From: Pirellulales bacterium
GTDB lineage: Bacteria; Planctomycetota; Planctomycetia; Pirellulales; PALSA-1355
Assembly: GCA_963733035.1 (NCBI GenBank)
Contig: CAVTBU010000005.1
Span: forward strand, 2,272,001 to 2,336,000
Direction: 5' to 3'
Length of the DNA stretch: 64,000 nt
The notes under the pieces were generated by a model that was not told the origin of the DNA, made no database searches, and saw nothing but the letters and a program-made list of their open reading frames with translations. Positions 1 through 64,000 of the stretch are shown here, piece after piece; position 1 is the first letter of the stretch; each line of letters opens with the position of its first letter. The translations under genes and the position numbers were made by a program.

Positions 1-562
1 CGCGCTGTTCGGCGTGGGAGCCTTCGTGTATTTCGCCGGCATGGGCGAAAGCGTCCTGGCCGCCTCCTGCACATTGGCCATCATGACCCTGCCGGTAATT
101 ATCACCAGCACCAAGGAAGCTCTGGCCAGCGTGCCGATGACGTTCCGCGAAGCCTGCTGGAACATGGGCGCCAGCCGCTGGCAGACCATCCGCACAATCG
201 TGCTGCCCAATTCGATCAGCGGAATTCTCACCGGCGTGATTCTGCAAGTCTCGCGGGCGGCAGGCGAAACGGCGCCGATTCTGTTTACTGGCGCGGCGCT
301 CTACCTGAATGTGCCCAGCAAGGGCCTTCGCTCCTTCCTTCCCTACTCGCTCAACGATAGCTGCATGGCGCTCTCTTATCACCTGCACGTCATGCTCACG
401 CAGGTCAACGGAGCCACGCCCGAACAAATCGCGTCGGGCGAATCCCTGCCGCTGGAACACCTGCAATACGGCACCGCCGTGGTGCTGATCGGGCTGGTGC
501 TGGCGGTCAACAGCGTGTCGATCGCGTTGCGTTTTTATTTGCGATCGCGCAAGAAATGGTAA
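1..562 (+). CDS. pstA: Phosphate ABC transporter permease PstA (5' end outside window)
   Basis: EAA loop (REACWNMGASRWQTIRTIVLP), RAAGETAP motif; lies upstream of pstB-pstB-phoU. Confidence 0.9.
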   Translation, partial: ALFGVGAFVYFAGMGESVLAASCTLAIMTLPVIITSTKEALASVPMTFREACWNMGASRWQTIRTIVLPNSISGILTGVILQVSRAAGETAPILFTGAALYLNVPSKGLRSFLPYSLNDSCMALSYHLHVMLTQVNGATPEQIASGESLPLEHLQYGTAVVLIGLVLAVNSVSIALRFYLRSRKKW

Positions 563-565
563 CGC

Positions 566-1321
566 ATGGCAGCCGTCGGCATTCAGATTCGTGACCTCTC
601 GGTCAGTTATGCTGGCAAGCCGGCTTTGCGCGGCGTGTCGCTCGACATTCCGGCGAACCAGATCTTCGGCATCATCGGCCCTGCCAATTCCGGCAAGACC
701 ACGCTGCTCAAGTGCATCAACCGCACGATCGACTTCATCGGCATCGCCAACGTCGACGGACAGGTGTCTGTGGGCCAGCAGGATGTCCGCCGCATCGGCA
801 ATGTGTACGACCTGCGGCGTCGGATCGGCATGGTATTTCCGCTCCCTGTCGGCTTGCCCATGTCGATCTACGACAACGTGGCTTACGGTCCGCGGATGGC
901 CGGCGTGCGGCACCGTGGCGAACTCGATGTGTTGGTCGAGCGCTGCCTGACGCAGGCGGCGCTGTGGGACGAAGTGAAAGACCGGCTCGAGATGCTGGGC
1001 ACCAAACTTTCGGGCGGCCAGCAGCAGCGACTCACCCTGGCCCGGGCGCTGTCGCTCGAACCCGATATTCTGTGCCTTGACGAGTTTTCGATTGCCATCG
1101 ATCCGGTGACAACGATGAAGATCGAGGAGGTGCTGTTGGAATTGTCGCGCGAGATGACCATCGTGTTGGTGACAAACCTGGTGCAACAGGCACGACGATT
1201 GGCGCAGATGACTGCCTTTTTCAATAATTCACATCTGGTGGAGGTGGGCGAAACCAAGCAGATGTTCACCAAGCCGAGCCAGAAGCTTACCTACGACTAC
1301 GTGACGGGAAACATCGGCTGA
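566..1321 (+). CDS. pstB: Phosphate ABC transporter ATP-binding protein (H-switch altered)
   Basis: Walker A GPANSGKT, GMVF, SIYDNVAYG, LSGGQQQRL, LCLDE; VTNL in place of VTH. Confidence 0.88.
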   Translation: MAAVGIQIRDLSVSYAGKPALRGVSLDIPANQIFGIIGPANSGKTTLLKCINRTIDFIGIANVDGQVSVGQQDVRRIGNVYDLRRRIGMVFPLPVGLPMSIYDNVAYGPRMAGVRHRGELDVLVERCLTQAALWDEVKDRLEMLGTKLSGGQQQRLTLARALSLEPDILCLDEFSIAIDPVTTMKIEEVLLELSREMTIVLVTNLVQQARRLAQMTAFFNNSHLVEVGETKQMFTKPSQKLTYDYVTGNIG

Positions 1322-2103
1322 TGCAAGCTCCCGCCCAGGCCGGCTACAGCATCGAAACGAAGGACCTGAATCTCTGGTACGGAGATTTTCAGGCCCTTAA
1401 GCAGATCAACGTGAACATTCGCTCGGCTTGCGTCACTTCGCTGATCGGCCCCTCGGGCTGCGGCAAGACGAGCCTGCTGCGGTGCTTCAACCGCATCAAC
1501 GAACGCTACGGCAACGTTCGCACGACGGGTCAGATCTCGATCCTCGAGAAAAACGTCTACGACGAGGACGTCTCGCTCTCGGAACTCCGCAAGACCGTGG
1601 GAATGGTCTTTCAGCGCCCCAACCCGCTGCCGATTTCGATCTATGAAAACGTCCTGTTCGGCCTGCGGGTGCATACGAGGCGCGACGCAATCACCAAGCG
1701 CGAGCGCGATGCCCTGGTCGAGTCGGCGTTGAGCGACGTGTTTCTGTGGAAGGACGTCAAAGATAAGCTCTCAAGCAAGGCCACGCTGCTCACGCTCGAA
1801 CAGCAGCAGAAGCTATGCATCGCCCGGTTGCTGCCGCTCAAGCCGCGGGTAATTCTGATGGACGAACCTTGCTCGGCACTCGACGCCGAGGGGACGCAGG
1901 CCATCGAGACGCTGGTCGACACACTCAAACAAAAGTACACGATCGTGATCGTGACACACAACATGGGGCAGGCCGCCCGGGCCAGTGAAGAGTGCATCTA
2001 TATGCTGCTGGGCGAAGTGATCGAACACGGCAAGACGCAGGACATCTTCCTCAATCCACAGCGGAAAGAGACGGAGATGTACATCGAAGGCCGCTACGGC
2101 TAG
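1321..2103 (+). CDS. pstB: Phosphate ABC transporter ATP-binding protein (degenerate signature)
   Basis: GPSGCGKT, VGMVFQRPNP, LMDEPCSALD, VTHNM, YIEGRYG end; signature reads LTLEQQQKL. Confidence 0.9.
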   Translation: MQAPAQAGYSIETKDLNLWYGDFQALKQINVNIRSACVTSLIGPSGCGKTSLLRCFNRINERYGNVRTTGQISILEKNVYDEDVSLSELRKTVGMVFQRPNPLPISIYENVLFGLRVHTRRDAITKRERDALVESALSDVFLWKDVKDKLSSKATLLTLEQQQKLCIARLLPLKPRVILMDEPCSALDAEGTQAIETLVDTLKQKYTIVIVTHNMGQAARASEECIYMLLGEVIEHGKTQDIFLNPQRKETEMYIEGRYG

Positions 2104-2255
2104 TCGGCCGCCCCCTCCGCCCGCGACTCCGCCGCGAGACGGTTGCCCGGATCTCCCCCTGCGCGAAAGCACTTCGGCACCCACTCTTTACAGAACCCAT
2201 CTGGTCGGCGAGACTTGATGCATCGGATAGCGACAGCTCATCGCCGAGACGGATC

Positions 2256-2916
2256 ATGGCCAAACAACTCCCGCGTCAGATCGATGCGCTCAAACAGAAG
2301 ATCCTCTTTGTCGGCACCTTGGTCGAGGAGGCGATTGCCCGGGCCGTTCAGGCCCTCAATACTCGGGATCGCAACATGGCCCAGGCCGTCATCGATTCCG
2401 ACTCGGAGATCGATCGTATGGAGGTCGACGTCGAAGAGGAATGCCTGAAGGTCTTGGCACTTTACCAACCGGTGGCGGCCGACTTACGGTTTGTGGTGGC
2501 CGTGCTCAAGATCAACAACGATCTGGAACGAATGGGTGACCTGGCCCGCAACATCGCCAAGCGAGTCGTATTCCTGGCCGACTACGAACTACAGGAAGCG
2601 CCGGTCGATTACCGACCGATGGCGGCGCAAGTGAAGTCGATGGTCAAAAAAAGCCTTGATGCCCTGGTCAACTCCGACACGGCGCTGACCGCAAGAAGTC
2701 CGGGACGATGACGATAATGTGGACAACCAGCGCCGCACCATTGAGCGGCAAATCGAGGCCCAAATCGCCAAGTGGCCGGATCGCACCGAAGGTTTGCTAC
2801 GTCTCTCGTCCGTGGCCCGGCACCTGGAGCGAATCGCCGACATGGCCACGAACATCGCCGAAGACGTGATCTACATGGTCGAAGGCGAGATTGTGCGGCA
2901 TCATTTCAACGAGTAG
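2256..2916 (+). CDS. phoU: Phosphate signalling protein PhoU (frameshift near 2690)
   Basis: QPVAADLR, DLERMGDLARNIA, then LERIADMATNIAEDVIYMVEG in another frame. Confidence 0.9.
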
Positions 2917-2992
2917 CGTGGATCCTGACGGCAAGCTCGGCGAGAAAATCGCCGACATGACCCCAATACGCAGAAGTCGGAGCCCCTAGATC

Positions 2993-3847
2993 ATGAAGCT
3001 CCACCGCGGCTGCGACGTTCTCCCCGATCGTACCGGACTTGTGTGCCGCCAGTCTCGCATCGGCGGCGCAATCCAGACCTTGATATTCGGCGCCGCGTTT
3101 GGCGGCAGTCCAATCCTACAGTGGTGGCTCGGAGCACCGCTGGTCTTTCCCATCATCTTCGCTCTGGTCGCGGTGATAATTGTGCCGCTTCTTCTGGGAG
3201 ACGCGCGGGCCCGCTTTCGTACAACGAATTGGGTGCTGTGGATACGTCCCCGCGGCTTGTGGATCAACCTGCGGTCCTATCAAGATCGCAGCTCGCAGGA
3301 GACCTTGAGCGTCGTCGAGCTGACTGATAGCGAGATCGAACACGTGCAGCGGCGAACCGAGCGTTACACGGCACCGACCATGAGCGGCAGCACGGTCTCG
3401 TACAAACTTGAGTCGCTCGATATCAAGCTGCACGAGTCAGACACCGGTCAATTGGCGGCGGCACTCGCAGCCTGCCGCCGCGCCAAGCAACCGTGGACCA
3501 AACAATTGGGCTTCATGACGTCGAAGTCGGGGGTAACTCTCTACAGCGTCTCACTGCCTGCCGCCGATCGGATCCGCATTGCCTGGTGGGGCGGACGCGG
3601 TCACGGCATCACGCCCAGCTTGCGTCGCGTGTTGGAAAAACTCGAGTACCGCATGTCAGTGGCGGAACCGACTGACGACAAACGGCCGGATTGGCGGGAG
3701 ATTCCCGACGCCCAACTCGACGATGAGATCCTCTCGCTCGTCGGCGCGGGCAACCGCATCGATGCCATCAAACTGCTTGAAAACCGCCGCGACATGTCGA
3801 CCACCGAAGCCCACCAGTTCATCGAAGAACTGGCGGGCCGTGTGTAA
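2993..3847 (+). CDS. Hypothetical membrane protein with C-terminal L7/L12-like helical motif
   Basis: Two N-terminal TM segments; C-terminal IDAIKLLENRRDMSTTEAHQFIE. Confidence 0.6.
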   Translation: MKLHRGCDVLPDRTGLVCRQSRIGGAIQTLIFGAAFGGSPILQWWLGAPLVFPIIFALVAVIIVPLLLGDARARFRTTNWVLWIRPRGLWINLRSYQDRSSQETLSVVELTDSEIEHVQRRTERYTAPTMSGSTVSYKLESLDIKLHESDTGQLAAALAACRRAKQPWTKQLGFMTSKSGVTLYSVSLPAADRIRIAWWGGRGHGITPSLRRVLEKLEYRMSVAEPTDDKRPDWREIPDAQLDDEILSLVGAGNRIDAIKLLENRRDMSTTEAHQFIEELAGRV

Positions 3848-3851
3848 TCCT

Positions 3852-4344
3852 TCAGGGATGCATGACGCCGCAGACGGGTGGATCCCAACCAAGCTGATTT
3901 TGTCGGGCAACAATGGCATCGAACCGCTCGGCAATGTCGGCCGGCAGTGGCGCCATGCGCCGCTCGCGCATATCGATGTGGGCCCCGACATGCTCCTGGA
4001 TGGCGGCCAGCTTGTCGCTTTCGTCGATGGTCATGAAGTGCATGAAGTGGATCCGTTTCGCACTGCGCCCCAGGCAACGGCTGCGGATCGTCACGTTCCA
4101 GCCGATATGTACTTCCGACAAGTACCGCACATGGGTCTCCAGCGCAAAGCTCCCTTTCATGTTCGCGCGGAAGTACGCCTCGTTGAATCCAAACGCATCA
4201 GCGAACTTCTCAAATGCACAACTAAACAGGTGCGTGTACCACATGACGTTCATGTGCCCCATCTCGTCGCGATAATCCGACGGAATCTGCGCGGTACGTT
4301 ATCGGCAAGCCGCTCAAGTCGAGCGGCGGTATCTTCTCGGCCAT
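3852..4344 (-). CDS. Hotdog-fold acyl-CoA thioesterase (frameshift near 4288)
   Basis: DEMGHMNVMWY motif; N-terminus MAEKIPPLDLSGLPITYR lies in an adjacent frame. Confidence 0.8.
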
Positions 4345-4490
4345 CAATCCCCCCAAAAAACAACCGCTATTCCGGTAAGCCCAAGGGACGCTTTCCCTGG
4401 AAACGGATCGCAACCAGTAGCACCAACCAAGCTCCAAAACGCCGTCGGCGATGCCTTCGGCCTAAACGATCTTTGGCGACGAACTCGCGG

Positions 4491-6610
4491 CTACTCCTTC
4501 GACTTGTCAAAGTCGGCGAAGGTCTTGCCGCCTTCGGCCAGTTCCTTGAGCAGCGGCGAGGGAGCCCACAAGCTGCCGTGCTGCTTTTCGAATTCGCACA
4601 CGCGATCGTTAACCTTTTTCAAGCCCACCGTGTCGGCATACCACATCGGTCCGCCGCGCTGCGCGGGGAAGCCATAGCCGAGAATGTAGAGCATGTCGAT
4701 ATCCACCGCGCGTAGGGCGATTCCTTCGGCCAGAATATTCGCCCCTTCATTGACCAGGGCGTACAGTGTGCGGTCGAGAATCTCCTGGTCGGAGATCTCG
4801 CGGCGTTGGATGCCGGCCTTCGCCGATTCCTGCTCGATCAGGGCCTGCACCTCCGGATCGGGAATCGGGCGCGGGAGCCGGCTTCGTACCGGTACCAGCC
4901 CGCGCCAGTCTTCTGGCCGAAGCGGCCTTGCTCGCAAATCAAGTCGGCAATCAGCGGTTGGCGAATGCCTTTCGGTTCGAGGTGCTTGTACTCCTTGCGA
5001 ATCCGCCACCCGACGTCGAGTCCGGCCAGATCACCCACGGCCAAAGGCCCCATCGCCATGCCGAAATCGTACAGCACTTTGTCGACCTGCTCGACACGAG
5101 CCCCTTCTTCGAGCAGGAATTGCGCCTCGCGCATGTAGCAATGGAACATTCGGTTGCCGACAAAACCGCGGCAGTTACCCACCAAAATGCCAACTTTCTT
5201 GATCCGTTTGGCAATCGACATCGAGGTGGCGATGACGGTATCGCTCGACTCATTGCCGCGCACGATCTCCACCACCCGCATCACGTTGGCAGGGCTGAAA
5301 AAGTGATGGCCGATCACCTGCTTGGGCCGCGAGGTGGCGGAGGCAATCTCGTCGATGTTGAGCGTCGAAGTGTTACTCGCCAAAATCGCCTCCGGCCTGG
5401 TCACTTTCTCGAGTTCGGCAAACACCTTCTTCTTCAGGGACATCTCTTCAAACACGGCCTCAACCACGATGTCCGCTTCCTTGAATTTGTCGTAGCTGGT
5501 CGTCGGCTCGATCAGCGCCATCCGCTCGTCCATTTCCTTTTGCGTCAAGCGGCCCTTGGAGACCGTGGCCGAGTAGTTCTTTTTGATGATCGCCAGACCC
5601 TTGTCGAGCGCCTCTTGCGAGATCTCTTTGAACAGCACAGGGATCCCGGCATTGGCATAGTTCATCGTGATGCCGCCTCCCATTGTGCCACCGCCGACCA
5701 CCGCGGCCCGTTTGATCTCGAGCTGGGGCGTATCCTTGGCAATGCCCGGAATCTTGGCCACGGCCCGTTCACCAAAGAACACGTGGATCATGGCCTTCGA
5801 TTGATCCGAGAACAGGCATTCCTTGAACAACTCCTGTTCCTTGGCCAGGCCTTCCTCAAAGGGCAGCTTCGTGGCGGCTTCGACCGCTTCGATGGCTTTG
5901 ACCGGAGCCAGCAGTCCGCGCGATCGCTTCTTGACGGCATCGCGAATGACCGCCAGGGCCTTGTCGTTCTCGGCCTGGTTGGAGATCTTGTCCGTTTGCT
6001 CGCATGTGCGGCGCGGCGGTTGACCCATTTTTTCACGAGCGAAAGCCACGGCACCGGCCAACAGGTCGCCGTCGATCAGCTTATCGACGATGCCGGCTTC
6101 CAGCGCTTTGGGTGCGGGCACCGGATTACCAAAGGCGCACATCTCGGCCGCCACGGCGACACCAGCCAACCGCGGCAAACGCTGCGTGCCGCCGGCGCCG
6201 GGAATGATGCCCAGCTTACATTCAGGTTGACCGACCAGCGCCTGGGGCACGGCCACGCGATAGTGACAGGCCATTGCCGTTTCCAAACCGCCGCCAAACG
6301 CCGTGCCGTGAATCGCCGCCACGATCGGCTTCGGGCAATTCTCAACCATCGCCAGGATTGGATTGAAGCCCACACCCCGTTCCTTCTTTCCGCTGGTCAT
6401 CTTGCCGAACTCTTTGATGTCGGCTCCGGCGATGAAGGTGCGCCCGCCGCCGATCAGCACCATCGCCTTGACCGAATCGTCGGCAGCAGCTGCTTCGACC
6501 GATTCTTTTATTCCTTCGGGCACGCCGGGGCTGAGAGCGTTGACCGGCGGGTTGTTGATCGTAATGACGGCCACATCGCCGTCCTTGGTAAGGTTCACCA
6601 GGTCGCTCAT
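4491..6610 (-). CDS. Enoyl-CoA hydratase / 3-hydroxyacyl-CoA dehydrogenase multifunctional protein (frameshift near 4870)
   Basis: NNPPVNAL, GGGLE, PGAGGTQRLPRL, GGGTMGGGI, ASNTSTL, HFFSPAN; C-terminal GYGFPAQRGGPM in a second frame. Confidence 0.92.
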
Positions 6611-6719
6611 GGGAAGGTCCTTGAGTTGGAAGGATGAAGGCAGACGGTTGAAGGATGAAACTTCCTACGCTTCGCGCCTTCGCTGCTATGGTTCGTTTCT
6701 AACTGCTACTTGTCGTAGA

Positions 6720-7709
6720 TCATTCGACGGGGCGGCGCTGGATAAAGGCGGCAATGTGCTCGGCAATTTCTTCGCCTTTGTCTTCCTGCAAAAAGTGGCC
6801 GGCATCGCGAATGGTGATTTCCGGTTCGTTCTTGGCCGAGGGAATCAACTCCCGAAAGTACTTGTCGCCGCCGACGGTAACGGGATCCTTGTCGCTAAAC
6901 ATGATCAAAGCCGGCTTGGTCCACTCTGTGAGCGAGGCGGCCGCCTTGCGCATGGCGGGCAGGGCCTCCGCATCCTCGGAAATCGGCACCAACAGCGGGA
7001 ACTGCAGCGCTCCGCCTTTGTAGCTTAAATCCGGAAACGGCGCGTTATAGGCAGCCAGCACCTCCGGCGTCAACTTCGTGACGGTCGCACCATCAATCAC
7101 CCGGCCAATGTCCATATCCTGTGCCCGCTCGGCAAAGTTACGCCAGGCCATGAAGCCCGGCGACAGCGGCTTGCCGCTCACCGGGAGGCCCGTGTTCATG
7201 ATTACCAGCCGTGCAAACCGCTCGGGCTTTTCCATGGCGACTGGAATGCCCAGCAGTCCGCCCCAATCTTGACAGACAAGCGTGACTCGCTTGAGGTCGA
7301 GCCTTTCGACAAACGCGGCCAGTGCGTCGTGATGCAGCGCGTACGTGTAGGGCTCCTTGCCAACCGGCTTGTCGCTTCGCCCAAATCCGATCAGATCGAC
7401 CGCGATCACCCGCCCTTGCTTCGAGAGCGTGGGAATCATCTTGCGGTAGAGATAGCTCCAAGAGGGTTCGCCGTGGACGCAAAGGATCGGATCCCCCGCT
7501 CCTTCTTCGACGTAGTGCATCCGCAAGCCGTCCGACACGTCGACGTAGTGTGGCGGGTAGGGAAAGTCCGGCAGGTTAGCAAATCGCTCATCAGGAGTTC
7601 GCAACGTTTTCATGGCGGTGGCTCCAGAAGTTTGCGGCTGACTGGATTGGGCCGCGGTGTCGACGATCAACAGGCAGACAACGGTACAAGCGAACTGATA
7701 TCCCTGCAT
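6720..7709 (-). CDS. Haloalkane dehalogenase family alpha/beta hydrolase (alternative start at 7613)
   Basis: LRTPDERF, HGEPSWSYLYRKM, GFGRSDKP, QDWGG nucleophile, AGHFLQEDKG. Confidence 0.88.
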   Translation of the reverse strand: MQGYQFACTVVCLLIVDTAAQSSQPQTSGATAMKTLRTPDERFANLPDFPYPPHYVDVSDGLRMHYVEEGAGDPILCVHGEPSWSYLYRKMIPTLSKQGRVIAVDLIGFGRSDKPVGKEPYTYALHHDALAAFVERLDLKRVTLVCQDWGGLLGIPVAMEKPERFARLVIMNTGLPVSGKPLSPGFMAWRNFAERAQDMDIGRVIDGATVTKLTPEVLAAYNAPFPDLSYKGGALQFPLLVPISEDAEALPAMRKAAASLTEWTKPALIMFSDKDPVTVGGDKYFRELIPSAKNEPEITIRDAGHFLQEDKGEEIAEHIAAFIQRRPVE

Positions 7710-7767
7710 GTTTGCGGCCTTTTCATGCGCGCCAGCTCTTCCGGCGAAGGAGAGCGGGTGTCACCTC

Positions 7768-8958
7768 CTACAGGCAGGCCTCGAATAAGCCAGCGGCGCC
7801 CTGCCCGCCACCAATGCACATGGTCACCACGCCGTACTTCACCTTGCGGCGGAGCATTTCGTTGGCAATCGTGCCGACCATTCGCGAGCCGGACATGCCG
7901 AACGGATGTCCAATCGAGATCGAACCGCCGTTGACGTTCAGCTTCTTGGGATCGATACCCAGGCGATCGCGGCAGTAGATCACCTGCACCGCAAACGCTT
8001 CGTTGAGCTCCCACAAACCGATGTCGTCGACCTTCAAGCCGTTCCGCTCAAGCAGCTTGGGCACGGCGTATGCCGGTCCGATGCCCATTTCGTCTGGCTC
8101 GCAGCCTGCGACCTGGAAGCCGCGAAATATCAGCTTCGGTTTGATGCCCAGCTTTTCCGCCTTTTCCCGCGACATCAGCATGCACACGCTGGCGCCGTCG
8201 GACATTTGCGAGGCGTTGCCCGCCGTGACCGAACCCTGCCCGCTGTCGGGATCGAAGTACGGCTTCAACTTCAGCAGTCCTTCGAGGGTCGTGTCCGGCC
8301 GATTGCATTCGTCTTTGGTGATCGTGTGCTCCTCGGTACTACCGACTTTGCCGGTCGCCTTGTCGATGATGCCGCGGGTCACCGTCATCGGCGCCAGCTC
8401 CTCGTCGAGGTAACCTTCGGCTTGCGCCACGGCCGTGCGCTGCTGGCTCAGTAGGGAATATTCGTCCTGCGCTTCACGGCTGATCTTGTACCGCTTGGCC
8501 ACCACTTCCGCCGTATCGCCCATCACCATGTAGATGCCGGGCTTGCGCTCTTGCACGACTGGATTCGGTTCCCCCTTGCGACCGGCAATGGCGGTGATGC
8601 TTTCGACGCCGCCGGCCAAGGCCACGTCAACCCCTTCGTTCTGGATCAGGTGCGAGGCCATCGTCACAGCCTGCAAGCCCGATGAACAAAAGCGATTGAT
8701 CGTGCAACCGGCCACGGTCACCGGCAGCCCAGCGCGAATCGCCGCCACGCGGGCCACGTTCATGCCCTGCGTGTGTTCGGGATTGGCACAGCCCATGTAG
8801 ATGTCTTCGATTTCGGCCGGATCCAGATCGGGCACCTTTTTCAGCACGTCCGTGATGCAGTGCGCGGCCAGGTCATCGGGCCGAGTGAGATTGAACGAGC
8901 CGCGAAAACTTTTGGCCAGCGGCGTCCGCGAATGGGCAACCACAACGGCTTCTCTCAT
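7768..8958 (-). CDS. Acetyl-CoA C-acyltransferase (thiolase)
   Basis: NRFCSSG, NEAFA, GHPFGMSG, CIGGGQG. Confidence 0.95.
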   Translation of the reverse strand: MREAVVVAHSRTPLAKSFRGSFNLTRPDDLAAHCITDVLKKVPDLDPAEIEDIYMGCANPEHTQGMNVARVAAIRAGLPVTVAGCTINRFCSSGLQAVTMASHLIQNEGVDVALAGGVESITAIAGRKGEPNPVVQERKPGIYMVMGDTAEVVAKRYKISREAQDEYSLLSQQRTAVAQAEGYLDEELAPMTVTRGIIDKATGKVGSTEEHTITKDECNRPDTTLEGLLKLKPYFDPDSGQGSVTAGNASQMSDGASVCMLMSREKAEKLGIKPKLIFRGFQVAGCEPDEMGIGPAYAVPKLLERNGLKVDDIGLWELNEAFAVQVIYCRDRLGIDPKKLNVNGGSISIGHPFGMSGSRMVGTIANEMLRRKVKYGVVTMCIGGGQGAAGLFEACL

Positions 8959-9443
8959 CGGTCGATCTCCTGAAAAACGGGTCCACGCTCGCCCTCGCTC
9001 GGCACACCGAACGGGGAGAAAGCTGGGCGGTGTAGAATGAAGTGATGTTGGGTAACGCTGCGTGCGTGCGCCGCCAAGCCGGAGTGGTCGAGACTCGTGC
9101 CGCCCCCCTTTTTCCGGCTGAAATGCGTCCCTGATTGGCGCCTACCGTCCGTTCGGTAGAATGTACACTGAAATACACCCGTTGGGAAGAGTGGTGGGAG
9201 AATTGGAAGCCTGACCGTGGCCGGCGGAAGGGGGGAGAGACGTATCCCGGCACAAGCGAGTTCCGGGTTCAACGCCATCGTCCAGGGAATGCCTTCCCTG
9301 GGAACCGTTCCGACTCATCGGCCGTGCGCTGCTCCAATTCGCTCGCCACCGTCCCACCACGTATGCTGATAAGCGCGCTCAGCGGGCAAATCACTTCCAA
9401 CTCGGGCGCTTCGTTGGTCCAGGCAAAGCGAGGAGAACCCGTC

Positions 9444-11012
9444 ATGCTGAATCTGGCTATCGTTCTCTCGGAGAACGCACGCCGCAACCGGGACCGTACG
9501 GCTGTCATCTGCGACGACCGGCGGCTGACGTATGGCCAGCTCGAAGAGCAGACTAGTCGTCTGGCTGGCTCTCTGGTCAAGCTCGGTGTGCATCATGGTC
9601 AAAAAATGCTGATCATGCTGCCGAACATTCCCGAGTTTGTCGTCAGCTATTTCGGCATCCTCAAGCCGGGCGGCGTCGTGGTACCGATCAACATCCTCTA
9701 CAAGGACCGCGAGATCGAGTTCCTCCTCGAAGACAGTGAAGCCATCGGCATCATCGCCTGCACCGAGTATCTTAGCGAAGCACTCGAAGCCTTCCGCAAC
9801 GTCGACACCTGCAAACACTTGATCCTGGTTGATTATCCCGAAGCCGCGCCAGACATCAGCGACGCCGGCGTGCATCGGATCGAAGATCTAATTCGCGCCG
9901 GCGAGCCGGAATTCGAAATCGCTGCCACTTCGCCCGACGAAACCGCGGCGATCGGCTACACCAGTGGCACAACCGGCAAGCCCAAGGGTGCCGAGCTCTC
10001 GCACTTCAATTTATTCTATCAAGCCCGCGTGCTGCCGATGCTGAGCACCGAGGTGCCGCGTGAAAGCGACGTGCGGATGGCCGTGTTGCCGCTGTTCCAT
10101 TCGTATGGTCAGTCGTGCGTGATGAACACGGTATTGGCAATGGCCAGCACGCTGACGCTGATGCCGCGATTTGATCCGGCCAAGGCGATGGAAATCATTC
10201 AACGCGACAAAGTGACGCACTTCGCCGCCGTGCCGACGATGTATCAGGCCATGTTGCATCACCCCGAGCGATCGAAGTACGACTTGAGTTCTCTCCGCGT
10301 CTGCAACAGCGGTGGGGCGCCGATCGCCATCGAAACGCTCCAGCAGTGGCGAACGGACTACGACTTTCATATTCGCGAGGGGTATGGACTGACTGAAACG
10401 TCTCCGACGGCCACTTGGAGCCAGGATCCAGTCGTGCCGCGCACGGGCTCCTGCGGCCAGCCAATTTGGGGCTGCCAAATAAAGATCGTCGACGACGACG
10501 GCAAGACGCTTCCACCGGGCAAAGATGGCGACGTGCTGATTCGCGGCGTCAATGTCATGAAAGGTTACTACAAGCAGCCCGAGGCGACCGCCCAGGTAAT
10601 CGAAAACGGCTGGTTTAATAGCGGCGATATCGGCCATCTCGACGAGGACGGCTACCTGTACATCGTGAGTCGCAAAAAAGACATGATCCTGCGGGGCGGC
10701 TACAACATCTATCCCCGCGAGATCGAGGAATTACTCTACGAACATCCCGCTGTGGCCGAAGCGGCCGTCGTCGGAGTGAAGCACGAAGAGTTGGGTGAAG
10801 AAGTGAAAGCCGTGATCTATCTCAAACCCGGCTCGCACGCCACCGAAGCCGAACTACAAGCCTACTGCAAGGAACGGATCGCGGCCTTCAAGTACCCACG
10901 AATCATCGAAATTCGCGACCAGCCGCTGCCGAAGGGCCCCTCGGCCAAAATCCTCAAGCGCGAACTGATCGACCAACACGAACGAGCAAGGACGGCGACG
11001 GCGCACACTTGA
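9444..11012 (+). CDS. Long-chain fatty acid-CoA ligase
   Basis: YTSGTTGKPKG, EGYGLTE, SGDIG, RKKDMILRGGYNIYPREIE. Confidence 0.92.
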   Translation: MLNLAIVLSENARRNRDRTAVICDDRRLTYGQLEEQTSRLAGSLVKLGVHHGQKMLIMLPNIPEFVVSYFGILKPGGVVVPINILYKDREIEFLLEDSEAIGIIACTEYLSEALEAFRNVDTCKHLILVDYPEAAPDISDAGVHRIEDLIRAGEPEFEIAATSPDETAAIGYTSGTTGKPKGAELSHFNLFYQARVLPMLSTEVPRESDVRMAVLPLFHSYGQSCVMNTVLAMASTLTLMPRFDPAKAMEIIQRDKVTHFAAVPTMYQAMLHHPERSKYDLSSLRVCNSGGAPIAIETLQQWRTDYDFHIREGYGLTETSPTATWSQDPVVPRTGSCGQPIWGCQIKIVDDDGKTLPPGKDGDVLIRGVNVMKGYYKQPEATAQVIENGWFNSGDIGHLDEDGYLYIVSRKKDMILRGGYNIYPREIEELLYEHPAVAEAAVVGVKHEELGEEVKAVIYLKPGSHATEAELQAYCKERIAAFKYPRIIEIRDQPLPKGPSAKILKRELIDQHERARTATAHT

Positions 11013-11103
11013 GTGAAGGAAAGTGAAGGAAAAACACGCACGACACAGGCCGCGATTGTCTCTCGGACCAAACCTTCAACTAATGAACTAGGAGCAGCCA
11101 GCG

Positions 11104-11937
11104 ATGGCCTATTCGGAAATTCTGTACGACGTGTCGGATCGCGTGGCCATGGTGACGCTCAATCGGCCCGATAAACTCAATGCCTGGACGGCGACGATGG
11201 AAGCCGAGGTCCAACAAGCGATGCTCGGTGCCGATAAGGACGAGAACGTGCGGGTGATCGTGCTCACCGGAGCCGGCCGTGGCTTTTGTGCCGGAGCCGA
11301 CATGGGAAGTCTCGACAGCATGGCCAAGACCGGCGATCCGGCCACGGCCGTCAATCGCCTGCGCGAAAAGTTTGTCGGGCCCAAGATCGAGGGTGCCCGC
11401 CCTGATTTTCAGAAGACGTACAGCTATTTTCCCGCGCTCGACAAACCGGTCATTGGCGCCGTCAACGGCGCGGCCGCCGGACTCGGCTTCGTGATCTCCT
11501 TGTACTGTGACTTGCGCTTTGCGTCGGACAAAGCGAAATTCAGCACGGCGTTTTCGCGCCGCGGTCTGATCGCCGAGTATGGCATGAGCTGGATGTTGCC
11601 GCGGCTGATCGGCGTCGCCAATGCACTCGATTTGCTCTACTCGGCACGGTTGATTGACGCGACCGAAGCCGAGCGCATGGGCTTGGTTAGCCGTGTGATT
11701 CCGCAGGAACAGTTTGGCGATGAGGTGCGTAAATACGCTGTCGAACTGGCCACCGCCTGCTCGCCTCGCTCGCTGCGCGTGATGAAGCGGCAAGTATACA
11801 ATGCCTTGTTTTCCAGCCTGGGCGAGGCGATCGACGCGGCCGGCGAGGAGATGATCGCCAGTCTGCAGTGCGAAGATTTCAAAGAAGGGGTGGCCCATTT
11901 CCTGGAAAAACGGCCCCCTCATTTCACCGGAAAGTAA
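11104..11937 (+). CDS. Enoyl-CoA hydratase/isomerase
   Basis: LNRPDKLNA, FCAGADM, EGVAHFLEKRPP. Confidence 0.92.
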   Translation: MAYSEILYDVSDRVAMVTLNRPDKLNAWTATMEAEVQQAMLGADKDENVRVIVLTGAGRGFCAGADMGSLDSMAKTGDPATAVNRLREKFVGPKIEGARPDFQKTYSYFPALDKPVIGAVNGAAAGLGFVISLYCDLRFASDKAKFSTAFSRRGLIAEYGMSWMLPRLIGVANALDLLYSARLIDATEAERMGLVSRVIPQEQFGDEVRKYAVELATACSPRSLRVMKRQVYNALFSSLGEAIDAAGEEMIASLQCEDFKEGVAHFLEKRPPHFTGK

Positions 11938-12896
11938 TGCACGTGGAACAAAATGCGTATGCGCCGGTCTTGCACATCGGAATTCCCAACCCGATGTTCG
12001 AAGGCGAGTTGAACCTGTACGTCATTGCTGGCGATCCGCTGACGCTCGTCGATACCGGTATCGGCACGCCCGAGGCGCTGGTGGCGCTCGAAGCGGGGTT
12101 GGCCTCGCATGGGCTGGCGTTGGAGGACGTGAAGCAGGTGTTGCTCACGCACAAGCACGCCGATCATATCGGCCTCGCCGCTGACGTGCGAGACCGCTCG
12201 GGCGCGACGGTCTACGTGCATGAAGACGACTGGCCAGGCGTGGCCGACCTGGATCGCCGCCACGAGGAATTCCTTCCCTTGGTCATCAAGCGGATGAATT
12301 TGGCCCGCGTGCCGCAGGAAGAGATCGACAAACTTGTCAAGTTTCTTAGCCACGGCAAGCGTTTCGCGCGTCAGACCGTGGCCGAAAAGTTGCGCGACGG
12401 CGATACGTTCGAGATCAGCGGCCAAACGCTCGAGGTGATTCACACGCCAGGACACACTCAAGGGTGCGTGTGTTTCCGCTATGGGCGGCACCTATTCACC
12501 GGTGATCATGTCTTGCCGACCATTTCGCCCAACATCGGCGCCGGCGAACTGCGCCGCACTGGCATGATGCAACGCTTCCTCGACGCGCTCGAGCGGATCG
12601 CCACGTATCAGTCCGACGATCTGGTGGCCCTGCCGGGGCATGGGCCGGCCTTCTCAAATCTGGCCGAGCGATGCGGAGAACTGCGGCAGCATCATCTCGA
12701 CCGTGAAGAGACGATTCTCAATGTCCTGCGAGAACGTGGCGAGCCGATGACGATCTACGAGATCTCCCAGACACTGTGGGCGAAGCTACCGGGTTACCAC
12801 CTGGCGCTCGGCACGTCGGAAGTGAATTCCCACCTGGAAAAGGCCGTTGCAGACGGTCGCGCGACGCATGATGATGGGCGATTTTCTCTCGTTTGA
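11937..12896 (+). CDS. MBL-fold metallo-hydrolase
   Basis: THKHADH, HTPGHT, FTGDH, PGHG; start overlaps upstream stop (TAATG). Confidence 0.9.
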   Translation: MHVEQNAYAPVLHIGIPNPMFEGELNLYVIAGDPLTLVDTGIGTPEALVALEAGLASHGLALEDVKQVLLTHKHADHIGLAADVRDRSGATVYVHEDDWPGVADLDRRHEEFLPLVIKRMNLARVPQEEIDKLVKFLSHGKRFARQTVAEKLRDGDTFEISGQTLEVIHTPGHTQGCVCFRYGRHLFTGDHVLPTISPNIGAGELRRTGMMQRFLDALERIATYQSDDLVALPGHGPAFSNLAERCGELRQHHLDREETILNVLRERGEPMTIYEISQTLWAKLPGYHLALGTSEVNSHLEKAVADGRATHDDGRFSLV

Positions 12897-12937
12897 CAAC
12901 GCTCCAGGCAAACTTTCGCGCGCGGGAAATCAAACTT

Positions 12938-14203
12938 ATGGCGTCTCGCAAACCATCGACGATCGACCGACGTGGCTTCCTGAAAGCTCTCGCGGCGGCG
13001 GGCATGGGTAGCTCCGCTCTCGCCAAGCATGCCTTCGCCGCGAAAATGATGCCCCCGGTGCGCGCGATTACGCGCGGCCCAAAGCATCACTGGTTCGGCT
13101 ACTACGATAAGCTCGAGTTTGACCCGCGCGACCAACTGGTTCTGGGGATGGAGGTCGAGTTCGAGCACCGTTCGCCCCGTGTGGACGATGCGATCAAAGT
13201 CGGAATGGTCGACACGAGCGACGGCGATCGCTGGATCGAGCTCGGCCAGAGCACTGCCTGGGGATGGCAACAGGGTTGCATGCTGCAGTGGATTCCCGGC
13301 TCAAAGTCGTCGATCCTGTGGAACGACCGCCAAGGCGATCGCTACGTGTGTCGCGTGTTGGATGTTGCCACGAGGGAGCAACACACGATTGACATGCCGA
13401 TCTACGCGCTTAGCCCGGATGGCCGCACGGGCATCTCGGCCGACTTCCGCCGCATCAACGACGTGCGCCCCGGCTATGGCTACGCCGGACTTGCCGACCC
13501 GTACGCCGACGAACTGGCACCTGGCGGCTCGGGCATTTGGCGCATCGATTTGACCAGCGGAAAGTCCGAATTGATCGTCTCGATCGCCGATGTCGCGGCG
13601 TTTGGCAAGTTACCCGGCAGCGACGCGCGCGACGCGAAGCACTACTTCAACCATTTGCTGTTCAGCCCCAATGGCTCGCGGTTTATCTTTTTGCATCGCT
13701 GGCGATATCCCGATGGCAGCCGAAAAACACGAATGCTCACGGCTGCATCCGACGGCAGCGAGTTGCGAATTATCGACGACAACGGCCTGACGTCGCACTT
13801 CATCTGGCGCGATCCGACGCATATCCTGGCGTATTCCGAGCAACCGTCACACGGCCGCCGCTTCTATCTGTTCGAAGATGCCCAAGGCGGATCGATCGAA
13901 GTCGTCGGTGGCGACCAGCTCACGGTCGATGGTCACTGCACGTACCTGCCCGGCAGCAAATGGATTCTCAACGACACCTATCCCGACGGCGAACGGAAGC
14001 AACACCCGCATTTGTTCGAGATTTCCAGCGGTCGCGTCGTTCCGCTGGGAGCGTTTGTCTCGCCTGCTGAATACACCGGCGAATGGCGGTGCGATACGCA
14101 TCCCCGATCGAGCCGCAGCGGTAAGCTGGTGTGCATCGACTCCCCGCACGCCGACCAGGGGCGCCAACTGCATCTGATCGACATTAGCGAAATCGTGGGC
14201 TAG
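12938..14203 (+). CDS. Tat-exported putative beta-propeller protein
   Basis: Twin-arginine signal DRRGFLK; HWFGYYD, WQQGCMLQW, RCDTHPR motifs. Confidence 0.7.
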   Translation: MASRKPSTIDRRGFLKALAAAGMGSSALAKHAFAAKMMPPVRAITRGPKHHWFGYYDKLEFDPRDQLVLGMEVEFEHRSPRVDDAIKVGMVDTSDGDRWIELGQSTAWGWQQGCMLQWIPGSKSSILWNDRQGDRYVCRVLDVATREQHTIDMPIYALSPDGRTGISADFRRINDVRPGYGYAGLADPYADELAPGGSGIWRIDLTSGKSELIVSIADVAAFGKLPGSDARDAKHYFNHLLFSPNGSRFIFLHRWRYPDGSRKTRMLTAASDGSELRIIDDNGLTSHFIWRDPTHILAYSEQPSHGRRFYLFEDAQGGSIEVVGGDQLTVDGHCTYLPGSKWILNDTYPDGERKQHPHLFEISSGRVVPLGAFVSPAEYTGEWRCDTHPRSSRSGKLVCIDSPHADQGRQLHLIDISEIVG

Positions 14204-15453
14204 CGCCACGCCGCGGGGAGCGACGTCCAGTGGTTGGCGAGCGCAGCCAGGGCCTGGTCGATGGGCAGAGCCCGCCAGCGGTCGCCGTTTTGACGGGCAA
14301 TTTGCAGCCGCTCGAGTTTGTCGATCGCGTCGTCGATTTCGAAGTCGACCGCCTGTTCGGCCTCCGTCAACAGCCAGGCTTCCACTAGTTTATCGAGTTC
14401 CGCCGCCGTGAGGCCTTCGGGCGTTGCGTCCTGCCAGAGGAAGAAATAGGCCAGCATCACCTCGCGGCTTTCCTGCTCGGCAGCTTCGTCGAGCAAGCGA
14501 TGGATGACGCCGGCGTTGTTGTCGATGTTCTGATAGTACAGGCTCTGAGTCAGGTTGAGTTGATACTTCTGCTTGGTATTCAAATAGCCGTAGAGCGATC
14601 GAACACCGTAGCCGACTGTGCCACCAATGAGGCCCAGAAATGCCAGAGTCGAGCCCAACGCCACGGTTGCCACCCACACGATCTTATAAAGCGCAATGGC
14701 AATGCCCGACAATGTCGGCAGCATGACTCGCGCGCGATCGAAGAGCGACATCTTGACCTCTGAGCCCGGTAGCAGCATGTCGAGGTCGAGTTTGGGGATG
14801 TCCTTGAACAGTTTCAGATAGACGTCGCGCGTATCGAGCAGCTTGGAATATTTCTGACCAGGCCGCAAGCGGAAGATGATCACTAACCGCTGATAGATCG
14901 GAACCTCGACCGCTTCACTCCGAAATCGATTGCGCAAACGGCGGCGGAAGCGCGTGCCGATGCGGTCGCCGCGATAGTACAGCTCCAGCCGATCAAACAG
15001 CGAAAAGTCGACGGTCAACAACAGACCCCAGTGGCTGCGAGTGTTAAGCGCCAGGTTGATTTCGTCTTCGGCCAACCGATGGAAGTTGGCCCGCTCGAGC
15101 AACCGGGTGAAACGATCGAAGAGCACACCGCGCAATTCGTCGCGGCGGGCTTCCGTGAGTGCCTCGCCTTCGCGAGTATCCGCATCGGGATCGAACGGCG
15201 CGTACGCGGCCTTGAGGTCTTCGAGCGTGGCCTGCAATTGGCAATGGATGAGCAGCTGCAGCAGCCCGCAGAAACGGTTGAAAGCTTCGGAATCTTCGGA
15301 CGACAGGCCTGGCGTGCGAACAAGCGTGGCCCCCAAATCGACTTTCCGCAGCGGAATGAACGCCTCGGCCCGGCCTCCAGGCGAGGTCGCACCGTCCGAA
15401 TTGCGGTGCGAGCGATCGTTCGCGTCGGAAGACGGATTGTTCAGTGTCGCCAT
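14200..15453 (-). CDS. TMEM143/DUF3754-family membrane protein
   Basis: LKLFKDIPKLDLDMLLP, LYYQNIDNNAGV, EQESRE, DFEIDDAIDKL. Confidence 0.78.
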   Translation of the reverse strand: MATLNNPSSDANDRSHRNSDGATSPGGRAEAFIPLRKVDLGATLVRTPGLSSEDSEAFNRFCGLLQLLIHCQLQATLEDLKAAYAPFDPDADTREGEALTEARRDELRGVLFDRFTRLLERANFHRLAEDEINLALNTRSHWGLLLTVDFSLFDRLELYYRGDRIGTRFRRRLRNRFRSEAVEVPIYQRLVIIFRLRPGQKYSKLLDTRDVYLKLFKDIPKLDLDMLLPGSEVKMSLFDRARVMLPTLSGIAIALYKIVWVATVALGSTLAFLGLIGGTVGYGVRSLYGYLNTKQKYQLNLTQSLYYQNIDNNAGVIHRLLDEAAEQESREVMLAYFFLWQDATPEGLTAAELDKLVEAWLLTEAEQAVDFEIDDAIDKLERLQIARQNGDRWRALPIDQALAALANHWTSLPAAWR

Positions 15454-15664
15454 TTTGGGGCTTTCGACAGCGAAGTGCGCGGTAATCTGCCGATTGGCTC
15501 AGCAGAGCGGGGCTTGTGCCCCTGCCAATTGTAGCCGAGCGCCACCGCGGCCTGAACTGCTCGCCTGGCGCCCCGCCCGCTCGATTCGACTATGATGAAG
15601 CCGGCCACGTTTTTCACCCGTGCAACCACCGAGTTCCCTCTGGCACACAGCAGCGAGCGGTACC

Positions 15665-16404
15665 ATGTGCGATCCATCTCGAAAGTCCAATTGCCCAATT
15701 CAGTTTCGCTCGCTGGTGAGTGCGCTCGTCATGCTCGCCAGTGCGGCAATGGCCGGCGCTCAGGATTCGTCGACCGACGAGGAACTTCCCCCGGCAAAGC
15801 CGAAATACATGGGCGCGAGATCGCCCAGACAATGCACTACCTGGGGGCCCCCTGGTTGATGCGCGAGTCGCGACAGCGCGAGGAGGATTGCGAAACGCTG
15901 CTCAAAGCCCTGAACGTGAAACCGGGGCAAGTGGCCTGCGATATCGGTTGTGGCAACGGCTTCTACACGCTCCAACTCGCGAAGCTGGTTGGCGAAAACG
16001 GCAAGGTGTTGGCCGTCGATATTCAGCCCGAAATGTTGCATATGCTGAGCGAGCGCGCCCGCGACGAGGGCATCACGAATATCGAGCCGATTCACGGCAC
16101 GCAAATCGACCCCCGGCTGGAGCCGGAAAGCGTCGATCTGATTTTGTTGGTCGATGTGTACCACGAATTCTCCCATCCCAAGCAAATGCTGGCCGCGATG
16201 CGAAAGGCACTTAAGCCCGGGGGCCGCATTGCTCTGGCGGAATTTCGGATGGAAGATCGTAGCGTGCCGATCAAGAGGCTGCACAAGATGAGCAAGAAAC
16301 AGATCCTACGCGAATACAACGCCAACGATCTGAAGTTGGTGGAACAGTTCGACGAACTCCCTTGGCAGCATTTGATGTTCTTCGAGCGAGGAGGCCAGCC
16401 GTAA
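15665..16404 (+). CDS. Class I SAM-dependent methyltransferase with signal peptide (frameshift near 15813)
   Basis: DIGCGNG, AVDIQPEM, VDVYHEFSHP, LPWQH; signal peptide and KYMG lie in the upstream frame. Confidence 0.85.
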
Positions 16405-16731
16405 ACTGAATACTGTCAGCAGTTTACTAGCGTCACGGGGTCCGACGGCCGCGTCGCCACGTTGGCGCCGTCCGGAATAAACCGGACGTTTTCTGTAGAA
16501 AACTTGCGAGACCGTGCAATCAGTGGCGCTGAAGTTGCGTCTATTCGGGCCCCCAACTAGAATAAATCGCGTGCATTGGAGCCGGTTTTGCCGCTAATCC
16601 TTAACGGGTCAAGAGTTGCTAATGAAGAGGATTGTGATGTTTCAGTTGGTCGCACGGGCGGCTTTCTGAACATCTAATGATCGGGCTGACGCTTGGGCAA
16701 GGCGACAGTCCATTAAGGTGTCGTGACAAAT

Positions 16732-17762
16732 ATGTCTACTCACTCGTCGATAGTCCCCAGTATCGACCCGGCTAACCGTTCCCTCCTAGCGCCGTCAGAC
16801 TGGGTACTTGGGCAGAATCTGGCAATCCGCCAAATTGTGCGCCATGCCCAGCGCGCGGCACAAGCCGATTGCACCGTGCTTGTCTCTGGCGAAACCGGAA
16901 CCGGAAAAGAACTCTGGGGCCGGCTGATTCACGATGTTGGACCGCGCAAGTAAGCCCTTCATTCCTGTCAATTGCGCCGCCCTGACGGTCACGCTCGCCG
17001 AGAGTCAACTTTTCGGTCACGAACGAGGTGCATTTACGGGCGCAGCGGGCCGATCGCTAGGCGTGTTCCGATCGGCCGAAGGCGGGACGGTGTTTCTCGA
17101 TGAAGTCGGCGAAATGCCGCTGGAATTGCAGCCCAAGCTACTGCGCGTACTTCAGCAGCGCGAAGTGACGCCCGTTGGCGCCTGCGCACCCCGTCGAAAT
17201 CAACGTCCAAATCATCGCGGCCACGAATCGCGACTTGGACGAAGAAGTTGCGGAAGGCCGGTTTCGCGAAGATCTTTTCTACCGCCTGAACATGGTCGAA
17301 CTACGAGTTCCAGCCCTGCGCGATCGCGTGGAGGATATTCCCGAATTCGTCGATTTCTTTTCGCGACAGTGTGCCGAGCGATATGGCCGGCCGCTCTGGA
17401 AGCCCGACCCCGAGACACTCAAACGCTTCTGCGAGTTCCCCTGGCCGGGCAATGTGCGGCAATTGTCGCACGTTATTGAGCAATCTTACGTACTCGACTG
17501 TACCCCAATTCTGCCCCATGCCGAGCCGGCCGCTGCCAGCGACGCGACGCTGCCGTTCATGGATCTCAACCGGCTCCGCAATGCTGCTATCTACCAGGCC
17601 CTGGAGACCACCCGGGGCCACAAAGGTCGAGCCGCCAAATTGCTGGGAATTCACGCCAACACGCTTACCCGCATGCTGGCCCAGTTGGAGACCGAGAAGC
17701 CGGGCACCTTGAAGTCGTGGCGGCGGAGCACGAATCCACGACGTCCATCCAAGCCCCGCTAA
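16732..17762 (+). CDS. Sigma-54 enhancer-binding protein lacking an N-terminal sensory domain (two frameshifts, near 16948 and 17185)
   Basis: [55 protein letters not shown], Fis-type HTH. Confidence 0.88.
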
Positions 17763-18079
17763 GCAAGTCCTCCGCAGGCGAACGGCGGACATACCCGGCT
17801 TGGACCCGCGCCCCATTGGCGAAGCGGACCACCGCGTGGCAGGCATCGCCATCGCTCCCTCCAAATTTCCCCGTCCAGGATTGGGACGATTGTCTGGAAT
17901 CTGGCGCCGTTCTCTTGCCCAGTGCGTTGACGCCCAGAGCGCAATGACTGCTGCTAGCGGGACCGTGCCAGGGCGCTACTGGTCCTGAACGACGCTTCCC
18001 AGGAGCTGTTTGGGCCCACGAAAGCGAGTCCTTCGCGCAAAGTTCAGGCGGATTTGGATTGCGAAACCAGGCCGCATGC

Positions 18080-18102
18080 ACCTTCACCATTTAGGTGAAG
18101 GT
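18080..18102. promoter_or_regulatory. Palindromic upstream activator site candidate
   Basis: Perfect 9-bp inverted repeat ACCTTCACC-ATTTA-GGTGAAGGT about 200 bp upstream of a sigma-54 motif. Confidence 0.5.
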
Positions 18103-18300
18103 TCCTCAAGTTGGTGACGAACCATGGAAGTCGTCCTGCTTGGGCAAGTTGCGGCCACAACCGGCCGCGACTTTCACACAAACGGTGAAATCCGCGCTGT
18201 TGTGTAAGCGTGCGCGTAACTACCGTGGCGACAAAATTTTTGCGTTGATTTCACGCGGAAAACGCTAGCTCTCGGCAGTTTTTCGTTGGTCGCCTCGTAG

Positions 18301-18316
18301 TGGTACGCCGCTTGCC
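18301..18316 (+). promoter_or_regulatory. Sigma-54 (-24/-12) promoter
   Basis: TGGTACGCCGCTTGCC fits TGGYACG-N4-TTGC with exact GG-N10-GC spacing. Confidence 0.68.
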
Positions 18317-18641
18317 TTTCAACGGCCAAGGACTGAATCCCGGCGCATCGCGTGTACGGCTCGACCTCGGGGCCATTAGTCAGCGCGGTGGTGTTGCGGG
18401 ATATGTGCTCAAACGACATCACACGAATCGCAACACGAGAAGCAAGGGCAACCACACGGCGCTTTGGTGAAAACGGGCCGCACGGTGTCAAGTCGGAGGA
18501 CCCGGTCGGCGAGCAAGTCTGCGATCCGCTTGGCGGACTGTCGAGGGAATGGCAATCGAAACGGTCGGAGGGATTCGGCGCACCAAGGTTAGCAACTCCT
18601 GAACGATGATCTTCTCTCATTTCGATTGCAGAACACAACCC

Positions 18642-19145
18642 ATGGCGCATCGCGACTTGAACACGTTGAGTGTGCGGGAACAAGTACAGCACAAGTACGC
18701 TCGCCGCGCAGCGAAGCTCGTCAACGTTTTCCAGTGCTTGATCGTGTCGGCCGACCCGCAACGCCGACGGATGCTGGAACGAGCTGCGGCTGACAGCGGG
18801 TGGAAAACTTTTGTGTGCCCGGACGCTTCGGCGGCACTGGTGCACGTGAACCGCTGGCTCGTTCAGTTGGCGGTCGTGGATTTACAGGAGCAATCGCCGG
18901 AAGCCTTTCGACCGCTGGTCGAGCAGCTTACGGCACGCAAGGGATTGCTGTCGATCGTATGCGGCAACGACGCAAACGTCGACGAAGAGATTTGGGTGCG
19001 GCAGCGTGGTGCCTGGATGTACCTGCCCGGCGTCGCCGACACCAGCAACGTCAGCCTGCTTTGCGGCGAGGCCAGACAAATCGCCGAGCGGTTGGACAAA
19101 AAGTCGGGCGAATCCGACCGTGAACCGGCCGTGCCGGTTGTCTGA
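18642..19145 (+). CDS. Atypical stand-alone receiver-like protein (alternative start 18606)
   Basis: CLIVSAD...LAVVDL...GAWMYLPG follows REC topology; lacks the acidic pair and the conserved Lys. Confidence 0.6.
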   Translation: MAHRDLNTLSVREQVQHKYARRAAKLVNVFQCLIVSADPQRRRMLERAAADSGWKTFVCPDASAALVHVNRWLVQLAVVDLQEQSPEAFRPLVEQLTARKGLLSIVCGNDANVDEEIWVRQRGAWMYLPGVADTSNVSLLCGEARQIAERLDKKSGESDREPAVPVV

Positions 19146-19227
19146 GTGAGTACCACCCCATTCGAGTTTGCAACGTTTCAGAGGCCCTAGTGAAACGGGG
19201 CACCGACCCCCAAGCGAGGAACGACAA

Positions 19228-19407
19228 ATGAACATGATCAACAGCAACTACGAAGAACAGGAATTCGAATACCGCGCAGATTTCGGCCGCCGGTCAACGA
19301 AGTCCAAAACTACCAAGGCTCGCAAGCTCCAGTACTCCCGCACCGGACGCGCGCCCACCAGCCACAACGGCATCCACCGTCGCCGCAACAAACGCTTCAG
19401 CTGGTAA
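19228..19407 (+). CDS. Small basic hypothetical protein (59 aa)
   Basis: GAGGA RBS; acidic N-terminus and Arg/Lys-rich C-terminus; terminator-like structure downstream. Confidence 0.6.
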   Translation: MNMINSNYEEQEFEYRADFGRRSTKSKTTKARKLQYSRTGRAPTSHNGIHRRRNKRFSW

Positions 19408-19443
19408 GCACCCGCGGTAACGATAACTCGCGATACTTTGCAC

Positions 19444-19527
19444 CCAACCGCACTGCGCCGCGCCTCGACACCTAGGATGAGGCCACCCGAACTCACGGGG
19501 CGTGAAACACTGCGGTTGGTTTTTTTT
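19444..19527 (+). terminator. Branched stem followed by a T8 tract
   Basis: CCAACCGCA/TGCGGTTGG closing stem directly followed by a T run. Confidence 0.45.
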
Positions 19528-19600
19528 GCGCTCGCCGAATCCGTGCCGCCGCCAGGACGCCGGGGCCCGTTCGACGGGGCGGCTTGAAAGGCATGGTGCG

Positions 19601-21187
19601 CTATTGGCCACTCGCGGTTGTGCGCACGGTGGCTTCGATCACCAGGTCTGCTCCGCCGGCCGCGCAGGCCTCGTCCGCTTCGACGAACACCCGCACGTGA
19701 CATGCACCGCTGGCGTCAGCCGGCACCCGTAGCTCCGTGGCAAATTCGCCCGGCGAAAACTCGCAGGTGACCGAATCAAGCCGTGGCTCGTTGGCCCGTG
19801 CATACACGTCGGCATAGTCGGCCAAAGAATTGGCGTCGAATTGGCCCCGGTGGGGCGGTCGAAATGTGAGCCGATCGCGCCGCACCGCCAGTTCGACCAC
19901 GCCCTTGCCGGCCAGCGGCGAGTGGCCTCGCACCACGAGTTTCGAACCTGCTGTGGCCCGCGCGGCCACCTCGACGTCCACCAAGCGCGGATACGGCACG
20001 CGCAACAGTGGGTCTCCTAGCAGGTTGAATAGGTCGAGATGCTCGGCTCGTTCGGCCTCCAGGGCATCGGCCGCGGGACTCATCAACCGAGCGATGGCAT
20101 CCATCGCCAGCCGGTGCTTGCTGAGGTTTTCGGTCTGCATCATTCGCCGCTTGGCTCCCAGCATCGCGTCGCCCAGCGTGGGAGCGTGTTCGGAAAACAC
20201 CTGTTTCAGCAGTTCGCTTCCCATCACCGTCATGGCATACGGCATGGTCACCCTTGAACCGCATAGAATGGCAACCGGTCCACCGTCGGCCAACAGCATT
20301 TCCTCGGCCAGGCAATCGCGGGGCAGATCGAATGCCCCGGAATAGCAGGCCAGAAAGCAGGCGATCGGAGCGCCGTGCCGGCAAGCGAGTTTGTTCACGT
20401 CGTCGGTCGAAAGAATCGGAAACCTCGCCCCCGGCACGCGCACTTCGTCAACCGACCGTTGCTGTCCGTGCCCCAGATAGACCCAAAACAGGCTCCCCTC
20501 GTTGAGCCGCGAGAGCGTTACGTCGCGAAAATCTCGCGGGTCGGGGCAATAGGGACTTTGCCAACTTCCGTAGGTCATCGTCGTGCAAAAGGCGCTGGGA
20601 ATGCCTTCGCTGATCAGCGACTTGGCCGCAGCCTCAAGCACGGTGTCGGCCACCGCCCCAAAGCCTCCCAGACCGGCCACGAAATGGACTTGGCGACGCC
20701 AGTGACCAAAGTCGGCTGATTTCTCGTAGGCCAGAGTTTTCGCCACAATCCGGCTCAACTGGTCGGCCGAGTCGCAAGCGATGCGCCCCACGGCCAACTC
20801 GGGAATTCGGTCGTCGTCCAAATCGGCATACCAATTGTCGGTCGCAATCTCAGGCGACGAACCAAACCGCACGTTTACCACAGCGCGGCTGTAGTGGGCC
20901 GGAATCGAGCGGCGGCGCACGGCCTCGTCGCGGTACAAGCGAGGATCGGCATCGCCGACCAGGACCAGGTATTTCAGCGATCCCCCTTGAGCAAGTCGGC
21001 GTATTTCCGACCGCAGGCCGTCCGGCGAATGCAGATTCGACAACATGACCAGACCGTGCCCCTGCTGGCGGCGAAACTCGACCCAGGGGGCCAGGGCCTG
21101 GCGGTACTCCTCGGGGCAGACAACCGCCGTGTCGATTTCCACGCCCAGCGGGGCGCATAAAAGCAAAGCCAGCAAGGCACCGATCAT
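19601..21187 (-). CDS. C25 (gingipain-like) cysteine peptidase
   Basis: LVLVGD, TDNWYADLD, AVGRI, YLGHG (His), FLACYSG (Cys), NLLGDP. Confidence 0.85.
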   Translation of the reverse strand: MIGALLALLLCAPLGVEIDTAVVCPEEYRQALAPWVEFRRQQGHGLVMLSNLHSPDGLRSEIRRLAQGGSLKYLVLVGDADPRLYRDEAVRRRSIPAHYSRAVVNVRFGSSPEIATDNWYADLDDDRIPELAVGRIACDSADQLSRIVAKTLAYEKSADFGHWRRQVHFVAGLGGFGAVADTVLEAAAKSLISEGIPSAFCTTMTYGSWQSPYCPDPRDFRDVTLSRLNEGSLFWVYLGHGQQRSVDEVRVPGARFPILSTDDVNKLACRHGAPIACFLACYSGAFDLPRDCLAEEMLLADGGPVAILCGSRVTMPYAMTVMGSELLKQVFSEHAPTLGDAMLGAKRRMMQTENLSKHRLAMDAIARLMSPAADALEAERAEHLDLFNLLGDPLLRVPYPRLVDVEVAARATAGSKLVVRGHSPLAGKGVVELAVRRDRLTFRPPHRGQFDANSLADYADVYARANEPRLDSVTCEFSPGEFATELRVPADASGACHVRVFVEADEACAAGGADLVIEATVRTTASGQ

Positions 21188-21400
21188 CGGTTGGGCGCTC
21201 CTCAGAATGTGGCCAAGACGCACAGCAAGTGTAACCGGAACGCCGCGGTCGACGGAGACCGAATTCTCGCCCCGTCCGTCGGCAGCCGGGACGGGCTTGC
21301 TTGGCCGCGCGATGGGGCTTCAAGTATCATAGAAGCTCAGCCTGCCTCGGGCCGTTTTGCCGTGATCGCGGCAATTCGCAATTTGTGCTGCGAGAAGAAT

Positions 21401-23248
21401 ATGGTCAGTGGACCTACAATTCGACCCGGTAACTGCTGTGCAATACTGCTGGTCGTGGCATTCGCCGCGTTATTGCCACCGGTCTGGGCCCAGGAGCCGG
21501 CCGCTGTCGATGCGTCGGTGGCCCAGCGAGTCGACCAATTACTGGTCGCCCTCGACGATCCGAATTTCAACGTTCGCCGGCAAGCGGCCGACGGCTTGCA
21601 AGCAATGATCGGCGAGGCGTCGCTCTCGCCCTTCCTGGCAAAACGCTTTCAGCACGCACTCGTATCCGAGAACCGCTCCTTCGAGGTTCGAACGCGGTTG
21701 GAAGCGTTGTTGCGCAGGCTCCCTGAAACACCCCCCACCGAACCTCAGCCCATGCGCGATGCGATCGCGCCCCTGCTCAAGCAACTCAATAGCGATCAGT
21801 ACGTCGACCGCGATAGCTCCGTGCGGCAACTGTCGGCAATGTTGGCTTACAAGGACTTGATCGTGCCGGTATGGCTACAAATAAAGCAGCGGGCGGCCGA
21901 TCCCAAGGCCACGGCCTCCGAACGGCGGCTGTTGGATCCGCTCATTGACAAAGCGCACTACGCGTGGCTGCTCTCGGACGTGCCAGACGACGCGTTGCCG
22001 CTTCCAGGTGACGAGCAAATCGAAGCTTGGATCGCCGAAGCTTCCAAACCGGAAAACGTCGAGGAGATCAGCGTTTTCTCGCGCAGCCCAGCCGAGCGTG
22101 AACTACTCGACCTGATTGCCCGCGACGATACCTGCGAACATGTACTGGCGCTACTCCAGGCAAAAATCGACGGGGCCACCGACAAGGTGAATTTGCAGCG
22201 GCTGCAAAATCTCGTCGACTTCGCCAGGCCGGGCATGGCCGCCGAAGGCTGGAGTAACCACACGAATACCGTGCTGCAATATCTGCTCATCAACGTTCCG
22301 CAGTACAACGACGCGATCACCCCGCCACGGGCGACGCACTTCGACCGCATCGACGACCAGACCGCTCATTGCGTCACCGGCAACTCGCTTACCGAAGGGG
22401 ACTATCCGGTGCGGGTCGCAATTCCGCATCCCGAGCCGGGCCGTGACACGATGTTCTATCTCACCAACCTGCCAACGCCGCGCAGCCGATTGGCGTTCGA
22501 GTATTCCGTGCGCCGCGACGAGCACACGCGACTGGCGGAAATCAGCAAACGCACGCTCGACTATTTTCTCAATCGGAAAACACCGTTGAGCGAGGTCGAG
22601 ATTCTGTTACTCGCGCAGCTCGACCCGCGGGCCGTTTCACGGTTCGTCGGTGACTATTTCGCGTCTGTACCCAACGCGCCACTCGCGTCCACGCCAAACG
22701 GACTTAACAGCCAAACCACGCTCTACGGCGGCATCTGCGCGGTGCTGAGCCGCGTAGGCACGCACGACGCGGTGCCCGCGCTCGAAAAGCTGGCTCGCAG
22801 CGGCGCGCTGGGCAAGCCGGTTTATCCCAATCGCGTGGAAGTGGCCTGGGTGGCGCTGTTGGCCATTGCGGCCCGCGATCCCTGGCCGGAAGTCGACCCG
22901 TGGCTGGCCGCCCTGATCGACGAAACGCTGCCGTTGACCACCGATCCCGACCTGCCGCCGGAGTTGGGAGCCAGCGCCGCGGGCTTGCTGATCGATCGCC
23001 GTGGTGCGTCCGTCCGTCCGTTTGGTCTGGTGACCGCCGGAGAAAGCGTTACTGACGCGTTCCAATTCTATGGCTACCGCTTCACGACCGAGGATGACCG
23101 CGCCGACGTGAAACGCTGGTGGAAGAAGCAACAAACCATCGCGGCCGCGGCACAAAAGGCCGGCGATGGCATTGCGACGGAGCGCGAGGCGCCCCCAAGA
23201 AGGCACGTTGTCCGCCGGATCAGTGGTCGTAAGGTCCCACCTCCTTGA
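21401..23248 (+). CDS. Secreted hypothetical protein with HEAT-like repeats
   Basis: Signal peptide; LDDPNFNVRRQA and LNSDQYVDRD repeats. Confidence 0.65.
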   Translation: MVSGPTIRPGNCCAILLVVAFAALLPPVWAQEPAAVDASVAQRVDQLLVALDDPNFNVRRQAADGLQAMIGEASLSPFLAKRFQHALVSENRSFEVRTRLEALLRRLPETPPTEPQPMRDAIAPLLKQLNSDQYVDRDSSVRQLSAMLAYKDLIVPVWLQIKQRAADPKATASERRLLDPLIDKAHYAWLLSDVPDDALPLPGDEQIEAWIAEASKPENVEEISVFSRSPAERELLDLIARDDTCEHVLALLQAKIDGATDKVNLQRLQNLVDFARPGMAAEGWSNHTNTVLQYLLINVPQYNDAITPPRATHFDRIDDQTAHCVTGNSLTEGDYPVRVAIPHPEPGRDTMFYLTNLPTPRSRLAFEYSVRRDEHTRLAEISKRTLDYFLNRKTPLSEVEILLLAQLDPRAVSRFVGDYFASVPNAPLASTPNGLNSQTTLYGGICAVLSRVGTHDAVPALEKLARSGALGKPVYPNRVEVAWVALLAIAARDPWPEVDPWLAALIDETLPLTTDPDLPPELGASAAGLLIDRRGASVRPFGLVTAGESVTDAFQFYGYRFTTEDDRADVKRWWKKQQTIAAAAQKAGDGIATEREAPPRRHVVRRISGRKVPPP

Positions 23249-23251
23249 CCG

Positions 23252-24277
23252 CTAGAGCCATTTCTGCCAGCGATACCATTCGGCCGTTTGACGTAGCCGC
23301 TCGAAGACGGGCACCTGCGGGGCGAATCCCAGGTCGCGTCGGATCGTTTGCGTCGAGCAAACCCAATCGCCGGCGCCTGCCTCGCGGGCCTTGTCGAAGT
23401 TGAAGATGTACGGCTGACCCCGCAGGCGCGAGATGGCCTCGGCCACGGCCGCCGCGGGCCACAGCAGGGTCGGACCCGAACTGCGGAAGATCCTCACGCT
23501 CTGGCGCCCCAAGCTCTTGCCGATCAATACGCCCAACTCCGCGAACGTCGGCTGCTCGTCGGTGGCCACGAAGTAATAGCCTTGGGGCGGAATTCTCTTG
23601 TCAACAGTCCCGGCAGGAGCCAGGCGGCTGCCTCGTTCTGCACAGGAAATCAGCGAATCGATCAGGTCCTGCACGTGAATCAGTGAGTAATGCGATCCAG
23701 CGACACCCAACGCCACGTGCACGCCGAACCGAAAGATCGATCGAAACACGTCCCGCATTTGAAGATCGCCTTCGCCAAACACGATCGGCGGGCGCACGAT
23801 GGTAATCGGCACCCGGTCGGCGTATTGTTCGGCGATCAGCTCGGCGGCCCGCTTGGCCCGGCCGTAGTTCGACACGGGCATCGGCGGATCGCTCTCAGTA
23901 CGGGCGCGGTTCGGCGTCGAAGGTCCCGCCGCCGCCAGCGATGACACCGACACCAACACCGGTGGTGTCGACCGCGCGGCGCAGGCGTCGACCACATTGC
24001 GAAAGCCCTCAGAATTGACCAACATCAGATCGCGGGCACGAAATGCCGAAGCCAGGCCGGCCAAGTGATAAACCACTTGAGCGTCGCCCACCGCGGCACC
24101 GACCGACCGCGGATCGCGCACGTCCCCGACGGCGTAGCGCACGCCCAGCAGGTCGAGCCCCGCGCGGTTCGACGTTTCGCGCACCAGACAGGTGACTTCG
24201 TCGCCCCGAGCGACCAGTCGCTCAGTCAGATTCGTGCCAATGAACCCACTGGCACCGGTGACCAGTACTTTAGCCAT
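23252..24277 (-). CDS. NAD-dependent epimerase/dehydratase
   Basis: VTGASGFIG, YHLAG, SSLAA, YGRAK, RPPIVFG. Confidence 0.9.
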   Translation of the reverse strand: MAKVLVTGASGFIGTNLTERLVARGDEVTCLVRETSNRAGLDLLGVRYAVGDVRDPRSVGAAVGDAQVVYHLAGLASAFRARDLMLVNSEGFRNVVDACAARSTPPVLVSVSSLAAAGPSTPNRARTESDPPMPVSNYGRAKRAAELIAEQYADRVPITIVRPPIVFGEGDLQMRDVFRSIFRFGVHVALGVAGSHYSLIHVQDLIDSLISCAERGSRLAPAGTVDKRIPPQGYYFVATDEQPTFAELGVLIGKSLGRQSVRIFRSSGPTLLWPAAAVAEAISRLRGQPYIFNFDKAREAGAGDWVCSTQTIRRDLGFAPQVPVFERLRQTAEWYRWQKWL

Positions 24278-24635
24278 CGCCGCAGCGCCGGCGCTCCCTT
24301 GCCGGACACGAAGGAAACTACTCGACATGCCGTGTAAGTTGCACGGACAAGAATAAAATCGTCAAGGAGCCCTGAACTCTGTGGATGGAACTCGGGTCGG
24401 ACTTGTAATCGGCACGGACGCGACAAACCGCATGCCGGCCGATGGCATGCGCAGGCGACGACAGGTGCAAGCGGCGTGCCAGGACACATCTGCTCGGCAC
24501 AAAGCGCATCGCCCGCAGCACTGTTCCCCGACCTTGGGGGAGATATACTTTAGTGACGCCAACCCGCGCGGCACGAAGCAAGTTCCCCCACCTGCCAATT
24601 TTCCGCGCTCGTCCCCAGAAAGTCGCACGCAAGCC

Positions 24636-25781
24636 ATGAGCATCGCCTCTCCCCAAGAGGGGTCGGCCGCCTTCGAGTTGGCCCCCTACAAGTCACTCGA
24701 CAACGAAACACTGCAGGCCCGAATCGACGCAGTCCGCGACCAGATGGGGTCGTCGCTGCTCATCCTGGGGCACCACTATCAGCAGGACGAAGTGATCGCC
24801 ATGAGCGATCTGCGGGGCGATAGCTACCAGCTCAGCAAGATGGCGGCCGAAAGCGGCGAATGCCGCGCGATTGCGTTTTGCGGTGTGCACTTCATGGCCG
24901 AAACGGCTGACATTCTGGCCAACCAGCCAGGCAAGCTCACCGACCGTGGTGGCGAGCGCGTCACGGTCATTCTGCCCGATATGGCCGCTGGCTGTTCGAT
25001 GGCCGACATGGCCGCGATCGAACAGGTCGAATCCGCGTGGGAAGAGCTTGGCGAGGTGATCGACACCGCGGATATTACGCCCGTTACCTACATCAACTCC
25101 GCCGCCAGTCTGAAGTCCTTTTGCGGCCGCCACGGGGGTATCGTTTGCACCTCGAGCAATGCGCGGGCCGTGCTCAACTGGGCGTTCGAGCGCACCGGCC
25201 GTGTGCTGTTTTTCCCTGATCAGCATCTGGGACGCAACACGGCCAAGGCCATGGGCATTCCGCTTGAGCAAATGCCTGTCTGGGATCCGATCCGAGACGA
25301 GCTAGGCGGCAATACGCCCGATGCTCTCCGCAACAGCAAAGTCTTGCTGTGGCGCGGCCACTGCAGCGTGCACCAGATGTTCACCGCGGCCCACGTCAAC
25401 TTGTTCCGCGAGAAGATGCCCGGCATCAAGATTCTGGTGCATCCCGAGTGCACGATGGAAGTCGTCGACCTGGCCGACGTGCAAGGTTCGACTGGCAAGA
25501 TCATCCGCGAAGTGGAACAAGCGCCCCCGGGCACGAAATGGGCCATCGGTACCGAGCTGCACCTGGTAAACCGGCTTAAACAGGAACACCCCGAGCAGGA
25601 AATCCACTTCCTTTCGCCGGTCGTCTGCATGTGCGCCACGATGTACCGCATCGATCTGGCTCATCTTTGCTGGAGCCTGGAGAACCTAGCCGCCGGCAAG
25701 CCGGTCAATGTCATCCGCGTTGATGACGAGGTGGCCCGCTGGTCGCTGGTGGCGCTCGAGCGGATGCTGGCGGTGAAATGA
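24636..25781 (+). CDS. nadA: Quinolinate synthase
   Basis: GHHYQ, FCGVHFMAET, AGCSMA, YINS, CTSSNA, GHCSVH, HPEC, CMCATM. Confidence 0.95.
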   Translation: MSIASPQEGSAAFELAPYKSLDNETLQARIDAVRDQMGSSLLILGHHYQQDEVIAMSDLRGDSYQLSKMAAESGECRAIAFCGVHFMAETADILANQPGKLTDRGGERVTVILPDMAAGCSMADMAAIEQVESAWEELGEVIDTADITPVTYINSAASLKSFCGRHGGIVCTSSNARAVLNWAFERTGRVLFFPDQHLGRNTAKAMGIPLEQMPVWDPIRDELGGNTPDALRNSKVLLWRGHCSVHQMFTAAHVNLFREKMPGIKILVHPECTMEVVDLADVQGSTGKIIREVEQAPPGTKWAIGTELHLVNRLKQEHPEQEIHFLSPVVCMCATMYRIDLAHLCWSLENLAAGKPVNVIRVDDEVARWSLVALERMLAVK

Positions 25782-25909
25782 GAGCGCCTCGATGCCGAGA
25801 TTAGCGTTCCAATTGCCGCAGTTGAGCACCTTGTGGCCGCCCGCGGGCTTCGGTAGGCTACCCGTTTTCCCCGACTTAAGAATCTCCCTCCGCACGATCT
25901 CGATCCATC

Positions 25910-27143
25910 ATGAGCGACCCCTACTTCCAAAAGCTTTTCGCCGACCGCGTGGGCGGCATCAACTATGGCAAAGGCACCGCGATCTATAAATTCGAGAAGA
26001 TCAAGCGGGCCAAGCGCAAGGCGCGTCACCGACCATCCCGAGCGGAAGCTGATCGACTTCGGCATCGGCGAGAACGACGAGATGGCCCCAGCGACGAGTC
26101 GCGCAAGGTTGGCCGAGGAGATCAACAAACCGGAAAACCGCGGCTACGCCGATAACGGACCGCCCGAGTACAAGGAAGCGGTGGCCCGCTTCATGCAACG
26201 CAACTTTGGCGTCGAGCTCGACCCAGCCAAGGAAGTGAACCATTGCATCGGTTCAAAGACAGCGCTGGCCATGCTGCCGGCCGCGTTCATCAATCCCGGC
26301 GACATCACGCTGATGACCGTGCCGGGTTACCCGGTGGCCGGCACGCACACGAAGTACTACGGCGGCAGCGTCTATGCCTTGCCGCTGTTGCCGGAGAACA
26401 ACTTTTTCCCTGACTTCGATTCGATTCCGGCCGATATCTGCCGTCAGGCCAAGCTGCTGGTGCTGTGCTATCCCAACAGCCCCACCGGCAAGGTCGCCAC
26501 GCGAGACTTTTACGGGCGGGCCATTGAATTTGCCCAGAAACACGAAATTGTGATCGTGCAGGACGCCGCGCACATCATGCTGACGTTCGAGGGGGAGCCT
26601 CTCAGTTTTCTCTCGGTACCGGGGGCCAAGGAAGTCGGCGTCGAAATTCACTCGATGTCCAAGGGCTTCCACATGATTGGCTGGCGGTTGGGCTGGGTTT
26701 GCGGCCACGAGCGCATCGTACAGGCCTTTGCCGACGTGAAGGACAATAGCGACTCAGGTCAATTCCTGGCGATACAGAAAGCGGCCGCCGCGGCACTCGA
26801 CGATCCCCAGATTCCCGCCCAGGTTCGCGCCAAGTATGAACGGCGCTGCCGCAAGCTGGTCGACGTGCTCAATCGTACCGGCTTTACCTGCCAGATGCCC
26901 GGCGGTACGTACTTTATCTATGCAAAGAGTCCGAAGGGGATTGCGGGTGGACCACAATTCGACTCCGCCGAGGCCGCCAGTCAGTACCTGATTACCGAGC
27001 ACTCGATCTGCACGGTTCCCTGGGATGACGCGGGACCGCACCTGCGGTTCTCGGTAACGTACGAAGCGCTCGACGACGCGGCGGAAGACGCTTTGATGGC
27101 CGCCACCGAAGATCGGTTGAAACAGATTCAACCGATCTTCTAA
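25910..27143 (+). CDS. dapL: LL-diaminopimelate aminotransferase (frameshift near 26025)
   Basis: FADRVGG...YKFEKIK N-terminus, YPNSPTG, DAAH, HSMSKGF. Confidence 0.75.
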
Positions 27144-27170
27144 GGCAGCGTACCGATCGGTTCGTTCGAT

Positions 27171-27793
27171 CTAACTCGTCGCCGGCACGCGTTCAATGCG
27201 ATGAGCCAAGCCGATCAGTTCAGCTCGCGAATGGGCCCCCATTTTCCGCATCACGCTGGCGCGGCGAAGTTGAATCGTGCGAAGGCTCAAATCAAGTTTC
27301 AGCGCGATGGCCTTGTCCGGCTTGCCGGCCACAGTCAGGTCGAGCACCTGGCGCTCGTCGACCGTCAGCGTCTCGAAGCGCCCAATAGATCGCGGCGCTG
27401 GGCCGAGGCTTCCCGCTGTTTGGAGTCGCGCTCGATGGCACGCCGCACGCTGTCCATCAGCGCCGAACCAGGGTAGGGCTTCTCGAGGAAATCGACCGCG
27501 CCCGCCTTGATGGCTGCCACGGCCGCCGGAATATCGCCGTGACCGCTGATCATGATCACCGGCACGTCGGCGTGGCGAGCGGCCAGTTCCTCGATCACCT
27601 CCAAGCCGTTGAGCTGCGGCATCTTCAAATCGAGCACCACGCAGCCCGGCTGGTTGGCTGAATAGCCATCGAGAAACTCACGCCCCGATGCGTAGCATTC
27701 GACCTCCAGGTTCATGGATTGGATCAGCGCGGCCAGCGACTCGCGCACTTGTTCGTCGTCGTCGACGACCGATACGATGGGTGTGGAATTCAT
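27171..27793 (-). CDS. FixJ/LuxR-family response regulator (frameshift near 27380)
   Basis: VVDDD, LDLKMP, ISGHGD, FLEKP; LuxR HTH (LTVDERQVL...KAIALKLDLSLRTIQLRR) continues in another frame to TAG at 27171. Confidence 0.88.
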
Positions 27794-30497
27794 TCGCCTG
27801 CTCCGAACAACGGCAACGTGAAACGAAACGTGACGCCACGATCGAGGTTGGCTTCCGCCCACAGCCGGCCGCCGTGGTCTTCCACGATAGAGCGGCTAAT
27901 GGCCAATCCGATGCCAACCCCATTGGGCTTACTGGTAACGAACGCGTCAAACACGCGCTCCAAGTCCTCCGCATTGATTCCTTCGCCGACATCCTTCACG
28001 GAGATTTCGGTTTTGTCGGCTTGCCGGGCGATAGCGATCGACACCGATCGGTCGTCCGACGGATTGCCAGCCATGGCTTCATAGGCGTTCCGCAGCAGGT
28101 TCACAAGCACCTGCTCGATTTGAATCCGGTCGACGCGGACCGGAAGCGAACTTTTGGGAGGACGCCAGCGCAATCGCACGCTCTTGAGCCGCGTTTCAGC
28201 CTCGAGCAAGTCGATCACCTCGGTGACCAGTTCGCTGGCTTCGATCGTTTCGCGCTTCGGGTCACTCTTGCGGGTGAATGATCGCAGCCGGCGAATCATT
28301 TCGGCCGCGCGATGCGTGTTGTGGGCGATCTTGCCAATCCAATTCAGGACATTCTCACTAATCGTGCCGTTCTGGGCGCCGCCGTTCTCAAGGGCTCGCG
28401 TGCAACTTTCGGCATAGTTGCTGATGGCGGTCAGTGGCTGATTGAGTTCGTGCGCGATGCCGGTGGCGATTTCGCCCATCGTGCTGATTCGCGAGCGGTG
28501 TGCCAGTTCTGCCTGATGCATGTGGGCCAGGGTTTCAGCTCGCCGCCGCTCGGAAATATCCATGATCGACCCGACCATCCGCACCGGCACGCCTTGCTCG
28601 TCGTGCATCACGAATCCACGATCGATCACATCGGCATAGCTGCCGTCGGCACGCCGGAAGCGATACTCGTAGACGCATTGCTGGGAAGTCGCGCTGTCCA
28701 TCGCGGGCATCTGCGCCACCACCCGCTCGCGATCGTCGGGGTGAATACGGTCGACCCACCACGCCAGGTCCGGAGTGATCTGTTCGGCGCATAGCCGAAC
28801 AGGCTCTGAAAACCCTTGCTGCGCCAGACATAGTCGCGCTTGCGGTCCCAGTCCCAAATCGCATCCCGCGTGGCTTTGGCGGCCAGACGAAACCGAGCGT
28901 CGCTCTCGCGCAACTTTTGTTCCGTGGTTTTCAGTTCCGTGATATCAATGATCGATCCGACCATTCGCACGGGCTTCTGCTGTTCGTCGAAAATCACAAA
29001 ACCGCGGTCGTAGACAAAGGCATAACTGCCGTCGGTTCGCTGCAAACGATACTCAAACACCCATTGTTGTCGGCCGCCCTCGGCATCGCCTGGCACCATC
29101 GACAGCACGCGTTCGCGATCGTCCGGATGGATGCGCCGCCGCCACCATTCGACAGCCGATTCCTTGGCGCGGTCAAACGTGCCAAAGACCTCCAAATAAG
29201 CTTCATTCTGCCACAAGCGATTTTCGCGCAGGTCCCAGTCCCAAATGGCCTCGCGCGTGGCGCCGGCAATCAACTGAAACCGTTGATGGCTTTCGCGCAG
29301 CTGCTGTTCAATTTCCTTTCGGTCGGTAATGTCCTGCCCCGTGGCGAAAAACAGTCCTTGCTCAATGCAGGGCACCGCGTCCCACAAGATCCAGCGAAAA
29401 GTGCCGTCTTTCGAACGGACCCGCATTTCGGTCGTGGTAACCATTTCGCCAGCCAACAGTTGTTGTCCCATGGCCGCGGCCAATTCAAAATCGTCTGGAT
29501 GCAAGAGCGACGACAGCGGAAGCTTCTTGAGCTCCTTGGGTGAATAGCCGAGCACGCCCACCGAAGCGCTCCAGCGCCGCATGTACCCGTCGAAACCGCC
29601 GACGCACAGCAGGCTCAGCGATTGTTCATAAATCTGGTCGCGTTCGAGTTCGGCCTGCTTGCGGTCCGTAATATCGACGTGAGCCACGATGGCGCCACGG
29701 TATTTGTCGTCGCGCAATGGGCTGGCCGCCATGCGGAACCACCGTTGCGTCCCATCGATCACGCAGGGATACTCGCAGCCGAAGGTGGGAAAACGATCGT
29801 CCAATACGTTGCGCAGCCCGGCGGCGATTGCTTCCGCATGCTCGTGACCTTCGGCCACGGCCGCGTCACACACAGCCACGTAGTCGACGCCCTCAATATG
29901 CCGGGCGCTCTGAAACCGGTTTTCAATGGCATGCCGGCGCCAGGCATTGTTCGCAGCGCGAATGACACCTCGCTCGTCGAGCATGGCGAGATGCACCGGC
30001 AGGGCATTGAGAATATTGCAATACGCGTAGATGTCTTCGGCTGTCGGCGTCGCGTGTCCGTTGGTGCCCACCGCTCGCCGCTTACCTGCGGCGGCCACGA
30101 TGCTGCCAGCCAATCGGTCGAGATAGCCAGGCTGTTTTGTCAGGTAATCGGCCGCACCCCGTTTGATCGATTCGGCCGCCCAATACTCGTCGCCGCGCGA
30201 GGTCAAAAGGATCACGGCGGTACCCAAACCACTGTGCTGACACTGCTCCAAGATCGAAAGTCGATTGCCTCCATCGTCCGCCAACTCGCTGACGACGACG
30301 TCGATTCCCTCCTCGCGCAGCAAGCGATCGATGTCGCTCGAATCAGTCGACTCGACCAGTGAGAATCGTTCGTCGCGACCGAGCGATTGCACCACGTCGG
30401 AACGCTCCGGGCTGCCGTCGTCGACGAGCAGCACTCGCAAGCGATCAACCTCTTGCGGTTTGGATTTAGGTTTGGATTCGAGGATTGATCCGCGCAT
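27790..30497 (-). CDS. Receiver + multi-PAS sensor histidine kinase (frameshift near 28790)
   Basis: N-terminal REC, several IHPDD PAS/PAC domains, AHELNQPL H-box, NLLRNA, DVGEG, GIGLAIS. Confidence 0.9.
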
Positions 30498-30818
30498 CGC
30501 TGACGCTCAACGGGAAGCCGGAAACAGGAAACGCCATAGGGCAGCGCGGGCCGGTTGCGCGACGGCAAGAAAGGAGGGCCCCAGGCTGCCCGCCGCTCGG
30601 TATTTCAGGCGTCTCTCGCTAAATTGAATTAACCCACGATCCCTCTGCCTCCAATTTCGTTGAGCCCTCGGGCCCCGTCAACCCCGCGGCAAAGCACCCT
30701 CGACTTAGGACGGCTTGATTCGGCCCCAAAAATGCACAAAATGACAGTTTACCAATCGGTCGACCCAAGTGTTGGGGCCCCTCGTCGGGCCGCGGGGGCG
30801 ATCGTTCCCTCCTGGCCC

Positions 30819-31550
30819 ATGCCGACCGATATGTTCGATCAGATTGAGAATCTCAAACAGCAGTACACCGATAAGTACGTTCTCGTGGACGAGAACGTTC
30901 CGGAACTCGCGCGCTTCGGAGGGCACGTGGGCCAGGTCAAAACCGTGAACATGAACGGTCGCGCCCTGGTGCAATTCGACACCTGGAACAACATCGGTTG
31001 GTACGACATCGATCTCGGTTGTCTGCGAGTCGTGCCCAAGCCCGAGCCGGGAACGGCCGAGGCCAAAAAACCCGCTGCCAAAAACGAAACGCCGCGACCG
31101 GCCGCCAAAGCTGCCACGACCACAGGTGAAAAAAAGCTATCGCCGCTGGAGATGGCGCGAATGCAAGGCGCCGCCAAACCGGCCGGTGCGGCGCCAGCTG
31201 CCGGCGGCGCCAAGAAATCAACATCGGACATCCTCGCCGCGGCCCGCGCTGCCAAGGGAGGCACGCCCGCTGCTGCCAAGTCGGCGGCACCCGCGGCGAA
31301 AGAAAAACCCGCCGCCCCCACCGGCAAAATGAGCACCGCCGACATCCTCGCCGCCGCGCGAGCCAAAAAGGCCGCCGAGTCACAGCCGCCCGAGGCGGCG
31401 GAAGCCGAGCCGGCTCAAAGCGTCGCCGAAGCCGATGCGCCGGCCGCCCAGGAGGTTGCCAAACCTGCCAGCACGACAACCTTCACACCGGGTCAGCGTC
31501 CCAGCGTGCCAGAGATTCTCGCCTGGTGCCGAGAGCACGACACGAAGTAA
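30819..31550 (+). CDS. Hypothetical protein: small beta domain plus Ala/Lys/Pro-rich tail with repeated helices (alternative start 30831)
   Basis: VKTVNMNGRALVQFD domain; repeats STSDILAAAR and STADILAAAR. Confidence 0.7.
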   Translation: MPTDMFDQIENLKQQYTDKYVLVDENVPELARFGGHVGQVKTVNMNGRALVQFDTWNNIGWYDIDLGCLRVVPKPEPGTAEAKKPAAKNETPRPAAKAATTTGEKKLSPLEMARMQGAAKPAGAAPAAGGAKKSTSDILAAARAAKGGTPAAAKSAAPAAKEKPAAPTGKMSTADILAAARAKKAAESQPPEAAEAEPAQSVAEADAPAAQEVAKPASTTTFTPGQRPSVPEILAWCREHDTK

Positions 31551-31615
31551 GCTTTCCCCCGCTCCGGCGGCGACGCCGGGCATAGACGCCCTACTTCCAC
31601 GGATGGTGAGCCGTC

Positions 31616-32507
31616 ATGCTCAGCGACGAGGTTCGCGCGCGAATCGCCCGGCTCAAAGCGCCCGATTCTCGCGCCCTCCCGGCACCGACGCGCCCACTCC
31701 TGCACGTGGTACCCACTACGCAGGTAATCGCGCCGCCGGATTTGGCATCTGCCGAGCTCTGTCAGAATAGCTCGGGCGAGCACCTGCGATTTCGCCAACC
31801 TCTCTCCGAGTTGTGGCCTGCGGCCGAGGAAATCACCTTACGCGCAACCCATACCCTACGGTCAGCGCCCCCTGCGACAGGTCATCCGGAACTAACCGCC
31901 GTCGCAGAACACTTTCCGACAGGCACGCTGTTTCTCGATTTGGAGACGTGTGGTTTCGCCGGCGCCGGTTTTTTTGGCGGGCGTCGTTTGGCACTCGGGC
32001 GACGCACTCGTTCTCGATCAGCTATTCGCCCGGCACTATGGCGAAGAGCGAGCGGTGCTGGAATCGCTCTGGTCGATTGCCGCCTCGCAGCACACCCTGG
32101 CAACTTTCAACGGCAAGAGCTTCGACTGGCCGATGGTGCGCGACCGCAGCACGCGGCATCGGTTGGGCCAGCGCAAGGTGCGTTCGATCAGCCGGCAAAT
32201 GCTCCGCGCCGACGGCGATCTGACGCACTGCGATCTGTTGCATCATGCCCGTCGACGTTGGAAGCGGGTCTTGCCAGACTGTAAACTGCAAACGCTCGAG
32301 CGCTACGTCTGTCGCCGCGTACGGCAGGACGATCTGCCCGGCGCCGAAGTGCCGTCCGCCTATCACCAGTTCGTCCGGACGGGAGCCAGCGGACCAATCC
32401 GTTCGATCCTGCACCACAACGCGCTCGACTTGCTTACACTCGTGCAGGTCACGTTGAAGCTGCTCGGCCTGCAGTGCCCGCCGGCAAACTTCTCCGCGGC
32501 GAGTTGA
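31616..32507 (+). CDS. YprB-like ribonuclease H-like domain protein (frameshift near 31965)
   Basis: FLDLETCG, TFNGKSFDWP, HCDLLH, KLQTLE, HNALD. Confidence 0.82.
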
Positions 32508-32574
32508 GATTGGTTTCGCATGGCTGGCATTGCCCCCCGTGCAAAGTTCACCAGCGCACAACGTCGGTGGCGAC

Positions 32575-32620
32575 AAAAAACATTGGCCACGGCCCGCCCG
32601 AAAGGACGTGGCCGTGGCCA
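32575..32620 (-). terminator. Intrinsic terminator on the minus strand
   Basis: TGGCCACGGCC...GGCCGTGGCCA stem followed on the minus strand by ATGTTTTTT. Confidence 0.6.
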
Positions 32621-32627
32621 GGTATAA

Positions 32628-32769
32628 TCAAACCTCTAGCCCAATGCGACGGAGGAGTCGCTGCGAGAAGAGCGGGGCCAGACTGTGCTAGGCACTAGCC
32701 TTTTGGTGGCCCAAGCTCACGCATTTAGTTAGGTCCTCCCGACGGTTTGAAGGCTATTCTGAGGTTTGA
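32628..32769 (-). ncRNA. Putative structured RNA (long irregular hairpin)
   Basis: Nested complementary segments TCAAACCTC/GAGGTTTGA, TAGCC/GGCTA, GGAGGA/TCCTCC, TGCG-GAGC-GGGCCA/TGGCCC-GCTC-CGCA; terminator follows. Confidence 0.45.
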
Positions 32770-33062
32770 AGTTTCCGAGAGAATCGTTTTTCGGGCGCAC
32801 CGAGCAAGTCATGGTCAGGACTTTACGGTGCCATGACATCGACGGCAGTCAGACTGCACAGTAGATCGGCAGTTTTGCGACGCCCCTTGGGCCGTTTTTG
32901 AAAAACGCCCCTGGTTGTTCGCTCGTGTGAAATTATAGCTCGACCGCTCACCGAATGAAGGCGAAAAGAAGGCCAACTGGGCGCGAATAAATAACTCTTT
33001 CACCCAGGCATGAGATTTGCCTAGGCGGAAATGGGGCAGGGGGCGAGCAAGGAGATAATGGC

Positions 33063-33257
33063 TCAGCGGGGGAAGGATCTCGCCATGTCGGCCGGTGCCG
33101 GGCCACATTCGGCCTGAAGTTGATCCTGCTCGCTCCACAGGAACGCATCCACGGCCTCTTCCAGCATCTCCAGCGTCTCGTAGGTGCCGCTCGTGATCAG
33201 ACGCTTCAGTTCAGCGATCTTCGCTTCTCGTGCGATCGCTTCGGAAGATCGGGTCAT
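33063..33257 (-). CDS. Small FlgM-like (anti-sigma-28 C-terminal motif) protein
   Basis: GGAGG RBS; KIAELKRLITSGTYET resembles the FlgM core. Confidence 0.55.
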   Translation of the reverse strand: MTRSSEAIAREAKIAELKRLITSGTYETLEMLEEAVDAFLWSEQDQLQAECGPAPADMARSFPR

Positions 33258-33418
33258 CTTTTACCCTCCGTCGTATGCAACCACCGCCTACTCGTTTACG
33301 CCCCGGATCGGTGCGTTGGTGGATTCCAAGTTGCCACCATGCTAGCACATCAAACCGGAAATAAAACATGCCCGGCCAAGTGGCCTTCAGGCCCACCGCG
33401 CCAGGGAGCAAAAACGAC

Positions 33419-33458
33419 AAAACCTGCCGCAAATCACGCTGTTTTTGCGGCAGGTTTT
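33419..33458. terminator. Hairpin downstream of the DUF1080 gene
   Basis: AAAACCTGCCGCAAA...TTTGCGGCAGGTTTT. Confidence 0.6.
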
Positions 33459-33545
33459 GAGGATTCCGGGTTGTGGATAAACTGTCGATTTCCGGCGTTC
33501 CCCGTTGGAAACGAACTCCCGACCCTCGACCGTCAAATCTTTCAG

Positions 33546-34532
33546 CTAAGATTTCTTTTCCACGACCCAGATGTTGCGATATTCCACTGGGTTGCCGTGG
33601 AACTGTAGCATCAGCGGGCCGCGTCCGGGCGATTCGTGCGGGGCTCCGCCGGGCGTCAGATGCGGTAGCTCGAAGTCGTCAAAAATAGTGACGCCGTTCT
33701 GCTTTACGGTCACACGCGCGTTCGAGGTTTTGTTCTCACCGTCGAACTTCGCACCCGTGAAGTCGAAATCATAGGTCTGCCAAGACAGGGGCGGCAGGCA
33801 CATGTTCACCGCCGGCTCCTTGATCTGATAGAAGCCGCCGCATTCGTTGTCCTTGCCTTCCAGTCCAAACGAATCGAGCACCTGGCACTCATAGCGGTTC
33901 TGTAGATAGACACCGCTGTTGCCTCGACCCTGCCCGCGCGCCGCCGGCATGTACGGCGTGCGGAATTCCAGGTGCAAGGTAAAGTCGCCGAACTCGTCCT
34001 TTGTGAGCGCACCAGCCTGCAGCAGGCCGTTCTTCACGCGGCTGACTTTCCAGGCATCGGCATTGCTACCGTCAAACAACACTTTCGCGCCCTCGGGCGG
34101 CGCGGCGCTCAGCGTCGGGCTCTTGCGTTCGACTTTTTGTAGCACTCCCATCTCTGCACCCGACAAATCCTGAATCGTCATCTTGCCGTCTTCAATGACG
34201 GCGGTGCCGGAGTCACCTTCGAACGTCACTTTGCCCTCTTCGCAGGTCGCATCCGCTTCCAGCTGCTGCATCCCGCGCTCCCAGCCGTCACCTGGCAATC
34301 CGCCGAAATAAAACACGCCATGAAACTTGTCGTCGCCCAGGGCAATTACCTGTGCGCCGAACTTGAGGGCCTCGTCTTGATCGGGTGCCTTGAGCTCGCC
34401 TTGATACTCGCCCTGAATGGCGAAGTCCGGACCTGCCTTGGCCGGATCGGTGATGGCCGGTCCCTCGGCCGCGAACCCGCGGCAAGCAAGCACCAACCCA
34501 AACAACGCCGCCAACATCAAACGCCTAAACAT
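33546..34532 (-). CDS. DUF1080 (3-keto-disaccharide hydrolase-like) secreted protein
   Basis: LFDGS, LHLEF, GNSGVY, YECQVLD, WQTYD, LQFHGNPVEYRNIW. Confidence 0.88.
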   Translation of the reverse strand: MFRRLMLAALFGLVLACRGFAAEGPAITDPAKAGPDFAIQGEYQGELKAPDQDEALKFGAQVIALGDDKFHGVFYFGGLPGDGWERGMQQLEADATCEEGKVTFEGDSGTAVIEDGKMTIQDLSGAEMGVLQKVERKSPTLSAAPPEGAKVLFDGSNADAWKVSRVKNGLLQAGALTKDEFGDFTLHLEFRTPYMPAARGQGRGNSGVYLQNRYECQVLDSFGLEGKDNECGGFYQIKEPAVNMCLPPLSWQTYDFDFTGAKFDGENKTSNARVTVKQNGVTIFDDFELPHLTPGGAPHESPGRGPLMLQFHGNPVEYRNIWVVEKKS

Positions 34533-34850
34533 GGCATCAATCTCCTGGATGACTCAGAGGAAGTAGTACTTCAGGTGCGAACCCAATTCCGAAGCCAGTA
34601 TTGTGACTGGCGCACAAACGCGTCGCAAGCGATTGGCATCGCGCCCGCCAATCCAGTTGATTTCCGCCACGCGATTTTCACGCGTGCGAGCAAGAAACGA
34701 ACGATGAAACGGCTGCCGCAATCACCCGTGCCGCGGAACACCGCGGCCGATCGCAACCGCCGCCACTTGGCTCGGGGTCCGTTGCGCGAAAAAAGCGGGC
34801 TCGGTTTCGCTTGCCGAACCCGCGTTCGAATCCGTTTTCAGTCGACCCGC

Positions 34851-36335
34851 TCACGCAAACAGCTGCGTCACGACTTCCGCCTTTACCAACTCGCGCGGTT
34901 GGTTCAAGTGGTTGTAAACGACCGTCAGCGGGTTGATGCCAACCGCGTGGTAGACCGACGCGAGTAGTTCGATCGGGTGCACCGGGTTTTCCAGCGGGGC
35001 CGAGGCGGTCGCATCCGACTTGCCGTACACAAATCCGCGCTTGGCGCCCCCGCCGGCCACGATGCCGGTATAGCAGTAGGGCCAGTGATCGCGACCGTCG
35101 TCGCTGTTCGAGTTGCCCGAGGTGCTCACGCCGCGCTGCGGGCTGCGGCCGAACTCGCCGATCACCACGACCAGCGTATCGTCGAGCATGCCCCGCTCGT
35201 CCAGATCGGCAATCAGCGTTGAAATGCCGGCGTCAAACATCGGTGCCGATTGCGTCTTCATGCGGGTCGACAGACCGCTGTGATGATCCCACGAGTGATT
35301 GTCGGAGTTGGCGACCTTGGGCCATACGACTTCGACCACGCGGGTGCCGGCCTCGATCAAGCGGCGGGCAAGCATCAGGCTCTGGCCGAACGTGTTGCGG
35401 CCATATCGGTCGCGGGTGGCGTCGCTTTCGGCCTTGAGGTTGAAGGCGTCGAGCGCGCGGCCGGAACTGATCAGCCCCAACGCCTGGCCGTAGTATTCGT
35501 CCAGATCGTATTTGGCCACGGCCTTGTCGACCGCCGGCATGCCTTCGCTGATCAGGTCGCGCAAGCGAGCGCGCCGCTCGAGCCGGGCGCTGGTGACTTC
35601 CGGGCGCAGGCTCAGGTCGTCGACCTTGATATGCTCCATCTTGTTCATATCCATATCGTCGCCGGTCGGATACAGATAGTAAGGATCGTACGCCCGGCCG
35701 AGGAACCCGGCGGTGCCGCCTTTGCCCACCACGTTGCTCTCTTGCAGCGGGCGGGGAAGCATCACGAACGGCAGCATCGGCACCGTGGGCGGCTTCAGGC
35801 GAATGATGTTCGAGCCGAACGTGGGGAAGTCCTTCGGCGACGGCGGCTCGAGCTGTCCCGACGGGCTCACTTTGTCGGTCGTATAGCCGGTATGAATCTG
35901 ATAGATGGCCGCCGTGTGATTGAACAGCCCGTTGGGCGTGTAGCTCACCGAGCGGATCATCGTGAACTTGTCGTTTACCTGCGCGAGCTTCGGCAGATTT
36001 TCAGTGAACTGCACGCCGGGGATTTTGGTTGGGATCGGCTTGAAGATGCTCTTCACATTGTCCGGCACGTTTTCTTTCGGATCCCACAAGTCGAGGTGAC
36101 TCGGTCCGCCTTGCAGGTAGACCATGATCACGCTCTTGGCCTTGTTCCACCCAGGGCCGCTGCCGCTGAACGCCTCGGGCGAATTGGTGGCGGCCTGCGC
36201 CTGCTTGAGTTGCAGGATGTCGGCCAGGCTGAGGCCGAGCAGCGAGGCACCCCCAACGCGCAAGATGTCGCGCCGCGTGGGCCCCATGCCCCGATCGCAA
36301 TTGTCCTTGGCAAGCTGTCCGGGGATCCTGAGCAT
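34851..36335 (-). CDS. DUF1501 domain protein with Tat signal
   Basis: [42 protein letters not shown]. Confidence 0.9.
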
Positions 36336-36871
36336 GCTCGCATACCTCCGGTAAACGGATGTTGGTGGGTTGTGCTGGGGGAAGGCAGGCAGAGCCCGAC
36401 CGCCGCATTGGCCAGCCAGACTCGACAGGGCATCCAGCCCAACTCTCGACAGGAATGCGAAGCGCGAAGCGCAGCCTCACCCCCGCCGGGAGCCGCCCGC
36501 AGTATAACGGCAGACTTTGATGGGTGTCAAATTTCAAGCGCGCCAGGCGGTTCCTCGGTGCCAGGACAACCACGATTCCGATCGTCCGACGGCCTTTGCG
36601 GCAACAAAGTGGCTCGGTTTCGATTTTCAAAGATTTCCGAGTGGCTCGATTTTCGAGCTGCACTTTTTGTGAAACTTTTCATTCCTAAGGGAGGCCGAAA
36701 AACCGAACAATTCACCTCCCCAAACCGTGCATTTGCCCTTGTTTGACCATCAAAAAAACCCCCGCAGACTCGGTCCATAATCTCTCGACCCTAAGCTAGG
36801 CGAAAGGCTGGCCCGATTGCTAGAGACAAACCCAGCTAAAGTCGCTGACGCGGGTGCGCGGCAGGAAGAAT

Positions 36872-36894
36872 GTAGGTCAGGCCCTGGCCTGACA
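36872..36894 (+). repeat. GTAG-family REP upstream of RAYT
   Basis: GTAGGTCAGGCCCTGGCCTGACA: GTAG foot plus hairpin. Confidence 0.85.
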
Positions 36895-36998
36895 GACGGT
36901 GATGGACCCGGACGTTCGACCCCGCTTAAAAACTCCGCGCCCGCCCGTGGCCTCACGCTCTGTTGTTGCGGCCGCAGCACGCGTCTAAAATTGCTCTC

Positions 36999-37550
36999 AT
37001 GTCCGAATACCGGCGGTACTTCGTGGCGGGCGGAACGTACTTTTTTACCGTCGTGACAGACGCCCGCGCGCCGCGATTCGACGACGCGCTTGCCCGGCGT
37101 CTGCTTGGCAGCGTACTTCGTCGTTGCGTTTTGCGGGCGCCGCTGCGAGTGCTGGCGATTGTCCTACTTCCAGACCACCTGCATTGCCTTTGGACCTTGC
37201 CGCCGGGCGATAGCGACTATTCCGCGCGATGGAACTGGATTAAGGGAGAGTTCACACGACAATGGCTGCAACTCGGCGGCCGAGAAAGCCCGCCAACTCA
37301 GGCGCGACGTTCCCAGCGTCGTCGTGGCGTTTGGCAGCGCCGCTTCTGGGAACACACGATCCGCGATGAGAATGACCTTGAGCGTCACGCCGACTATATT
37401 CACTACAATCCCGTCCGGCACGGTTTGGCCACGCGCCCGCGAGACTGGCCCTGGTCGAGTTTCCATCGTTGGGTGCGTCTAGGTCACTATCCGGCCGATT
37501 GGGGCCGCGACGGAACAGAAATCGAGTTGGGCTATGAAGGCGCCGAGTAG
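36999..37550 (+). mobile_element. rayT: REP-associated tyrosine transposase (RAYT, HUH/Y1)
   Basis: GGTYFFTVVT, LPDHLH, WQRRFWEHTIRDE, DYIHYNPV, DWPWSSF; flanked by REPs. Confidence 0.92.
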
Positions 37551-37566
37551 ACCAGACCGCGGCCCG

Positions 37567-37632
37567 GTCGGTCAGGCCCTGGCCTGACAGGCAAGCGTTG
37601 TCGGGCATCTGTCAGGCCAGGGCCTGACCTAC
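37567..37632. repeat. Inverted REP doublet (REPIN-like)
   Basis: 37567-37589 GTCGGTCAGGCCCTGGCCTGACA; 37610-37632 is the exact reverse complement of the upstream REP. Confidence 0.85.
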
Positions 37633-37657
37633 AAGTCTTTCGAAAGCGAGGATTGAG

Positions 37658-38173
37658 ATGACTGTTCGAAGCCGAATCACACCGAGCGTCTTCACGAAAT
37701 CCGTGGTCACGAAAATCATGGTCGTCGTCGTGCTCTTCGCGCTGCTGGCCGTGCCGGCACTGGCGCCCGCGGCCAGGCCGGACGCTGCGTCGTCGTCCCC
37801 CTTTCCGCATACGGTGAAATTCGAGCCGGGGGAAACGCGCTTCGACAATGGCGATGTGATCACGATCGACGAAGTCGACGGTACCGCGGCTACGTTTACG
37901 CCGGGCAATATCTACTGGATCAAGGGAACGTACACGCTCGCCTCGCGCGACGAGGCCACGCTGGCTGCTTACGTCACGGCGGCGGATTCCCAAGACGCGC
38001 GCAGCTACTCGTTTGACGTCCAGACGCGCGATTGCAAGCGGGGGAGCGGCAAGTTCACGCTGCTGCTGCCGATGTCCTACCGCGGCTGGCCGCACGTGAG
38101 TTTCTACCCCGCCGCCGGCGGCCAAAGTTTTGGCGGCACCTATTTCGGAACCGGCGACTCCGTGCGGAAGTGA
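37658..38173 (+). CDS. Secreted hypothetical beta-rich protein
   Basis: GAGGA RBS, signal peptide, GWPHVSFYP...YFGTG. Confidence 0.65.
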   Translation: MTVRSRITPSVFTKSVVTKIMVVVVLFALLAVPALAPAARPDAASSSPFPHTVKFEPGETRFDNGDVITIDEVDGTAATFTPGNIYWIKGTYTLASRDEATLAAYVTAADSQDARSYSFDVQTRDCKRGSGKFTLLLPMSYRGWPHVSFYPAAGGQSFGGTYFGTGDSVRK

Positions 38174-38241
38174 TGGTGAGGGACTGCGCTGGAGAAAGAC
38201 CAACTGCGACACGACTGTTCCGAAAGTGCCGGAACAGGATG

Positions 38242-38272
38242 GCGTCCCGTTTAAGTCCCCCTTAATTCCCCT
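38242..38272 (-). repeat. TAAAGGGGACGC-family repeat variant with stutter
   Basis: Minus strand reads AGGGGAATTAAGGGGGACTTAAACGGGACGC. Confidence 0.5.
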
Positions 38273-38399
38273 ATTTGGCAGGCGAATTGCTTTTTGCTAG
38301 ATTCGCGCTGCTTTGCGGTGGCCGCCAGCGCATTGTTGACCCTCTACGACTTTCGGCACGTGGTGCCGAGCGGCTTGTTTATAAGGTGCTGAAATCGCC

Positions 38400-39035
38400 A
38401 TGCAGCGTGCCTTGTCGCGGTTTATTGAGCATGCCCGGGAGCGCGGGTTGGATCATGTAACGATCTTTTTGCTGCTGAAGTCGGTGGGCTGGAAGGAGCG
38501 GGAGATTTCTGGGGCGATTGCCGAGCGGGAGCTGGCGATGCCGATTCCCGAGCGGGCGGGGGTTGGCTCGCCTCGCGACGCCTTCTTTCACTTGCTGGCG
38601 TTCACCGCGCTGTATGCCTGGGCCATCAGCTTGATCTACGTCTGCTTTACGTACATCAACTTTACGTTTCCCGATCCGGCCAAGCCGACGCCGACGTATG
38701 TAGTCGAATCCGTGCTGTCGAGCGTTCGCGTGGCGCTGGCCGCGCTGTTGGTCGCCTACCCTTTGTTTCTCGGGACCTGGTGGTTCCTGCTTGGCGAAGT
38801 GCGGAAGTATCCCGACAAGTCAAAGAGTCCTCTACGCCGCTGGCTCACATCGCTGACGCTGTTCGTTGCCGCGAACGTGATCCTGGGGGACGCGATCACG
38901 GTGGTTTACTATTTCGTCGAGGGAGACCTGACGGTTCGGTTTCTGCTCAAGGTGTTGGTCCTGTTCGTCGCGACGGGGGCCCTGTTCATTTATCTCGCAC
39001 TGACGCTGCGGGGCGAGGCGGAGGCTGGCAAATGA
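38400..39035 (+). CDS. DUF5671-like membrane protein
   Basis: SPRDAFFHLLAF, FPDP, RRWLTSLTLF, GDLTVRFLLKV; four TM helices. Confidence 0.7.
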   Translation: MQRALSRFIEHARERGLDHVTIFLLLKSVGWKEREISGAIAERELAMPIPERAGVGSPRDAFFHLLAFTALYAWAISLIYVCFTYINFTFPDPAKPTPTYVVESVLSSVRVALAALLVAYPLFLGTWWFLLGEVRKYPDKSKSPLRRWLTSLTLFVAANVILGDAITVVYYFVEGDLTVRFLLKVLVLFVATGALFIYLALTLRGEAEAGK

Positions 39036-39471
39036 CCGGACGTTTGCACGTGGTCTTTGGTGTCCTTTCGGCATGCACGGTGATGCTGGCCATCGGATTG
39101 GGCTTTTCGCTGGTCGGATCGCCGACGACCCGCCGCGCGGAGCGGTTCGACGAAGAGCGTTTGCGGGATCTGCAGGTGATCGTTCGCGAAGTTCACAACC
39201 TGGTCGTCGAGCCGGGACCGCCGCCCACGCTCAGGGGACCGCTGCCTAAAACGCTGGACGAGATCGCCGAAAAGGCGCGGCTGGAAAAGATTGTCACCCA
39301 CGATCCCGAAACGGGCGAAGCGTACCGCTACGTCGTCAAGGACGGAACGACTTTCGAACTGTGCGCCGCTTCACGCATGCCCGCAAGTCCACCGACAGCG
39401 TGTACTGGAATCACCCCGCCGGCCAGCACTGCTACACGGTCAAAGTGCTCGACCCACCACCGTTCTACTGA
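39032..39471 (+). CDS. Membrane-anchored partner of the DUF5671-like protein (frameshift near 39366)
   Basis: TM helix, GSP..RR..RFDEERLRDL, DPETGEAYRY, FELCA; WNHPAGQHCY continues in another frame. Confidence 0.65.
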
Positions 39472-39488
39472 CGGAAATTCGATCGCTA

Positions 39489-39564
39489 GGGGAGTAAAAT
39501 AAAGGGGAATCAGCAGGGGAGTTGCAAAGGGGGACGCGATTTGCATCCCCTTAAATTACTCCCC
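39489..39564. repeat. TAAAGGGGACGC-family hairpin with stuttered GGGGA units
   Basis: GGGGAGTAA...AAAGGGGGACGC-GATTT-GCATCCCCTTAAATTACTCCCC. Confidence 0.65.
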
Positions 39565-39625
39565 AGAGAATGGTGGTTGGGGATGGCGTGCTGATTGTGA
39601 ACGACAATTTGCCATGGGCCGAGTC

Positions 39626-40960
39626 ATGCCTGTCACATTAGATTCCTTGGTTCGATTTGTCTGCAGCGCTGCGGTGATTTTCTTGCTAGGGTCACTTGAA
39701 AGATGCGACGCACAAATGGAGCGTGCCGGCTCCGCAGCACAGGCTTCCAAGGGAGCGGCGAAACTTGCGGCGTCCGATCTACTGACCGATGACCAGATCC
39801 GGCCGCCCAGAGTGTTTCGTTCGGCGAGGCGAAGTGGATGGTCCGTCTCGAGTTGCCCTCCTTCGACAATGGTATACGACTTCCGGGTCGTCCAGAGCGG
39901 TTCGCCATTACCAACGGTTTCATCCACACTCCGTTCAAGACCGCATCATAAACCGGCACCTGGACGATGGCACGTATGGCCCCACAGCACGTCGGCGAGG
40001 CGGCATTATCGATCAGGTCGCATGTTCTCAGGCAGGCATTGCAGTGACATCTCGACCACCGACCGTGGCGAGTTGCCGGATGCCGGACGCTTCATCGTCA
40101 TGAAAAATTGGGCAGGCGACGGCATCCGCGAACTCAAAGGGCACGCCTGCATGCCGTGGCGCGTCTGGGCGTCACCGACGGCACGCGGGTTGCCTCCTGC
40201 GCCGATGACAAGACGATGCGTCTCTGGGATGCTGACAGCGGGCGCGAATTGGCCGCATTCCCGGGGTATGGATACGGCGGAAACTTAAGCACGCGGCGGG
40301 GTGAGTTCGTCTCGTTTTCGCCGGACGGCAAGTGGCTGGCGACAGCCTTTGAGCATCGCATATCGCTTCGCCGCCCGTCCGATGGAAAGGAGGTAGCGGT
40401 TTGGAACTTGGACCAGCAACTGGAGATGTTCGAGATTCTCCAAGGCATCCGCTTCTCTGCAGACAGCCAGTCCTTGCTCGCATTCCGTCCGATGACGTTT
40501 CAGCCGCACGACCGCCAGAAATTCTTTTGTGGAGCATCCACTCTGCGAAGCAAACCGTCTTCATCGGCGACCACGACGCGATTGATGGCCGACTTAGCGA
40601 GGACGGGGAGAACGTCTTTACTTGGAATAGCTCACCGGCGATTACTCTTTGGGCGTGCGCAGCAAGAACGTAGTGCGCACAGTCAACGTAGCTCCGAAGC
40701 ACCTGTGGGCCATCGCGTTTTCCAAAACGGCGAATATGATTGCGGCCGCGGGTGACGACGGTGAAGTGCGATTTTGGAACTTCACGACCTTCGAGAAGTG
40801 CAATCCGAAGCGATGCTACAAGCACAAGGGCATCCAAACCGTCCAGTTTAGTGAAGACGGCACGTATCTTGTGACGGCTGCCGCCGATGGCTCCCTCGCT
40901 GTGTGGGACAGCTTTCCCACGATTAGATGTGCCCGTTCCACGAACCTTTCAATTACCCAC
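39626..40960 (+). pseudogene. WD40-repeat protein with multiple frameshifts (boundaries approximate)
   Basis: LKGH, ASCADDKTMRLWD, FSPDGKWLA, AGDDGEVRFWN, DGSLAVWD spread over several frames. Confidence 0.6.
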
Positions 40961-41314
40961 AAGTTCCTGTACCGCCGTTTTGCGGTACAGGCTAATCTTG
41001 TAGCAGCGGAGCTTTGTTTTCAATTCGTCAATTCGCTGAAGGTAAGGGGTGGTCAGGTCAATCCAGCCGATTTTTAAGCTCGCGCAGTTTGCTCACGTGT
41101 TTGATCAACGGGAGGGCCTCGTAGACGGCCTTGCGATTCCGAAGCGTTACGCTGGCAACACGGCCACCGAGTCCGACGACACGCCCGTATTCCTTCGCGG
41201 CGGCGGTGGCTTTTTCACGCTTGCGTTCAACCATCACTGCAAGTGCGCCGCAGGCAATCAATAGACCCGTGGCGATAATCGCAGCTTTTCACCAGATGCT
41301 TGAGGCCTAGACAT
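40948..41314 (-). pseudogene. Small membrane-anchored hypothetical protein, frameshifted
   Basis: TM-like AAIIATGLLIACGALAVMV, then LRELK(I)GWIDL...; needs two frame corrections. Confidence 0.3.
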
Positions 41315-41323
41315 GGGAGTCAC

Positions 41324-41420
41324 TAAAGGGGATGCGAAGACGCGAACCTTTTCGTGCACGACTCCGGGCCATGGTTTACGCGATAAGACTGCGGCGTCCG
41401 CACGCTGTTCCGCCAAAGCA
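41324..41420 (+). repeat. Composite repeat plus start of IS-derived remnant
   Basis: TAAAGGGGATGCGAAGACGCGAACCTTTTCGTGCACGA...TGCGGCGTCCGCA; aligns with 42985 and 46328. Confidence 0.65.
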
Positions 41421-41833
41421 TTTCAAAGAACAGCGCGTGTTAGCGGGGATTCATACAGTCATCTTGGATCACGCGCCGGCAATTACCGGCGTGTGATTGG
41501 TGCCGTCGGAAAAATTTCCGGATTTCTTGTCAGGAACCTGCGCACGGCGGTCCAAAGATTCATGACAGGTGGTGTCTCAGTATTCGGTATTAGGCTACAA
41601 ACTAAATCCAAAATCGCCCGCGGCCGGGGCAGTTTGCTTCAACAAGTTCGGTGCACGCGGGCAGTCCGCCCAACGCCACCAACGATAACGGGTACACGGC
41701 CGACGGCGGCGGTTTCGAGACGCCCAGCGGCCTGCCGAGAAAATTTGACCGCCGGCGCTTATTTGTGCTACCCTCATCCCAACATTTAGGCAGCGCCAAT
41801 GAGTCAACCTAACAATGAGCGTTTGTTGGCAAC

Positions 41834-41881
41834 ATGCTGTGATCTGTAGGCCTCGTGCCTGCGGATCGTAGCATTTTTTTT
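41834..41881 (+). terminator. Intrinsic terminator inside the leader of the PEP-CTERM gene
   Basis: 18-bp stem including 4 G-U pairs (plus-strand specific), 5-nt loop, T8. Confidence 0.7.
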
Positions 41882-41955
41882 GCGGCAGAGAGCTGGCTGG
41901 CCGCGGTGGGGTCATTACGCGGAAATGTACCACACAACTGTTGAGGGAAACGCCG

Positions 41956-42987
41956 ATGAGACTTAGCAAACGACGAGCGGGCATGGCAGTGATCGCGATC
42001 ATTGGATGTGTGGTGACGCTGCCCGCACCGCCGGCCCGGGCGCTGACGATCACCGTGAACTACGAGGGGACCGTTCCGGCGGCCGCGAAGACCGCCTTTA
42101 ATACGGTCAAGTCGCTTTACGAGCATACGTTCGTCAACCCGATCGATGTCAAAATCGACGTTCGCTTCGGCACGGTAGCCCTGGGCGCGACGAGCAGCAA
42201 CTTCATCTCCATGTCGTACGCGGATTGGAAGACCGACATGAGCAACACGTCGGCCCTGTATCCGTTGAACACCTATCTGAACACCGCCAAGGGGACGCTG
42301 CCCGCGAACGATCCGATCGGCCTCGGCACCGGCAATGGAGTTGTGTATGTCCGGGCGGCCAATGCCAAGGCCATCGGCGTGACGGCAGGCCAGACGACTG
42401 GCACGTTTCCCAACTCCATCAACGGCGCCTATGACGCGGTGCTCACATTCACGGACGCGGCCAACACGTTCGAATACAACGGCGTGGGAGTCGCCGACAA
42501 ATACGATTTCATGGACGCTGCCTCGCACGAGCTCAACGAAGCGCTGGGCAGCGGATCGCAGTTGACTAATATCGCCAACAATGCGGTGCTGGGGGCCAAC
42601 ACGGCATTTGAACCGGAAGATTACTTCCGCTATGACGCCTCCGGCAGCCGCTCGATCACGACCGATCCGAACGCAGCCGTCTATTTCACTTACGATCCGT
42701 CGCTGGCGGTTTATCTCGACCGGTTCAATCAAGATAACAACAAGGGGGACCGTAACGACTGGATCTGGGGGAATTTTGGAGTGCCGGCGTCAACCATCGA
42801 AGTGCAAAGCGCGGTCATGTGGCAAAACCAAATCGCCCCCTTGCTCAGTCCCAGCCCGGCCACGCCCGAGTTCGTCGTGCTGAGCACGCTGGGCTACTCG
42901 GTCCCCGAGCCCTCGACCTACGCACTGGCATTCTGCGGCCTCGCCTCTCTCGCGCTGGCTCGACGGTGGACGAGAGGGAGGAACTAA
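41956..42987 (+). CDS. PEP-CTERM-anchored putative metalloprotease (NF038122-like)
   Basis: Signal peptide; ANAKAIG, YDF..AASHELNEALG, DYFRY; VPEPSTYAL + TM + RR. Confidence 0.8.
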   Translation: MRLSKRRAGMAVIAIIGCVVTLPAPPARALTITVNYEGTVPAAAKTAFNTVKSLYEHTFVNPIDVKIDVRFGTVALGATSSNFISMSYADWKTDMSNTSALYPLNTYLNTAKGTLPANDPIGLGTGNGVVYVRAANAKAIGVTAGQTTGTFPNSINGAYDAVLTFTDAANTFEYNGVGVADKYDFMDAASHELNEALGSGSQLTNIANNAVLGANTAFEPEDYFRYDASGSRSITTDPNAAVYFTYDPSLAVYLDRFNQDNNKGDRNDWIWGNFGVPASTIEVQSAVMWQNQIAPLLSPSPATPEFVVLSTLGYSVPEPSTYALAFCGLASLALARRWTRGRN

Positions 42988-43218
42988 AGGGTACGAGAAG
43001 ACGCAAACCTTGACGTTGGTGACTCGACTCTGAGGCCAATCATTGCTTCGCACGCCAGGAGTGCGGTTTCCGCACCCTGATCGCGGCCAAGCAGGGCCGT
43101 CCGACGGACAAGCCCGCGCGGCACCGATATCGACGGCTGATGCTGCCGAAATCTCCGCTTGATGGCGCTGACGCGTAACGTCATGATCCTGTTGCGCGGG
43201 GAGATTTTCTACTGAGCC
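42985..43218 (+). mobile_element. Composite repeat plus decayed IS 3' remnant with terminal IR
   Basis: Shares GGAGTGCGG, CCGACGGACAAGCCCGCGCG and ATCTCCGCTTGATGGCGCT with 46340-46646; ends TTTTCTACTGAGCC. Confidence 0.65.
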
Positions 43219-43246
43219 GCCCGTAAGCTATTTTCGACTGTGTGCC

Positions 43247-44041
43247 ATGCGCAAGCTTTTTCATCGAAGACGTCGCCCGTTGCTGTGCGCTTCCGTCGGC
43301 AGACGGACAATTTGCGAAATCAACCAAGCCCCCCACAAGGAATGGCCAATTGTTGAGTTTTCACAATTGAGCCCCGTGCTTCAACTTCTGGACGCGGACG
43401 GTAAAGCATACTGCCACGACCTGACGTCCATTGTGCAAGAGGGCATACGATGGGGCTATTTTTCGATCACAATCGGCAAAGGATTGACCTGCCAGGCCGA
43501 CGCAATATTGATGAAAAAGGAAGGTGACGCGCCAGAAGCATTCGCGGCGGGCAGGGCGGACGGTTTGAGGCTGCAACCGTTCTATCTACCAGGCTGTCAC
43601 AGCCGGCCTTCTGAGCTAGTTGGACGTGGCCTGTTTTTTCGCGGACTTCACTATAGCGGCACGGTTACACCCGGAAATGTCTCGCTGTCCTGTATTTGCG
43701 ATGTGTGCGACGCAGCTTTCGGGTGCAATCGTTCCACACAGGCTTCAGTGGATCGTCATATTTTTATTGCAGCAACGGACCGCATACGCTTGAGGTCAGC
43801 GCGACACACCGAGGGTGCTCCGCCCGCCTCAGGCAAGGCGGATCCTGAGAGCTTGGCCGCGCTTGAGACACGGTTACCTGCCTGCTCCCATTGCGGAGGC
43901 ACCTTCGCATATCTCAACTCTTTTCGTTGTCCGCATTGCGCCGCACCATACATCGACTTCGGGAGATTCCCATCCGAGCGGGAAATCGAGTACTACGGCA
44001 ACTACCTATACGGAGAGGAGTTGCAAAGATTCAGGCCGTAG
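43247..44041 (+). CDS. Hypothetical Cys-rich (CxxC) protein; probably internal frameshifts, start uncertain
   Basis: CICDVC, CSHCGG, CPHC motifs. Confidence 0.5.
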   Translation: MRKLFHRRRRPLLCASVGRRTICEINQAPHKEWPIVEFSQLSPVLQLLDADGKAYCHDLTSIVQEGIRWGYFSITIGKGLTCQADAILMKKEGDAPEAFAAGRADGLRLQPFYLPGCHSRPSELVGRGLFFRGLHYSGTVTPGNVSLSCICDVCDAAFGCNRSTQASVDRHIFIAATDRIRLRSARHTEGAPPASGKADPESLAALETRLPACSHCGGTFAYLNSFRCPHCAAPYIDFGRFPSEREIEYYGNYLYGEELQRFRP

Positions 44042-44049
44042 TGAGCGAT

Positions 44050-44092
44050 TAAAGGAGGGCTAACCTAAAGGGGACGCAATTCTCGTCCTCTT
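44050..44092. repeat. TAAAGGGGACGC-family hairpin
   Basis: TAAAGGAGGGCTAACC-TAAAGGGGACGCAATTCTCGTCCTCTT between convergent genes. Confidence 0.65.
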
Positions 44093-45396
44093 CAATCCGC
44101 AGGTGCAGAAGCGGGCGTTTTCGTGGAGAGTTCCGTAAACCACTTGAGGGCTTTGGGGACGGCTTGCAGCACGGAGGCATTGTGCGCGTAGGGGCCGACG
44201 GAGATCGCCTGCACGTCGGCTCCGCGCTGCTGCATTTCGGCCGCGGCGCGCTGGGCTTCCTCGGGCAATACGTCCTCGTCTTCTTCGCCGTAATAGATGC
44301 GGACCGGGACCTGCGGGGTCCAATCGGCGACGCTGTTCGCGGCGAGCGCGTCGAGAAACCAGTGCGGTTGACCCTTGTCGTACGCTTCGAGCAGTTCCGG
44401 CGTGAACAGCTCGCGTGGATTCTTGGGAAGCGCCGCCGCGATGCGTTCGGTCTGATGAGCGCCGTCGAACAGGGTGGGAACCTCTTTGGCATAGGGCTCG
44501 ACCAAGATCGAATCGAGCGGATGACCGTACGCCTGGGCATAGGCATTGGCCAGGTACGCCAGGTAGAACGCGTGCGAAGGGCTACGGCCGGTCAGCGCTT
44601 GTGGAAAACTCACGTCGCGCAGGTAGAACGGTCCGGCAATCGGCGCGGAGGCGACGACGTACAGATCCGGATCGGCATTCTGCTGGAGCGCCCGTTGCAC
44701 GGCGAACGTGGCATGGCCCCCTTGCGAGAAGCCGAGCAAGAACAATGATTTCGGCCAGGGCCGCTGCAAGTGCGTGACCAGTTTCTGGGCGGCGCGCATT
44801 AAGTCGATCGACGTGGAAGCGGTGACGCCGGCGAGCATGTAGGGGTGACGATCTTGGCTTTCTCCGAGGCCGATGTAGTCGGGTGCAACAAGCAGGTGTC
44901 CCGTACCGGCGACGGCGGCGGCCAACACCAGTCCTTCGCCTGCCCCCGATTGAGAAGGGGCCGTCCGCCGTTCGGCATTGGTGCCGTGAAAGTACGCCAG
45001 GACGTCATGCGGCGCGCTGTCATTTGGAAGTGCCACCAGCCCGGAGGCCGCGACCGGCAAACCGTCGATGCCTGTCGTTTGATAGCGCAGGCGGTAGAGC
45101 GTGATCCCGTGTTGCACGGCGATCGGCTCGGGCAGGTCGACGGTATCGAGCAGATACTGCGTTGCGAAGCGCGGATACTTCCCGATCCGCGAGACCGATA
45201 CCAGGTCGCCCGGCTCGTCTCCGCGCAGCGATTCGGGAACCGAGACGGCGAAGGTGCCGACCGCCCGATGCATGGCGATGCCACCTGCCAGCGAGAGCGT
45301 GGCAAGGATCGCAAATACGACCAGCGCAAAGCGTCGCCATCGGCTCGCCTTAGGACGCACCGTTGGATCGGGCAGAGACGTGGGTTGGTCGGTCAT
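44092..45396 (-). CDS. Membrane-anchored secretory lipase-like alpha/beta hydrolase
   Basis: HGT, APDYIGLG, GFSQGG nucleophile, D and H triad candidates. Confidence 0.82.
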   Translation of the reverse strand: MTDQPTSLPDPTVRPKASRWRRFALVVFAILATLSLAGGIAMHRAVGTFAVSVPESLRGDEPGDLVSVSRIGKYPRFATQYLLDTVDLPEPIAVQHGITLYRLRYQTTGIDGLPVAASGLVALPNDSAPHDVLAYFHGTNAERRTAPSQSGAGEGLVLAAAVAGTGHLLVAPDYIGLGESQDRHPYMLAGVTASTSIDLMRAAQKLVTHLQRPWPKSLFLLGFSQGGHATFAVQRALQQNADPDLYVVASAPIAGPFYLRDVSFPQALTGRSPSHAFYLAYLANAYAQAYGHPLDSILVEPYAKEVPTLFDGAHQTERIAAALPKNPRELFTPELLEAYDKGQPHWFLDALAANSVADWTPQVPVRIYYGEEDEDVLPEEAQRAAAEMQQRGADVQAISVGPYAHNASVLQAVPKALKWFTELSTKTPASAPAD

Positions 45397-45421
45397 GGCG
45401 TTGGCTCCACGAGGTACACGA

Positions 45422-45460
45422 GAGGTATCTAAAGGGGGAGGTATCTAAAGGGGACGCAAA
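45422..45460 (+). repeat. TAAAGGGGACGC repeat with exact 16-nt tandem duplication
   Basis: GAGGTATCTAAAGGGG x2, then ACGCAAA. Confidence 0.75.
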
Positions 45461-45628
45461 GGCTCTGAAGAAAACTGCTCTGCTGTCTTAAGCTGCTAGC
45501 TCGGTTGGGTGCGTAGTGGGTTTGTGGCGCGCACCAGCAAATCTCCGAAGGCGGTGGCGCGGGCGGCGCTTGTGGCCGCTCAGCGGGTACTGCCGTTCTA
45601 CACGCATCCCAACAGCCCAAAGAAGAAG

Positions 45629-45830
45629 AAAAGGTGCCAGGAACCTATTTCTGGCTTTCTGGGGGTCAGACCAACGCGGGCGCGCCACGATGGCTCGCCC
45701 AGGGGGCTGCCGCGCTGCACACTGCGGCGAATCGCTTCCAACTCCGCGTCGCTTTGCGGGGCGTTGACCCAAGCGGTCCGGCCACGCCGTCGCGGCAGCG
45801 GGCAGACCGCCAGCAACGACTTGTCCTCGG
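45629..45830 (-). pseudogene. C-terminal remnant of a second Y1/RAYT-type transposase with adjacent hairpin
   Basis: WVNAPQSDAELEAIRRSVQRGSPLG; ends at AAAAGGTGCCAGGAACCTATTT. Confidence 0.55.
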
Positions 45831-45863
45831 GCGATCCCCGCCCAGCAGTATGACCATTTTGCT

Positions 45864-46211
45864 TTACGTGGGCGCACCACTGTCCGTCTGCCTTGGAGGA
45901 TGTAAGGGCAGCTTTGTCTGTGGAATATCCCTGTCAAGCCAGTGGCGCAGCTTGGCATAGAATTCGCCCGAGGTTTCACCGTCTCCTCGTTTGCAAGCTC
46001 CGAACGATTTGCATCGACGTTTGATTTCGGCGGCTCCTTCGGGAGTTCGTTCCAATTTGGCAACAAAGTCGAGCAATTGGGTCAGCTTGTCCTCGATAAG
46101 TTCGCTATCGAGCAGCTTCTCTTGCGGACTTTTATATTGGAAGGTCTTCTCGTGGCCTGCACGATTTGCCCTTCGGCTGCGGTCCACATTCGTTCTCCGT
46201 TGGTATTCCAA
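45864..46211 (-). CDS. Hypothetical 115-aa protein, lower GC than the flanks
   Basis: AGGA RBS before a TTG start; open frame nested within the IS remnant. Confidence 0.45.
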   Translation of the reverse strand: MEYQRRTNVDRSRRANRAGHEKTFQYKSPQEKLLDSELIEDKLTQLLDFVAKLERTPEGAAEIKRRCKSFGACKRGDGETSGEFYAKLRHWLDRDIPQTKLPLHPPRQTDSGAPT

Positions 46212-46647
46212 ATTCCTGCTGATGACATCATAGCAGTTTATGCGCCGTCAAAGTTTGCTTCGTGAACTCGAGTCCCAGCTTTGTTGGTGCTGGGAGCGGT
46301 TTGTACTGCGGCAGTCATTAGAGGCGTACGCGAACCTTTTTCGTGCATGATTCGGGGGCCATTGCTTCGCGCGCAGGAGTGCGGCGTCCGCAGGCTGGTC
46401 GCGACCACGTATTGTCGCCCGACGGACAAGCCCGCGCGAGAACACCATCGGCAGATGCAAACGCGTATCACGAAAGGAAGTACCACCGCCGCGGCCAAGT
46501 GCAAACGGCGAACTCAACGATCAAACGCCACCAAGGCGATTACGCCCCGAGCCGAACCGTCCAAGCCCAATGCCGAGATCTCCGCTTGATGGCGCTAAAG
46601 CACCAGGCCATGATTCTGTTGCGCGTGAACGTTTTCTAACTGAGCCC

Positions 46648-46723
46648 GACGCGAACCTTTGTCTCCCACTTGAAAAGGTTTGCGTCAGTTGCGTCCCCTT
46701 TATTTAATCCCTTTATTTAATCC
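46648..46723. repeat. Inverted GACGCRAACCTTT pair plus TAAAGGGGACGC copy with 13-nt duplication
   Basis: GACGCGAACCTTT...AAAGGTTTGCGTC-AGTTGCGTCCC then CTTTATTTAATCC x2. Confidence 0.75.
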
Positions 46724-47546
46724 GACGCCGCTGCCGAAGCGTGGTGACCACCATGGCCAGCACGGCGGCTTGTGCCAACAGCCAGCCGCTGGCGGGCTCC
46801 GGTACCAGAAACGGGTCGAGAGAAAAGTTGTCGACGGCGTGGGCCCCGTTGCCCGTAACAACAAAGCCGGGATACAGCGAGGCGTCGGCCGCGAAGCCTT
46901 GCGTGTCGGGCGTTTGCGTTACGTGCTTGAAAACTGTGCCGAGGAAGTTCAAACCATCCAGGCCGTAATCGTCGATCCGGACACCGTATTGGATCTGTCC
47001 GCCGAGATTCGTGAAGGCGACTTGAAAATCGTACCAGTGATCGGCACGGATCGTTCCCTTGGTGAAGTTGAACGTAAAGCCCGGAAACGAACCTCCGCCG
47101 GCTTGGAGCGTTCCGCCTTCGATCCGATCGACGCTCGAAGTTGATTCGAGCGAGACAAACAGATGCGCGTCGTAGTTGCCGAACTCGCTCGCCGTATGCA
47201 CCAGATAGGTTTCGTGATAGGTGCCGAAGAAGCCGGGCATCAGTCCCGACAAGTCCCCCGCGTGAAAGAACTGCGAGATGTAGATCGTATCGCCGGGATG
47301 ATTGAACGCCCGCGAGGAAGTCAGCGTGCTTGCGTGCGCCGTGCTCGTCACAAGCGATCCCGAGGGACCGATGCCGTAGCCCGGGCTCCAGGCAATCGGC
47401 GAGTACGAGCCATAATTCTGCCGCGAAAAGTAGAACAAGTCGGTCGAGCTGTTGTAGTCGATCGTCGTTGCCTGGCAGGTTCGCCCGGCAGCCACAAAAA
47501 GTGGGATCACCGTCGTCGCGGCAACCAATACCGACAGTGCACGCAT
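46713..47546 (-). CDS. PEP-CTERM sorting domain protein
   Basis: GAGGA RBS, signal peptide, VPEPASGWLL + TM + RQRRR. Confidence 0.8.
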   Translation of the reverse strand: MRALSVLVAATTVIPLFVAAGRTCQATTIDYNSSTDLFYFSRQNYGSYSPIAWSPGYGIGPSGSLVTSTAHASTLTSSRAFNHPGDTIYISQFFHAGDLSGLMPGFFGTYHETYLVHTASEFGNYDAHLFVSLESTSSVDRIEGGTLQAGGGSFPGFTFNFTKGTIRADHWYDFQVAFTNLGGQIQYGVRIDDYGLDGLNFLGTVFKHVTQTPDTQGFAADASLYPGFVVTGNGAHAVDNFSLDPFLVPEPASGWLLAQAAVLAMVVTTLRQRRRIK

Positions 47547-47876
47547 GCGAAGTCCTCGACCGTTCGGATGAGTTGGCTCCCCGTACCCCGAGACGACATC
47601 CGCCACGCGACCAGCTTCTCACTACTTCGGGGTATATATAATGCCCCACATTATTGATGAGCGCTCGAAAAACGTCAAACAGATTCGACTTGCTCGCACG
47701 GAAATAGCTAGTTCTAAACTGCACATTAACGCGCTCCCGCTCGTGATCGTGGCGGCTGTGGAAAAGGGCGGCCGGTTCCAGCCACCTTCCATCGGTCGGG
47801 TGCTTTCGCCGCGGCGGCCCAAGCGGTTCAATGTTGGAAACGACCGCAGCCGCTGGACCGTGGGAGGACGCCCGAG

Positions 47877-48131
47877 ATGGACGAAATCAAGCGCATGCAA
47901 CACGGACTGCGCATGCTCGAAGCGCTCCGCGAATTGTTGCAGAGTGGCGACTTGAGCGCCGAGGAGTGCGATCGCGCCGAGCGGATTATCGAGTTCGACG
48001 AAAGCCTTCGGGCCCCCGGTGCCGGCGACGAGAAGATTCTGGGCGTCAGCATGAACTTGTTGAGCAACGCGCACTTCGACCTGATCGAAGCCTTCCTAGC
48101 AGAACACGGCGTGACCGTTCCCGCGGAATGA
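47877..48131 (+). CDS. Small acidic hypothetical protein
   Basis: GGAGG RBS, 84-aa helical-looking ORF. Confidence 0.6.
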   Translation: MDEIKRMQHGLRMLEALRELLQSGDLSAEECDRAERIIEFDESLRAPGAGDEKILGVSMNLLSNAHFDLIEAFLAEHGVTVPAE

Positions 48132-48218
48132 CCGCCACCGGCCGCCACACATTAACCCGAAGCCCGCGCTCGCGCGTCGGGTTAGTAGACGGCGGTCCAA
48201 CGACCGCGTTCGCCCGCT

Positions 48219-49654
48219 CTACGCAATCAGCTCTTTCACCACGCGGCCGTGGACGTCGGTGAGGCGGAAGTCGCGGCCGGCGTAGCGGTAGGTGAACTTC
48301 TCGTGGTCGAAGCCCATCAGGTGCAGGATCGTGGCGTGCAGGTCGTGCATGTGGACGCGGTTTTCGACGGCGGCGAAGCCGAACTCGTCGGTCGCGCCGT
48401 GCACGTAGCCGCCGCGGACGCCGCCGCCGGCCATCCACATCGTGTAACCGTGATGGTTGTGGTCGCGGCCGTTGATCTTGCCGGCATTCGCTCCCTTCTT
48501 CGGCAGCTCGACCGTCGGCGTGCGGCCAAACTCCCCGCCCCAGATGACCAGCGTTTCGTCGAGCAGCCCGCGGGCTTTGAGGTCTTTGAGCAGCGCGCCG
48601 ATGGCTTGGTCGCACTGCTGGGCCAGGCGGCGGTGATTCACTTCGATGTCGTCGTGGCTGTCCCAGGGTTGTCCTTGCCCGTGCCAGACCTGGACGAATC
48701 GCACGCCGCGCTCGACCAGCCGGCGGGCAATCAGGATCTGCCGCGCTTGCGTTCCTTCGCCATACATGTCGAGGATGTGCTGCGGTTCGCGGCTGACGTC
48801 AAACGCGTCGGTCGCTTCGCTCTGCATGCGGTAAGCCAGCTCGAACGACTGGATCCGCGATTCGAGCTGTTCATCGCCGCGGCGATCTTCCAGGTGCAGC
48901 GCGTTAAGCTGGCCGAGCAAGTCGAGCTGGCGGCGCTGCTGCTCGCGGCCGATGGCCTTGTTCTCGATGTTCTCGATCAGCCGGGCGATTTCCTGGTGCT
49001 TGGTGTCGATGTAGGTGCCCTGGAAGACGCCCGGAAGGAAGCCTGACTGCCAGTTCTGCGACTCTTGAATCGGATAGCCGCCGGGGCACATCGAGATGAA
49101 GCCGGGCAGGTTCTGGTTGTCGGTGCCCAGGCCATAGGTGAGCCAGCTCCCCATGCTGGGGCGGATTTGCCGCGGCTCGCCGCAGTTGGTGAGCAGCAGT
49201 TGCATCTCGTGGCTGGGCGCGTCGCCGTACATCGAACGGATCACGGCGATGTCGTCAATGCACGCGGCCGTGTGCGGGAAGATCTCGCTGACCTCGATCC
49301 CGCTTTCGCCGTACTTCTGGAACTTGTACGGAGAGGCGAAGGCCGCGCCGGTTTTGCGCTCGGTCTTGAGGTTGAACGGCAACTCCTGGCCGCTGCGTTT
49401 GGTGAGCTCGGGCTTGGGATCGAACGTGTCGACGTGCGAGGGTCCGCCGTTCATGAACAGGTGAATGATGTGCTTGGCCTTGGCCGGAAACTGCGGCATC
49501 CTGGCGCGAGCGGCCGGATCGAATCGGCCGCCGCCGGCGCGAGCAAGCCCTGGCCGCCCAGCAACTGGCCGAGTGCCAGCGAGCCGAAGCCGAGCCCGGT
49601 TCGACGGAGCAAGTCGCGGCGCGTCAGGCTGCAGGAGTGGTCGCTGGCGGTCAT
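48219..49654 (-). CDS. DUF1501 domain protein (frameshift near 49505)
   Basis: TRRDLL Tat signal in the upstream frame; GGPSHVDTFDPK, WDSH, GEFGRTP, GRDH. Confidence 0.9.
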
Positions 49655-49667
49655 GGGTGTTCTCCGG

Positions 49668-51824
49668 TCAATCGACGAACATGAACTCGTTCGAAAGCAG
49701 CATGGTCTGCACGTAACGCTCCCAGGGCGACGGCTGTGCCGCGGCGCCTTCGGCCGGCTTGTCGGCAGGTTCGGCGGCCGCTTGTTCGCCGGTCAGGAAT
49801 GCCTCGCCGAGGGCGAGCTCCTGCTCGCTGGGCTGGCGGGCGAACGTCACTTCATAGAGTCGACGGATTTTGTCGGCCGGGCCGGCGGCATCGTCAAACT
49901 CCGCTCGCGCGGCCAGGTGATGCGCCTGGGCGAGCACGAACGGACTGTTGAGCAGGTAGAGTGCCTGCTGCGGCACGGTGGTGGTGAACCGCTGCGGGCT
50001 GTGCGTGTCGGGGCTGGCAAAGTCAAACGTTCGGAAAAGGTTTGGCAGGTTCTGGCGATCGATGCGGCCGTAGATCGTGCGCCGCGTGGGCCAGGGCTCG
50101 GCGAGCAGATCGACCGACGCCCCGCCGACCGATTCGTCGAGCTGTCCAGACGCGGCCAGCAGTGCGTCGCGCATCGACTCGAAGTCGAGCCGCTTGCGAT
50201 TCATCCGATACAGCAGGCGGTTTTCGGGGTCGAGCTTGCGACCGTCGGGCCGCTCGGCACTCGATTGCTGATAGGTAGCCGAGGTGAGGATCAGCCGGTG
50301 CACGCTCTTGAGCGACCAGTTGTTTTCGATCAGCGCGCTGGCCAGGTAGTCGAGCAACTCGGGATGCGTGGGTGCGCCGCTCCGCAGGCCGAAGTCGCTG
50401 GGCGTTTCGACCAGGGGTTGCTCAAAGTAGTGCATCCAGATGCGGTTGACGATTACGCGGGCGGTGAGCGGATTGTCGGCACTGGCGATGGCCTGGGCCA
50501 ACTCGAGGCGGCCGCTGCCGTTTTGGAATGGTTGGCGATCCTCGCCCGCCACCACGGAGAGAAACTGCCGCGGCACTTCCTCGCCCGGGTTGCCGGAGTT
50601 GCCGCGAACGAAGACGTGCGGCGCGACCGGTTGCGGGGCATCGGCCAGGGTCATCACGTCGGCCGGTTGTTCCGGTTCGACGCTGCTGGCCAGCACGCCG
50701 TAAAGCGAATAGTAGTCCTTGGTCGGAATCGGATCGTACTTGTGATCGTGGCAGCGGGCGCAGGTGACCGTCAGCCCCATCGTGCCGCGGGTGAGCACGT
50801 CGATGCGGTCGTCGATGATATCGTGCATGTTGTTGAGGAAACGGCGACCGACAAGCAGAAAGCCCATCGCGGCCAGCGGGCTCTTGTCGTCACCCAGCGG
50901 CAGACGATCAGCGGCGATCTGTTGAATGAGAAATTGGTCGTACGGCAAGTCGTTGTTCAGCGCCTGCACGACCCAGTCCCGATATTTATAGGCGTTCGGA
51001 TAGTTGCGATCGGCGGTGAAAACGTAGCCCTTGCTGTCGGCATAGCGTGCCACATCGAGCCAATGGCGTGCCCAGCGCTCGCCATAATGGGGCGAGCCGA
51101 GCAGCGTCTCCAGGGCGCGGTCGAGGGCCTGCGGGTCGGTGTCGGCTTCGAGTTGTTGGACAACCGCGGCCTCGGGCGGCAAACCAGTGACGTCGAAGCT
51201 GGCGCGGCGGAAGATCGTGCGGCGGTCTGCCGGGGGCGAAGGTTTGAGGCCGGTCGCTTCCAGCTTGGACAAGATAAAGTTGTCAATTGGCGAAGTGGGC
51301 CAGTCGGATTGTTGGACGGTTGGCAGCGCGGGTTTGACGATCGGCTGGAAGGCCCAGTGCGTCTTGGCCGCTTCGTTCTGGTCGGGCGACTTGGGAACCG
51401 GCGCTTCGCTGGTCGGCGCGGGAGCGCCCATTTGGATCCAGGCTTCGAGCTTGGCGATCTCTTCGTCAGTGAGTTTGCCTTCGGGAGGCATCTTGGGTTC
51501 GGCGTTGTAACGCACGGCCACCATCAAGCGGCTTTCGGCCGGATTGCCGGGCACGATCGACGGCCCGTTGTCGCTGCCGGCCAGCATCGCGGCGCGGGAG
51601 TCGAGCTGCAGGCCGCCCTGCTTGTCTTCGCCGTGACATTCGAGGCAATGCGTGACGAACAGCGGCCGAATGTGCTTTTCAAAGAATTCCATCGCGTCGG
51701 GCGAGGGGGCCGCAGCATCGGCAGGCGGCGGAGCCGCGGAGGCTCGCAGGCAGATGCCGGCGGCAAGGATCGCCAGAGCGGCGATTCGTAGTGCGCACCA
51801 GGAAGTCTCTGATCGAAACCGCAT
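49668..51824 (-). CDS. Planctomycete cytochrome c / DUF1549 / DUF1553 protein
   Basis: FFEKHIRP..CLECH, HWAF, GERWARHWLD, CARCHDHKYDP, NRIWMHYF, PQQALYLLN. Confidence 0.92.
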   Translation of the reverse strand: MRFRSETSWCALRIAALAILAAGICLRASAAPPPADAAAPSPDAMEFFEKHIRPLFVTHCLECHGEDKQGGLQLDSRAAMLAGSDNGPSIVPGNPAESRLMVAVRYNAEPKMPPEGKLTDEEIAKLEAWIQMGAPAPTSEAPVPKSPDQNEAAKTHWAFQPIVKPALPTVQQSDWPTSPIDNFILSKLEATGLKPSPPADRRTIFRRASFDVTGLPPEAAVVQQLEADTDPQALDRALETLLGSPHYGERWARHWLDVARYADSKGYVFTADRNYPNAYKYRDWVVQALNNDLPYDQFLIQQIAADRLPLGDDKSPLAAMGFLLVGRRFLNNMHDIIDDRIDVLTRGTMGLTVTCARCHDHKYDPIPTKDYYSLYGVLASSVEPEQPADVMTLADAPQPVAPHVFVRGNSGNPGEEVPRQFLSVVAGEDRQPFQNGSGRLELAQAIASADNPLTARVIVNRIWMHYFEQPLVETPSDFGLRSGAPTHPELLDYLASALIENNWSLKSVHRLILTSATYQQSSAERPDGRKLDPENRLLYRMNRKRLDFESMRDALLAASGQLDESVGGASVDLLAEPWPTRRTIYGRIDRQNLPNLFRTFDFASPDTHSPQRFTTTVPQQALYLLNSPFVLAQAHHLAARAEFDDAAGPADKIRRLYEVTFARQPSEQELALGEAFLTGEQAAAEPADKPAEGAAAQPSPWERYVQTMLLSNEFMFVD

Positions 51825-51965
51825 GGGTCGAAGTTCCGCGAGCGAGGGTGGGCTGTTTTTTGGTGGGGCAAGCGGCGGGGCGAACGATTCGCTGGGGCCG
51901 AATCGCCGTGCCGTCATTATAATCGCCTGAGTAGCGCGACGCCAACCCGCGAGGAGTGCAACCTT

Positions 51966-53537
51966 TTGATTTCCGCCGCCGAAGCCTTGAAGCTGGCCGA
52001 GCAAGCCATGCAGTCGGCAGACCTTGCGCGGGCGGAGTTTATCTACCAACAGATCCTGGCCGCCGCGCCAGAAGAACCGCAATCGCTCTTCGGATTGGGG
52101 ACGCTGGCGCTTCGGGCCGGACACTTTGACAAGGCCGAAGCGTTTTTTCGACGGGCGCTGGCCACGGCTCCCGACGAGCCAATGTTGCACAACAGCTTGC
52201 ACTTGGCGCTGCTTGGCGAGGGACGCACCGCCGAGGCGGTTGCAAGCTGCCGCCGCGCGATAGAGCTTGCGCCGCACGCGCCCGAAATGCATAACAATCT
52301 GGCCCTGGCACGAAAGCAGGCCGGGGATTTAGAGGAAGCCCGTGCGGGCTTCGAGCGGGCGATTGAACTTCGACCCGAGTATGCCGACGCGCACTACAAT
52401 CTGGCCAATGTGCTGGTGCAGTTGCGCCGATTGCCCGAGGCGGAGCGTTCGTTTCGCCGCGCGATGGAGCTCGATCCGGAGGATTGGCAGTCGCACAACA
52501 ACCTGGGCAACATTCTTCAGCTGCAAGGGCGATTTGACGAGGCCGGAGTTTGCTTCGACGCGGCCGTGCAGCGCAATCCGCAAGCGGCCGAAGCCCATCG
52601 CAACCGAGCCCTGTTGCGACTGCTGCTGGGCGACTTCGCGGGCGGTTGGCCGGAGTATGAGTGGCGCTGGCGGATGCCGCAGCATTCGCCGCCCAATCGG
52701 GCTCAACCGCGCTGGCAAGGCGAGCCGCTCGCGGGCGACACGGTCCTCGTCTGCGCCGAACAAGGGCTGGGCGACACGATTCAATTCATCCGCTACGCGC
52801 CGTTGGTGCAGAAGCTGGGCGCGCGAGTCGTCGTTGAATGCCCCGCTTCGCTGCACGCGCTATTGACCGGGGTCGCTGGTGTCGATCGCCTGGTTGCTCC
52901 CGGCGATGCGGCGGAGCCGATTGATTATTGCGTCCCGCTACTGAGCCTGCCTGGCCTGCTCCACACCGCCTTGGAAACGATTCCCGCGGACGTGCCATAT
53001 ATTGTTGCCGATCCGGCGCACATGGAACGTTGGCGCCATGAGTTGGCTCGGCTGGCCGGTTTCAAGATCGGCATCGCATGGCAGGGCAACCCCAAGTTTA
53101 CGGGCGACTACTATCGCTCGATTCCGCTGGCTGAGTTCGCGCCGCTTGCCGATTGCGCCGGCGTCACGCTGGTCAGCCTGCAGCAAGGTTTCGGTCGCGA
53201 ACAGCTTGCGGCGCTTGGAGATCGTGTGCCTGTTGTGGATTTGGCCGATCGACTCGATCAGGACGGGGCGGCGTTTGTCGATACCGCGGCCGCGATGATG
53301 CATCTCGACCTGGTAGTCACTTCCGACACGGCGATTGCTCACCTGGCCGGAGCGCTGGGGGTGCCGGTGTGGGTGGCGCTGCAATTTGCACCCAATTGGC
53401 GGTGGCTCGTCGGCCGGGGCGATAGTCCGTGGTATCCTTCTATGCGGCTGTTCCGGCAGTCGCGATTTGGCCAGTGGGGCGACGTGTTTGCAGACATGGC
53501 CGCGCGGCTGGCGTCGCTTCCATCGCGGACTGGGTGA
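51966..53537 (+). CDS. TPR-repeat protein with C-terminal GT9-like glycosyltransferase domain
   Basis: TPRs; YEWRW, EQGLGDTIQF, GIAWQGNP, DTAIAHLAGALG, SPWYPSMRLFRQ. Confidence 0.88.
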   Translation: MISAAEALKLAEQAMQSADLARAEFIYQQILAAAPEEPQSLFGLGTLALRAGHFDKAEAFFRRALATAPDEPMLHNSLHLALLGEGRTAEAVASCRRAIELAPHAPEMHNNLALARKQAGDLEEARAGFERAIELRPEYADAHYNLANVLVQLRRLPEAERSFRRAMELDPEDWQSHNNLGNILQLQGRFDEAGVCFDAAVQRNPQAAEAHRNRALLRLLLGDFAGGWPEYEWRWRMPQHSPPNRAQPRWQGEPLAGDTVLVCAEQGLGDTIQFIRYAPLVQKLGARVVVECPASLHALLTGVAGVDRLVAPGDAAEPIDYCVPLLSLPGLLHTALETIPADVPYIVADPAHMERWRHELARLAGFKIGIAWQGNPKFTGDYYRSIPLAEFAPLADCAGVTLVSLQQGFGREQLAALGDRVPVVDLADRLDQDGAAFVDTAAAMMHLDLVVTSDTAIAHLAGALGVPVWVALQFAPNWRWLVGRGDSPWYPSMRLFRQSRFGQWGDVFADMAARLASLPSRTG

Positions 53538-53543
53538 GACTAC

Positions 53544-55639
53544 ATGCCGACGATCGTCGAACTGCTCAACCATGCCATTGTGTTGCACCGTCAGGGTGAA
53601 TTGAATCAGGCCGAGGCCCTGTATCGGCAGATTCTGGAAGCCAACGCGCGGCAGCCCGATGCCTGGCATCTGCTGGGGCTGGTGGCGCATGCCCGGGGCG
53701 ATCAGCAGGCGGCCGTGGAGTACATCGGCCGGGCGATCAAACTCGACGGCGGTCAGCCGAGCTTTCACCATCACCTGGCCGAAGTTTATCGCACGCTGGG
53801 CCAGTGGGAGACCGCCGAGCAAAGCTGCCAGCAAGCCTTACGGATGCAGCCAAATTTGGCGCCGGCGCACAATACGTTGGGGGTGATTTACCAACAGCAA
53901 GGGCGCCTGGAAGAGGCCGCCGACTGTTACCGCCGGGCGACGCAACTTGATCCTCGCTTTGCGCCGGCTTTCGGCAACCTGGGCGCGACGCTGCACGCGC
54001 TGGGGCGATTGGAAGAGGCCGCCGCGGCATGCCGGCAAGCGCTGGAACTTGACGGGCGGCTCGTTTCCGCCGCGCTCGACCTGGGGAGGATATTGCGCGA
54101 TGCGGGCAATTTGCCCGCCGCGGTGGTTGCGACGAAACAGGCCCTGGAGATCGATCCGGGCAATGCCGAGGCCGAATGCAACCTGGGCACGTTGTGGCAA
54201 TTGCGAAAACGCCCGACCGAAGCCGTCGAATGCTTTCGCCGCGCGATCGCCCGCCGGCCGCGCTATGCCGCCGCTCAATGCAACCTGGGAAGCGCGCTGC
54301 GCGAGCTGGGCCAAACCGATGCCGCGGCGGCCGCCTATCAACGGGCGATTGGAATCGACCCCGACCTGGCGGAAGCCCATTTCAACCTGGGCATGCTCTG
54401 GCAAAGTCTGGGGCGCGACGCCCTGGCCCGTTCGGCATATCAACGGGCAATCGCCGCCCGCGACGACTACGCACAGGCATACAACAATTTGGGAACGCTC
54501 TACAAGGCGGTTGGCGATTTCGAGCGAGCCGCGAATTGCTATGCGAAGGCCCTGGAACATCGGCCCAACTCGGCCGAAGCGCTCAACAATCTCGGCAACC
54601 TGTTAAAAGTGCAAGGTCGTTTGAGCGAAGCGGCCGTCTGCTATGACCAGACCCTGAAGATCGCCCCCGACTACGCGCAGGCTCACTACAATCGCGGGCT
54701 GATGCAACTGGCCGAAGGTCATTTTGCGGCGGGCTGGCCCGAGTACGAATGGCGCTGCCGCTGCCCGGAGTTCGAACAGCGCGGTTTCCAGCAGCCGCGC
54801 TGGTACGGCGAGCCGCTGCCCGAGGGCACGGTACTGGTGCACGCCGAACAGGGGTTGGGCGATACGTTGCATTTCGTCCGCTACCTGCCGCTGGTTGCCG
54901 AGCGAGTCGGTCGCGTGATGTTTGAAGTGCAGCCGGCACTCGTGCCGCTACTGGAACAGTCGGGGTATGGAGACGTTGCCAGCCTTGTGCCCCGGGGAAC
55001 AGAGCTGGGGGAGTTCGATGCTTATGTGCCCCTGCTGAGCTTGCCGGGAGTTTTCGCAACCAGGCTCGACAAGATTCCCTCGCCCGGCGATTATCTGCGG
55101 GCCAGTTCGGGTCGCGTGCGGCATTGGCGCGAGGCGCTCGGCGCGCACGACAAGCTGCGCGTGGGAATCGCCTGGCAGGGGACGCCGACTTATCCGGGAG
55201 ATCGCGAGCGCTCGATTCCGCTGGCCCAGTTCGCGCCGTTGGCGCTGCCGGGCGTCGAATTCGTCAGCTTGCAAAAAGGCTTCGGCGTCGAGCAGATCGC
55301 CAAGGTGGCCGATCGATTTTTCGTGCGCGAGCTCGGACCGGAATTTGACAGCGGCGGCGGCGCATTTCTCGATACGGCCGCGGTGATCGAGACTCTCGAC
55401 CTGGTGATTACCTCCGACACGGCCATCGTGCATCTGGCCGGCGCGCTGGCGCCGAAACCTGGCTGGCTCTGACGCTTGTGCCCGACTGGCGGTGGATGCT
55501 TGCCCGTTCGGACAGCCCGTGGTATGCCAGCGTGCGTTTGTTTCGTCAGACGCGGCAGGGAGATTGGGCCGAGGTATTTGACCGCCTGGCAAAAGCGCTG
55601 AGCGAGCGCGCCGAGCAGCGCAAGCGCAACCGTCGCTAG
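53544..55639 (+). CDS. TPR-repeat protein with GT9-like domain (frameshift near 55450)
   Basis: Paralogue of the upstream gene; DWRW...SPWYASVRLFRQ continues in another frame to TAG at 55639. Confidence 0.88.
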
Positions 55640-55750
55640 ACGCCCCTGCACGCGGACGAAGATCCATCCAAGAGAACAGCGCGGCGCGACGGCGTTTTTC
55701 TTGTATGATTCATCCTTCCTCCTGCTGACTTCCTCCTTTCGAGGTTCCAC

Positions 55751-56803
55751 ATGGCGACGGGCGATCGAGTATTTCGGGTGGCGTATACCGGTGACTTTCG
55801 GCGGGCCGACGGAAGCCCTTTATATAAGGACATCGGCGAAGGCGTGCTGGCGGCGGACCCTGGGATTCGTTTCCGACACTTCGTCGAACACAAGGGCGAG
55901 ATTGCGCCGGAGCAGATCGACGACTCGCAAGCGATCGTCGTGCTTTCGCCGCGGACGACGCCCAGCAGCCTTTCGCGGGCCGACGAACTATTGGCCATTT
56001 GCCGCTTTGGCGTGGGGTACGACTCGGTCGATGTGCCGGCCTGCACGGCTGCCGACGTGGCGCTCATCACGGCGGTCGGGTCGGTCGATCGCTCGGTGGC
56101 CGAGGCGACGGTCGGTTGGATGCTGGCGCTCACGCATCAGATGCGCACCAAGGACCGCCTCGTGCGCGAAGCCCGCTGGGGCGAGCGGAGCGATTTCATG
56201 GGGCGCGAACTGCGTGATCGCACGCTGGGCGTGGTGGGTATGGGGGGCATCGGCCGCGCGCTGGTGGGCTTGCTGGCCGGCTTTGGCATGCGGCCGCCGC
56301 TGGCGTTTGATCCGTATCTGTCGCCCGAGCGAGCCGCCGAAATCGGCGTCACGCTGGTGCCGCTCGACGAACTGCTTTCCACCTGCGATTTCGTGTCGGT
56401 GCACTGCCCGCTCAACGACTCGACGCGCGACCTGATCGGGCGGCGCGAACTGGCACGGATGCGGCCCGACGCCTACCTGATCAACACGGCGCGCGGCGGC
56501 ATCATCAACGAGGACGCGCTCGACGAGGTGCTGGCCGAGGGGCGGATTGCCGGCGCGGCGATTGACTGCTTCGTGGGCGAGCCACTTACGGCGCCACCTC
56601 GCTTCGGGCAGTACGAAAACGTGCTGCTGGCGCCGCATTCGATTGCCTGGACCGACGAGATGTTTCGTGACATGGGGCATACGATCTGCCGCGCGATCGT
56701 CGAGTTGGCCCACGGCCGACGCCCGCCGGGAGTCGTTAACGCGGAGGTGCTCGACCGGCCCGGCTTTCAGGCAAAGTGGGAGCGGCATCGGCTGGAAGGA
56801 TGA
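55751..56803 (+). CDS. D-isomer-specific 2-hydroxyacid dehydrogenase
   Basis: GVGYD, GMGGIG, HCPL, INTARG, APHS. Confidence 0.9.
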   Translation: MATGDRVFRVAYTGDFRRADGSPLYKDIGEGVLAADPGIRFRHFVEHKGEIAPEQIDDSQAIVVLSPRTTPSSLSRADELLAICRFGVGYDSVDVPACTAADVALITAVGSVDRSVAEATVGWMLALTHQMRTKDRLVREARWGERSDFMGRELRDRTLGVVGMGGIGRALVGLLAGFGMRPPLAFDPYLSPERAAEIGVTLVPLDELLSTCDFVSVHCPLNDSTRDLIGRRELARMRPDAYLINTARGGIINEDALDEVLAEGRIAGAAIDCFVGEPLTAPPRFGQYENVLLAPHSIAWTDEMFRDMGHTICRAIVELAHGRRPPGVVNAEVLDRPGFQAKWERHRLEG

Positions 56804-57041
56804 AGCCAGGCGGACCGCCGCAGTCGGAAGCTGTCGTGTGCGCGGCAAAGCGGTTTTACGTGCCGCACGATTGGAGCCGGCCTGCGTCTATTTCTCATCC
56901 ATCATCCTACGGCCTTCATCCTTTCCCGCTCCCCAGCCTATCTCTGAATATTTCGCTTGCGATCCGGTTTCTTAGAGTCGACAATCCACGGCCGTGGCAG
57001 GTCTCTTCTGGGTGCGGTACGCAGGTCAAAGGGCGGTTTCC

Positions 57042-58418
57042 ATGAGCAAAGGCAAGGTGTGGTTTGCGCTGGCGGTATTGTTTGGCATCAACATGCTCAA
57101 CTTCTACGACCGCCTGATCCTGGGCGCCGTGGGGGAAGCGGTTCGCAAGGATTGGGAATTGTCGGATACCGAACTGGGCATCCTGGGCACGATGTTCATC
57201 TTGCTCTATGCGGCTGTGGGCGTGCCGCTGGGACGCTGGGCCGACCGCGGCAACCGCTCGCTGATTCTCACCGGCGGAGTCACCATCTGGAGCTTGCTCA
57301 CCGCGGCGTCGGGCATGGCCGCCAATATTTGGCAAATGGGTGCTTTGCGATTGGCCGTGGGCGTCGGCGAAGCCACCTGCGCGCCGGCTTCCAATTCACT
57401 TATCGGCGATTTGTTTCCCGCGCGCACGCGCGCCCGCGCCCTCTCTGTGTTCATGCTGGGTCTGCCGATCGGCAATGCGCTGTGCTTCCTGGTCAGCGGT
57501 TATTTGGCATACAACTACAGTTGGCGATATGCGTTCTACGTGGCGCTGGTTCCCGGGTTGCTTTGTGCTTTGGGCGCGTTCTTGATCCACGAGCCCGAGC
57601 GCGGCGGCACGGAAACCATGAAGATCGGTTCGCGGCGGCGCGAAGGAAACCCGTTCTGGCTCGTGCTGTCGACGCCGACAATGTTATGGATCATCGTTTC
57701 GGGCGCGCTGCACAACTTCAACATGTATGCCATTGGCGGCTTTCTCACTCCGTTCACGATGCGGGTGCACGGCAAGGACGTGCAGTTCGCCGGCTACGTG
57801 TCGATGTCGGTGTACGGGCTGGCGGGCATCCCGGGCATGATTCTGGGCGGGCTGCTGGGTGACTTCGTGATTCGTCGCTGGAGCAACGGTCGGATGCTGG
57901 TGGCCGCGGTGGCGATCGCCATTTCGGTGCCGGTGTTTTATTTCGCGATCGGTCAATCGGAGTGGTTCGCGTTCGGCATGATGTTCGGCTTCGGCTGCAT
58001 GATGCTCTATATGTACTACGGTACCGTGTACTCGACGATTCAAGACGTGATCGAGCCGTCGCTACGGGCCACGGCCATGGCACTGTATTTCTGCGCGATG
58101 TACGCTTTCGGCGGGGCGCTGGGACCGATCGCCACGGGCTTTCTGAGCGAGCACTTCACGAATCGGGCCGCGACGATCGCCGGCGTCGAGCTCGACGGGC
58201 TGGAAGAAAGCGTCCGCTATGCCGCGATCGAACCGTATCGGGCCGAAGGGATCAGCACGGCGATGTACGTCTTGCCGGCCGTCGGCAGTGCGCTGGCATT
58301 GAGTCTGTTTGCCGGTGCGATGACGGTGCGCCGCGATGTCGACCGGCTGCACGCTTGGATGCGCGAGGCCAGCGAAGCCGAAGCGGCGATGCCGCAGCCT
58401 GAGAAAGTGACGACGTGA
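57042..58418 (+). CDS. MFS transporter (spinster-like)
   Basis: NMLNFYDR, GRWADRGNR motif A, GVGEA; about 12 TM helices. Confidence 0.88.
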   Translation: MSKGKVWFALAVLFGINMLNFYDRLILGAVGEAVRKDWELSDTELGILGTMFILLYAAVGVPLGRWADRGNRSLILTGGVTIWSLLTAASGMAANIWQMGALRLAVGVGEATCAPASNSLIGDLFPARTRARALSVFMLGLPIGNALCFLVSGYLAYNYSWRYAFYVALVPGLLCALGAFLIHEPERGGTETMKIGSRRREGNPFWLVLSTPTMLWIIVSGALHNFNMYAIGGFLTPFTMRVHGKDVQFAGYVSMSVYGLAGIPGMILGGLLGDFVIRRWSNGRMLVAAVAIAISVPVFYFAIGQSEWFAFGMMFGFGCMMLYMYYGTVYSTIQDVIEPSLRATAMALYFCAMYAFGGALGPIATGFLSEHFTNRAATIAGVELDGLEESVRYAAIEPYRAEGISTAMYVLPAVGSALALSLFAGAMTVRRDVDRLHAWMREASEAEAAMPQPEKVTT

Positions 58419-58448
58419 AGCCGGTACGGCCCGTCGGACTAGGTCACC

Positions 58449-61115
58449 TTATTGATTTGGATCCGCCTGTCGAATCCCTGCTTCAACGAGTGACTTGATT
58501 TCATGCAGCGGCGGGTCGATGGCCACGATCTTTCCTTCACCGTCCAACAGGAACGACCGCGGGACGGAACTGACGCCGAGCCGGCGTGCCAGCGGATGGT
58601 GCATGCCGGCCGTTTCCGGCGTGGCGCCGTGGAGCACTGACCAAGGGATGGACTGGTTCCTGACGAACGACTTCAAGTCGGTGTCGGCTTCGTCGAGGCT
58701 GACGCCGACGACTTCAAAACCGTGCTCGTGCAGGTCGTGATAGAGGCTCTTGAGTTCCGGCAGCTCGGCGACGCAGGGCTGGCACCAGGTGGCCCAGAAC
58801 GACACCAGCGTGACTTTGCCATGATACGCCGCCGGGTCGAGCGGCTGGCCGTCGACCTTCGTGCCGGCCAGTTCGAGTGTTTGGCCGACTTCGGGAGGCG
58901 GCGCGAGTTCGCCGGGCGGCACGGTCATATCCCACAGCGGCACGGCGCCCTCGCCGCCGGTGGCTAGCGTCTTGCCGTCGGGACTGTAGGCGATCGACAT
59001 CTGAAACGACTGCGGCGCGATCATCGTTTCGAGCACCTTGCCGCTGGCAACGTCGATGAGTTGGATCCGCGGCTGCTCGAGTTCCGAGGCCTTTAGATTC
59101 CGCCGGACTTGCTTGGGATAAATCGCTTCGGCGGTGGCCAGGTTCCGGCCCGATGGCTCGAATGCGAAGCCGGTAACCCATGTATTCGGCCCGAGTGCGG
59201 TCTCTCGCACTTGCCAGGTGACGAGATCGACCAGGAGTAAACGCGAGTCGCGCGTCTCCCCGTCGAAACCGGCGAGGGCAAGCACGCCGCCATCGGGCGA
59301 CACCCCCGGGAACAAAAAGGCTTCACGCGGCGACTGAGGTTCAATCGCCAGCAGCTCCTTGCCACTGGACACCTCCCAGATCTTCAATTCCTGCCGGCTA
59401 TGTTTAAAATCGTCGCGCTTGGGCATGGTGATGACCACTCCGATGGCGACCTGCCCTTCTTTGGCAAAGTTGGTCACAAACGCCCGCTGTAAATCAACCA
59501 GCGGAACTCGCGTGGTGGGTTGCCAATCGGGTAGCGTGTAAAACACGATCGCCTCGGTGTAGTTCGTTTCGCCAGGAATCGGCACAGCAACGCCCGCCAG
59601 CGTGCTATCGTCGTTGACGGCATGTACCGAGATCCAACCTTTTGCCACTTCGCGAAACGTGCCGGTTTGTACGTCGAGCAGGCTGAGCGCGCGCGGCCGT
59701 GAACCGGTGACCTCGCCGGGGGTTTCTTCCTGCACGAACATATGTTTGCCATCGGGCAGTAGTTCGGTGTGGACGACTCGGCGCGGCGGATCTTGTTGCC
59801 AGGCGTGCAAGTGATGGCCTGTCACGGCGTCCCAGGCATTTACCACGTCCGAGTATGCGACGCGCGAGATACGCTTGCCGTCGCGTTCGATGTGATCGAG
59901 GCGGCCACGCTCGCGACTGTGCGTATAGACCTGCTGCCAATCGGGCGAGATGTGAAAGTAATTGTGGGAGCCGCGCAGTCCCTCGCCCGCGTCGACCGAG
60001 ATTACCCTTTCGCCGGTGGCGAGATTCCAAATGTGCACCAGGCCGCCCGGGTAGTCGCCGGCGATCAGTTTTTGGCCATCGGGCGAAAAATGGATGTCGC
60101 AAATCTCGCCATCGGGGTGCAGGTGCTCGAGCTTGCTGACAAGGCGCCGGCTCACCGGAAGGATTTGAGGACCGGGCAGCGCCGGCAGAAGCTCCAAGTC
60201 GAAAGTCGAGGGAGCGACGTTTCCTTCGGGCCAGCTTGCGAGCGAGAACGTGACCCTGGCCATTCCCGGTGTCACTTCGTCAGGAATCACGACATCGTCG
60301 TACAAGTTATAGGTGCAACACCGTCGGTCGAAGTTGTAGGTTCGCACCAGGGTTTCGCCGCCGGCTTTGGGAAATTGAAACTCCACACGCGGACGCACCT
60401 CGGCCGGAATCACGCCGGCATAAGCGGTTGAGATGGTCGAGCCGGGACCGATGCCTGGCGTCCCCATTTCCAGGGAGATCTCGTTGTTGCGCCCGAGTCT
60501 CAGCTTGCCTTTGCCCGTGGGCAACAGCGTCCACGGTCCGCCGAAGTGTAGAATTGGCGCTTCGGCGGGCGATTGCGCGAAGTCGAGCAGGCCGTACACG
60601 TCGCCGATGGAGAGGTGCTGGACCACGCGGCCGTCAATTCCCTGACCACGATAACCGGGCAGTTCCACGTCGCAGGCGATTGACACCGCGCGAAAGTTTG
60701 GATCCTGTTCTAGCCGCTCCGTAACGTCGGCATATTTTCCTAGCAGGTGATCGACGTTGATCCAATGTACGCGTAGGGCCTTGTGCAGGAGTTGTCCGTC
60801 GGGGATATCGCCAGCAAGGAACGACGGGCTGCCGCCGCGAGAGTCGCTCGCCTCGTCACGCATCGCAATGCGTTCACCTTCGTCGGTGAGATCTCCGTTG
60901 CCGTTGCGGTCGACGTAGAGCACGTCGCCGTCGCGCACCAGCCAGACGCGCGTCTTCGCCTCGGGCCCGAACACCAGCAGGCAATACAGCGGCTGATCGC
61001 TCTTCAACTCCGGAAGCTTGTCGATCTGGCGAGGAATGTTTTCCAAATCGATCGCGCTGGTGCGCGCGGCAATCAGCACCGTGCCCGTTAGCAGCAACAA
61101 CGTCGCAAGTCGCAT
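58449..61115 (-). CDS. Secreted WD40 beta-propeller + TlpA-like thioredoxin fusion
   Basis: Signal peptide, DRNGNGDLTD, FSPDG/YSPDG repeats, FWATWCQPC. Confidence 0.8.
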   Translation of the reverse strand: MRLATLLLLTGTVLIAARTSAIDLENIPRQIDKLPELKSDQPLYCLLVFGPEAKTRVWLVRDGDVLYVDRNGNGDLTDEGERIAMRDEASDSRGGSPSFLAGDIPDGQLLHKALRVHWINVDHLLGKYADVTERLEQDPNFRAVSIACDVELPGYRGQGIDGRVVQHLSIGDVYGLLDFAQSPAEAPILHFGGPWTLLPTGKGKLRLGRNNEISLEMGTPGIGPGSTISTAYAGVIPAEVRPRVEFQFPKAGGETLVRTYNFDRRCCTYNLYDDVVIPDEVTPGMARVTFSLASWPEGNVAPSTFDLELLPALPGPQILPVSRRLVSKLEHLHPDGEICDIHFSPDGQKLIAGDYPGGLVHIWNLATGERVISVDAGEGLRGSHNYFHISPDWQQVYTHSRERGRLDHIERDGKRISRVAYSDVVNAWDAVTGHHLHAWQQDPPRRVVHTELLPDGKHMFVQEETPGEVTGSRPRALSLLDVQTGTFREVAKGWISVHAVNDDSTLAGVAVPIPGETNYTEAIVFYTLPDWQPTTRVPLVDLQRAFVTNFAKEGQVAIGVVITMPKRDDFKHSRQELKIWEVSSGKELLAIEPQSPREAFLFPGVSPDGGVLALAGFDGETRDSRLLLVDLVTWQVRETALGPNTWVTGFAFEPSGRNLATAEAIYPKQVRRNLKASELEQPRIQLIDVASGKVLETMIAPQSFQMSIAYSPDGKTLATGGEGAVPLWDMTVPPGELAPPPEVGQTLELAGTKVDGQPLDPAAYHGKVTLVSFWATWCQPCVAELPELKSLYHDLHEHGFEVVGVSLDEADTDLKSFVRNQSIPWSVLHGATPETAGMHHPLARRLGVSSVPRSFLLDGEGKIVAIDPPLHEIKSLVEAGIRQADPNQ

Positions 61116-61491
61116 GACAGCCTCCTTCATCGGAGTGTGCACTTGGGGGCGGTTCCGCGCGCTCGAGCATCATCGTAACACGGGCGAAGCGTTGAGCCCA
61201 ACAATCGGGGGGCATCGCGGGATTGGAAAAGCTTGGCGCATGGGTCTTCAGTGCGTTATCATATGGGCGCGGATTGATGGATGCGGAGGCGGCCGATGTT
61301 CCACATCGCGCTCCCGCCGGCAAGCCGCGCCCGCGATCGACCTACCTTGAAATCCTACCTATTTGCCGCGTTTGGTTCTGGCGCCGGCCAGAGCGAAGCG
61401 CTGCCGGGAATACGTTTCCGGGACTTTGTGGAATCGTGTTCGGTGCACGCTCGGTTCTGACAAAGTCGAGAGCATCGCCGGGAGAGACGAT

Positions 61492-64000
61492 ATGCCTCGC
61501 GAGACGACCTTCCGCGCTACAGCGACTTTCCGGTGGCAGCACGCAACCGCCGTTGCGCTGGCTGCCGCGTTGTTGCAGATGGTCGCGATGGGCGTGGCCG
61601 ACGAGCCAGCAGCCCCCCCGGCCGCTGAGAAACCGCTCCACCAACGAATCGACGAGTTGATCGAGGCCGCGTCGCCAGGGCCCGCCGCCGCGCCCGCCTC
61701 CGACGCCGAGTTTCTCCGCCGGGTCTATCTGGATCTAAACGGCACGATTCCCGATGCGGACACGGCCCGGGCGTTCTTGGACGACGCCGACCCGAACAAG
61801 CGGGCTGCGCTCGTCGACCGGTTGCTGGCCGCGCCGCGGTTTGCTCGGCACATGATGCATACGTTCGACGTGATGTGGACCGAACGGCGGCGAGAGACGC
61901 GTCTGGGCAAGGGGGTGGCCGACGCGGAGTGGAACGCGTATCTCTACCAGAGCTTTGCCGAAAATAAACCGCTCGATCAACTCATTCGCGAAATTCTTTC
62001 GGCCGACGGCGCCGATCCGGCGCTGCGGCCGGCCGCTAAGTTCTATCTCGACCGCGACGGTGAACCGAATTTGCTGGCCCGAGATGTCGGACGGTTGTTC
62101 TTTGGCCGCGACCTGCAATGTGCCCAGTGTCACGACCATCCGCTGGTCGAGGACTACTTGCAGTCGGAATACTATGGACTGATGGCGTTTGTCAACCGCG
62201 GCACGGTGTTCACCGACGCCAAAGATGAAAACAAGTTGTACTACGCCGAGTTGGCCGACGGCGAAGTGAATTTCAAGTCGGTGTTCACGGGCAACGCGCG
62301 CGACAAAGTCTTGCCGGAACTGCCGCGGGAAGAACCGGTCAGCGAACCACAGCTGAGCAAGGAAGAACAGTACGTGGTGGCGCCGGACAAGGACAAGAAG
62401 GTGCGACCGGTGCCGAAGTACAGCCGCCGCGCGCAACTCGCGTCGCTGGCCACTAGCGGAACCAGCGAAGCATTTAATCGCAATCTGGCCAATCGGCTGT
62501 GGGCGCACATGCTGGGGCGCGGCATCGTGCATCCTTTGGACATGCAGCACAGCGACAATCCGCCGGTCCAGTCGGAGTTGCTTGGTTTGCTGGCCGACGA
62601 GCTAGTACGGGCGAAATACGACCTGAAGTCGATCTTGCGCGAGATCGCGCTTTCGCGAACCTATCAGCGATCGAGCGTGGAGCCGAATCCTGCTGAGATG
62701 CAGATCGACGCCGATGCGGTGGCCTCGACGTTGGCCGCCTGGGCCGCCGAGGCCGAGCGGTTGGCCGCCGAGCTACCTAAGCTAGAAGAAGCCGCGGCAA
62801 ACGCCGACGGCGCCCAGGGAGAAGCCTACGAAAAACTCGCGGCGGCCAAAGAGGCGCAGGGTGCGGCCCAAAAGGCGCACGACGAGGCCAAAAAGGCCAG
62901 CGACGAACTCGCGGCCGCGCTAGCCGCTGCCATTAAAGACGTCGAAACGAAAGAGGACGTGCTCAAGTCGCTCGTCGCCGCGCGCACCGCGGCCGATGCG
63001 GCGGCCGCGAAGTTGCCCGAGGATAAGCCGTTGGCCGACGCCGCGGCGACCATCAAGACTCGTGCCGGCGAGATCGACACGGCCCTGGTTGCCGCCCGGG
63101 CCACGATCAAGGAGAAGCAGCCGCAGGTGCAAGCCGCCTCGCTCAAGTTGGCCGACCTCGACAAGCAATTGCAGGCCGCGACGACCGCGCAGTCGGCGGC
63201 CGGTTTGGCGCTGGCGGACGCAGAGGCCAAGACGCGGCATGCGAACTGGGAATCTCGCTCGGCCAAGGCCAAACACAACGAGCTGACCGCGCGCATTGCC
63301 GATACGCAACGCGCGCTTGACTATCGGGCAATGCGCGAGTCGGCGCTCGCATCGCAGGCCGCGGCCGAAACGGCCGGGAAGCAATTGGCGGCGCTCGAAA
63401 CGCAAGAATCGATCACGGCCGACACGATGGCCATGGCCCGTGCCGCGCTCAATGCGGCGAAGGAAAAAACGACCGCCGACGTCATGGCCGCTGAGCAGGC
63501 CTGGACAGGGTTGCTAACCTCGTCGGAGATTCGATTCACGCTGGCGCCGCTCAAGCCGCTTTCGCCCGAGCAACTGACCTGGGCCACGATGCAGGCCGTC
63601 GGCATGGTCGACGCGCAGCGTGCGGCTCAAGAGGCCGAAGCGAAGAAGCAGGCGGAAGCAGCCGGCGAAATGCCGCCCGAAGCACGCGAACACCTTACCG
63701 CCCGCAAGCTCGAGGAGTTGGTCGACACGAAATTGGCCGGCAACATCAAGCAGTTCGTCGAACTTTTTGGACAGCAGCCTGGCCAGGCGCCGTCGTTTCA
63801 GGCCACGGTGCACCAGGCGCTGTTCCTGGCCAACGGCGGATTGCTGGCCGGCTGGATCAATCCAAGCGGAGGCAATCTGACCGAGCGACTGTCGAAGCTG
63901 GAGGATCCGCAGACCGTGGCCGAGCAGTTGTATTTGAGCGTCTTCACGCGGCGGCCAGAGCCGGACGAAGCGGCTCGGGTGGCCGAGTACTGGAAGGCAG
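61492..64000 (+). CDS. DUF1549/DUF1553 protein with long coiled-coil insert (runs off window)
   Basis: DAEFLRRVYLDL, CAQCHDHP, NRLWAHMLGRG, QALFLAN; frame 1 open to the window end. Confidence 0.85.
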   Translation, partial: MPRETTFRATATFRWQHATAVALAAALLQMVAMGVADEPAAPPAAEKPLHQRIDELIEAASPGPAAAPASDAEFLRRVYLDLNGTIPDADTARAFLDDADPNKRAALVDRLLAAPRFARHMMHTFDVMWTERRRETRLGKGVADAEWNAYLYQSFAENKPLDQLIREILSADGADPALRPAAKFYLDRDGEPNLLARDVGRLFFGRDLQCAQCHDHPLVEDYLQSEYYGLMAFVNRGTVFTDAKDENKLYYAELADGEVNFKSVFTGNARDKVLPELPREEPVSEPQLSKEEQYVVAPDKDKKVRPVPKYSRRAQLASLATSGTSEAFNRNLANRLWAHMLGRGIVHPLDMQHSDNPPVQSELLGLLADELVRAKYDLKSILREIALSRTYQRSSVEPNPAEMQIDADAVASTLAAWAAEAERLAAELPKLEEAAANADGAQGEAYEKLAAAKEAQGAAQKAHDEAKKASDELAAALAAAIKDVETKEDVLKSLVAARTAADAAAAKLPEDKPLADAAATIKTRAGEIDTALVAARATIKEKQPQVQAASLKLADLDKQLQAATTAQSAAGLALADAEAKTRHANWESRSAKAKHNELTARIADTQRALDYRAMRESALASQAAAETAGKQLAALETQESITADTMAMARAALNAAKEKTTADVMAAEQAWTGLLTSSEIRFTLAPLKPLSPEQLTWATMQAVGMVDAQRAAQEAEAKKQAEAAGEMPPEAREHLTARKLEELVDTKLAGNIKQFVELFGQQPGQAPSFQATVHQALFLANGGLLAGWINPSGGNLTERLSKLEDPQTVAEQLYLSVFTRRPEPDEAARVAEYWKA

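Follow-up and report, generated by a model that had tools for sequence, protein, structure and literature searches.

At positions 36872 to 47546 of a 64,000-nucleotide stretch of a Pirellulales genome (hereafter the window), an intact RAYT gene is followed by short units of unrelated genes parted by copies of one motif, which raises the question of whether this array was assembled by an enzyme that acts on the motif, and by which one. A sequence-only reading had proposed an integron-like platform for gene capture driven by a Y1 transposase, either the RAYT or the family of a second Y1 remnant at 45629-45830. Judged from the genes that it flanks, the motif represents the terminal inverted repeat (TIR) of a Y1 transposase of subclass 2.1 (TIRYT/TIRtron), so that its proposed nature as a Y1-transposase site was borne out. 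The array and its left border comprise the following features (C numbers are contigs and G numbers genomes, G000 being that of the window):

36536..36860, minus strand: repeat X, the left edge of the island, with a nearly indel-free core of ~220 bp plus ~85 bp; 27 copies in the genome
36872..36895, plus strand: GTAG REP upstream of the RAYT, 7-bp hairpin, z -3.25
36999..37550, plus strand: intact RAYT of subclass 2.2 type (DHLH, WE, YIHYNP; NF047646 193.7 bits, over the cut-off), not linked to the motif
37567..37632: inverted GTAG REP pair downstream of the RAYT
37658..38173, plus strand: likely secreted protein, with three decayed copies on C7, each joined at its 3' end to a motif copy
38230..38275, minus strand: TIR copy, outer edge to the right; its spacer resembles the right ends at C5:2527818 and 2532236
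38400..39471, plus strand: DUF5671 gene and partner (frameshifted), with a stop 18 bp before the next TIR
39489..39565: partial outer copy and head-to-head TIR dimer, MITE-like
39614..41077, plus strand: WD40 gene, frameshifted in the assembly
41315..41410, plus strand: TIR fused to an internal IS5 fragment, unit 1 of 3
41941..42987, plus strand: NF038122 metalloprotease with a PEP-CTERM tail, its stop codon from the TIR
42976..43218, plus strand: TIR and IS5 3' fragment, unit 2 of 3, with the same junction as unit 1, ending in an IS5 right end
43247..44041, plus strand: Cys-rich ORF, no family at cut-off
44050..44104: between convergent genes, a degenerate TIR dimer that gives the lipase its stop
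44092..45396, minus strand: secretory-lipase family gene
45421..45625, plus strand: TIR with a 16-bp outer duplication and, after the 9-nt spacer, an IS5-like end (165 bp, 97.6% to C2:7068)
45628..45819, minus strand: remnant of the 3' part of another TIRYT, whose own end type is AAAAGGTGCCAGGAACC
45864..46211, minus strand: small ORF, no family
46310..46725: degenerate TIR (plus), IS5 3' fragment (unit 3 of 3), IS5 right end, TIR inner half and TIR (minus), the last with a 13-bp outer duplication
46713..47606, minus strand: second PEP-CTERM-like gene (VPEP, hydrophobic stretch and RRR by eye), its stop from the outer TIR duplicate

All seven motif sites reported from the sequence are present, with the T of TAAAGGGG at 38253(-), 39526(+), 41324(+), 42985(+), 44066(+), 45446(+) and 46702(-); the positions 38242 and 46691 given earlier mark the lower ends of the two 12-mers on the minus strand. 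Four further partial copies were found: a partial one at 39500(+), a degenerate one at 46319(+), and two minus-strand arms, of which that at 39554 forms a head-to-head dimer with 39526 and that at 44095 one with 44066. The consensus of 35 genome copies, (G)GAGTAA(C/T)TAAAGGGGACGC(A/G)A(A)CCTTTT, forms a short dyad whose 9-nt spacer is asymmetric; folding is weak in single copies (z 0.17 to -1.8), and the missing GTAG foot sets the motif apart from the GTAG REP as had been noticed, while the dimer at 39489..39565 reaches z -3.57. Restriction to the array stood insofar as the sole match outside it in the window (at most two mismatches) is at 60469, but not entirely, as two more lie within genes. 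Genome-wide, a weight matrix gave 30 matches with a score of at least 20 vs 1 in the reversed genome, and the repeats, dispersed as singles, dimers and clusters, are clustered rather than scattered, which is what the proposed genome scan was to decide: at 29 of 34 sites another copy lies at most 5 kb away, vs a random mean of 1.7 and a maximum of 10 in 10,000 simulations. A terminator role was considered and rejected (20 sites vs 14.3 +/- 4.2 in shuffles, only the 44066 dimer scoring).

The TIRtrons and TIRYTs of Di Nocera, De Gregorio and Rocco (2013, PMC3733652) correspond to TnpA-Y1 subclass 2.1 (Quentin et al. 2018, PMC6006769), the second largest Y1 group, present in 14.9% of species, and to RAYT Group 1, one of the groups described as most IS-like (Bertels et al. 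2017, 10.1101/119735). According to the descriptions cited, a TIRYT is a Y1 HUH protein of ~240 aa with NHxH, a W[EQ]/FQ-type motif and Y-x-E-x-NP, accompanied by inverted repeats and not by REPs, and a C-terminal HTH-like extension is reported for 20 examples in subclass 2.1. The only intact cognate gene found in G000, at C6:840986-841678, starts 60 bp inside the motif copy at C6:841738 and encodes 231 aa with NHWH, YQGRF and YVERNP (PF01797 over cut-off), while its relatives score under the RAYT model cut-off. It keeps the left end alone, without a right end, which counts against our preferred reading; other motif copies bear 5' or 3' remnants of this gene. G007 (three copies) and G044 carry complete elements of the form motif-gene-motif, and the two compared in G007 share 97.5% identity within unrelated flanks, with no target duplication seen, showing that whole elements have recently spread to several copies in relatives. 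In a quick transposase tree of 53 rows, one 7-row clade (95% support) takes in all four transposases classed with the motif end type, and the RAYT, 23-27% identical to TIRYTs, is a long outlier. The locus thus resembles TIRtrons in having a Y1 HUH gene with 2.1 motifs between inverted repeats, an end with a G-run, and singles, dimers and clusters. It differs in that the end is GGGGACGY, matching at 7/8 (for GGGGACGC) the published GGGGWSAS, a consensus reported for most but not all TIRs, and in that the C-terminal extension of ~100 aa gave no HTH with Pfam models in four of four proteins; the ends of sister elements are GGGGACAT or GGGGTCAG. We found no experiment on subclass 2.1 or TIRYT activity in print, which likewise counts against our preferred reading. 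The C6 TIRYT is likely the enzyme acting on the motif, a prediction from gene and end together, so that the choice between the RAYT and the remnant family is superseded by a third Y1 gene; the remnant itself is genuine (42-43% identical to two TIRYTs in their C-terminal part, without a match to the RAYT) but, having its own AAAAGGTGCCAGGAACC end, does not belong to the enzyme of the motif.

How the element ends came to lie among these genes can be approached from what the copies share. Among 595 motif pairs, sequence on the inner side is common to 20 (two of them due to IS ends) and on the outer side to none, and each motif is therefore an element end joined to new DNA; the boundary of the repeat lies at (G)GAG, 7-10 nt before TAAAGGGG. 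Inner-side DNA consists of transposase 5' or 3' remnants, IS5 fragments, the secreted-protein gene and repeat X, and IS5-like insertions sit within the 9-nt spacer. One TIR and IS5 junction occurs in three directly oriented copies inside the array (the units at 41315, 42976 and 46310), and the junction of TIR and secreted-protein gene in three copies on C7, although the window TIR lies ~31 nt further from that gene than the C7 copies do, which we count against our reading. Similarity to three congeners ends at ~36535, at repeat X. As to X itself, an obligatory partnership with the TIR was rejected (TIR pattern within ~3 kb of 0/13 X copies in G001), as was an IS481 end (no X match in 10 loci around IS481-like genes); PF04986 (Y2, IS91-type), which bears on an IS91 origin of X, had no match in G000 or G007, nor in the control genomes.

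We lean towards reading the array as a lineage-specific island where the ends of a TIRYT element were likely joined to new DNA repeatedly and passengers likely stacked. The TIRYT, intact on C6, would make the joints by cutting at the (G)GAG boundary, passengers may enter between directly oriented copies by analogy with IS26 pseudo-compound arrays, and element copies would later decay to single ends and dimers; stop codons within the repeat may mark the survival of insertions that spare the gene. The main competitor, plausible although we give it a lower probability, also takes the motif as a TIRYT end and has the accessory genes arriving by other routes, with TIRtrons, MITEs, IS5 and a REPtron accumulating passively where tolerated and deletions leaving single ends. 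Consistent with such accumulation, three TIR types, IS5, other IS and REPs are found in common clusters, and no motif-bounded duplicated segment, hence no passenger duplicated between two ends, was found among 271 BLAST matches in the genome, a result that counts against stacking. A 2-kb duplicate (C5:2646517 / 1083019, 98% identical) was rejected as TIR-linked, its ends not lying at the motif. Passive accumulation is argued against by the three same-junction units in one array, by non-transposase DNA copied along with the end on C7 and at X-linked copies, and by the arrangement of same-type elements at most 10 kb apart in six other genomes, which are directly oriented in 8/8 clusters with other DNA between them. 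An element of G189 has six more near-full copies at 96-98% identity, which was counted for our preferred reading. Two observations were counted against it, namely that much of the DNA between the G189 tandem copies is other IS or repeat DNA, and that on C7 of G000 left ends point in both directions within 4 kb while a cross-type pair on C6 is inverted; the congeners of G189 and G151 offered no empty site or breakpoint for their tandem arrays.

Comparison with relatives confirmed the lineage-specific character of the island, since at 12 flank-gene loci in seven relatives no array gene or motif adjoins either flank gene, the only motif-like matches lying 12 kb off, in G004. Homologues of array genes lacked an adjoining TIR at 3/3 family loci (DUF5671 in G014 and G009, lipase in G002); phylum searches (301 genomes each) found three other genomes with the secreted protein, four with DUF5671 and none with the protease, with an adjoining TIR at 0/8 distant loci. 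These TIR-free loci weigh against repeated joining and stacking and speak for passive accumulation. The close strains, known from three sequencing runs that each cover a small share of the genome, with no RNA run listed, are to be read likewise: in a ~96% identical relative, contig 37822-39362 is collinear over the motif at 38253 and contig 39336-40070 over those at 39500-39554, and the 15 joints listed out of 36 (run contigs aligned at 85%) all lie away from a motif, so that the suggested check for gain or loss of units at the motif was answered in part, with neither seen and order kept over two motif sites. A metagenome scan with the full motif gave 6 short loci, 3 of them with TIRYT 5' parts, and no array among the six.

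Integrons are characterized by IntI, attI and attC. An integron-like system, in which the TIRYT would act in trans as a site-specific recombinase on single motifs and move gene-plus-site cassettes, is improbable. The likeness lies in one- or two-gene units set apart by a repeated dyad with an asymmetric spacer, in six adjacent copies pointing in one direction, in a 784-bp unit repeated between direct motif copies on C7, and in stop codons inside the site: as had been reported, both PEP-CTERM genes take their TAA from a motif unit (42985-87; 46713-15), and with the lipase TGA (44092-94) inside the minus arm of a dimer three genes in all end within a motif. Several observations nevertheless speak against the proposed platform. 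No IntI exceeded the cut-off (TIGR02249 best 81 bits vs 265, in a genome 92% complete, with the control genomes also all under cut-off), PF00589 had no match near the window, and a simple attC pattern (RYYYAAC...GTTRRRY) had 0 matches in 36401-48300. Moreover, there is neither a fixed insertion site nor an enzyme beside the array, dimers and both orientations occur, relatives show the spread of whole elements as units, a passenger duplicated between two motifs was not found, and the motif has the behaviour of an element end: what is copied along with it is its inner side, which faces away from the gene that receives its stop. One-way sites travelling with the upstream gene are at odds with the two orientations and with the 0/595 pairs common on the outer side, the latter being a weak test because the genes are mostly unique.

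That the adjacent RAYT acted on the motif and built the array is highly improbable: it is intact, E. coli TnpA-REP is described as cleaving at a distance, with sequestering of flanking genes proposed (PMC3333891), and REP pairs occur in the C7 cluster too, but TnpA-REP requires GTAG (same source), which the weakly folding motif lacks, the motif flanks TIRYT genes, and most motif clusters have no REP of this RAYT's family. A GT[AG]G foot and stable hairpin beside a RAYT were found only at 36872-37632, an ordinary REPtron by the description in PMC3333891, whose REP is not the array motif; Rfam returned only chance miRNA matches on the REP pair.

Tandem stacks of elements and passengers, asymmetry of inner and outer sides, outer-end duplications and IS5 insertion into the end are not among the features given in the TIRtron descriptions cited. 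The transposase of IS26 is of the DDE type. Its pseudo-compound arrays and translocatable units, as described in PMC7885326, resemble the present system in having clusters of unrelated genes among directly oriented copies with no target duplication seen around them; IS26, in contrast, has 14-bp TIRs and 8-bp duplications (PMC7885326), while the system here is HUH/Y1, is known from sequence alone and has mixed orientation on C7 of G000. By this analogy one may suggest, tentatively and with the odds against it, that TIRYTs are HUH single-tyrosine enzymes doing the job of IS26 by other chemistry, fusing incoming DNA beside a resident element copy and stacking surface and secreted genes. In that case a widespread class of transposases would build gene islands, the 220-bp repeat X would be a favoured landing zone and an IS5 lineage would be a parasite of the ends; if TIRYTs do not move genes, the locus would be ordinary mobile-element debris in an island. 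For this subclass 2.1 locus and its relatives both the enzyme and the end are defined, and the cut edge as well as the product, direct tandems that enclose passengers, can be predicted, so that whether TIRYTs move genes is directly testable. In sources on repeat-targeting IS (REP-targeting, PMC1525189; pdif-targeting IS1202 family, PMC10132070), elements likewise insert at a fixed place in the site of another element, the difference being that here an IS5-like element enters the 9-nt spacer of TIRYT ends.

Regarding the genes themselves, the earlier calls of the RAYT, the NF038122 protease with PEP-CTERM, DUF5671, WD40 and the secretory lipase hold, while the second PEP-CTERM gene, without a Pfam match, is recognized by eye only. 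PHROGs matched 0/7 proteins, and GC gave no sharp island signal. In run X1 almost no cover was seen at 43078-44145 and 45748-47883, with covered neighbours and no contig across, and in run X3 single pieces end at 46323 and begin at 46714; neither was taken as evidence. The WD40 gene and the second gene of the DUF5671 pair are frameshifted in the window, and an extra letter at three places of the WD40 gene in a relative's contig indicates that the breaks may be assembly errors.

The short repeat between the array genes (the motif) is genuine and occurs in clusters, and its copies are accounted for as ends of an element of a kind already known. The window spans C5:2272001-2336000 of the source genome (G000; 6.65 Mb, 10 contigs), which by its gene content is probably a planctomycete. 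The seven sites claimed from sequence inspection were all present in the window, and there were four additions: one partial copy (39500), one degenerate copy (46319) and two minus arms (39554, 44095). A weight matrix built from 22 seed copies gave 30 matches with a score ≥ 20 in G000 vs. 1 in the reversed genome. The motif is clustered genome-wide: once dimers were merged, 29 of 34 sites lay ≤ 5 kb from another, whereas 10,000 random simulations gave a mean of 1.7 such sites and never more than 10. Since the sites form seven clusters (2-7 sites each) and five singles, the window array is one among several alike (C3, C5 three more times, C6, and C7). The stop codon is supplied by a motif in three genes.

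That the motif represents the ends of TIRYT elements, i.e., terminal inverted repeats (TIRs), is by itself close to certain. PF01797 had nine matches in G000, and an intact Y1 gene (C6:840986-841678) starts 60 bp inside a motif; its protein signatures (NHWH, YQGRF, YVERNP) are those tabulated for subclass 2.1, and by these residues the element probably belongs under TIRtron/subclass 2.1. Quentin et al. (PMC6006769) treat subclass 2.1 as the same group that Di Nocera et al. (PMC3733652) named TIRYTs, and TIRYTs have inverted repeats at both flanks with a GGGGWSAS-type core. The motif's GGGGACGY agrees with that consensus at 7 of 8 positions; no Pfam HTH was detected in any of four TIRYT proteins, and a C-terminal extension of ~100 aa is present. 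Whole elements have spread: three complete motif-gene-motif elements (~800 bp each) were found in G007, a related genome, with 97.5% identity between the two compared, unrelated flanks, and no target duplication seen at them, while another relative (G044) carries one complete element and several dimers without transposase. The motif pattern was present in 12 of 32 family genomes (control matches: 2). In a quick tree of 53 transposase proteins, all four classed with the motif's end type fell into one seven-row clade (support 95), whose remaining rows had GGGGACGG or no detected end. A literature search lying mostly outside subscription papers returned the names TIRYT/TIRtron only from the 2013 (PMC3733652) and 2018 (PMC6006769) papers and nothing relevant on gene capture by TIRYT-like enzymes; the motif's end type may already be among the TIR sequences in the figures or supplements of these two.

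Both sides of 35 motif copies were compared over ~380 bp each (595 pairs). Sequence was common from the motif inward, towards the element body, in 20 pairs (19 copies) and outward in 0/595, and identity between copies ended at (G)GAG, 7-10 nt before TAAAGGGG. Such inward-only sharing with a sharp (G)GAG limit is the pattern left by an element end that has been joined to different targets. The co-copied inner DNA consisted of either 5′ or 3′ remnants of the transposase, IS5 ends or fragments, repeat X (the repeat at the island's left edge) with a 250-bp spacer, and the secreted-protein gene plus a REP pair and X. This last class is represented in the window, and up to three decayed examples lie on C7, where the secreted-gene copies have one junction in common; the window's end lies ~31 nt further out. 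The same TIR+IS5 junction recurs in direct orientation at 41324, 42985 and 46319 in the window. Perfect outer duplications of at least 9 nt were found in 4 of the 35 copies (control 0.2%), and single ends form a weak dyad, AAAGG-N9-CCTTT. Tandem 12-17-bp self-duplications are frequent at the outer ends of TIRs (window 45430 and 46715; loci L065, L078, L092, and L035), reach about eight in L065, and are a clue to the cut positions.

After removal of one spurious BLAST row, 7 of 12 IS5-like ends in G000 lay directly inside a TIR, at the edge of the 9-nt spacer, and the GACGC doublets of 8-9 nt are probably traces left by such insertions. Several types of TIRYT end are entered by this IS5-like family at their 9-nt spacer, and the same junction type was seen in two other genomes (G066 and G076).

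IS5-like/TIR junctions
Window 45461
Window 46646
G000 C3:13246
G000 C3:14260
G000 C3:16093
G000 C5:1450803
G000 C7:380787
Locus L092:4992
Locus L080

The island (~36536-48200) is lineage-specific and lies at a synteny break, as array genes were found in 0/12 flank loci of relatives and similarity to relatives stops near 36535, at the -35 box of a promoter; these relatives are too distant to put breakpoints on motifs. A homologue of window 22.2-23.1 kb follows the flank gene's promoter in 6 of 8 left-flank loci (the other two comprised a contig of insufficient length and a non-syntenic locus), and motif-like matches occurred in only one of the 12 flank loci, 12 kb away. Compared with six relatives, the segment 30831-36535 has been inverted or relocated, and one of its breakpoints lies at the island. 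In locus L039 (G009 C150), the DUF5671 pair adjoins a gene with a G000 homologue in another motif cluster (C5:2526391-2527460), PEP-CTERM-like genes being near both. A small ORF region (41015-41312), for which no family was found, recurs as diverged copies at two places on C8 (213396, 214281).

Of 150 class genomes, 43 contained close TIRYT homologues; among the 32 family genomes the figure was 25. Same-type copies within 10 kb were directly oriented, with other DNA between, in all eight clusters, which were chosen by distance and not by orientation.

Directly oriented TIRYT clusters
G189 C2, four copies in ~6.3 kb
G189 C4
G066
G151
G053
G114
G007 C24
G007 C25

The transposase of IS26 is of the DDE type. 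These tandems resemble the IS26 arrays in direct orientation described in PMC7885326, but G189 spacers are partly other IS DNA and left ends on G000 C7 face both ways. Strand-biased insertion, which other Y1 enzymes are known to show, could also align neighbouring copies. A gene-stacking role of TIRYT elements is plausible and testable.

On balance we lean towards a reading in which TIRYT would cut at the outer edge of the TIR and join ends near existing element copies, passengers would be caught between these copies, and deletion would then leave single ends and dimers. A passive graveyard, in which the repeats are equally TIRYT ends, is possible, if doubtful; a relative of ~96% identity was collinear across two motif sites, none of 271 matches in G000 was a duplicated segment with motifs at both ends, and the DUF5671 pair, lipase and secreted protein have homologues beside which TIRs were absent (3/3 and 8/8 loci). 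A true cassette system is improbable: integron tests of the proposed integron-like platform failed, with no IntI above the profile cut-off and no match to a simple attC pattern in 36401-48300. Action of the RAYT on the motif is extremely improbable; the window RAYT is a long outlier in the 53-protein tree and forms a genuine REPtron, whose own REPs are of the GTAG type. Remnant 45664-45819, attributed in the sequence-only reading to a second Y1 family, matched only TIRYTs, and after it comes a third end type, which also flanks a gene at C5:2503709; therefore, neither enzyme proposed there owns the motif. The motif as a REP was likewise rejected, as it lacks the GTAG foot.

At G000 C5:2502494-2504432, one passenger gene, judged by eye to be thioredoxin-like (CxxC), lies between a complete third-type element and another copy of that element's end. 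In locus L159 (G007 C25:1277-3616), a TIRYT 3′ half and right end are separated by 1.6 kb of other DNA from a left end and 5′ half, an arrangement that resembles either an element and its passenger in circular permutation or a pair of tandem copies that have decayed.

Repeat X (window 36536-36860, minus strand) is ~220 bp long and nearly indel-free; it contains A/T tracts and three or four AATCGGGCCA boxes in direct orientation. It was present in 3 of 33 family genomes, with 27 copies in G000 and pattern matches in G001 (13) and G007 (8); no partner gene was found. A motif lay 5′ of it on the same strand in 10 of the 27 copies and on the 3′ side in 2. A preference for the 5′ side is shared by other TIR and REP types; a TIR was found there in 5 G007 copies and 0/13 in G001. 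A 320-bp repeat at L093:2580-2920 (G151), 3 kb from a TIRtron tandem and present many times in both G151 and G120, had no match to repeat X. The 10-mer of the direct boxes in repeat X also occurs in TIRYT coding sequence (N-R-A codons), possibly by chance.
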